This document shows positions 1-35,571 of a stretch of 35,571 nt of DNA, in pieces. The notes below the pieces were generated by a model. It saw only the letters and a program-made list of their open reading frames with translations. It was not told the origin of the DNA and made no database searches. Numbering within the stretch: position 1 is the stretch's first letter; every line of letters starts with the position of its first letter. This DNA comes from Solirubrobacterales bacterium. GTDB taxonomy: Bacteria; Actinomycetota; Thermoleophilia; Solirubrobacterales; Solirubrobacteraceae. The position numbers and the translations under genes were made by a program. The DNA lies in NCBI GenBank assembly GCA_038258125.1, contig JBBSQG010000001.1, forward strand, positions 1 to 35,571, written 5' to 3'.

Positions 1-1137
1 CGCGTCCTCGCGCAGCAGGCGCGCGTCGTCGGGCACGCCGGTCAGCACGGCCGGCGCGAAGTACGCCCCCTCGCGGCCGGCGACGCTGAGCGGGCCCCCG
101 CAGTGCAGCGTCGCGCCGGCCGCGAGGGCCTCGTCGACATACGCCGCCAGGCGCTCCACGCGGTCGGCGGCCAGCAGCGGGCCGATCTCGGTCGTCGGGT
201 TGCCGGGATGGCCGACGTGCAGCGCGCGCGCCGACGCCACGACTCCGGTGAGGAAGCGCTCGAAGCGGTCCTCCATGACGTACGCGCGCGCCAGGCTCCC
301 GCCCGACTGGCCGGCGTTGGCGAACGCCCCCCAGACCGCGCCCGCCACCGCGCGCGGCACGTTGGCGTCGGCGAGCACGAGCATCGGGTCCTTGCCGCCG
401 ACCTCGATCGTCGCGCGCTTGAGCTCGCGCGCGCAGGCCTCGCCGACGTCGCGGCCGGCCTGCGAGGAGCCGGTGAAGCGCACGTGGGCGATGTCGTTGG
501 CCGAGACGAGCGCGCGGGCGGTCTGGGCATCGCCGTGCACGACCTGCAGCAGGCCCTCGGGCAGCCCGGCGCGCGCGAACGCCCGCGCGATCCGCTCGCC
601 GGCGAGGGCCGCCAACGGGGAGGGATGCAGGACGACGCCGTTGCCGGCCATGAGCGCGATCGCGACATCGCCGAGCGGGGTGGCGAACGGCTCGCTGCCG
701 GGTGTCAGCACGGCGACGATGCCGAGCGGCTCGAACGTCAGCCGCGCGCGCTTGGCGGGCTGCAGCGAGCGCGACAGGCCGACGCGCTCGGGCTCGAGCA
801 CGCGCGGCCCGTACTCCGAGAGCCACAGCAGGGTCTCGACGGCGGGCAGCAGCTCCATCGTCTGCGCCTCGGCGAGCGGGCGGCCCTGCTCGTCGACGAT
901 CAGGCGCACGAGCTCGTCCCACTCGTCGATCACCGCCTGCGCGGCGCGCGCCATGTAGCGCCCGCGGTCGCGTGCGCGCAGCTGCGCCCACAGCCGCTGG
1001 ACCTCGGCCGCCTCGGCGACGGCGCTGGCCACGTCGCCCGGGTCGGTCGCCACCACGCTGCCGAGGCGGCGGCCGTCGATCGGGCTGACGGAGTGGATCG
1101 TCGCCGTGGCAGACGCGGTGGCGTCGGGCGCGATCAC
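1..1137 (-). CDS. Aldehyde dehydrogenase superfamily protein; the C-terminal end runs off the window
   Basis: Not in the ORF track because there is no stop inside the window. My reverse translation from GTG at 1137 reads VIAPDATAS...SPIDGRRLG...FEPLGIVAVLTPGSEPF...FTGSSQAGRDVG...IEVGGKDPMLV...FANAGQSGGSLARAYV...GAYFAPAVLTGV. These are the standard ALDH blocks (ELGGK-like, NxGQxCxxxxR-like, G-x-F-x-P-T/A-V-L). The start overlaps the stop of the upstream small ORF as GTGA. Confidence 0.85.
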   Translation of the reverse strand, partial: MIAPDATASATATIHSVSPIDGRRLGSVVATDPGDVASAVAEAAEVQRLWAQLRARDRGRYMARAAQAVIDEWDELVRLIVDEQGRPLAEAQTMELLPAVETLLWLSEYGPRVLEPERVGLSRSLQPAKRARLTFEPLGIVAVLTPGSEPFATPLGDVAIALMAGNGVVLHPSPLAALAGERIARAFARAGLPEGLLQVVHGDAQTARALVSANDIAHVRFTGSSQAGRDVGEACARELKRATIEVGGKDPMLVLADANVPRAVAGAVWGAFANAGQSGGSLARAYVMEDRFERFLTGVVASARALHVGHPGNPTTEIGPLLAADRVERLAAYVDEALAAGATLHCGGPLSVAGREGAYFAPAVLTGVPDDARLLREDA

Positions 1138-1358
1138 GTCAGGTACATCACGACGTACACGAGCGCGACGATGACCGCGCATGTCGCCTGCACGCGCACT
1201 CCGCGGATGGTCGTGTGGTGCCCGCCCGTGTACCAGGGGTTGTTCGGCGAAGTGGGGATGCTCGGCGGGCGAGGATTGCGCCGGTTGGCGTGGGCCTGGC
1301 GATCCGCCACGCCCCGGACGTTCAGCGCCACCGGAAGCGAGACGATCGCGATGATCAC
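1134..1358 (-). CDS. Small hydrophobic (probable membrane) protein, translationally coupled to the ALDH gene
   Basis: Track ORF of 74 aa with very high GC3 and hydrophobic N- and C-terminal segments (IIAIVSLPVAL, CAVIVALVYVVMYL). Its TGA overlaps the ALDH GTG. The frame stays open and GC3-rich up to a TAA at 1395-1397, but contains no canonical start upstream of 1358, so the true start is uncertain. Confidence 0.4.
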   Translation of the reverse strand: MIIAIVSLPVALNVRGVADRQAHANRRNPRPPSIPTSPNNPWYTGGHHTTIRGVRVQATCAVIVALVYVVMYLT

Positions 1359-1417
1359 GGCGAAGATGACAAGCCAGCCGTCGATCGCCGAATATTAGTC
1401 CCCGATCGCGGTGCCGT

Positions 1418-2725
1418 TCACGCCCGCCCGCGCCCGCGCCGGATCTCTTCCAGGCGGGCGCGCAGCTCGGCCTCCATCTCGTCGGGCTCGTAGAAGCGCG
1501 TGCCGGCGACGGAATCGGGCGCGACCTCGGCGCCGGACAGGTGGCCGGGATGGTGGTGCGGGCTGTCGTAGTTCACGGCCTGCGACCGGATCGGCGGCGG
1601 CGGCGCGGCGGCACCGTGGGCGCGGACATGGTTCATCGCCTTGCCGATCGAGATCGTCGCCGCCTTGGACTTCGGCGCGAGCGCAAGGTAGATCGTCGCC
1701 TGGGAGAGCGCGTGGATCGCCTCGGGCATGCCGACGTGCTCGACCGCGGCGGCTGCCGCGGCGGCGATCACGAGCGCCTGCGGATCGGCGTTGCCGATGG
1801 CCTCGGAGGCGAGGATGACCATCCGGCGCACGAGAAAGCGGGCATCCTCGCCACCCTCGAGCATGACCGCGAGGTAGTACAGCGCGGCGTCGGGGTCCGA
1901 CGCGCGGGTGGCCTTGATCCAGGCCGAGATGTAGTCGTAGTGCTGGTCGCCGGCGCGGTCGAAGCGCAGTGCCTTGCGCTGCAGCGCCTGCTCGGCGCCG
2001 TCCTGCGTGACCGGCTCGCCTGCGGCCGCCGCGGTGGCACACGCGAGCTCGAGCGCCGCCAGCGCGGTGCGCGCGTCGCCTCCCGCTCGGGTGGCGAGGA
2101 AGTCGAGCACCTCGTCGGGCACCGCCGTCACGGCGCATTCGCTGCGCTCCAGTGCCCGGCGCAGGAGCGCCGCGATCTCGTCGGAGCTCAGCTCGTGCAG
2201 CTCGTAGACCTGCGTCCGGCTCAGCAGCGCCGAGTTGACCTCGAAGTACGGGTTCTCGGTCGTCGCCCCGATGAGCGTCACCAGGCCCTCCTCGACGGCC
2301 GGCAGCAGGGCGTCCTGCTGGGCCTTGTTGAAGCGGTGGATCTCGTCGAGGAAGAAGACCGTCGGCTCGCCGCTCGTCTTGCGCCGGTGGGCGGCGCGCT
2401 CGATCACGCCGCGCACCTCCGCGCGGCCGGCCTGGACGGCGCTGAGCTCCTCGAAGGCGGCGCTGGCCGAGCCCGCGACGATCCGTGCGAGCGTCGTCTT
2501 GCCGGTGCCGGGCGGGCCGTAGAGGATCATCGAGTGTGGCCGCCCGTCGGCGATTGCGCGGCGCAGCGTCGTCGGCATGCCCGTCGTGCCGAGGAGGTGC
2601 TGCTGGCCGACGAGCTCGTCGATCGTCCGCGGGCGCATCCGGACGGCGAGCGGCGCGCCGTCGGTGGCCGCGGGCGTCGCCGTGCGGGCTGGCTCGTCAC
2701 CGAAGTCAAACAGCTGATCGGACAT
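1418..2725 (-). CDS. rarA: Replication-associated recombination protein A (AAA+ ATPase RarA/MgsA)
   Basis: Motifs: [17 protein letters not shown], Walker [40 protein letters not shown], and the C-terminal MgsA helical domain ([24 protein letters not shown]). I place the start at ATG 2725 (MSDQLFDF...) rather than the track start at 2815. Confidence 0.9.
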
Positions 2726-2892
2726 CTCTCTGAGTATCACGCGCCCCGCGGGCGCCACGCCGGGGTCGTCGAGAACTCGTCCGTGGATGGGGCACAACGT
2801 CGGCGACGACTGCACGACAGCCGTGATCTCCCAACCCCTGACCGGCCCAAGCGCGACACGATGCCCCGCGCCGTGGCTATCGTCGCTCTGCC

Positions 2893-4287
2893 ATGAAGCA
2901 TCGACGGACGCTGGCCGGCTCGGCCCTCCTCATCCTGGCGGCGCTCGTCGTGAGCGCCTGCGCGAGCCAGGAGAAGGCGGCCAGCGGCGATCCCGTCCAC
3001 GGCAAGCGGCTGTTCGCCGCATCGGGCTGCGCCGGCTGCCATACGTTCAAGGCAGCCGATTCGACGGGCACCGTCGGCCCCGACCTCGACAACGCGGCGG
3101 CGAGCCCGGGCCGCGTCCTGCTGCAGCTGCGCAAGCCCGGCGGCGTCATGCCGAGCTTCGCCCAGAAGCTGTCTGAGGACGAGAAGGCCGACATCGCCGC
3201 GTTCGTCGGCGCCGGCGCGGCGTCGGGCAAGGCCGTGGCCAAGCCGTTCGTGCCCGACGACAAGCGCCTCGCCGACTGCAAGGACGCCAACGCCGAGTGT
3301 CTGGAGCAGTCCTTCGGCAACCTCGTCTTCAACGAAGGCCCCAAGCCGGCGCTGGCCAAGCTGCAGTCGATGATGACATCGAACCCCACCGTCGCCGCCG
3401 ACTGCCACCGCATCGCCCACCGCATGGGCTCGGCGGCCCTGACGCGCTTTGACGACAAGGTGCCCGAGGCGTTCATCGCCGGCAGCCCGGTGTGCGCGTC
3501 GGGCTACTACCACGGGATCATCGAGCGGGCCTTCCTCGGCCAGCCGACCGACCGCCTGGCGATCGTCGCGCGCCAGCTGTGCAGCGACCCGAAGATCGAC
3601 GCCCAGCGCTTCCTGGACTACCAGTGCATCCATGGCCTCGGCCATGGCCTGATGATCTACACCGGCTACGACCTGCCGGCCTCGCTGAAGACCTGCGACG
3701 GGCTGCGCACGGGCTTTGAGCGCATCTCGTGCAGCGGCGGCGTCTTCATGGAGAACTTCACGTCCTCATACGGCGTGACCTCCAAGTACCTGCGCAAGAG
3801 CGACCCGATCTACCCGTGCAACAAGGTCGCCGAGCGCCACAAGCTCTACTGCTACCTGCTCGTCACGGCGAATATCCTCAAGCTGAACAACTACGACCAG
3901 GCGAAGACCGCCGACACCTGCCGGCGCAGCGAGAAGGCCTGGATCCGCACGTGCTATGAGTCCTTCGGCCGCGATGTCTCGGGCATGGCGGGCAAGAGCG
4001 CGAGCAAGGCGCTGGCAAGCTGTCGCCTGGCCAAGCGCAACGAGAGCGACTGCCTGTACGGCGCGTCGCGCGAGATCGTCAACTCCGACGCCGAGGGGAC
4101 GCGGGGTGGGCGCTTTTGCGCGCGCGCTCCGGCCCGCCACCGGACCCGCTGCTATGAGGGTGTCGGCTCGGTGCTCGCCGCGCTGGCCCCGAGCGCAGCG
4201 AAGCTCCGGGCGACGTGCCGCACGGTCAGCGGCCGCCACGCGCAGAGCTGCCTGCGCGGCGCCGGCCTGGCCCCCGCGAAGGCGTAG
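2893..4287 (+). CDS. Lipoprotein with an N-terminal class I c-type cytochrome domain fused to a ~340-aa Cys-rich repeat domain of unknown function
   Basis: Signal peptide plus lipobox (LAALVVSAC, Cys codon 2959-2961). Heme motif CAGCH at 3028-3042, followed by GPDL and GVMPSF (distal Met). The C-terminal region has ~17 Cys in recurring C-(Y/H/I)-x-G-x-G-like units (CHRIAHRMG, CIHGLGHGL, CYESFGRDV, CLYGASREI, CYEGVGSVL). Confidence 0.8.
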   Translation: MKHRRTLAGSALLILAALVVSACASQEKAASGDPVHGKRLFAASGCAGCHTFKAADSTGTVGPDLDNAAASPGRVLLQLRKPGGVMPSFAQKLSEDEKADIAAFVGAGAASGKAVAKPFVPDDKRLADCKDANAECLEQSFGNLVFNEGPKPALAKLQSMMTSNPTVAADCHRIAHRMGSAALTRFDDKVPEAFIAGSPVCASGYYHGIIERAFLGQPTDRLAIVARQLCSDPKIDAQRFLDYQCIHGLGHGLMIYTGYDLPASLKTCDGLRTGFERISCSGGVFMENFTSSYGVTSKYLRKSDPIYPCNKVAERHKLYCYLLVTANILKLNNYDQAKTADTCRRSEKAWIRTCYESFGRDVSGMAGKSASKALASCRLAKRNESDCLYGASREIVNSDAEGTRGGRFCARAPARHRTRCYEGVGSVLAALAPSAAKLRATCRTVSGRHAQSCLRGAGLAPAKA

Positions 4288-4319
4288 CGCCGTCCGCCTC
4301 GCGCGTCGCGGCGACTAGC

Positions 4320-5642
4320 ATGACTGCCACCGTGTCCTCCGATCTCCAGCAGGAGACGACCGAGCTGCTGCAGCGCCTCATCCGCTGCAACACGGTCAAC
4401 CCGCCAGGCAACGAGCGCGTCCTGCAGGAGGGTCTTGCGGCCGATCTGCGCGCCGCCGGATTCGAGGTCGAGCTGCTTGGCTCCGAGCCCGAGCGCCCCA
4501 ACCTCGTGGCCCGCCTGCGCGGTCAGGCCGACGGCCCGGTGCTGTGCCTGCTGTCGCACGTCGACACCGTCCTCGCGACACCGGCCGACTGGACCCACGA
4601 CCCCTGGTCGGGGGATCTCGCGGACGGCTGCGGGTGGGGGCGCGGCGCGCTGGACATGAAGTCCCAGACCGCCGCCGAGGTCGCGGCAGCGCTGTCGCTG
4701 GCGCACTCGGGCTGGCGGCCGGCGTCAGGCGACCTGCTCGTGGTGGTCGTCGTCGACGAGGAGGTCGGCGGTGAGCTCGGCGCGATGTGGATCTGTCGCG
4801 AGCACCCCGACAAGGTGCGCTGCGACTACCTGCTCAACGAGGGCGGGGGATCGCACTTCGCGTTCGACGGCGAGCGCTACTACGGCGTCTGCGTCGCCGA
4901 GAAGGGCGTCTTTCGCTTCAAGCTCACGACCGACGGGATCGCCGGCCATGCCTCGATCCCGAGGATCGGCGACAACGCGCTGCTGAAGATGGCACCGCTG
5001 CTGGCGCGGATGGCCGACCGCCAGCCGGGCTTCGATCTCACCGAGGGACCGCGCGCGCTGCTGGCCGGACTCGGCCTGGATCCCAACGGCGGCGGGGCCG
5101 AGTCCGCCCTGGAGCGGCTGCGGGCCAAGGACGCCAGGCTGGCGCTGCTCGTCGAGCCGCTGCTCGGCGTGACGCTCGCGCCGACGCGGATCTGGGGCTC
5201 GGAGAAGATCAACGTCATCCCCGCCAGCGCCGAGCTGCGCGTCGACTGCCGCGTGCCGCCGGGCCTCGGTGAGGCCGAGGCGCTGGCGCGCATCCGCGAG
5301 GTGCTCGGCGAGGACGGCTACCGCCTGGAGTTCACCGAGCGCGTCGTCGGCAACGCCTCGCCGGTCAGCTCCCCGCTCATGGACGCGATCGAGCGCTGGA
5401 TCGGCGAGCACGATCCCGGCGCGCGCGTCCTGCCGACGATGCTGCCCGGCTTCACCGACTCGCGCACGTTCCGCGATGCCTTCCCCGACTGCGTGGCCTA
5501 CGGCTTCTTTCCCCACCGCAGCCAGAGCCTGTACGACACCGCCCCGCTGATTCACGCCGCCGACGAGCGCATCGCCGTCGACGACCTCGGCTTCGCGGCG
5601 ACCTTCTTCCGCGACGTCTGCAAGGAGCTGCTCGGTGGCTGA
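4320..5642 (+). CDS. M20-family metallopeptidase / deacylase (ArgE/DapE/CPG2-like)
   Basis: Motifs: [26 protein letters not shown], and a C-terminal dimerisation/catalytic half. I place the start at ATG 4320 ([17 protein letters not shown]); the track extension from 4215 overlaps the end of the previous CDS and is Arg/Pro-rich. Confidence 0.85.
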
Positions 5643-6471
5643 CCCGACAACGCCCGATCCGTCCGCCTCTGAGGAGCCCGCCAAGCTGCGCCTCGGCGGC
5701 ATGGCGCTGCGCAACGGCCTGCTCGTCCACGGACCGACGCACTGGGCCGCCGCGGTGCGCCGCCGTGACGGCACGATCGCCACCGCCTCCGGGCGCAAGC
5801 CGCGCGTGAAGGGCGTGGAGAACGTCGCCGGCGTGCGCGGCGTGGTGCGGATGGCCGAGGCGATGATCGTCATCCCGCTCGTCAAGCGCGCGCTGCCCGA
5901 GGCGCGGCTGCCGTTTCAGGACGCGAAGGTCCTCGGTGCGATGTTCGGCGCGGCCGTCGGCGGGCGACTGCTGCGCGCCGGTATGAAGCGCGGCCCGGGC
6001 GCCGAGGCGGCGGGCGCCGTCGTGTCGCTGCTGCCGAGCTTCGTCGCGCTGCGCGGCGGTGAGCTGGCGGAGTACCACGGCGTCGAGCACAAGGCGATCG
6101 CCGCCTACGAGACCGATTCCGGCAACGCCGCCGACGCCGCCAAGGAGCACGACCGCTGCGGCTCGCACCTCGTCGCGCCGCTGCTGGCCGCCAACCTCGC
6201 GGGCGGCGCGCTGCTGCGCCGTGCCCTCGACCGGCCCGGGCCCGCCGCGCAGTTCGCCGTCGGCGTCGTCTCGCTCGGGGTCGCCGTCGAGGTCTTCGTC
6301 TGGTCTGAGCGTCACGCCGAGAGCGCCGCGACGCGGGTCCTGCGCAAGCCCGGCTACGAGCTGCAGCGGCTGCTCGGCACGCGCGAGCCGAGCGAGCCGC
6401 AGCTGGAGGTCGGGCGCGCGGCGCTGGCGGAGATCCTGCGCGTCGAGCCCGCTCCGGCACCTGCGCCGTAG
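5635..6471 (+). CDS. DUF1385-family protein (YqhQ-like membrane-associated protein)
   Basis: Motifs LRLGGMALRNGLLVHGP, EYHGVEHKAIAAYE and HDRCGSHL match the DUF1385 pattern as I recall it. The GTG start overlaps the stop of the M20 gene by 8 nt. Confidence 0.75.
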   Translation: MADPTTPDPSASEEPAKLRLGGMALRNGLLVHGPTHWAAAVRRRDGTIATASGRKPRVKGVENVAGVRGVVRMAEAMIVIPLVKRALPEARLPFQDAKVLGAMFGAAVGGRLLRAGMKRGPGAEAAGAVVSLLPSFVALRGGELAEYHGVEHKAIAAYETDSGNAADAAKEHDRCGSHLVAPLLAANLAGGALLRRALDRPGPAAQFAVGVVSLGVAVEVFVWSERHAESAATRVLRKPGYELQRLLGTREPSEPQLEVGRAALAEILRVEPAPAPAP

Positions 6472-6541
6472 CAGCCGCTGCCCGACGGCTGGACGCGAAG
6501 CGGACTGAAGCTCCGCGCGGCCCCTGCCGATAGCAGACGCG

Positions 6542-8119
<1,578 letters not shown>

Positions 8120-8131
8120 CGCCGGCCGGTC

Positions 8132-8602
8132 TCAGGGCCGCTGCGGCTGCAGGTCGGTGCCCACGCAGCCGGGTCCCGCGAAGCTGCCGGTCGCGCTCCT
8201 GTACCAGCGGTGGTTGACCGCGGTCAGCACGCGCCAGTAGTGACGAGCCTCGCCCTTGACCCGCCGCCAGGTGACGTGGTTGCGCGTCCGGCCGAGCCGG
8301 CTGCTGCTGTCGAACCGGCGCGTTGCGAAGCCGTCTTTGAGCACCGTCACGTCGACGCGCTGACGGCCGGCCCGCGACGGCCTCCAGCGCAGGCTGGCGA
8401 CCGCCTTGGGCGGCATTCCCGCGCAGCGGCTGCTGGCCTTCAGGTGGGAGGCGGCCTTGCGCGGCGTCGCCGTGCCGCCGACGCTGGCGACCGCCAGCGC
8501 GGTCGCCGCGAGCACCAGCAAGGCGCCGGCCAGCCAGCGCAGACCTCGGCGCCCGATCAGCGGCCGGCGCCGAGGTTGCATCTGTTCGGGCGGCATGAGC
8601 AT
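8132..8602 (-). CDS. Small secreted or membrane-anchored hypothetical protein, directly downstream of the BNR/PKD gene
   Basis: High GC3. I chose the start at ATG 8602 (MLMPPEQ...), which gives a basic n-region plus hydrophobic helix (LRWLAGALLVLAATALAVASVGG). There are two Cys, one near each end of the mature part. The track start at 8785 would overlap the upstream CDS. No family recognised. Confidence 0.55.
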   Translation of the reverse strand: MLMPPEQMQPRRRPLIGRRGLRWLAGALLVLAATALAVASVGGTATPRKAASHLKASSRCAGMPPKAVASLRWRPSRAGRQRVDVTVLKDGFATRRFDSSSRLGRTRNHVTWRRVKGEARHYWRVLTAVNHRWYRSATGSFAGPGCVGTDLQPQRP

Positions 8603-8627
8603 GAGCCTAGCTCGCCGCAGTCGCTTG

Positions 8628-11600
8628 TCAGCTGTCGAGGGTTTGCAGGATCTTGCGCTGCGCGTCGATCTGCGCGGTCGTGGCGGCCGGGTTGAGGCGG
8701 ACCGTTTCGGCGGCTTGCATCGCGAGGCGGAACGTCGTGTCGGGTTGGCCGTCGCCGTTGGTGTCGCGTGGCTCGTTCCAGTCAAACGCGCCGTTGGCGA
8801 AGTTCAGCCAGCAGGTCAGCGCGACGCGATCGAAGCGATCGCGGGCGCTGCTGGTGCCGTTGCGCAGGATGTCATAGGCCTTGGCGAAGGTCGAGGCGTC
8901 GCGCACCTCGTCAAACACGCGGCTGAGCAGCCCAACCATCTTCAGGTAGCAGCCCAGTGTGACGGGGTCGATCTCGTCACCGCTGGCATAGCGGTACTCA
9001 TGCACCCAGTACCCGGCCGACTTGTCGTGCGTCCCGACCGGTCCGCGGATCAGCACCAGGACGCTGGCCGATGCGCTGCCGCCGTCGTCGTCGAGTGCTG
9101 AGAACCCGACGGTGTAGGTGCAGGCCTGCCCGAAGCCGTGCGACTTGTTGTCGGTGACGTCACGCGGATTGATCTGCGGGGACGGGTCGGGGTCGGGGTT
9201 GATCGCGGGGTTGTTGAGATACAGCGTCGAGACGTCGATCGTCGGCGGCCCGTCGTCCCAGTTCCAGCGCAGCGTCAGGTCGTCGCTGCCGGGGTCCGTC
9301 GAGCGGCCCGAGAACGCGACCGGCGTGTTGATGCGCCCGAAGATGACCGGTGTGCCGTTGACGTCGGTCGCCCCGCTGGTGTTGATCGTCGCGGTCGGGT
9401 TGACGTTCGTGATCGTGACCACCGCGGAGTCGCAGATGGGGCCCACGTCGTCGTCAGAGACGCACACCGTGACCGTGAACGCGCCGTCGTCGCCGTAGAC
9501 GTGGTCGACGGAGTAGGTGATCGTGCCGTTGGGTCGCATGTGCTCCTCGGTGCCCGTCAGCGCGACCGTGCCGGCGCCGTCACCCCAGTCGATCGTCGCC
9601 GTCAGCGGATCCAGCCAGCCGGCATCACTGACCACCCCGCTGACCGTGACCGCCGTGTTCTCCGGCTTCGGCGAGCTCGTCGTGATCGTGCCGACCACCG
9701 GCGCGACGTTGGCCACCGTGACCGTCGTCGATGCCGTCGCGTAGGCACCGTCGCTGTCGGTCACCTTGACCGAGACGGGGAACACGCCGTCTCGTCCGAC
9801 GAGGTCGAACGTCGGGTTGACACCGGTCGCGTCGTCGTACTGCCCGTCGTTGTCGAAGTCCCAGGCATACGTCAGGCCGGTGCCCGTCGACGCGCTGGCG
9901 TCAAGCTGCACGTCGGCGCCCTCGACGGTGTTGTACGGGCCGCCGGCCGAGGCGGTCGGTGCCGTGAACATCAGACGCCACACGCCACGCCCCTGGGTGC
10001 CGATGTAGACCGTGGTCGAGCCGGCTGGTTCGTCGTCGAAGTAGGCGTAGCGCGGTCGCGGGAGATGCGCGACGCCGCTCGTGCCCGGCGTGAACGGATC
10101 GGTCACGAGGCTCCAGTTGGCGCCCCCGTCGAGGCTCAGGAACACGCCCGAGTCGACGCCGCCCGCGACGAGCGTGTTGCCGTTGACCTGGCTGTAGGAG
10201 AGCAGCACCGGCTGCGGGTAGCCCTGGAACTGCGCGCCCGCGCCGCCCTTGTTCGTCGAGGGGCCGGACGCGTTCTCGTACTTGAACGTCCCGTTGCCGG
10301 TCATCAGCGTGTCGAGCTCGGTGTCCTGCGTCCAGGTCGTGCCGCCGTCGGTGCTGAACATCATCCGGATCGTGGCGCCGGCGGTGTCCGAGACGTACAG
10401 GCGATCGTCGTCGTTGGGGTCGACGGCGAAGATGCCGATCCCGCTCGACAGCGTGCCGTTGTCGTCGAGCCGATCCCACGCGCCGCCACCGCCGGTGCCC
10501 TCGTAGCGGTAGAGCCGATCGTCGCCGCGGCCGGTGCACTGGCCGGTCTGCACGAAGAACACCGGCGTCGCACCCTGCAGCGACGTCTCGACGTTGCAGG
10601 CCGCGCTGGCGTTGGGAGGCGCGGGCAGCGCCGACCAGACGATCGGGCTGGCCTGGATGTCGTCGGTCAGGTAGAGCGTGTCGCTCATCAGCAGCGCGAC
10701 GTTGTTGTCCTCGGTCCCGTAGCCGGCGAGGCGGTGGCCCCAGGTGAAGCCCGAGATCGTTCCGCCGCCCGGATAGTTCGGGATCTCGGCGTTTCCGGCG
10801 TAGGCCGCCCCGGCCCGCTCGAGGCGGTTGAAGCGGCCCGTGCTGTAGCAGCAGACCGTGCCGAGCGTCACGGTCGGCGTCGCGAGCACGTCGAAGGTGT
10901 CACAGCAGTTCGGGTTCAGCCAGGTCGGCGGGTTGGCGCCCGCGTTGCTCGTGACGAACGTCCCGTTGTCCTGGTTGCCGAAGAGCAGGTCCTCGCCGGC
11001 CAGGGTGGCACGGTTGGCGCCGGCCATCGTCCACAGCCAGAGGCCGTGGTAGTTGACGTTCGAGCGCGTCCAAGTCGGGTTCTGGCAGCCGGGGCTGGCG
11101 CCGATGGTGTTCGTGTGGACGCCACCGTCGGAGGAGTACAGCACCGGGCAGGCGTCAATGCCGTCGGCGTCCTGGCTGTCGAACAGCAGGTCGCCGCCGT
11201 CGAAGTGCGCGCCGTTCTGGCGATTGGTCCAGGAGGCCGATGTCGGGCAGCGTCGCGTAGTCGTGTTCGTCAGATCCGTCGGCGTCGTGCAGTCGGCGCT
11301 GAACAGCTGGGTGTCCCCGGCCCACAGATCGAACTTGTTCGTCGGCCCGGGGGTGTCGGCGCGCTGGTTGGTCACGACGAACGGGATCCGTCCCTGCGGC
11401 TGCGGGTTGCCGAGGTTGAACCAAGCGCCGCCCGCGTTGTCGGACTCGTAGACGTTGTTGTCGGCGGCGTAGATGAACAAGACGTCGCTCTCGTCGGGCG
11501 ACGCCGCGATCGAGCAGCGGCCGGTCGGGATCGAGCCGCCGGTCGACCAGCTGGTCCCGCCGTTGGTGCTGAAGACATGGCCGTCGTTTCCGCAGGCGTC

Positions 11601-12332
11601 GATCCGGCTGCCCTGGACGAGGACGTCCCAGACGTTGCTCGCGCTCGTGGCCGGCGTCGGGTCGACGAAGCTCCAGGTGACGCCGCTGTTCGTGCTCAGC
11701 GCCACGCCGCAGTTCGTGCCGACGGCGAACGTGGCGCCCTGGATCGAGATCCCGAACGCCGACGGCTCGTTGCGCGCGGTCGCCGAGCAGCTGAAGCCGG
11801 CGGGCGTGTTGTCGTTCGCGGTGCCCTCGAGGGTCGGATTGGGCCACGACGTCGCCGGGTGCGTCCACGTGCTGCCGGCGTTCGTGCTCACTTCGATGCC
11901 CGACAGCGGCGCGACCCGGCCGTCGTACCACGAACTCGCGATCACGCGGCTCGCGCTGGCGGGATCGACCTCCACGTCCCACGCGACCGTCGGAATGTGG
12001 CCGTTGAGGTGCGCCCACGAGGAGCCGCCGTTGGAGCTCTTGAACACGCCGCCGTACTCGCTGGCCAGGTAGGAGGTCTGGTTGTCGCCCGGCGTGGCGG
12101 CCATGTGATTGACGCGCCCGCCGGAGGAGGCGTTCGGGTCGCCGGCGTTCGACGACGAATCCGGGTTGATGTCCGTCGGGATGGCGCTGGCGGCGGGAGC
12201 GCAGAGACCTATCAACAGCCCCGCCAGGACGACGGTGCGCGCCCATCGCCACGCCTGCTTGAACGAGCGCGCCACAAACCGGCGGCCGTGGTGAAGACTG
12301 CTTCGCTGCGTCCCTGCCGCTGACTGGCGCAT
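8628..12332 (-). CDS. Large secreted BNR/Asp-box beta-propeller protein with three PKD domains and an unassigned C-terminal domain (1234 aa)
   Basis: GGAGGAG lies 5-6 nt upstream of ATG 12332. Signal peptide VVLAGLLIGLCAPAASA. Eight S-x-D-x-G-x-T/S-W type Asp-boxes, e.g. SSNGGSSW, STNAGSTW, STNSGVTW, STNGGTSW, STDGGTTW, SLDGGANW. PKD-like units: YAWDFDNDGQYDD...VKVTDSDG, IDWGDGAG...VCVSDDD, LRWNWDDGPP...FSALDDDGG. The ~135-aa C-terminal domain carries a DTNGDGQPD Ca-binding-like loop. Confidence 0.9.
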   Translation of the reverse strand: MRQSAAGTQRSSLHHGRRFVARSFKQAWRWARTVVLAGLLIGLCAPAASAIPTDINPDSSSNAGDPNASSGGRVNHMAATPGDNQTSYLASEYGGVFKSSNGGSSWAHLNGHIPTVAWDVEVDPASASRVIASSWYDGRVAPLSGIEVSTNAGSTWTHPATSWPNPTLEGTANDNTPAGFSCSATARNEPSAFGISIQGATFAVGTNCGVALSTNSGVTWSFVDPTPATSASNVWDVLVQGSRIDACGNDGHVFSTNGGTSWSTGGSIPTGRCSIAASPDESDVLFIYAADNNVYESDNAGGAWFNLGNPQPQGRIPFVVTNQRADTPGPTNKFDLWAGDTQLFSADCTTPTDLTNTTTRRCPTSASWTNRQNGAHFDGGDLLFDSQDADGIDACPVLYSSDGGVHTNTIGASPGCQNPTWTRSNVNYHGLWLWTMAGANRATLAGEDLLFGNQDNGTFVTSNAGANPPTWLNPNCCDTFDVLATPTVTLGTVCCYSTGRFNRLERAGAAYAGNAEIPNYPGGGTISGFTWGHRLAGYGTEDNNVALLMSDTLYLTDDIQASPIVWSALPAPPNASAACNVETSLQGATPVFFVQTGQCTGRGDDRLYRYEGTGGGGAWDRLDDNGTLSSGIGIFAVDPNDDDRLYVSDTAGATIRMMFSTDGGTTWTQDTELDTLMTGNGTFKYENASGPSTNKGGAGAQFQGYPQPVLLSYSQVNGNTLVAGGVDSGVFLSLDGGANWSLVTDPFTPGTSGVAHLPRPRYAYFDDEPAGSTTVYIGTQGRGVWRLMFTAPTASAGGPYNTVEGADVQLDASASTGTGLTYAWDFDNDGQYDDATGVNPTFDLVGRDGVFPVSVKVTDSDGAYATASTTVTVANVAPVVGTITTSSPKPENTAVTVSGVVSDAGWLDPLTATIDWGDGAGTVALTGTEEHMRPNGTITYSVDHVYGDDGAFTVTVCVSDDDVGPICDSAVVTITNVNPTATINTSGATDVNGTPVIFGRINTPVAFSGRSTDPGSDDLTLRWNWDDGPPTIDVSTLYLNNPAINPDPDPSPQINPRDVTDNKSHGFGQACTYTVGFSALDDDGGSASASVLVLIRGPVGTHDKSAGYWVHEYRYASGDEIDPVTLGCYLKMVGLLSRVFDEVRDASTFAKAYDILRNGTSSARDRFDRVALTCWLNFANGAFDWNEPRDTNGDGQPDTTFRLAMQAAETVRLNPAATTAQIDAQRKILQTLDS

Positions 12333-12403
12333 GTGCTCCTCCGAAACCCCGTTTTGCGGTCGACCGCCGCCACGCGGAACATCTCAGATCCCCCGACAGG
12401 GCA

Positions 12404-12423
12404 TGTGTGAGATGTGTCACACA
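12404..12423. promoter_or_regulatory. Perfect CRP/FNR-type palindrome TGTGTGA-N6-TCACACA upstream of the BNR/PKD gene
   Basis: Read directly: TGTGA at 12406-12410, spacer GATGTG, TCACA at 12417-12421. The arms extend to 7 bp. The centre lies about 81 nt upstream of ATG 12332, in a locally lower-GC stretch. Confidence 0.5.
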
Positions 12424-12503
12424 ACTACGAGGGCGAGATGGGCACGACGGCGCTCGTCGCAGCGAGCCTGCGGCACGCGCAGTCCGGCGGCGTCGCGCAC
12501 GCG

Positions 12504-12674
12504 CTAGATGGTTGATTCCAATTCCCGCACCCACGGATGACAGGCCAGGATCGGCGCCGGCTCGCCACCCGCACGCTCGCAGGTACTACCGGTACGTGCT
12601 TCGGGTCCGTGCGGCGCCCGGCATCCGCCCTGACCTGCCCCCGCGCGCACGGTGATTCAGAATCAACCATCTAG
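12504..12674. repeat. 15-bp perfect inverted repeat pair (CTAGATGGTTGATTC at 12504-12518; GAATCAACCATCTAG at 12660-12674) bracketing 141 nt
   Basis: Read directly on both strands. The arms are AT-richer than their surroundings. The right arm overlaps a 13-bp palindrome and the mce -10/SD region. Confidence 0.6.
12653..12665. promoter_or_regulatory. 13-bp perfect palindrome TGATTC-A-GAATCA, a candidate operator upstream of mce
   Basis: Read directly. It lies 20 nt upstream of ATG 12685 and next to TAGGAT (12672-12677), a TANNNT -10-like hexamer. Confidence 0.4.
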
Positions 12675-12684
12675 GATGCGGGCC

Positions 12685-13095
12685 ATGTTCACCCGCGTCG
12701 ATCACATCGGCGTCGCGGTCGAGGACCTCGACGCGTCGCTGGAGCTCTACGAGCGCGACTACGGCATGACGCTCGTCCATCGCGAGACGATCGCCGAGCA
12801 GGGCGTCGAGGCGGTGCTGCTCGACGTCGGCGAGAACCACGTCGAGCTGCTCGCCGCGACCGGCCCCGATACGCCCGTCGGCAGGTTCCTCGCCAAGAAA
12901 GGTCCCGGCATGCATCACGTCGCCTATCAGGTCCAAGACATCGAGGCGACCCTTGCGGCGCTCAAGCAGGCGGGCCTGCGGCTCATCGACGAGTCGCCGC
13001 GCACGGGCATCCGCGACTCGCGCGTCGCGTTCCTGCATCCCGCGACCGCGGGCGGGCTGCTGACCGAGATCGTCCAGCCGGCGGAGAAGCACTGA
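12685..13095 (+). CDS. mce: Methylmalonyl-CoA epimerase (VOC/glyoxalase-fold)
   Basis: MFTRVDHIGVAVEDLDASLELYERDYGM...GPGMHHVAYQVQDIEATLAALKQAGLRLIDESPRTG...VAFLHP...GGLLTEIVQ is the typical Mce pattern. I place the start at ATG 12685; the track start at 12652 adds non-conserved residues. Confidence 0.85.
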   Translation: MFTRVDHIGVAVEDLDASLELYERDYGMTLVHRETIAEQGVEAVLLDVGENHVELLAATGPDTPVGRFLAKKGPGMHHVAYQVQDIEATLAALKQAGLRLIDESPRTGIRDSRVAFLHPATAGGLLTEIVQPAEKH

Positions 13096-13316
13096 TGGCG
13101 CTTCAGCGAGTGACGATCGGCTTTGCCGCCGGCGGACAGGTGCTGGCCGTCAAGATGGAGGACGCGGCGCTTGACACGCTGCTGAGCGCCGTCGCGAGCG
13201 GCGACTGGCACGACCTGACCGTCGACGAAGGCACGATCCGTCTGAACCTCAGCCAGGTCGTCTACGTGCGCACGGCGCGCGACGAGCACCGCGTCGGCTT
13301 CGGCCTCGGCACCTGA
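13095..13316 (+). CDS. Small conserved-looking hypothetical protein (73 aa), coupled to mce
   Basis: The ATG shares one nt with the mce TGA (TGATG). High GC3. No family confidently recognised. Confidence 0.5.
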   Translation: MALQRVTIGFAAGGQVLAVKMEDAALDTLLSAVASGDWHDLTVDEGTIRLNLSQVVYVRTARDEHRVGFGLGT

Positions 13317-13465
13317 CGGGGGCGACGCCGCTCACGCCGGGTGGCGTGGGGCACGAGCAGCGCGAGGCCGGCCAGGTAACCGGCATGCGAGCACGTGACG
13401 AGCAACTCCGCCGGGGTCCTGCGATCTACGGGCCTCATGGGCCCGCGAATCGCAAGACCCCCCCG

Positions 13466-14740
13466 CTACAGCTCGCGTCGCGCGACACGGGTGATCGCCT
13501 CGCCGGCGCGGGCGCGCAGGGAGCGACGGTTCCAGCGCGCCAGGTCGATCTCCGACGAGCGCGCCAGGTCGCGCTCGAACTGCGCGTCGAGCCGGCCGGT
13601 GAACTCGCTCGAGCACACGCACAGCGTCGCCTCGTCCTGCAGCTGGAAGGAGCGGTTGTCGAAGTTCACCGAGCCGACTGACGACCACCGTCCGTCGATC
13701 GTCAGCGTCTTGGCGTGGATCATCGTCGGGCAGAACTCGTAGATCCGCACCCCGCCGCCGAGCAGCTGCTCGTAGACCGAGCGACCGGCCTGGCGCACGA
13801 GCTCCTTGTCGGTGTGCGGGCCGGGCACGAGCACGCGCACGTCGACGCCGCGCTGCGCCGCCTCGGTCAGCGCCTCGACAAACGCCGGCCGTGGCGCGAA
13901 GTAGGCCGACGTGAGGTGCAGCGTCGTGCGGGCGCAGGCGATCGCCAGGAAGTAGAGCGCCTCGACGTTCGTGTCGCCGACCTCGGCCGTCGAGCGCACG
14001 ACCTGCATAGCGCCGTCGTCGCAGACCCTCTCCAGCGCAGGCAGGTGGTCGGGCCCGACGAGCACGTCGCCGGTCGCCTCCAGCCAGTTCTCGGCGAATG
14101 CGCCCTGCAGCCCGCGCACGACCGGCCCGCGAACGCGGACGTGCGTGTCACGCCAGTGATCGGGGTCCTGGGCGTGGCCGGTCCACTGGTCGGCGATGCC
14201 GACGCCGCCGGTCATGCCGATCTCGCCGTCGGCGATCAAGAGCTTGCGGTGCGTGCGGTTGTTCAGGCGGCGGATGGCGTACGGCTTGGGCGGGCGGAAG
14301 TAGGCGAACGTCACGCCGGCCGCCTCCATCGCGCGCACGAGACCGCGGTCCATCTTCGCGCTGCCGACGGCATCGAGCAGCACGTTGACCTGGACCCCGG
14401 CCTGCGCGCGCTCGCACAGCGCGTCGGCGATCCGGCCCGCGATGTCCCCGCTCCAGTACAGGTAGGAGAGGAAGTTCAGCGAGCGCTGCGCGCCGGCCAT
14501 CGTCTCGAGCATCGCCGGGAAGATCTCGTCACCGTTGATGAACAGCTCGATCGCGTTGCCGTGCGTGACCGGCGCCATCGTGAGCGCCTCGGTGGCGCGC
14601 AGGAAGGCGTCGGAGCCGACCTCGATGGCTTCACCGCGGAGCTCATAGCCCTGGCCCTGCTCGCGACGGTGGCGAAGCGAGTCGGCGGCGTAGCGCGCGG
14701 CGAGCGCGACGGCGATCGCGGCCGGCCAGCGCTTGTTCAC
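13466..14740 (-). CDS. cls: Cardiolipin synthase / phospholipase D-family phosphatidyltransferase
   Basis: Two HKD motifs: HRKLLIADGEIGMTGGVGIAD and IHAKTLTIDGRWSSVGSVNFDNRS. The GTG start overlaps the stop of the upstream lipid kinase gene (GTGA). Confidence 0.9.
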   Translation of the reverse strand: MNKRWPAAIAVALAARYAADSLRHRREQGQGYELRGEAIEVGSDAFLRATEALTMAPVTHGNAIELFINGDEIFPAMLETMAGAQRSLNFLSYLYWSGDIAGRIADALCERAQAGVQVNVLLDAVGSAKMDRGLVRAMEAAGVTFAYFRPPKPYAIRRLNNRTHRKLLIADGEIGMTGGVGIADQWTGHAQDPDHWRDTHVRVRGPVVRGLQGAFAENWLEATGDVLVGPDHLPALERVCDDGAMQVVRSTAEVGDTNVEALYFLAIACARTTLHLTSAYFAPRPAFVEALTEAAQRGVDVRVLVPGPHTDKELVRQAGRSVYEQLLGGGVRIYEFCPTMIHAKTLTIDGRWSSVGSVNFDNRSFQLQDEATLCVCSSEFTGRLDAQFERDLARSSEIDLARWNRRSLRARAGEAITRVARREL

Positions 14741-15627
14741 GACGCCACGACGACGTCGAAGCCGCCCTCGTGCAGGCTGAAGCGGGGCGGCTCGCAGCGG
14801 CAGATCTCGCCGTCGACGTTGAACGTCGGGTGGCCGGCGATCACGACCTCGATCCGCGCACCGCGTTCGTGCGTGACGTCATGCTGCGCGGTCAGCGTCC
14901 CGGCCCGCATCCCGTAGGCACGGCGCACGAGCCCTGCGCGCGAGCCCGCGGGGATGACCGCGACGTCGAGCCGCCCGTCGTCGGGCCGCATACCGCCGAT
15001 CTCGCTGCCGCCGCCGAAGGCGCCGGTCACGCCGACGACGACCTGCCACGCGTTACCGGCGTAGCGGGCGGCGCCGTCGCAGGCGATCACGCAGCACAGT
15101 GTCGGGGCGGTGACCCCCGCCTTCAGCGCGCCGAGCGTGTAGGCGAGCGGGCCGAAGCGCGACTTGTGCGGCTGCGCAGCGTGCGCGGCGGCGACCGACA
15201 GCCCCGCCGCGGCGGCGTTGACAAACGGGCGCTCGCCGGCCCACCCGAGCTCGGCGCGAGTCGTCGGCGCCGCCGGGTCGCGGGCCAGCCTGCATGCCTC
15301 GTCGAGGTCGAGCGGCAGGCCCTTGGCGCGGGCGAAGTCGTTCGCTGTGCCGACGGCGATCACCGCGAGCGGGACGCCGAGCATGGCGGCGCACAGGGCT
15401 GCCGCACCGATCGAGCCGTCGCCGCCGGCGACGACGAGGCGATCGGGGGCGCCGTTGGCGGTCAGCGCCGCGAGGGCCCCGTCCGCGAGGTCGCCGTCGT
15501 CCTCGTCGGCGATCTGCTCGATCGACACGTGCGAGACATGTGTGCCGCCGGCGCCCAGCAGCGCGTCCAGGTCGGCCCGATCGGGAGCTGTCCCCGAATG
15601 GGGGTTGGCGATCAGGACGAGGCGCAC
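14737..15627 (-). CDS. Diacylglycerol/lipid kinase family protein (YegS/DagK-like)
   Basis: LVLIANPHSG...LVVAGGDGSIGAAA matches the DAGK catalytic domain pattern. I favour the start at GTG 15627 (VRLVLIANP). The track start at 15747 adds an Arg/Pro/Ala-rich 40-aa extension. The start remains uncertain. Confidence 0.75.
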   Translation of the reverse strand: MRLVLIANPHSGTAPDRADLDALLGAGGTHVSHVSIEQIADEDDGDLADGALAALTANGAPDRLVVAGGDGSIGAAALCAAMLGVPLAVIAVGTANDFARAKGLPLDLDEACRLARDPAAPTTRAELGWAGERPFVNAAAAGLSVAAAHAAQPHKSRFGPLAYTLGALKAGVTAPTLCCVIACDGAARYAGNAWQVVVGVTGAFGGGSEIGGMRPDDGRLDVAVIPAGSRAGLVRRAYGMRAGTLTAQHDVTHERGARIEVVIAGHPTFNVDGEICRCEPPRFSLHEGGFDVVVAS

Positions 15628-15767
15628 GCGGGCCAGTGTGCCCGATCGGCCCGCCTCCGACGCGGGACGCCTTGGCTGTCTGGCGGCTCGGCGGCTACGG
15701 GCGCGGGGCGGCCGGGCGGGCGCCCACGATGCGCCGGGGCCAGACACGGGACCACTAAGGTCATCCG

Positions 15768-16346
15768 GTGCTCTTCACCCCCGTGCCGCCGGCCGCCGAT
15801 CCCGCCGCGCGCCGTTCGCTGCGCGCGCGCTGGAGCGCCGGCCCGCTCGGGCGCGCCGTCGCCAAGCTCGACCTGCGCCTGTATCGCCTGCTGCGCGAGC
15901 ACGGCCACGGGCCGGCGCTCGAGCTGCCGATCCGTCGCTTCTCGCGCCTCGGCGAGCATGCCGGGGTGTGGCTCGTGCTCGGCCTGGCGGGCGCGGCGGC
16001 CGACGGCGCGCGCCGCGAGCACTGGCTGCGCGCCGCGCGCTCGGTGCTCGTCGCCTACGTGCTCAACACCCTGCTGAAGACCGTCGTGCGCCGCAAGCGC
16101 CCGCAGCTGGAGAACTGGCCCGCGCTGATCGCGACGCCCACCGCGCTGAGCTTCCCCTCGGCGCATGCGTCCTCGTCGTTCGCCGCGGCGCGCGCCTACT
16201 CGTCGCTGCTGCCGGGCCAGCCGCTCTACGTGGCGGCCGGCGCGATGGCGCTGTCGCGCGTCTACCTGGGGGTGCATTACCCCTCTGACATCGCGGCCGG
16301 CGCGCTGCTGGGAACGCTCGTCGGCGCAGCGGGACGGGCGCGATGA
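15768..16346 (+). CDS. PAP2-superfamily phosphatase (phosphatidic acid / undecaprenyl-PP phosphatase type)
   Basis: All three PAP2 motifs are present: KTVVRRKRP, SFPSAHAS, SRVYLGVHYPSDIAAG. It is divergent from the kinase-cls pair. Confidence 0.85.
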   Translation: MLFTPVPPAADPAARRSLRARWSAGPLGRAVAKLDLRLYRLLREHGHGPALELPIRRFSRLGEHAGVWLVLGLAGAAADGARREHWLRAARSVLVAYVLNTLLKTVVRRKRPQLENWPALIATPTALSFPSAHASSSFAAARAYSSLLPGQPLYVAAGAMALSRVYLGVHYPSDIAAGALLGTLVGAAGRAR

Positions 16347-17422
16347 AGGTCGGCATCGTCGGAATGCCCAACGCGGGCAAGTCGTCGCTGTTCAACGCGC
16401 TGACGCAGGCCGGCGCGGAGGCGGCGAACTACCCCTTCACGACGATCGAGCCGAACATCGCCGTCGTGCCCGTCGAGGACGAGCGGCTCGTCGCAGTGTC
16501 CGAGACGATCGGCGCCTCGAACATCGTCTGGGACACGATCTACTTCCACGACATCGCGGGCCTCGTCGCGGGCGCGCACAGCGGCGAGGGCCTGGGCAAC
16601 CGCTTCCTGGCGAACATCCGCGAGACCGACGCGATCCTCCACGTGGTCCGCGCTCACCACGACGACAACGTCATCCACCCCGAGGGGCGCGTCGATCCGA
16701 TGGCCGACATCGAGACGATCGAGACCGAGCTCATCTTCGCCGACCTCGAGCAGGCCGAGCGTCGCCATGCCCGCGTCGTGCGCGACGCGCGCGGCGGCGA
16801 GCGCACGGCGGTCGCCGAGGAGGCCTGGCTGCGTGAGCTGATCGACGCGCTGCACGCCGGCCGGCCGGCCCGCACGGTGCCGCCGCCCAAGGACGCGCCG
16901 CACGCGCTGCGCGAGCTCGGCCCGCTGACGGCCAAGCCGGTGCTGTTCGTCGCCAACGTCGACGAGGGCGCAGACGAGGTGCCGGCCGAGATCGCCGCCC
17001 ATGCCGAGGCGCAGGGCGCGGTCGCCGTCGCGGTCTCCAGCCGGATCGAGGCCGAGCTGCGCGAGCTCGAGGACGAGGACGCGGCGGCGATGCGCGCCGA
17101 TCTCGGGATCGCCGAGTCGAGCCTGCAGCGGGTCGTCGGCGGCGCCTTCTCGCTGCTGGACCTGATCGCGTTCTTCACCGCCGGCGAGGACAAGCCGGCG
17201 CAGTCCTGGCACCTGCGCCGCGGGCTGACGGCCTGGCACGCGGCGGGCGAGATCCACTCCGACATCCAGCGCGGCTTCGTGCGCGCGGAGGTCGTCGGCT
17301 GGGACGCGCTGACCGACGCCGGCGGCTACGCCGGCGCCCGCGATCGAGGCACGCTGCGCCTGGAGGGGCGCGACTACGCGATGCGCGACGGCGACGTGCT
17401 GACGGTGAAGTTCACCCCGTAG
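16343..17422 (+). CDS. ychF: Ribosome-binding / redox-regulated ATPase YchF
   Basis: MKVGIVGMPNAGKSSLFNALT, ANYPFTTIEPN, DIAGLVAGA, a coiled-coil insertion and the C-terminal TGS-like domain (RAEVV...DGDVL). ATGA overlap with the PAP2 gene. Confidence 0.95.
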   Translation: MKVGIVGMPNAGKSSLFNALTQAGAEAANYPFTTIEPNIAVVPVEDERLVAVSETIGASNIVWDTIYFHDIAGLVAGAHSGEGLGNRFLANIRETDAILHVVRAHHDDNVIHPEGRVDPMADIETIETELIFADLEQAERRHARVVRDARGGERTAVAEEAWLRELIDALHAGRPARTVPPPKDAPHALRELGPLTAKPVLFVANVDEGADEVPAEIAAHAEAQGAVAVAVSSRIEAELRELEDEDAAAMRADLGIAESSLQRVVGGAFSLLDLIAFFTAGEDKPAQSWHLRRGLTAWHAAGEIHSDIQRGFVRAEVVGWDALTDAGGYAGARDRGTLRLEGRDYAMRDGDVLTVKFTP

Positions 17423-17736
17423 CCACGCCGGCCGCGCATCGCCGGTCTCAGCGTGCGCGCTTGTACTGCTCCCACGTCCGCTTGGCGACCTTGCGGCCGG
17501 CGGCGCGCAGCATCGCCCGCGTGCGGCAGCGGATAGGTCTTCCCGACGGCAGCGTTGCGTCCAGCCCACGCCGGACGGACGTGCCGGCGCCCGGGCGTGC
17601 TCTCACGGAGCGCTCACGCCGTGTTGGCCGACGATGAGAGTCGCCACACCGCGCCCCTGCTCCCCGGCCGTTGCGGCTTGGACCCTCCGCGACACGTCCC
17701 GTACCTACGGCGGACAACCACGACCGGGAGCGCCCG

Positions 17737-18123
17737 ATGGCCACCACGCAGGAGTCCTTCATCACCGGCGTCGACTTCGTCACCGTCCCGACGAACGACT
17801 TCGACGCCTCCGTCGAGTTCTACGCCAATGTGCTCGGCCTACCGCAGGGCAAGCGGTGGGGGACGATGCCGGCGATGGAGTTCCAGGCCGGCGCGCTGAC
17901 GATCGCCGTCATGGACCCGACCGCGTTCGGCCAGCCGTTCGTTGCCCACAGCGTGCCGATCGCCTTCCAGGTCGACGACGTCGCCGCCGCCCGTGAGGCG
18001 CTGGAGGCCAAGGGCGTGACGTTCGTCACGGACATGATCGACAGCGGCACCTGCCACCAGGCGATCTTTCTCGACCCGGCCGGAAACTCGCTGGACCTGC
18101 ACCACATCTACGGGGCGCGCTGA
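17737..18123 (+). CDS. VOC-family (glyoxalase/bleomycin-resistance/dioxygenase fold) protein
   Basis: GVDFVTVPTNDFDASVEFYANVLGL...IAFQVDDVAAAREALEAKGVTF...FLDPAGNSLDL. GGGAG lies 6 nt upstream of ATG 17737. The track start at 17671 has no support. Confidence 0.8.
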   Translation: MATTQESFITGVDFVTVPTNDFDASVEFYANVLGLPQGKRWGTMPAMEFQAGALTIAVMDPTAFGQPFVAHSVPIAFQVDDVAAAREALEAKGVTFVTDMIDSGTCHQAIFLDPAGNSLDLHHIYGAR

Positions 18124-18351
18124 CCCGAACCGGGGCTCGCGGTCCCGACCCTTTAATGAGGCGGAGGCCCGCTATCGCGGACCTCGGCCATCAGAAGATC
18201 AGGCTTGTGTGGCAGGGGGACGTTCCAACTGAGAATGTCTCAGCCCTCCGGTCGCCGTCGCTGTCTGACCTGACTGACCATAGCGCGCCGGCAGCCTGCG
18301 TCCGCTCCGCGTCCACGCTGCGGGCACCGCGCGTCCCGCCGACGAGGCGCG

Positions 18352-20373
18352 CTACGCCACGCGCCGCGTCGGCAGCTCGACCACCTGGCCCTCGCCGTGC
18401 GGCGGGCGCCAGGCACGCCAGATGTCGCGCATGCACCAGGCATCGAGCGCCAGCAGCGCGGCGATCACGCCGAACACGCCGATGAGCAGCAGCCCGCGCA
18501 GGATGAACGAGCCGCCGCCCGACAGCTCGGCGCGGGCGACCGCGGCGGGGTCGTCGCGGTACAGCGGCGTCGCCTCGAAGGCCGCCTTGGCGACGTCGAA
18601 GGCCGGCTTGATCTTGCCGTCGTAGGAGATCAGCCCCTTGTGGTGAATCGAGCCCCGCTGCTCGGGGTGTGCGCCGCCGTCCCAGTTGGGCTTGACGGCG
18701 AACTCTCGCGCGGTCCAGTAGATCGCCCCGCCCATGAAGCCCAGGCGGTCGACGATGTCCAGGTTGCGCTTGAGGTACTGCGTCTGAAAGGCGTAGGTCT
18801 GCTTGACGTCGGCGGGGCCCGGCTCGGTCGCCTCAGCACCGAACTCGGTCACCACGAGCGCCTTGCCCGGGTACTTGTCGTGCATCGCGCGCAGGTAGGG
18901 CTCGAGGTCGGCCTGGTTGGCCGTCGAGCGCCCCGCCTTGCCCTCATACCAGCCGTAGTAGCTGTTGATGCCGAGCGCGTCGAATGCCTCGTAGGTCTTC
19001 TGGCGCGGGATGTTCGGGTAGGAGAGGATGTCGATCGAGACCGGCAGCGTGGGGTCCAGGTCACGCGCCAGCTCGGCGGCGTTCTGCATCCACACCTGCG
19101 ACTCGCGCACCTTGTCGGGCTCCCAGGTCAGCTCGTTGGCGACGGAGTGCGTGACGACCGACGGGTGGTTGCGCGCCGCGAGGATCGTGTTGCGCACGAC
19201 GTCGAGCTCGCGCGAGCGCTGCTCCGGCGTGCGCAGCTGAACGTCACGGTGATAGACGGGCGCCTGGCTCCAGACGAGGATGCCCTCCTTGTCGAAGCGG
19301 TCGAGCAGGCGCGGGTCGAGCAGGTAGTGGGCCCGCGTGACGTTCGCCCCGAGCGCCTTGAGCTCCTCGACGGTGTTGTCGACGTCGGCGTCGGTCATCG
19401 CCGGTCCGCGTCCGGGGACGTCCTCTTGGATCGAGGCGCCCTTGAGCTCCAGCACGCGGTCGTTGAGGCGCAGCATGCCGTCGCTGATATCGACGGTGCG
19501 CAGGCCGACGCGACGCCGATCGAGTTGCACGGGCTTGCCACGCGAGCTCGTGGCCACCGTGGCGGCGTAGAGCTCAGGGTGCTCCGGGGACCACAGCTTC
19601 GGCTTGCCCTTGACCGGGATCCTGAAGCGCACGCGCATTCGCTCGCCGCGTCGCAGGGCGCGCGTCACCTTGCTGCCCGCTGAGACGGTGCCGTCGGGCG
19701 CCTGTAGCCGCACGGCGACGGACGGCTCCTGGACGATCGCGGAGTGGTTCTGCAGCCAGCCGTCGACGAGCACGCTCCACTCGCAACTCGACTTCAGGCA
19801 CACGCGCTGGGGCAGCAGGCCGGCGTCATGCAGGACGACGCCGCCGCGCGCGACGAGCGAGATCTGGCGCGTGATCCCGCCCCAGTTCCACCAGCCCTCG
19901 CGCAGCCCGGGGGTGCGGCGGTAGTCGACGCGCACGACGAGCGTGTTCGGCGCGCCGGGGCGCAGGCCAGGCGCGCGCAGCTCGAACGGCGTGTACGGGT
20001 CGTGGTGGACGCCCAGCTCGCGCCCGTTGAGCCAGACGCGGGCGATCCGCCGCACCTGCTCGAAGCGCACCGCCCAGCCGACCCCGTCGGGCGCCTGCGG
20101 GCCGGTGAACGTCAGCCGGTACCAGGCGATCGAGCCGCGGAAGAGCTCCTTCGTCGGGCTGGCGTCCGGCACGTGGGGAATCGTGACCGGCTCCCAGCCG
20201 ATCCCGCGCTGGCCGCTCTGCCAGTTGTCGGTCACGCCGAGATCGGTCGCGTCGCGCGCGAACTGCCAGCCCTGCGCGAGCATGACCGGTCCGGGCGGGT
20301 CGGCGGCTGACGCAACGTGGGGCAGCACGAGCGCGAGCGCGACGGCCACCGCGAGGGCGGAGAGGAGGCGCAC
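18352..20373 (-). CDS. Glycoside hydrolase family 2 protein with an N-terminal signal peptide and a C-terminal TM anchor
   Basis: Signal LSALAVAVALALVLPHVASA. GH2 sugar-binding block WYRLTF...VWLNGRELG. TIM-barrel blocks LELKGASIQED, NHPSVVTHSVANE (acid/base) and VTEFGAEA (nucleophile). C-terminal hydrophobic helix LLLIGVFGVIAALLALDAW followed by a basic tail. Confidence 0.85.
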   Translation of the reverse strand: MRLLSALAVAVALALVLPHVASAADPPGPVMLAQGWQFARDATDLGVTDNWQSGQRGIGWEPVTIPHVPDASPTKELFRGSIAWYRLTFTGPQAPDGVGWAVRFEQVRRIARVWLNGRELGVHHDPYTPFELRAPGLRPGAPNTLVVRVDYRRTPGLREGWWNWGGITRQISLVARGGVVLHDAGLLPQRVCLKSSCEWSVLVDGWLQNHSAIVQEPSVAVRLQAPDGTVSAGSKVTRALRRGERMRVRFRIPVKGKPKLWSPEHPELYAATVATSSRGKPVQLDRRRVGLRTVDISDGMLRLNDRVLELKGASIQEDVPGRGPAMTDADVDNTVEELKALGANVTRAHYLLDPRLLDRFDKEGILVWSQAPVYHRDVQLRTPEQRSRELDVVRNTILAARNHPSVVTHSVANELTWEPDKVRESQVWMQNAAELARDLDPTLPVSIDILSYPNIPRQKTYEAFDALGINSYYGWYEGKAGRSTANQADLEPYLRAMHDKYPGKALVVTEFGAEATEPGPADVKQTYAFQTQYLKRNLDIVDRLGFMGGAIYWTAREFAVKPNWDGGAHPEQRGSIHHKGLISYDGKIKPAFDVAKAAFEATPLYRDDPAAVARAELSGGGSFILRGLLLIGVFGVIAALLALDAWCMRDIWRAWRPPHGEGQVVELPTRRVA

Positions 20374-20431
20374 TGCGTCGACATGATGCCCGAATCGGCG
20401 GGCGAAGCGCGCGCTTACCCGGCAGCGGCGC

Positions 20432-21301
20432 TCAGCCGGCCGACGGCTCTGCGAGTCGCTCGGCGAGCCGGTTCATCCCGCGCGCACGTGCTGCGGCGGC
20501 GGCCGCCGGGCGATCCAGCCGCGCGTCGGCCGGCCGCTGAAGCTCGACGCGGCGCAGCGTGGCGATGTCCTTGAACGCCCGCAGCGCGTCCGGGTCGCCG
20601 GTCAGCGCCCCCGCCTGGCGCGGGGTCATCGCCCCCGGCTTGGCCGCCGCCGCGATGACGCCGTCGAGCGTGCCGTGGGCGCGCAGCAGATCGCGGGCGG
20701 TCTTCGCGCCGATTCCCTTCGCGCCCGGCAGCCCGTCGGATGGGTCACCGCGCAGCGCGATGAAGTCGGGCACCTGCTCAGGCTCGATGCCGTAGCGCTC
20801 GCGCACGCCGTCGGGGTCGACGACCTCGGGCCCGTCCTTGCCGCCGCGCGGGAACAGCACGGTGACCTGCTCGCCGACGCACTGGAACATGTCGCGATCG
20901 CCGGTGAACAGCAGCACCTCGCCGCCGGCGGCCACCTCGAGCTTGGCCAGCGAGCCGAGCACGTCGTCGGCCTCCCGTTAGGCGACCGCCTCGCTGCGCC
21001 AGCCGAAGGCGGCGAAGAAGCCCGGCGCGTCGCGCCACTGGCGCTCGAGCTCGTCGGGCATCGGCGGGCGGTCGGCGTGGTAGGCCGGGAAGGCGTCGGT
21101 GCGGTAGTCGGCCGCCTCGGCGCCCCAGCAGAGCACGACGGCGCGCGGCGCGTAGCGCTCGATCGTGAAGAGGATGAGGTTCGCCGTGCCGAGCAGCGCG
21201 TTGACGGCGCGGCCGTCGTCGTCGGTGATCGACTTGGGCAGCGCGAAGAACGCGCGGTACATGAGCGACGGGGTGTCGACGGCGAGCAGCGGGGCGGGCA
21301 T
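20432..21301 (-). pseudogene. 5'-3' exonuclease (Pol I N-terminal / FEN-like) interrupted by an in-frame TAA at 20978-20980
   Basis: The two track ORFs (20978..21322 and 20432..20962) are in the same frame and separated only by the TAA. The joined reading is ...FGWRSEAVA*READDVLGSLAKL...FTGDRDMFQ...IALRGDPSDGLPGAKGIGAKTA..., i.e. PIN-like and H3TH motifs of one gene. Start at ATG 21301 (MPAPLLAVDTPSLMYRAFFALP). Confidence 0.8.
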
Positions 21302-21454
21302 GGCTGCAAGCCTACGACGCAAGGTTTGGCGGGCGAACGCCCCCTAGGTCGGCACGCTCGTTGACAACTCCGATCACGACTGCCCGTGCATCGACTGGGA
21401 GCGCTTCGGGCGGCCGCCGCCGCCCGCGGCCGGGTCGCGCCTAGACTCCGGCGG

Positions 21455-21913
21455 ATGATCACGATCACCGGTTTGGAGGAGATGCGCGCGCAGGTCGGCG
21501 CGGATCTCGGCGTCAGCGACTGGCACGCGGTCACGCAGGCCGAGGTCGACGCCTTCGCGCAGGTCTCCGGCGACCACCAGTGGATCCACACCGATCCCGA
21601 GCGCGCCACGCAGACGCCGTTCGGCGGCACGATCGCCCACGGCTACTACACGCTCTCGCTGCACCCGATGTTCGCCGCCCAGATCCTGAAGTTCGAGGGC
21701 TTTGCCTTCGCCGTCAACTACGGCCTGAACAAGGTCCGCTTCCCCGCCCCGTTGCCGGTCGGCAACCGTGTTCGCATGCGCGCCGCGCTCGCCGGCGTCG
21801 AGGACGTGCTCGGCGGCGCGCAGATCACGATGAAGCTGACGTTCGAGGGCGAGGGCGCGCTGAAGCCCGTCTGCGTCGCCGAGCAGCTGACGCGGGTGTA
21901 CACCGGCTCCTAG
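21455..21913 (+). CDS. MaoC-like (R)-specific enoyl-CoA hydratase / hot-dog fold dehydratase
   Basis: VSGDHQWIHTDPERA...FGGTIAHGYYTLSL is the MaoC dehydratase motif. I place the start at ATG 21455 (MITITGLEE). TAGACT lies 7 nt upstream. Confidence 0.85.
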   Translation: MITITGLEEMRAQVGADLGVSDWHAVTQAEVDAFAQVSGDHQWIHTDPERATQTPFGGTIAHGYYTLSLHPMFAAQILKFEGFAFAVNYGLNKVRFPAPLPVGNRVRMRAALAGVEDVLGGAQITMKLTFEGEGALKPVCVAEQLTRVYTGS

Positions 21914-21944
21914 AGGACCCCCTTGATCGTCGTGGCGGTCCGCT

Positions 21945-23426
21945 TCAGCGCAGGCGCACGCTCGGCCCGGCCGCGCCGTCGTAGACGACGCGGTACAGGC
22001 CCGGCCGCGCCAGCCGCGCGCCGTAGCGCCCGCCGCGCCCGACCGGCGCCTCGAACAGCGCGACCCAGCGCTTGCCCAGCCGCCGCTGCACGGTCACCCA
22101 GCTGCGCCCGGGGCTTGCCGGGTCGACCCGCCCGCGCAGCGTGCCGGCCGCCGGCGGCGCGGCCGCCGCGCCGCCGATCGACGCCGCCCGTGCGACGGAC
22201 GGCGCGACGCCGCCGGTCGGGTTGGCGGGCGTTGCGGGCGGCGTCTTGGACGGGAGCTTGGGCGTGTTGCCGTCGCCGCGCTTGGCCGTCGCGGTGATCA
22301 CCGTGAAGCGTGCCCAGGTGTCGTAGAGATTGAGCTTGCGGCGCAGCGTGGGACCGCTGACGTTCGACTTCCCGCGGGTCCCGACGACCTGCGCTCGCAC
22401 GACACGCGGTGACGTGCCGCGCCGGGTCACGCGGATCCGCGTCAACGAGCCCTTGACGAGCTCGCCCAGCCGCCGCTGCGCCGAGCCCAGCGACATCCGC
22501 CGCGACCAGCGGTGGCGCGGCGAGGCGTCGTCGTAGGGGTCGTCGACGGACACGAGGTAGGGCTCGGGCTTCGCGCCGAGGAAGACGTTCTCGATGTTCT
22601 CGGTCTGGCCGCCTGAGGTCGAGAAGTAGTACGTGACGATCGGCTTGCCCTTGTACGCGACGATCTCGCCGGCCGTCGCGGCGACCGCCGCGTTGGTCGG
22701 GGCCGTCTCGCCGGAGATCCCGTTGTAGACCTGCGAGCGCGTGTCGGCGTACTGGTCGAAGCCGTCGCCGTCCTTCGACGTCGCCAGTGCGTACGTGCGA
22801 GCGGCCACGGCCTGAGCGCGCAGCGCCTCCTGCGGCCAGCCGGACGGCATCTCGCCGGCCACGACGCCGCGGATGTAGTCCTCGATGTCCAGCGCGTTGA
22901 TCGCCGAGACGCCGCCGAGCGACGACGCGCGCACCTCGAGGTTGCCGCGAAAGCGCCCGTCAACGGCGGCGTTGGCGCTGTTGCCCAGTAGCCGGAAGCC
23001 GCCCCGGGTGCCGCTGATCACGAGCGGCGACTTGTAGCTGCCGATGCTGCGCCCCGTCGAGCTGCGCAGGGCGATCACGCCGCTCAGTCCGCGCGTGGCG
23101 ACGTACTTCTGCTTCGGATCGAGCTTGCGGCTGCCGGCGACGCTGGCCGCGTTGCGAAACACCACCCGGCTTGCGCTCTTCAGCAGCACCCGCACCTCGC
23201 TCGCGCCGTCGAGCTTGGCCAGCTGCGTGCCCGAGTAGTAGTGGCCGAGGATCGCGGCGTGGTCGGCGCCCTTCTCGGCGAACCCGAACGCGCCGTACTG
23301 GCTCATGCCGATGCCGTGCCCGAAGCCGGCGCCGCTCACGACGAGCCGCGACGCGCCCAGCGCCGGCGGGGTCGCGACGGCCGCCAGCAGTGCCAGCAGC
23401 GCGGTCAGGAGGACGGTTGGTCTCAT
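21945..23426 (-). CDS. SpoIID/LytB-domain secreted protein (peptidoglycan lytic transglycosylase / amidase-enhancer type)
   Basis: Signal LLTALLALLAAVATPPALGA. SpoIID blocks YIRGVVAGEMPSGWPQEALRAQAVAARTYAL and YFSTSGGQTEN. The C-terminal extension is beta-rich. Confidence 0.85.
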   Translation of the reverse strand: MRPTVLLTALLALLAAVATPPALGASRLVVSGAGFGHGIGMSQYGAFGFAEKGADHAAILGHYYSGTQLAKLDGASEVRVLLKSASRVVFRNAASVAGSRKLDPKQKYVATRGLSGVIALRSSTGRSIGSYKSPLVISGTRGGFRLLGNSANAAVDGRFRGNLEVRASSLGGVSAINALDIEDYIRGVVAGEMPSGWPQEALRAQAVAARTYALATSKDGDGFDQYADTRSQVYNGISGETAPTNAAVAATAGEIVAYKGKPIVTYYFSTSGGQTENIENVFLGAKPEPYLVSVDDPYDDASPRHRWSRRMSLGSAQRRLGELVKGSLTRIRVTRRGTSPRVVRAQVVGTRGKSNVSGPTLRRKLNLYDTWARFTVITATAKRGDGNTPKLPSKTPPATPANPTGGVAPSVARAASIGGAAAAPPAAGTLRGRVDPASPGRSWVTVQRRLGKRWVALFEAPVGRGGRYGARLARPGLYRVVYDGAAGPSVRLR

Positions 23427-23613
23427 CAGTGGTGCTTACACAGGCACGCGGCTTGAGTTGCGCGGGTTGGACTCGCGGGTAGATCGCATGCCGTGCGCCA
23501 CTCCCACGCTAACGGTCGCGGCGGAGGACCATGACCGGTTCGCGGGCAAGGGCGTCGTCCGCGCGAGCGCCGTGTCCGGTCGCCGCGACGTTCGTTGGCC
23601 CGGGCGCGTCGGA

Positions 23614-23739
23614 ATGCGCCGACGGCACGCGCTCGACCTCGACCTCGACGTACCCTCGGTGATCGTGCTGCCGATCGACTACTCGGTCGACATCGCGATC
23701 TCGGCGCAGCTGGGAGAGGAGAGGGTGACCCGCACATGA
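23614..23739 (+). CDS. Possible small upstream ORF (41 aa from ATG 23614; up to 83 aa from ATG 23488) overlapping the gabD start
   Basis: This frame has strikingly high GC3 (ctc gac ctc gac ctc gac gta ccc tcg gtg atc gtg ctg ccg atc gac tac tcg gtc gac atc gcg...). The gabD frame over the same nucleotides does not. Its TGA (23737-23739) overlaps the gabD ATG (ATGA). No SD and no family recognised. Confidence 0.3.
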   Translation: MRRRHALDLDLDVPSVIVLPIDYSVDIAISAQLGEERVTRT

Positions 23740-25220
23740 GCACGACGATCAACGGCGCGGCGCACGAGCAGGCGGTGCTGGACGCGGTGCCCAAGCAGCT
23801 GTACATCGGCGGCCGCTGGCGTGACGGGGCCGGCGGCGAGACGATCGCCGTCGAGGACCCGGCGACCGGCGCGACGATCGCCCGGGTCGCCGACGCGACG
23901 GTGCAGGACGCGCTCGACGCGCTCGGCGCCGCCGACGACGCCTGGACCGGCGACTGGCGCGACAGCGCCCCGCGCGAGCGCTCGGACATCCTGCGCCGCG
24001 CCTACGAGCTGATCACGCAGCGCAGCGAAGACCTCGCCCTGCTCATGACCCTGGAGATGGGCAAGCCGCTTGCCGAGTCCGTTGCCGAGGTCGCCTACGG
24101 CGCGAGCTTCCTGCGCTGGTACGCCGAGCAGGCGGTGCGCACGGACGGCCGCTTCACGACGCACGAGGCCGGCACGGGGCGGCTGCTGACGATGCGCCGG
24201 CCCGTCGGGCCGTGCGTGCTCATCACGCCCTGGAACTTCCCGCTGGCGATGGGCACGCGCAAGATCGGGCCGGCGATCGCGGCGGGCTGCACGATGGTCG
24301 TCAAGCCGGCCAAGCTGACCCCGCTGTCGATGCTCATGCTCGCGCGGATCCTCGAAGAGGCGGGGCTGCCGGCGGGCGTGCTGAACGTCATCACCGCGCG
24401 CTCCAGCGGCGCGGTGATGGAGCCGCTGATCCGCGACCCCCGCACGCGCAAGCTGTCATTCACCGGCTCGACCGAGGTCGGCCGCAGGCTCATCGAGCAG
24501 TCCGCCGAGCAGGTTCTGCGCGTGTCGATGGAGCTCGGCGGCAACGCGCCGTTCGTCGTCTTCGACGATGCCGACCTCGACGACGCGGTCAGCGGCGCGG
24601 TCGTGGCGAAGATGCGCAACATCGGCGAGGCCTGCACCGCCGCCAACCGCTTCCACGTCGCCGCCCCGCTCGCGGCGCAGTTCGCCGAGCAACTCGCCGG
24701 CAGGCTTGACGCGATGAAGATCGGGCGCGGCACCGAGGAGGGCGTCGAGGTGGGGCCCCTGATCGACGAGGACCAGCTGAGCAAGGTTGCCGAGCTCGTC
24801 GACGACGCAGTGCGCAAGGGCGCGCGCGTGCTGTGCGGCGGCGAGCGCGTCGACGGGCCCGGACACTTCTACAAGCCGACCGTGCTCGCCGACGTGCCCG
24901 ACGACGCGCGCCTGCTCAAGGAGGAGATCTTCGGCCCGGTCGCGCCGGTCAAGGCGTTCGCGTCCGAAGACGAGGCGATCGCGGCCGCCAACGACACGGA
25001 GCTCGGGCTCGTCGCGTACCTCTACACGGCCGACCTCAAGCGCGCGCTGCGCGTCAGCGAGCGCCTCGAGACCGGCATGGTCGGGCTCAACCAGGGGATG
25101 GTCTCCAACGCGGGCGCGCCGTTTGGCGGGATCAAGCAGTCGGGTGTCGGCCGCGAGGGCGGTCCGGAGGGCATCGAGGAGTACCTCGAGACGAAGTACG
25201 TGGCAATTGCCGCGGACTGA
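23736..25220 (+). CDS. gabD: NAD(P)-dependent succinate-semialdehyde dehydrogenase-like aldehyde dehydrogenase
   Basis: LYIGGRWRDG...IAVEDPATG, ITPWNFPLAM, FTGSTEVGR, MELGGNAPFVV, NIGEACTAANRFHV (catalytic Cys present), EEIFGPVAPV. GGGAGAGGAGAGGG lies upstream of ATG 23736. The subfamily assignment is an inference. Confidence 0.85.
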   Translation: MSTTINGAAHEQAVLDAVPKQLYIGGRWRDGAGGETIAVEDPATGATIARVADATVQDALDALGAADDAWTGDWRDSAPRERSDILRRAYELITQRSEDLALLMTLEMGKPLAESVAEVAYGASFLRWYAEQAVRTDGRFTTHEAGTGRLLTMRRPVGPCVLITPWNFPLAMGTRKIGPAIAAGCTMVVKPAKLTPLSMLMLARILEEAGLPAGVLNVITARSSGAVMEPLIRDPRTRKLSFTGSTEVGRRLIEQSAEQVLRVSMELGGNAPFVVFDDADLDDAVSGAVVAKMRNIGEACTAANRFHVAAPLAAQFAEQLAGRLDAMKIGRGTEEGVEVGPLIDEDQLSKVAELVDDAVRKGARVLCGGERVDGPGHFYKPTVLADVPDDARLLKEEIFGPVAPVKAFASEDEAIAAANDTELGLVAYLYTADLKRALRVSERLETGMVGLNQGMVSNAGAPFGGIKQSGVGREGGPEGIEEYLETKYVAIAAD

Positions 25221-25316
25221 CCCAATCCGGGTCGCCGGGTGGCGTGATGGCCGGTTGCGGGACATTCGGCGACTAGAAGTGGCGAACATGGGAACCCGTG
25301 GTTTGGAGGTTCGCCG

Positions 25317-25835
25317 ATGACTGGGCTCGCTACAGCACCCCGCGACGACGATGGCGCCGGAGACGGCGACCAGCGCAACGTCGTGTACCTGATCGTCGTC
25401 GGGCTCGTTGTGCTGCTCGTCGCGATGGCCACCGTCACGGCGACGACCCTGACCGGCCCCGATGCCACCGCCAGCGCCGAGCAGGCCCCAGCGAAGAAGC
25501 TGCACGAGCTGACCGTCTACTGGAAGGTCCACACGGGCGACTCCTATCGGTCGATCGCGGACAGGACAGGGCTGACCGTCGACGATCTCGAGCGCTTCAA
25601 CCCGTACGTCAACCCGGACACGATCCGGCCTGGGCAGCAGCTCAAGCTCCAGATCCGGATTCCTCGGAGCAAGCCCAGGTCACCCCGCCCGCGCGTCCAC
25701 ACGGTGCGCAGCGGCGACACCCTCGGGCCGATCGTCACGAAGACCCGCCACGGCCTGGGATGGTCGCAGGCGCTCAACCGCAAGCTCGACCCCGAGGCGC
25801 TGCAGCCGGGCGACCGGGTGCGCCTGCGTAAGTAG
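25317..25835 (+). CDS. Membrane-anchored protein with two LysM domains
   Basis: GGAGG lies 7 nt upstream of the ATG. TM helix VVYLIVVGLVVLLVAMATV. Two LysM-like units: YWKVHTGDSYRSIADRTGLTVDDLERFNP...IRPGQQLKL and HTVRSGDTLGPIV...LQPGDRVRL. Confidence 0.8.
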   Translation: MTGLATAPRDDDGAGDGDQRNVVYLIVVGLVVLLVAMATVTATTLTGPDATASAEQAPAKKLHELTVYWKVHTGDSYRSIADRTGLTVDDLERFNPYVNPDTIRPGQQLKLQIRIPRSKPRSPRPRVHTVRSGDTLGPIVTKTRHGLGWSQALNRKLDPEALQPGDRVRLRK

Positions 25836-26136
25836 CGCGGGGGCCCGAGACGGCCGGGCGGCCGGGCCCTGCGCCTCGCGCGCGGGGTTCCCCGCCTCGT
25901 CGCGTCGCCACCGCTGAGCTACTCGGGGTCGATCGCCGCCAGCCCGTCGATGCTGCTGCCAGTGCACGATGGCGCCCAGCCAACGGCGTGCGCAACGGCG
26001 CGGGACGGTACATTCTGGCGGGTCGTCGCGAAGCGAGCGGCACGGACGTCCGCGCCTGCTCGCGCCACCGAGCGCACAGCGGCCGCAGGATCTTGAGGTG
26101 AACGATGAACGGGGTCGGGTGACGAGGCAGGTGCGG

Positions 26137-28041
26137 ATGCGGGCAGCGATCGGGGGTATGTGCGCGCTGATCGCCGTGCTCGCGACCGTGCTCGTCGTGA
26201 TGGTCGCCTCGGCCGAATCGGACGCCACGCCGACGCCGCCGGTCGTGCTGGCGCCGCACGGCGCCCAACCGGTGATCTACGCGGGCCCCGGCGATCGCGT
26301 CCAGATCAACGGCCTGTGGCGCTTTCGCCGCGACAAGGACAATCGCGGCCTCGACAAGGGCTTTCAGACCGGCAAGTTCGGCGGCGAGCTGGTCCGCGTC
26401 CCCTACGTGCCCGACGCCACGAAGATCAGCGGCCGGCGCGGGATCCCGATCTTCCGCGGCACCGTCGGCTGGTATCGCACGAAGATCGACGTCCCGGTCG
26501 ACGGCAACTACGCGCTCCGCTTCGAGTCCGTCAACCATCGTGCCCGGGTCTACATCGACGGCAAGCTGGTCGCCGAGCACAAGGGCGAGTACCTGCCCTT
26601 CGACGTGCGCGCCTTCCTGAAGGCCGGCACGCGCCACAGCCTCGTGGTGCGCGCCGACTGGCGCGGGCCGACGGCGATGAAGCGCGATGGCTGGCATCGC
26701 CTGTGGTTCAACTTCGGCGGCATCAACCGCGGCGTGAGCATCCGCCGCATCGGCAACAGCGAGCTGTCCTACCCGATGATGCAGACCAAGCTCGTCGGCG
26801 GCGCGGCGCAGGTCGACCTGAGGGTGCACGTGCACAACAACGCTGCCGCGCGCCAGCTCGGTGTGCGCGGGACGTTGTCGCGCGGCGACCGCAAGATCGC
26901 GCTGGAGTTCCCCGCCGAGTCGATCGCGCACGAGGGCACCGAGGTGCTCCAGACGTCGGTCCGCATCGACGACCCCGCCGTCTGGTCGCCGCGCACGCCG
27001 AACCTCTGGAACCTCGAGCTCGAGGTGCCCGGCGAGGCGACCTACCGCGCTCGCGTCGGCCTGCGCCAGGTCGTCGCCAGGGGCACCGACCTTCTGCTCA
27101 ACGGCAACCCCGTCAAGCTGCGCGGGGCGTCGATCCACGAGGACGTCTTCGGGCGCGGCGACGGGCTGCTGCCCTCCGACCAGGACCGCCTCGTCGGGCA
27201 GCTGCGCACGATCGACGCCAACGCGACACGCGCGCAGCATCCGCTCGACCCGGGCCTACTCGAGCGCCTCGACGCCGCCGGCATCATGATCTGGCAGGGC
27301 ATCGGGCCGACCGATGCGCCCGGGGCATGGACCTCGCGCGGCTCCGACCGCGTCAAGGTGGCCAAGGGCCGCGTCCGCACGACCTTCCGCCAGGCCCAGC
27401 TGCACCCGTCGATCATCACCTGGAACCTCGCCAACGAGGTCGCCGGCAACGGCCATCCCGAGGGGCAGATCCCGTATGTCGACTCGATGGCACAGGAGCT
27501 GCGCCGGATCGATCCCGGCCGTCCCGTCGCGCTGGACATCTGGGGTGCGCACCCGCCGAAGAAGACGTCGAGGATCTACGACAACATCGACATGATCGGC
27601 TGGACGAACTACATCGGCTGGTACGAGGCGACGCATGCCCCGGCCTCCAAGCTGCGCGAGATGATCCGCGCCCGGTTGCAGCGCCTGCGCAACGTGTTTC
27701 CCGACAAGGTCATCGCGGTGACCGAGTTCGGCGCCGAGGCCAACGGGCGCAACTCCACGACCGAGCCCGGCGGCTACGCGTTCCAATCGCATCTGCTGGA
27801 CCTGCACCTCTCGACCTACGCGCGGATCCCCAACCTGTCCGGCGCGCTCGTCTGGAACCTGCGTGACTTCGCCGTCGCGCCGACGTTCTACGGCGGCTCG
27901 ATCAAGAGCCAGGTGCCGGACATCAAGCTGCTCCGCGGCCTGAACCAGAAGGGCCTGTTCGACGTGCGCAACAAGGCCAAGCCGTCGGTCAAGAACGTCG
28001 CCGGCCGCTTCCAGGCCCAGGCCGCCGCTGACGGGGGCTGA
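26137..28041 (+). CDS. Glycoside hydrolase family 2 protein (paralogue of 18352..20373) with an N-terminal signal/anchor
   Basis: WYRTKIDVP...ALRFESVNHRARVYIDGKLV, KLRGASIHED, HPSIITWNLANEV, VTEFGAEANG. I place the start at ATG 26137 (MRAAIGGMCALIAVLATVLVVMVASA). GTG 26131 and ATG 26158 are alternatives. The track start at 25969 is not coding-like. Confidence 0.85.
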   Translation: MRAAIGGMCALIAVLATVLVVMVASAESDATPTPPVVLAPHGAQPVIYAGPGDRVQINGLWRFRRDKDNRGLDKGFQTGKFGGELVRVPYVPDATKISGRRGIPIFRGTVGWYRTKIDVPVDGNYALRFESVNHRARVYIDGKLVAEHKGEYLPFDVRAFLKAGTRHSLVVRADWRGPTAMKRDGWHRLWFNFGGINRGVSIRRIGNSELSYPMMQTKLVGGAAQVDLRVHVHNNAAARQLGVRGTLSRGDRKIALEFPAESIAHEGTEVLQTSVRIDDPAVWSPRTPNLWNLELEVPGEATYRARVGLRQVVARGTDLLLNGNPVKLRGASIHEDVFGRGDGLLPSDQDRLVGQLRTIDANATRAQHPLDPGLLERLDAAGIMIWQGIGPTDAPGAWTSRGSDRVKVAKGRVRTTFRQAQLHPSIITWNLANEVAGNGHPEGQIPYVDSMAQELRRIDPGRPVALDIWGAHPPKKTSRIYDNIDMIGWTNYIGWYEATHAPASKLREMIRARLQRLRNVFPDKVIAVTEFGAEANGRNSTTEPGGYAFQSHLLDLHLSTYARIPNLSGALVWNLRDFAVAPTFYGGSIKSQVPDIKLLRGLNQKGLFDVRNKAKPSVKNVAGRFQAQAAADGG

Positions 28042-28096
28042 CCCGCATCCACTAGCTTTGTCGGCAACGTGACCGACGACGCGAAAGGCCTGTGAG

Positions 28097-29422
28097 ATGA
28101 GCGTGGCTGAGCAGCAGCTGTGGGGCGGCGAGACGGCCAAGGCGGTCGAGAACTTCCCCGTCTCTGGCGAGCGGGTACCGGTCAGCGTGGTGCGCTGGCT
28201 GGCCGCGATCAAGGGCGCCGCCGCGCGCGTGAACGCCGACCTCGGCAAGCTCGACGCCGAGCTGGCCGAACGGATCGCCGCCGCCGCCGCCGACATCGCC
28301 GCGGGCAAGTACGACGACCAGTTCCCGATCGACGTCTTCCAGACCGGCTCGGGCACGTCGACGAACATGAACGCCAACGAGGTCATCGCCAATCTCGCCG
28401 GCGAGGGCGCCCACCCCAACGACCACGTCAACATGGGGCAGTCCTCCAACGACGTGTTCCCCAGCGCCGTGCACCTCGCCGCGCTCGACGAGGCGACGAA
28501 CACGCTGCTGCCCGCCCTCGAGCACCTCGAGGCGGCGTTCGCGGCGAAAGCGGCCGAGTTCGAGGACGTCGTCAAGTCCGGCCGCACGCACCTGATGGAC
28601 GCCGTTCCCGTGACGCTCGGCCAGGAGTTCGCCGGCTACGCCGCCCAGCTGCGCCTTGGCGCACGGCGCGTGCGCAACGCCCTGCCGCAGGTCGCGCAGA
28701 TCCCGCTTGGCGGGACCGCGGTCGGCAACGGCCTCAACACGCATCCTGAGTTCGCCGAGCGCATCCGCGCACGGCTGCAGGACGCCAGCGGGCTGAAGAT
28801 CTCCGGGCCGGAGGATCCGTTCGAGGCGCAGGCCAACCGCGATGCGCTCGTCGAGCTGTCGGGCGCGCTGAAGGTCGTGGCGGTCTCGCTGACGAAGATC
28901 GCGCAGGACCTCGCGCTGATGGGCTCGGGGCCGCGCGCCGGGATCGGCGAGATCCTCCTGCCCGAGCTGCAGAAGGGCTCGTCGATCATGCCCGGCAAGG
29001 TCAACCCGGTCCTCCCGGAGGTCGTCATGCAGGTCGGCGCCCAAGTGATCGGCAACGACGTGGCGATCACGATCGGCGGCCTGCAGGGCAACTTCGAGCT
29101 CAACGTCCGCATCCCGCTGATCGCGCGCAACCTGCTCGGCTCGATCCATCTGCTGTCGACGGCGAGCCGCCTGTTCGCCGACCGCTGCGTGACCGGGATC
29201 GAGGCCAATCTCGACGGTTGCCGGCGCTCGTCGGAGTCGACGCTTGCCGCGGCGACCGCGCTGAACCCGTACATCGGCTACGACAAGGCGGGCGCGATCG
29301 TCAAGGAGGCGGCGACGTCGGGACGCCTGCTGCGCGAGGTCGCGCTCGAGCACGGCGTCGACGAGGCGACCTACGACGAGGCGATGGACCTGCGCAGGAT
29401 GGCGCGCGGCAGCGCGGCTTGA
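28097..29422 (+). CDS. fumC: Class II fumarate hydratase (fumarase C / aspartase superfamily)
   Basis: ENFPVSG, DDQFPIDVFQTGSGTSTNMNANEVIAN, GQSSNDVFPSA, the signature GSSIMPGKVNPV, and RTHLMDAVP. The QTGSGT form favours fumarase over aspartase. Confidence 0.88.
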   Translation: MSVAEQQLWGGETAKAVENFPVSGERVPVSVVRWLAAIKGAAARVNADLGKLDAELAERIAAAAADIAAGKYDDQFPIDVFQTGSGTSTNMNANEVIANLAGEGAHPNDHVNMGQSSNDVFPSAVHLAALDEATNTLLPALEHLEAAFAAKAAEFEDVVKSGRTHLMDAVPVTLGQEFAGYAAQLRLGARRVRNALPQVAQIPLGGTAVGNGLNTHPEFAERIRARLQDASGLKISGPEDPFEAQANRDALVELSGALKVVAVSLTKIAQDLALMGSGPRAGIGEILLPELQKGSSIMPGKVNPVLPEVVMQVGAQVIGNDVAITIGGLQGNFELNVRIPLIARNLLGSIHLLSTASRLFADRCVTGIEANLDGCRRSSESTLAAATALNPYIGYDKAGAIVKEAATSGRLLREVALEHGVDEATYDEAMDLRRMARGSAA

Positions 29423-29483
29423 ACGGCGCGCCGCCGTCGGCGTACTTACGCGCTCCTCACCCGGACGGGCTACGGTCGGCACG

Positions 29484-30116
29484 ATGAGCATGAGCCCGCG
29501 CCTGCGCTCCTTCGCCGAGCTTGTCCTCATCGTCGCCGCAGCGCTGTTCTTCGCGCTCGCGATCCAGGCCTACGCGGTCAAGCCGTACGTCATCCCCTCC
29601 GAGTCGATGGCGCCGACGCTCATCGTCGGCCAGCGGCTGCTCGTCGACCGCTTCTCGCACCGCCTCGGCGCGGATCCGAAGCTCCGGGACATCACGGTCT
29701 TCACGCCCCCGGCGGGGGCCGAGCTGACCGATCGCCAGTGCGGTGCCGCCGGCGAGGGCCCGTCCTACGATGGCGGCGCGGCCAGCCGTCGCTCCTGCTC
29801 GCGCGCGACGCCGGGCCGGGCGACGAAGGCGTTTGTCAAGCGCATCGTCGGGCTGCCCGGCGACGTCATCGAGGTGCGGGGCGGCCACGTCGTACGCAAC
29901 GGTCGCGTCGCGCGCGAGCCGTTCGCCACGCCGTGCGGCGGTGGCCCGGAGTGCGATCTGGGAGCGATCGTCGTCGCCCCCGGTCACTACTTCCTCATGG
30001 GCGACAACCGCGGCAACTCCGACGACAGCCGCTACTGGGGCCCGGTCGCGCGCGACCAGATCATCGGGCGTGCCGTCGTGACCTACTGGCCGTTGGGCCG
30101 CTTCGGCGGGGCCTGA
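29484..30116 (+). CDS. lepB: Signal peptidase I
   Basis: N-terminal TM. Box B IPSESMAPTL (catalytic Ser), box D VKRIVGLPGD (catalytic Lys), box E GDNRGNSDDSRYWGPV. Confidence 0.9.
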   Translation: MSMSPRLRSFAELVLIVAAALFFALAIQAYAVKPYVIPSESMAPTLIVGQRLLVDRFSHRLGADPKLRDITVFTPPAGAELTDRQCGAAGEGPSYDGGAASRRSCSRATPGRATKAFVKRIVGLPGDVIEVRGGHVVRNGRVAREPFATPCGGGPECDLGAIVVAPGHYFLMGDNRGNSDDSRYWGPVARDQIIGRAVVTYWPLGRFGGA

Positions 30117-30117
30117 G

Positions 30118-30139
30118 CGGGCCTGGTCCCCGGCCCGCC
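30118..30139. terminator. GC-rich hairpin between the convergent lepB and hydrolase genes (GCGGGCC-N8-GGCCCGC)
   Basis: Read directly: a 7-bp stem (30118-30124 / 30133-30139) with an 8-nt loop, filling the 24-nt convergent gap. There is no U-tract, so this is only a candidate bidirectional terminator. Confidence 0.3.
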
Positions 30140-30140
30140 G

Positions 30141-30980
30141 TCACAGGCAGAACGCCGTGAGCTCGCGCGCGACCCCGACGGGGTCGTCGTAGCCGATGAG
30201 AAACCCGGTCCCGGGCAGAACGCGCAGCTGCCCGTCGGGCAGGTGCTCGAGCGCCTCCTCGGCGCCGGCCAGCGGGTGGTAGCGGTCGCGGTCGGCCCAC
30301 AGCAGCAGGACCGGCGCCGCGATCCGCGGGTAGGCCTCCAGCAGATCGTGCTGCGCCCCCGCCGGCCAGCGCCGTACCCAGCGCGACCACGAGCGGGCGA
30401 GGTTGGCGTTGCCGGCGACGTCGGCCGTGGCATGGCGCAGCAGGTCGCGCGCGGCCGGGTTGCCGCGCGCCGTGAGCTTCATACCCAGCTCTGGCCGGTA
30501 GGCGAAGCGCACGGCCCGCGAGGCGGCGCGGTCGAGGCCCGGCAGCGATGCCGCGGGGGCGATCGCGCGCAGCGGCACGGGCAACCGCGAGCGCGTCGGC
30601 GAGCAGTGCAGGCGGTTGGGCATCAGCACCATGCGGGCGGGCGCCAGCTGGCCAGTCACGACGGCGCGCAGAAGGATCTCCGCGCCCGCACCGTGGCCGC
30701 CGACGAGCGGGTGGGCACCGCACGTCTCGCGGCAGAAGGCGGCCATGACCTCGGCCAGCCAGTCCAGCGTGTACGGATGACGCGGGCGGTCCTCCGAATC
30801 TCCGTGCAGCGGAAGGTCGGGCAGCACGAGGCGGAAGCGGTCGGTGAGGTGCTCCACGATGGGTGCGAACTCGCGGTGCGAGAGCGCCGCGCTGTGCATG
30901 AGGCAGAGACCGGGTCCGACGCCCGCCTCGCGGTAGGCGATCCGTGCCCCGTCGCGGTGGTGGTACAGGCGCAGCTTCAT
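30141..30980 (-). CDS. Alpha/beta-hydrolase fold protein with an atypical nucleophile elbow (G-H-G-A-G)
   Basis: MKLRLYHHRDGARIAYREAG...LCLMHSAALSHREFAPIVEHL...LPDLPLHGDS...HPLVGGHGAGAEI follows the usual beta-strand/elbow order of the fold. Start at ATG 30980, in an ATGA overlap with the upstream lipoprotein gene. The track start at 31109 is an Arg-rich extension. Confidence 0.75.
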   Translation of the reverse strand: MKLRLYHHRDGARIAYREAGVGPGLCLMHSAALSHREFAPIVEHLTDRFRLVLPDLPLHGDSEDRPRHPYTLDWLAEVMAAFCRETCGAHPLVGGHGAGAEILLRAVVTGQLAPARMVLMPNRLHCSPTRSRLPVPLRAIAPAASLPGLDRAASRAVRFAYRPELGMKLTARGNPAARDLLRHATADVAGNANLARSWSRWVRRWPAGAQHDLLEAYPRIAAPVLLLWADRDRYHPLAGAEEALEHLPDGQLRVLPGTGFLIGYDDPVGVARELTAFCL

Positions 30981-31456
30981 CCGCCGCGCTCGCCCGCGCG
31001 CTGCCCGCGCCGCAGTGCCGCCGCGGCGGCCGGGCGCCCACCGTCCTGGAGGGCAGCGAGCTGGCCCACGCGCCGCGCGAGCTGGTCGGCGATCCCGCCG
31101 CTGGCGCACTGCGCTCCGGCCTGCACCGCGCCCGCGAGGTAGCCGAGCTGCAGCGCCGCGCCCGGCTCAGTGCCGGCCCGGACGCGCAGCGCGTCGGCGG
31201 CGCCGCCGAGTGACAGGCCGAGCGACTGCAGGTCCCCGTCGGTGCGCGCGGCGCTGACGCAGCGCGAGAGGCGCGTGCCGTCCGCGAGTGCCACCGCGGC
31301 GGGCGCCTGGCGCAGCGCCGCCAGCAGCGCGGCGGGCTCGGCGAAGCATGCGCTGGGCACCGGGTCGGGCTTCTGCGTGCAACCTGCCAACGGCGCGGTG
31401 CAGGCCACGACGAGGATGCCGATGCGGGCGAGCGTTGCGTTGCCAAGGGGCCGCAC
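30977..31456 (-). CDS. Hypothetical lipoprotein
   Basis: Signal plus lipobox (IGILVVACTAPLAGC). Ala/Leu-rich, helical-looking mature part with 3 further Cys. Translationally coupled to the hydrolase gene. No family recognised. Confidence 0.55.
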   Translation of the reverse strand: MRPLGNATLARIGILVVACTAPLAGCTQKPDPVPSACFAEPAALLAALRQAPAAVALADGTRLSRCVSAARTDGDLQSLGLSLGGAADALRVRAGTEPGAALQLGYLAGAVQAGAQCASGGIADQLARRVGQLAALQDGGRPAAAAALRRGQRAGERGG

Positions 31457-31563
31457 GAGCGGATCGTAGAGTCCGCCGCGTGTCGCGACGCCCGCGGTCG
31501 CGAGATTTGTTGGGGGGCGGTTGCCGCGCGACGAGCGGGGCCGTCGTCGCGCCGGTCGTGCGA

Positions 31564-32979
31564 CTACTCGTCTGCCGGCTTGGCGGCCCCCGCTCCGACT
31601 GCGCTTGAGCCGTCGGCCGGGTCCATCGCGACGGAGTCGGCGATCCGGCTCTCGATCGCGAGCTCGCGATCGAAGTCGGCGAGGTCGGCGTGGCGGTAAT
31701 CCATCCCGCGGCCGGCCAGCAGCGATGCGAGCGCCTCGACGTAGCGCTCGTCGAGTTGGCCCCCGGCGACGCGACGCAGCTCGGTCATCGCCTGGAAGGA
31801 CGTCATCCGGTCGCGGTAGGTGTCCTGCGTCGTCAACGTGTCATAGACCTCGGCGACGGCGACGATGCGCGCGATTGCGGGGATCTCGTCGCCCTTGAGC
31901 CGACGCGGGTAGCCACGCCCGTCGATGCGCTCGTGGTGGGTGCGGACGATCTCCGCCACGGGGCCGTAGACGCCGAGGTCGCGCAGCAGTTCGGCGCCCA
32001 GGTCGGGGTGCTGATGGATCGCCACCCAGTCGTCCTGAATCAGCGTGCCGTGGCGTTCCATCACCCGGTCGGGCAGCGCGAAGCGGCCGATGTCGTGCAG
32101 CAGCCCGGCGGTGTGCGCGAGCTCGACCTCGCGCTTGGTCATCCCGCATTCGAGCGCGATGTCGCGCGCGAATGCGGCCACGGCGGCGCTGTGCCGCGCG
32201 GTGCGGCTGTCGCGTCGATCGAGCGCGCGCACGAGCGAGGACAGCACGCCCCACGACATCGCCGCGTATTGCTCGGTGCGCTCGCGGGCGATGACGACCA
32301 GCCGCGACATGTAGGTGAAGGCGACGATGATCAGCACGAGAAAGGCGCCGGCGGCAAGGCCGAACTCGGCGAACACGCCCGCGATCGACACGGTCAGCGC
32401 GACCGTCAGCACGAGCGACGGCAACAGCTCCCGCGGCGGTTGCACCGCCTCGCGCACACGGCCTCCGTCGAGCACCACGACGAGGCCGCTCAGCAGGACG
32501 AAGTTCAGGATGAGAAAGCCGACCGCGACGAGCGCCAGGAGCGCCAGGTCGCCGATCCTGCCCTCGCGCAGCGTTCCGACGAGATGGCCGTAGAGCAGCG
32601 CCGCGAGCATGTTGGGAACGGCGGACGCCGCGAGGTTGATCGGCAGCGCCCGCGTGCGGTAGGGCCGCGCCTGCTGGCGCAGGCGGCGGGCGCCGAACGT
32701 CACGAGCTCAGCGACGACCGCGATGGCAAACGCGCCCACCGGACCGATGAACGCGACCGCGAGCATGAAGCAGACAAACGCCGCCGAGATGTCGATCGCG
32801 CCCTCCCAGACGGACGCGAACAGGACGCTGACACAGGCGCCGACGGCGAGCGCGAGCGTCAACGGGTCATAGAGCTCCGCCAGCGAGGAGGTCAGCAGGG
32901 CGGGTGCGGCCGCGAGCAGGATCACGATCGCCGCGATCACGGCGATCCTCGGCTGCGCAGCGCGCGGCGCGCGATTCAC
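31564..32979 (-). CDS. Membrane-bound HD-GYP domain protein (putative c-di-GMP phosphodiesterase) with a multi-TM N-terminal sensor region
   Basis: About 6-7 hydrophobic helices in the first ~215 aa. The HD-GYP module follows: HSAAVAAFARDIA, LLHDIGRFALP, HHERIDGRGYPRRLKGDEIP, RIVAVAEVYDTLT. Confidence 0.85.
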   Translation of the reverse strand: MNRAPRAAQPRIAVIAAIVILLAAAPALLTSSLAELYDPLTLALAVGACVSVLFASVWEGAIDISAAFVCFMLAVAFIGPVGAFAIAVVAELVTFGARRLRQQARPYRTRALPINLAASAVPNMLAALLYGHLVGTLREGRIGDLALLALVAVGFLILNFVLLSGLVVVLDGGRVREAVQPPRELLPSLVLTVALTVSIAGVFAEFGLAAGAFLVLIIVAFTYMSRLVVIARERTEQYAAMSWGVLSSLVRALDRRDSRTARHSAAVAAFARDIALECGMTKREVELAHTAGLLHDIGRFALPDRVMERHGTLIQDDWVAIHQHPDLGAELLRDLGVYGPVAEIVRTHHERIDGRGYPRRLKGDEIPAIARIVAVAEVYDTLTTQDTYRDRMTSFQAMTELRRVAGGQLDERYVEALASLLAGRGMDYRHADLADFDRELAIESRIADSVAMDPADGSSAVGAGAAKPADE

Positions 32980-33105
32980 GCCCGAAACGCTACCGCCCGC
33001 CGCCCAGCTGCTCGGTTGGCCGCTCCAGCCGGCGGGCCGCTCCGCGTCAGTCGACGCGTAGCGGCGCGATCGGCGGCGGCCGGCCGATGCTCGACTTCGA
33101 GCACG

Positions 33106-33195
33106 TCAGTTGACCCGGAACGCACCGCCGGTGGTAGCCAAGATGGTGACGGTGGCGATCAGGGCGGTGTAGGCGCGGTACTTGAGAGCGGGCAT
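33106..33195 (-). CDS. Micropeptide B, 29 aa: MPALKYRAYTALIATVTILATTGGAFRVN (predicted single TM)
   Basis: My own translation; it falls below the ORF-track length cut-off. ATG 33195, TGA 33106-33108. The start is 1 nt after the stop of micropeptide A (TGAcATG). It is a paralogue of A, with the differences mostly synonymous or conservative. Confidence 0.6.
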   Translation of the reverse strand: MPALKYRAYTALIATVTILATTGGAFRVN

Positions 33196-33196
33196 G

Positions 33197-33286
33197 TCAG
33201 TTGACCCGGAACGCTGCGCCGGTGGTGGCCAGGATGGTGACGGTGGCGATCAGCAGCGGGTACGCGCGATACTTGAGCTGCGACAT
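33197..33286 (-). CDS. Micropeptide A, 29 aa: MSQLKYRAYPLLIATVTILATTGAAFRVN (predicted single TM)
   Basis: My own translation. ATG 33286 is preceded by GGAGG (33293-33297) at 6-nt spacing. High GC3. It has a tandem paralogue immediately downstream. Confidence 0.65.
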   Translation of the reverse strand: MSQLKYRAYPLLIATVTILATTGAAFRVN

Positions 33287-33652
33287 GTGGAACCTCCGGA
33301 GCGGTGGTTTGGTAGACGATGCCTAACGTAGCCCTTCGATCTGGCACCTAGAAGCGAGGTTGGCCAAACCGTCCTGGGGGCAGGCGGTCTCCCCGCCCAA
33401 AGTGCACGAGATCGCGCCACGCAGGTTGAACAAAGCCGTGGTCGCGCAATTCGGTCTTGCGTTCGCCGGCGCGACATGCCTGCGCCACGCGCGCAGAACA
33501 TGCACCCGGCAGCGCCAGCGCGGTCGGCTCGACCTCGGCCCGGATCAGATTGCGCCTGCAGGCGACGAGAGGACGACATTGGGGCGGTCAAAGGTGTGCA
33601 ATTCCCATCGGCGCCGTTTGCATCGTGCGAGGCCAGCGCGGATGATGGCGAC

Positions 33653-34558
33653 GTGCGGACCCTCAAGACGAGCGAAGCAGCGGCGCTGCTGCACGTCAGC
33701 CCGAACACGCTGCGCGCGTGGGAGCGGCGATTCGGATACCCGAAGCCACAGCGGTCGGCCGGGCGCCACCGTCTGTACACGCACGGGGAGGTCGCGGCCC
33801 TCCGCGACGCCCTCCAGCAGGGGCTCTCGATCTCGTCGGCGGTCAGCCGCGCCCGCGAGGCGTTGAGCACCGACACGCATACGCTCGTCGGCGCGCTCGC
33901 CGGCTTCGAGCTCGATCGGGCCGACGCCGCGATGGAGTCCGCGCTGGCACTGCGCTCGGTCGAGCGCTCGGTCGAAGAGGTCCTGCTGCCGTCGCTCGAC
34001 GAGCTCGGCCGACGCTTCGGGATCGAGAGCGCGCCGTGGGCGTTCGCCGCGCGCTGGGCCAATGGCTGGCTGCGCCGCGCCCAGCGTCTGGCACCACCGC
34101 CCGTCCGCCGCCTCGCGATCCTCGTCGGCGACGCGACCCGCAACGAGCTCGATCCCGACGCGCTGTCGGTGCGCGCGTTCGAGCTGTTCTGCGGGCGCTC
34201 GGGCGCTCGCGTGATGGCGCTGCCCGTCGGCAGCGTCTCGGGCTTGGCCGACGTCGTCGGCTCGCTGGCGCCCGACGCGGTCGTGATAGCCGGCGGTCAT
34301 CTTCCCGACGACGATGTCGCGCTCTGGGCCTACCGTGTCCGCGCGACTGCAGGACCGGTGCCGATGGCGCTGTTTCGCAGCGCTCACCATGGGGCGCGCG
34401 TACACACGACCGGCACCCGGATCCTCCCCGACGCCCCGTTCAGCGCCCACCGTCAGCTGCTCGCCCTCGTCGACGACCGCCGGCCCGTCGTCGAGCGCCG
34501 CGGCGCTCCGCTAGCGCTGCCCGATGCCGATCGCGAGCGCCGCGAGGCACAGCGGTGA
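33653..34558 (+). CDS. MerR-family regulator of the CarH/LitR type (HTH plus helical bundle plus Rossmann-like B12-binding-like domain, with degenerate cofactor motifs)
   Basis: HTH LKTSEAAALLHVSPNTLRAWERRFGYPKPQRSAGRHRLYTHGEVAAL matches the CarH/LitR signature (WERRYGFP-x-P-x-R-x-x-G-x-R-x-Y). The C-terminal RRLAILVGDATRNELD...ARVMALPVG...DAVVIAGG resembles the B12-binding Rossmann layout. I favour the start at GTG 33653, where GC3 rises; the track start at 33476 is unsupported. Confidence 0.8.
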   Translation: MRTLKTSEAAALLHVSPNTLRAWERRFGYPKPQRSAGRHRLYTHGEVAALRDALQQGLSISSAVSRAREALSTDTHTLVGALAGFELDRADAAMESALALRSVERSVEEVLLPSLDELGRRFGIESAPWAFAARWANGWLRRAQRLAPPPVRRLAILVGDATRNELDPDALSVRAFELFCGRSGARVMALPVGSVSGLADVVGSLAPDAVVIAGGHLPDDDVALWAYRVRATAGPVPMALFRSAHHGARVHTTGTRILPDAPFSAHRQLLALVDDRRPVVERRGAPLALPDADRERREAQR

Positions 34559-35043
34559 CCCGCCGCCTGCATGCACTGCGGCCGGCCGACGTCGACGAGC
34601 GCGGTCACGAGCTCGTCTCGTTCTGCGGGCATTGCTGCCAGCGTCCTGAGCGCGCCGCGGCGCCGCAGCCCTCGCGGGTGTGCGGCCACTGCGGGCTCGG
34701 GCTGATCCTGCAGGCCGACATCGACCTCGCGCCGCGCGCCGACGAGGCGTTCCTCGTGGTCGACAACACCCTTTCGGTCTGCGCGCTGTCGGCGACCGCC
34801 GAGCAGCTGTTCGGCGTCGACGAGACGGACGCGGTCAACAAGCACATCGCCGAGTTCCTCGTCCCGGCCGACGCCAACGCGCCCAGCGCGGACAACCTGC
34901 TCGCCCTGCTCGTCGACGTCGCGAGCGGCTCCAGCGAGCCCTGCGTCACCGTGGTGCGGCCGCGGCAGGAGTTCGGCGTGCGCTTCTGGGCGCGGATCGG
35001 TCCGTGTGGATCGCCGCGCGCCGCGCTGCTCGTCCTGTCCTGA
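34555..35043 (+). CDS. Zn-ribbon (CxxC...CxxC) plus PAS-like domain protein, translationally coupled to the LitR-like gene
   Basis: The GTG at 34555 overlaps the regulator's TGA (GTGA). High GC3 throughout. FCGHCC-x16-CGHCG is followed by FLVVDNTLSVCALSATAEQLFGVDETDAVNKHIAEFL...VTVVRPRQEFGVRFWARIGP, a PAS-like beta-sheet pattern. It is hidden in the track inside the composite ORF 33718..35043. Confidence 0.7.
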   Translation: MTRRLHALRPADVDERGHELVSFCGHCCQRPERAAAPQPSRVCGHCGLGLILQADIDLAPRADEAFLVVDNTLSVCALSATAEQLFGVDETDAVNKHIAEFLVPADANAPSADNLLALLVDVASGSSEPCVTVVRPRQEFGVRFWARIGPCGSPRAALLVLS

Positions 35044-35107
35044 GGACTTCGGGGCCGATGTTCCGTAACCTTTGGACATCGATCCCGGTTCGTCTCGACC
35101 ACGGGGC

Positions 35108-35563
35108 GTGCGACGGACCTCGAGCGAGAACCCATTGAGCGTCTTACGCACCCACGCCGCCGCGGCCATGTTGGGCGTCAGCCCGAACACGTTGCGGTCC
35201 TGGGAACGCCGGTTCGGATATCCAACCCCGCGCCGCACGGCCGGCGGCCATCGCCAGTTCGACCTGGCCGAGATCGAGGCACTGCGCCAGGCCTTCGAGG
35301 AGACCCACAACGTCTCGTCGGCGATATCGATCGCCCGCGAGCGCGGCAGCGGCCCGTCATCGCCGACGCGGTTGCGGTCGGCGCTGCGCCGCTTCGAAGA
35401 GCTGGAGGCCGATCGCATCCTGGAGGAGAGCCTCGCCGTGGGGGGGGGGGGGGGCGCCGGGGGGGGGGGGGGGGGGGGGCGGGTGAGCGGCGGCGGCAGC
35501 GGCGAGGCGGCGGCGGCGGCGCGCGGGTCGAGCGCGACGCACCCGTCGGCCGAACCGCGCTAG
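35108..35563 (+). CDS. Second CarH/LitR-type MerR regulator (paralogue of 33653..34558); its 3' part is corrupted by poly-G and low-complexity sequence
   Basis: LRTHAAAAMLGVSPNTLRSWERRFGYPTPRRTAGGHRQFDLAEIEAL...LRRFEELEADRILEESLAV parallels the first regulator up to 35440. The reading then becomes GGGGGAGGGGGGG... The start is ambiguous (TTG 35072, GTG 35108, TTG 35135). Confidence 0.55.
   Translation: MRRTSSENPLSVLRTHAAAAMLGVSPNTLRSWERRFGYPTPRRTAGGHRQFDLAEIEALRQAFEETHNVSSAISIARERGSGPSSPTRLRSALRRFEELEADRILEESLAVGGGGGAGGGGGGGRVSGGGSGEAAAAARGSSATHPSAEPR
35440..35479. repeat. Two long G homopolymers (15 G at 35440-35454; 21 G at 35459-35479), followed by (GGC)n-like low complexity
   Basis: Counted directly from the sequence. 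They lie about 100 nt from the window end. Confidence 0.95.
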
Positions 35564-35571
35564 CCGTATCC

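Follow-up and report, generated by a model that had tools for sequence, protein, structure and literature searches.

Small membrane proteins are systematically under-annotated and, to our knowledge, few of them are known beyond Proteobacteria and Firmicutes. Among the described systems closest to the locus presented here, MgrB and SafA are small membrane regulators of sensor proteins (PhoQ), while KdpF, CydX and AcrZ are small subunits encoded with their membrane complex. Very short hydrophobic peptides, often in tandem copies, are also encoded by type I toxin gene arrays, such as ibs/sib and ldr/rdl. We know of no small-protein partner of an HD-GYP enzyme, a search of the literature returned no description of one, and searches on LitR/CarH with c-di-GMP and on small proteins of Solirubrobacter found nothing relevant. 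In Pseudomonas aeruginosa, the light-induced microprotein DimA acts on the protease AlgW via a C-terminal WTF motif (PMC12780092). Mycobacteria carry conserved small ORFs upstream of annotated genes, and Actinobacteria commonly have leaderless transcripts and small proteins that lack annotation (PMC4633059).

Here we describe a pair of tandem micropeptide genes from a stretch of Solirubrobacterales DNA of 35,571 nucleotides, referred to as the window.

33286..33197, minus strand: micropeptide gene A, 29 codons plus TGA, product MSQLKYRAYPLLIATVTILATTGAAFRVN; the canonical copy.
33195..33106, minus strand: micropeptide gene B, 29 codons plus TGA, product MPALKYRAYTALIATVTILATTGGAFRVN; tandem paralog of A.
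33297..33293, minus strand: Shine-Dalgarno sequence GGAGG, 6 nt 5' of the ATG of A.

Reading of the ORFs and repeat detection bear out the original prediction of a head-to-tail pair of 29-codon ATG...TGA genes on the minus strand, and the GGAGG 6 nt before the ATG of A and the junction TGAcATG, which leaves 1 nt between the stop of A and the ATG of B, are both present in the sequence. A 91-nt direct repeat spans the two genes (Tandem Repeats Finder: period 91, 1.9 copies, 88% matches, score 282). As first counted, nine codons differ between A and B, four of them synonymously (TAT/TAC, GCG/GCC, CTG/TTG, GCC/GCT); the five non-synonymous differences fall at residues 2, 3, 10, 11 and 24, and B thereby deviates from the near-invariant P10 and the common N-terminus of the family described below.

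Comparison with related loci strongly supports A and B as genuine protein-coding paralogs, with purifying selection acting on the peptide. An ORF of 29-32 amino acids, with an ATG or GTG start and its stop at the matching position, is present in 21 of 21 distinct related loci, usually preceded by a GGAGG-like Shine-Dalgarno sequence, and has neither a frameshift nor an internal stop in any of them; the loss of frame in relatives that the original prediction had named as the telling counter-observation is therefore absent. In the upstream alignment of 14 loci, the GGAG is invariant. At the codon level, 18 coding sequences were tabulated, from 15 closer loci and the window. Their sense frame holds 0 internal stops. 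In 10 of the 18, the antisense frame that shares its wobble positions is interrupted through substitutions that leave the sense reading synonymous. DNA of 72% GC leaves several frames open by chance, frame +3 in 17 of the 18 sequences and frame -1 in 16, so that the openness of a frame proves nothing alone. By codon position, 15, 11 and 23 of the 29 columns are variable, dN/dS of the micropeptide ORFs is mostly 0.05-0.3, and their GC3 is 0.79-0.97 (0.93 in A), next to 0.92 in the downstream HD-GYP gene. Codon periodicity, GC3 and the dN/dS across orthologs, which had been put forward as a check, all agree with the selection on the peptide first claimed from the A/B pair alone. The codon for Ser2 is TCN in most loci and AGC in locus L002. 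RNAalifold predicts 0 conserved pairs within the ORF, which speaks against a repeat conserved solely as RNA structure, and a search of Rfam gave no match. The two copies differ in constraint: against the orthologs, dN/dS is 0.11-0.24 for A and 0.26-0.51 for B, which indicates relaxed constraint on copy B. Open frames antisense to the repeat, such as 33201..33326 on the plus strand, were considered and rejected on the stops in the wobble-sharing antisense frame.

Homologs of the peptides were reached via DNA pattern scans, HD-GYP neighborhoods and an exhaustive profile search, the last of which yielded 62 clusters (50% identity) at E<=1e-3. Nearly all cluster members are 29-32 amino acids long or are gene calls over-extended at the N-terminus, and their consensus is MxxLKxRxYPxLIAAIGVxAATGGxFRxx, with A20 invariant and K5 and G23 kept in >90% of the members. 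A 393-aa member of one cluster (P0128) is a thiolase and no fusion protein; its presence is a clustering artefact. A protein search with an artificial concatenate of A and B found no match, though both peptides, along with many relatives, are already in the public protein collection, unnamed or as 'hypothetical protein', and the genes can therefore not be called invisible to gene callers at large. Across the 62 clusters, no member bears a name beyond 'hypothetical protein'. Searches of Pfam and NCBIfam at E<=1 gave no match for A, B and 40 further members, isolated noise aside, and a profile of 42 family sequences found none among PDB chains, in keeping with the initial failure to recognize a family. 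The stated dissimilarity to KdpF, CydX, entericidin and Hok likewise stands, with no significant profile match to these or other described small-protein families. As far as seen, the peptides form a new family, found so far in Solirubrobacteraceae and related Thermoleophilia only.

In the AF2 model, the peptide is a single helix over residues 2-28 (mean pLDDT 82.8), and the best 17-residue Kyte-Doolittle window, P10-F26, scores 1.75 in A and 1.56 in B, values close to the customary threshold. The peptide has a helical, hydrophobic character; the hydrophobicity is only moderate, with Thr, Ala and Gly abundant in the segment, so that autonomous membrane insertion is not assured. Taken together, the model and the hydrophobic segment suggest that the 29-residue protein is probably a single-helix, membrane-spanning one.

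Directly downstream of the micropeptide genes, the following features are found.

31564..32979, minus strand: gene for a 471-aa protein that joins a 7TM domain to a c-di-GMP phosphodiesterase domain of HD-GYP type (by Pfam, NCBIfam, AF2 and Foldseek).
32987..32992, minus strand: candidate -10 hexamer TAGCGT of a promoter P2, 7 nt 5' of the GTG of the HD-GYP gene.

The gene product is a predicted HD-GYP c-di-GMP phosphodiesterase: it matches Pfam HD_5 (PF13487) at 6.7e-37 as well as NCBIfam HDIG, its translation has the HD motif (LLHDIGR) and the GYP motif (DGRGYP), and its AF2 model finds the HD-GYP structures 4r8z, 9rbz and 4mcw in Foldseek, with the seven helices of the TM domain confidently modelled (pLDDT 85-94). 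The position of the micropeptide genes, upstream of and co-directional with this multi-TM HD-GYP gene, had been noted from the window and proves general, as an HD-GYP ortholog lies directly 3' on the same strand in every locus, even where the identity of the TM domain is 34-55%. The distance between the two genes is 22-126 nt. The HD-GYP gene appears to produce a separate leaderless transcript from its own P2 promoter, since 14 of 15 loci share a TAnnnT hexamer (background frequency 0.0007 per position) 6-7 nt before its start codon and have no Shine-Dalgarno sequence there. A promoter of its own would mean that co-expression with the micropeptide gene is not obligatory. Between the two genes, neither a terminator nor an RNA structure consistent across loci was found, with z-scores near 0 in 5 of 7 loci.

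The number of micropeptide genes at this position varies. A locus carries 1, 2, 3, 4 or 5 copies, the arrays of 3, 4 and 5 being seen in relatives. Whether homologs recur in tandem had been posed as a check, and they do, in arrays of up to five; the two-gene pair holds for the window but not as a fixed device. One copy is the ancestral state. Copies follow each other at a spacing of 1 nt or with a 4-nt ATGA overlap, and internal copies of an array carry the sequence cGAGGc, which provides an SD-like GAGG ahead of the next ATG and is absent from last copies. A further frame follows B in the window.

33104..32976, minus strand: GTG-started open frame of 42 codons, directly after B (TGAcGTG); its TGA overlaps the GTG of the HD-GYP gene.

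The first 40 nt of this frame are identical to the repeat unit, in register, at 21 of 40 positions. It encodes no hydrophobic segment, and single-copy loci, with just 43-85 nt before the HD-GYP gene, have nothing comparable. A functional third gene coupled to the HD-GYP gene was rejected on these grounds, there being no counterpart in other loci; the partial identity hints, weakly, that the frame is possibly a decayed third copy of the repeat.

On the other side, the micropeptide genes face a divergent regulator module across a region with candidate expression signals.

33325..33330, minus strand: candidate -10 hexamer TACGTT of a promoter P1 (within GGGCTACGTTAGG), ~38 nt 5' of the ATG.
33396..33407, minus strand: conserved upstream element GTGCACTTTGGG, a conserved block of the alignment.
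33626..34558, plus strand: MerR1, divergent MerR-family regulator, CarH/LitR-like HTH and helical bundle.
34555..35043, plus strand: 162-aa protein, co-operonic with MerR1, with two CxxC pairs and weak PAS similarity.
35072..35563, plus strand: MerR2, second MerR-family regulator; the ORF continues to the end of the window.

A TAnnnT hexamer occupies the P1 position in 15 of 19 loci and would act as the promoter of the micropeptide gene; a simple sigma-70 promoter scan returned nothing on either strand. The GTGCACTTTGGG element is a candidate regulator site or -35 element. In MerR-activated promoters, the -35 element is separated from the -10 by a spacer of 18-19 nt, and in the distant loci L020-L024 this conserved element, GTGCAnTTTGG, lies 18-19 nt 5' of the -10 hexamer. 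Among the loci with enough upstream sequence, L001 is the only one in which MerR1 does not adjoin the micropeptide gene; it has lost MerR1 as well as the P1 hexamer and has kept the micropeptide and HD-GYP genes. The recurrence of HD-GYP and LitR-like neighbors that had been proposed as a check is thus seen at related loci, with MerR1 missing in this one.

The predicted N-terminal organization of MerR1 is that of CarH/LitR proteins, namely a MerR HTH (1e-9) followed by the four-helix-bundle B12-binding_2 (5.6e-4 and 20.5 bits, below the 23-bit cut-off), and its residues 66-181 align to Thermus thermophilus CarH (5c8d, 3whp) with E ~2e-12. This alignment ends ahead of the Rossmann domain, and the B12-binding Rossmann domain (PF02310) was undetected in MerR1 and 120 homologs. 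MerR1 also appears to lack the Trp, Glu-His and His residues that we take to be specific to the B12 motifs of CarH/LitR. The description as a CarH/LitR-like regulator therefore stands for a divergent MerR protein with N-terminal and helical-bundle similarity but not for a detectable B12 Rossmann domain, and the label is uninformative on light or B12 sensing. Across loci, the 162-aa PAS-like protein is 56-90% identical wherever the locus reaches that far, and the identity of MerR2 is 78-98%. The neighbors comprise MerR, the PAS-like protein, MarR, HD-GYP, an alpha/beta hydrolase, fumarase and GH2, with MatE in some loci. Since the whole five-gene module is conserved, synteny cannot pick the HD-GYP protein over MerR1, the PAS-like protein or MerR2 as partner of the peptide.

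Our best reading, to which we give about an even chance, is that the micropeptide is a membrane protein of a single helix that acts as partner or modulator of the HD-GYP sensor domain and is produced from a promoter of its own; a modulating role is argued from synteny and from the features of the peptide. In the mechanism that we infer, the micropeptide gene would possess its own promoter and Shine-Dalgarno sequence, with the separately promoted HD-GYP gene just downstream. The peptide would insert into the membrane and keep its basic N-terminus (K5, R7) in the cytoplasm, its invariant small-residue face (A20...G23-G24) would pack against the HD-GYP protein's transmembrane sensor domain, and this packing would tune the activity or stability of the enzyme. 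The divergent MerR-type regulator would govern the expression of the peptide, tandem amplification (1-5 copies) would alter its dosage, and copies in excess, among them B and the remnant behind it, would drift and decay. Against a modulator stands the presence of up to five peptide genes per HD-GYP gene, which a 1:1 subunit does not need.

The strongest competitor, which we consider possible although unlikely, is a small membrane protein independent of the HD-GYP enzyme, an output of the MerR-type regulator that may for example be stress-induced and membrane-active or toxin-like, with adjacency reflecting a shared regulon or module. Such a protein would fit the promoter-like element and SD of its own, the seemingly separate leaderless promoter of the HD-GYP gene and the conservation in distant loci, where MerR1 is 69-90% conserved, compared with 34-55% for the HD-GYP TM domain. 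It would also fit the GTGCAnTTTGG element, placed at -35 with a spacer like that of MerR-activated promoters, and the joint absence of MerR1 and the P1 hexamer from L001, while multi-copy arrays are typical of type I toxin genes too. However, L001 keeps the peptide gene beside the HD-GYP gene despite the loss of MerR1, the 1-nt gaps between genes leave no space for antisense RNAs or promoters of each copy, and the small-residue motif A20/G23 suggests helix-helix packing over membrane disruption. No known toxin family in Pfam or NCBIfam is similar, and no positive evidence for the toxin-like option raised by the original prediction was found.

It is considerably less probable that the ORFs are cis-acting leader peptides or uORFs, whose translation rather than product controls HD-GYP expression. 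Their location upstream of and co-directional with the HD-GYP gene, at 22-126 nt and with no intervening terminator, would permit this. So would the arrangement in the window, where reading stays open from B up to the start of the HD-GYP gene save for the stop of B, and the last open frame ends in a GTGA overlap. Yet purifying selection extends along the entire peptide, with helix-like conservative substitutions, and is not confined to a stalling motif; regulatory codon runs are absent, and no conserved RNA structure was detected, whether intergenic (z near 0 in 5 of 7 loci) or coding (RNAalifold, 0 pairs). Alternative terminator/antiterminator structures, as expected of an attenuator, were not found between uORF and HD-GYP gene, and 5-copy arrays are hard to square with one. 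The -10-like TAnnnT, conserved in 14 of 15 loci at 6-7 nt from the HD-GYP start and with no SD, points to independent leaderless expression and makes this option, which the original prediction had listed, unlikely.

Very improbable, in turn, is a role of the peptides as RiPP-like or pheromone-like precursors, from which a secreted or modified signal would be made and for which multi-copy genes would supply substrate. Tandem arrays of near-identical short genes, a peptide rich in Thr, Ser and Gly, and the MatE exporter gene adjoining in some loci recall such systems, but MatE is not consistently present, the peptide is conserved over its whole length with no split into leader and core, and it has no Cys and no cleavage motif. 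The early remark that no RiPP enzymes are nearby applies to the relatives as well as to the window, as no neighborhood contains a modifying enzyme, peptidase-transporter or RiPP hallmark. Finally, a non-coding repeat, whether a regulatory or RNA element that has been duplicated or an accidental frame in GC-rich DNA, as several frames open by chance at 72% GC might suggest, is effectively refuted by the conserved positions of start, SD and stop, a three-base substitution periodicity that fits the sense frame alone, dN/dS < 1, the Ser2 codons (TCN mostly, AGC in L002), the gene-like GC3 and the lack of any detected RNA structure or Rfam family.

With the modulator of the HD-GYP sensor domain as the preferred reading, a cleanly defined family (62 clusters, ~29 residues) in an invariant neighborhood offers an obvious candidate partner and regulator, and constitutes a test case for micropeptides entering second-messenger signaling in soil Actinomycetota. 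The variation between 1 and 5 copies, together with the visible decay of extra ones, provides a compact natural example of micropeptide gene birth and death. In its fullest form, the proposal would be that of the first small protein known to serve a c-di-GMP phosphodiesterase as subunit or regulator, one that binds an ECF-S-component-like 7TM domain and whose level is set by a MerR/LitR-type regulator and by the 91-nt array (1-5 copies) as an evolutionary dosage rheostat; we advance this tentatively and regard it, taken whole, as rather doubtful.

Compared with known systems, the family resembles MgrB and SafA in its length of <50 amino acids, its one predicted hydrophobic helix, its putative regulated promoter and its presumed target, the transmembrane or periplasmic portion of a signaling protein in the membrane. 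It has no sequence similarity to them, and whereas MgrB and SafA target a histidine kinase, the presumed partner of the micropeptide is an HD-GYP c-di-GMP phosphodiesterase, whose gene the tandemly amplified micropeptide gene adjoins. With KdpF, CydX and AcrZ it shares a length of ~29-37 amino acids, one predicted helix and a gene directly beside that of a candidate large membrane partner, and its moderate hydrophobicity is compatible with a stabilizing-subunit role; unlike these, it matches none of their Pfam or NCBIfam families, probably has no obligatory partner operon, given the separate leaderless promoter, and comes in 1-5 copies. Like type I toxin arrays, the genes encode very short hydrophobic peptides in tandem repeats. 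In contrast to ibs/sib and ldr/rdl, their copies lie 1 nt apart or overlap in ATGA, too close for each to have a promoter or antisense RNA of its own. A strong SD precedes the first copy, the synteny with signaling genes is invariant and there is no sequence similarity. DimA is likewise a conserved hypothetical microprotein, and it feeds a signaling cascade and is environmentally induced, with an unrelated sequence and in another organism and pathway (PMC12780092). The mycobacterial small ORFs are, as here, actinobacterial and conserved upstream of a larger gene; the present ones belong to another family, in which the small ORF has a leader with an SD and it is the larger gene behind it that appears leaderless (PMC4633059).

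Two open reading frames, A and B, lie head to tail on the minus strand, preceded by a Shine-Dalgarno sequence and joined by a single base between the TGA of A and the ATG of B, just as the original prediction had placed them:

33297..33293, minus strand: Shine-Dalgarno sequence GGAGG, 6 nt ahead of the ATG of A
33286..33197, minus strand: ORF A, ATG to TGA, exactly 29 codons, peptide MSQLKYRAYPLLIATVTILATTGAAFRVN
33195..33106, minus strand: ORF B, ATG to TGA, exactly 29 codons, peptide MPALKYRAYTALIATVTILATTGGAFRVN

The pair forms a repeat with a period of 91 and 88% matches (score 282, Tandem Repeats Finder) and was also detected as a 91-nt direct repeat by a separate repeat search. A and B differ in nine codons, four synonymously and five non-synonymously (residues 2, 3, 10, 11 and 24), in exact agreement with the earlier codon comparison.

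In DNA of 72% GC an open frame carries little weight, and frames +3 and -1 of the ORF stretch are likewise open in most sequences; the case for genes is therefore drawn from relatives. Related loci (handles of the form L001) were obtained from a representative-genome scan (four loci, from MAGs of Solirubrobacteraceae and other Actinomycetota), a metagenome scan (four more), inspection of the region upstream of HD-GYP orthologues on their contigs (nine further) and direct look-up of peptide homologues (seven more), and 21 distinct loci entered the comparison. All 21 contain an ORF of 29-32 aa, which starts with ATG or GTG, usually with a GGAGG-like Shine-Dalgarno sequence ahead, and stops at the same position. 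No frameshift occurs in any locus, and the sense frame is free of internal stops in the 18 tabulated coding sequences (15 closer loci and the window). Substitutions pile up at third codon positions (15, 11 and 23 of 29 columns are variable at positions 1, 2 and 3, respectively), pairwise Nei-Gojobori dN/dS values are mostly 0.05-0.3, and the Ser2 codon is TCN in most loci and AGC in L002. GC3 is 0.79-0.97, compared to 0.92 in the HD-GYP gene. The antisense frame, the only other one with the same wobble positions, is broken by stops in 10 of the 18 sequences, and the substitutions behind these stops leave the sense-frame peptide unaltered. Judged by these sequence comparisons, A and B are real genes and not chance frames. 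The selection on the peptide that had been proposed is upheld, since the frame is kept in relatives, RNAalifold predicted no conserved base pairs over the ORF and Rfam gave no match in 32700..33800.

The number of copies varies. Most loci have one and the window two; three are present in L011, where the HD-GYP protein is 87% identical to that of the window, and the metagenome contigs L019 (951..1311) and L018 (2728..3179) have four and five. The flanks of the latter two are near-identical and their internal copies differ little in nucleotides; the comparison indicates that the 91-nt array has recently grown or shrunk. Between adjacent copies there is either 1 nt (TGAcATG) or an overlap (ATGA). 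In these arrays, internal copies end in ...TTC CGA GGC AAC TGA, which places GAGG ahead of the next ATG, and terminal copies use CGC GGA. The family N-terminus is retained by the first copy and the last copies diverge, as in Y6D of L018. B of the window deviates at the near-invariant P10, and its dN/dS against orthologues is 0.26-0.51 versus 0.11-0.24 for A. Directly after B (TGAcGTG) follows a 42-codon open frame without the hydrophobic segment, the first 40 nt of which match the repeat unit in register at 21 of 40 positions; it may be a decayed third copy, on weak evidence. The pair in the window is thus one moment in a birth-and-death process and not a fixed two-gene device.

The ORFs had been described as invisible to the ORF track; gene calling in several public sources does pick up A, B and their relatives, which appear in a collection of 15 billion proteins unnamed or as 'hypothetical protein' (e.g., MEA2155411.1). 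A family profile of 25 members, run exhaustively against 1.84 billion cluster representatives, yielded 62 clusters at E<=1e-3, of which almost all are of 29-32 aa or are N-terminally over-extended calls that match at the C-terminus. The consensus is MxxLKxRxYPxLIAAIGVxAATGGxFRxx, in which A20 is invariant, K5 and G23 are kept in >90% of members, and R7, Y9, P10 and R27 are conserved in closer members. This undescribed family is not homologous to small proteins already known: 42 sequences (A, B and 40 further members) gave no match in Pfam, NCBIfam or PDB chains, and literature searches found no description of it. An apparent fusion protein, the 393-aa P0128, is actually a thiolase, listed in the 90%-identity cluster of the 29-aa family member P0127 through a clustering artefact.

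AlphaFold2, given the family alignment, models a single helix over residues 2-28 (mean pLDDT 82.8). The segment P10-F26 is hydrophobic yet rich in Thr, Ala and Gly (Kyte-Doolittle mean 1.75 for A and 1.56 for B), with the basic K5 and R7 ahead of it and R27 after it. The peptide thus looks like a membrane helix that would pass once, N-terminus in, and whose hydrophobicity is marginal; in it, the invariant A20 and G23(-G24) may form a small-residue face of the helix-helix packing kind.

The peptide gene is part of a conserved module:

32979..31564, minus strand: HD-GYP protein, 471 aa, C-terminal HD_5 at 6.7e-37, HD and GYP motifs present
32290..32979, minus strand: its N-terminal domain (residues 1-230), seven helices, modelled at pLDDT 85-94
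33626..34558, plus strand: MerR1, divergent MerR-family regulator
34555..35043, plus strand: 162-aa protein, overlapping the MerR1 stop, with two CxxC pairs (zinc-ribbon-like N-terminus) and sub-threshold PAS matches
35072..35563, plus strand: MerR2, second MerR regulator, 78-98% identity across loci

In every locus the peptide gene is followed directly, and in the same direction, by the HD-GYP orthologue. The order of divergent MerR1, peptide and HD-GYP genes is kept in the most distant members, where the HD-GYP transmembrane domain is 34-55% identical to that of the window; the sole exception is L001, which lost MerR1 and kept the other two. The neighbourhood described at first, a multi-TM HD-GYP gene downstream and a divergent MerR regulator, is found in the window and, save for MerR1 in L001, in the related loci with enough sequence upstream. 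MerR2 surpasses both MerR1 and the HD-GYP protein by far in conservation; after it comes a MarR regulator. The 162-aa protein has no Pfam family and is 56-90% identical in all related loci long enough to include it. Downstream of the HD-GYP gene lie a type I signal peptidase (S26; 29484..30116, plus strand), which is not syntenic, and an alpha/beta-hydrolase (30141..31109, minus strand), which is syntenic together with a gene for a ~150-aa protein called only in related loci.

Foldseek matched the HD-GYP protein to PA4781 (4r8z), DvhD (9rbz) and PmGH (4mcw). Its N-terminal domain has no Pfam family; the AF2 model weakly resembles the ECF-transporter S components ThiT and FolT (Foldseek probability 0.9-0.99, TM about 0.5-0.58, E 0.2-1), which hints at a small-molecule-binding membrane sensor. 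MerR1, originally described as CarH/LitR-like, does align to Thermus CarH across the HTH and helical bundle (E about 2e-12), and some pipelines name its homologues 'light-induced transcriptional regulator'. The Rossmann B12-binding domain is undetectable in MerR1 and 120 homologues, and light or B12 sensing can therefore not be assumed.

Two candidate promoters were recognized:

33330..33325, minus strand: P1, TAnnnT hexamer at a conserved position, followed by a C/A-rich leader and the Shine-Dalgarno sequence
32992..32987, minus strand: P2, hexamer TAGCGT, ahead of the HD-GYP GTG at 32979

The P1 hexamer, inside GGGCTACGTTAGG, is common to 15 of 19 loci, where some 38-52 nt separate it from the first ATG downstream, and would mark the peptide promoter. 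In L001 (5197..6000), which lacks MerR1, the hexamer is absent, and the PAS-like gene directly faces the peptide gene. A further conserved element upstream of the peptide gene, GTGCAnTTTGG (33396..33407, minus strand), stands some 70 nt ahead of the -10 hexamer in close relatives; in the distant loci L020-L024 it occupies the -35 position with a spacer of 18-19 nt, as is likewise seen in MerR-type promoters. Leaderless promoters carry their -10 hexamer at 6-7 nt from the start. Ahead of the HD-GYP GTG or ATG, TAnnnT occurs at 6-7 nt in 14 of 15 loci (window, L002-L004, L009, L012-L014, L016-L018, L020, L021 and L024), against a background of 0.0007 per position, and a Shine-Dalgarno sequence is absent there. 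Mycobacteria belong to the same phylum, and roughly one in five of their transcripts begins with the start-codon RTG itself (PMC4633059). Because of this spacing, the missing Shine-Dalgarno sequence and the mycobacterial precedent, the HD-GYP gene is probably served by a leaderless promoter of its own, P2, located in the short spacer that separates it from the peptide gene. Its expression would then not depend on read-through from P1, which is possible, since no terminator or conserved hairpin was found between the two genes.

Among the roles originally suggested, that of a membrane modulator of the HD-GYP protein is best supported, and we hold it with moderate confidence. The peptide would be a small single-helix membrane protein and partner of the transmembrane sensor domain of the adjacent phosphodiesterase, whose activity or stability it would tune; a promoter of its own would drive its expression, probably controlled by the divergent MerR-type regulator, and gene amplification would alter its dosage. 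That the partnership holds and copy number also serves as a dosage rheostat is a more tentative proposal. The main rival, a MerR-controlled membrane peptide acting independently of HD-GYP, is possible, if on the unlikely side; synteny cannot separate it from a partner, since all five genes of the module are conserved together. A cis-acting leader peptide, also among the suggested roles, is quite improbable given selection over the whole peptide length, the lack of an attenuator structure, the candidate separate promoter of the HD-GYP gene and the arrays of five copies. The neighbourhood holds no processing genes, which makes a RiPP or pheromone precursor very improbable, and a non-coding repeat is excluded by the comparative data to near certainty. 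As for the favored partner of the HD-GYP sensor domain, no small-protein partner of an HD-GYP enzyme has been described, as far as we could find; the kind of object is familiar, namely a short protein of one helix whose gene neighbors that of a membrane signaling protein.
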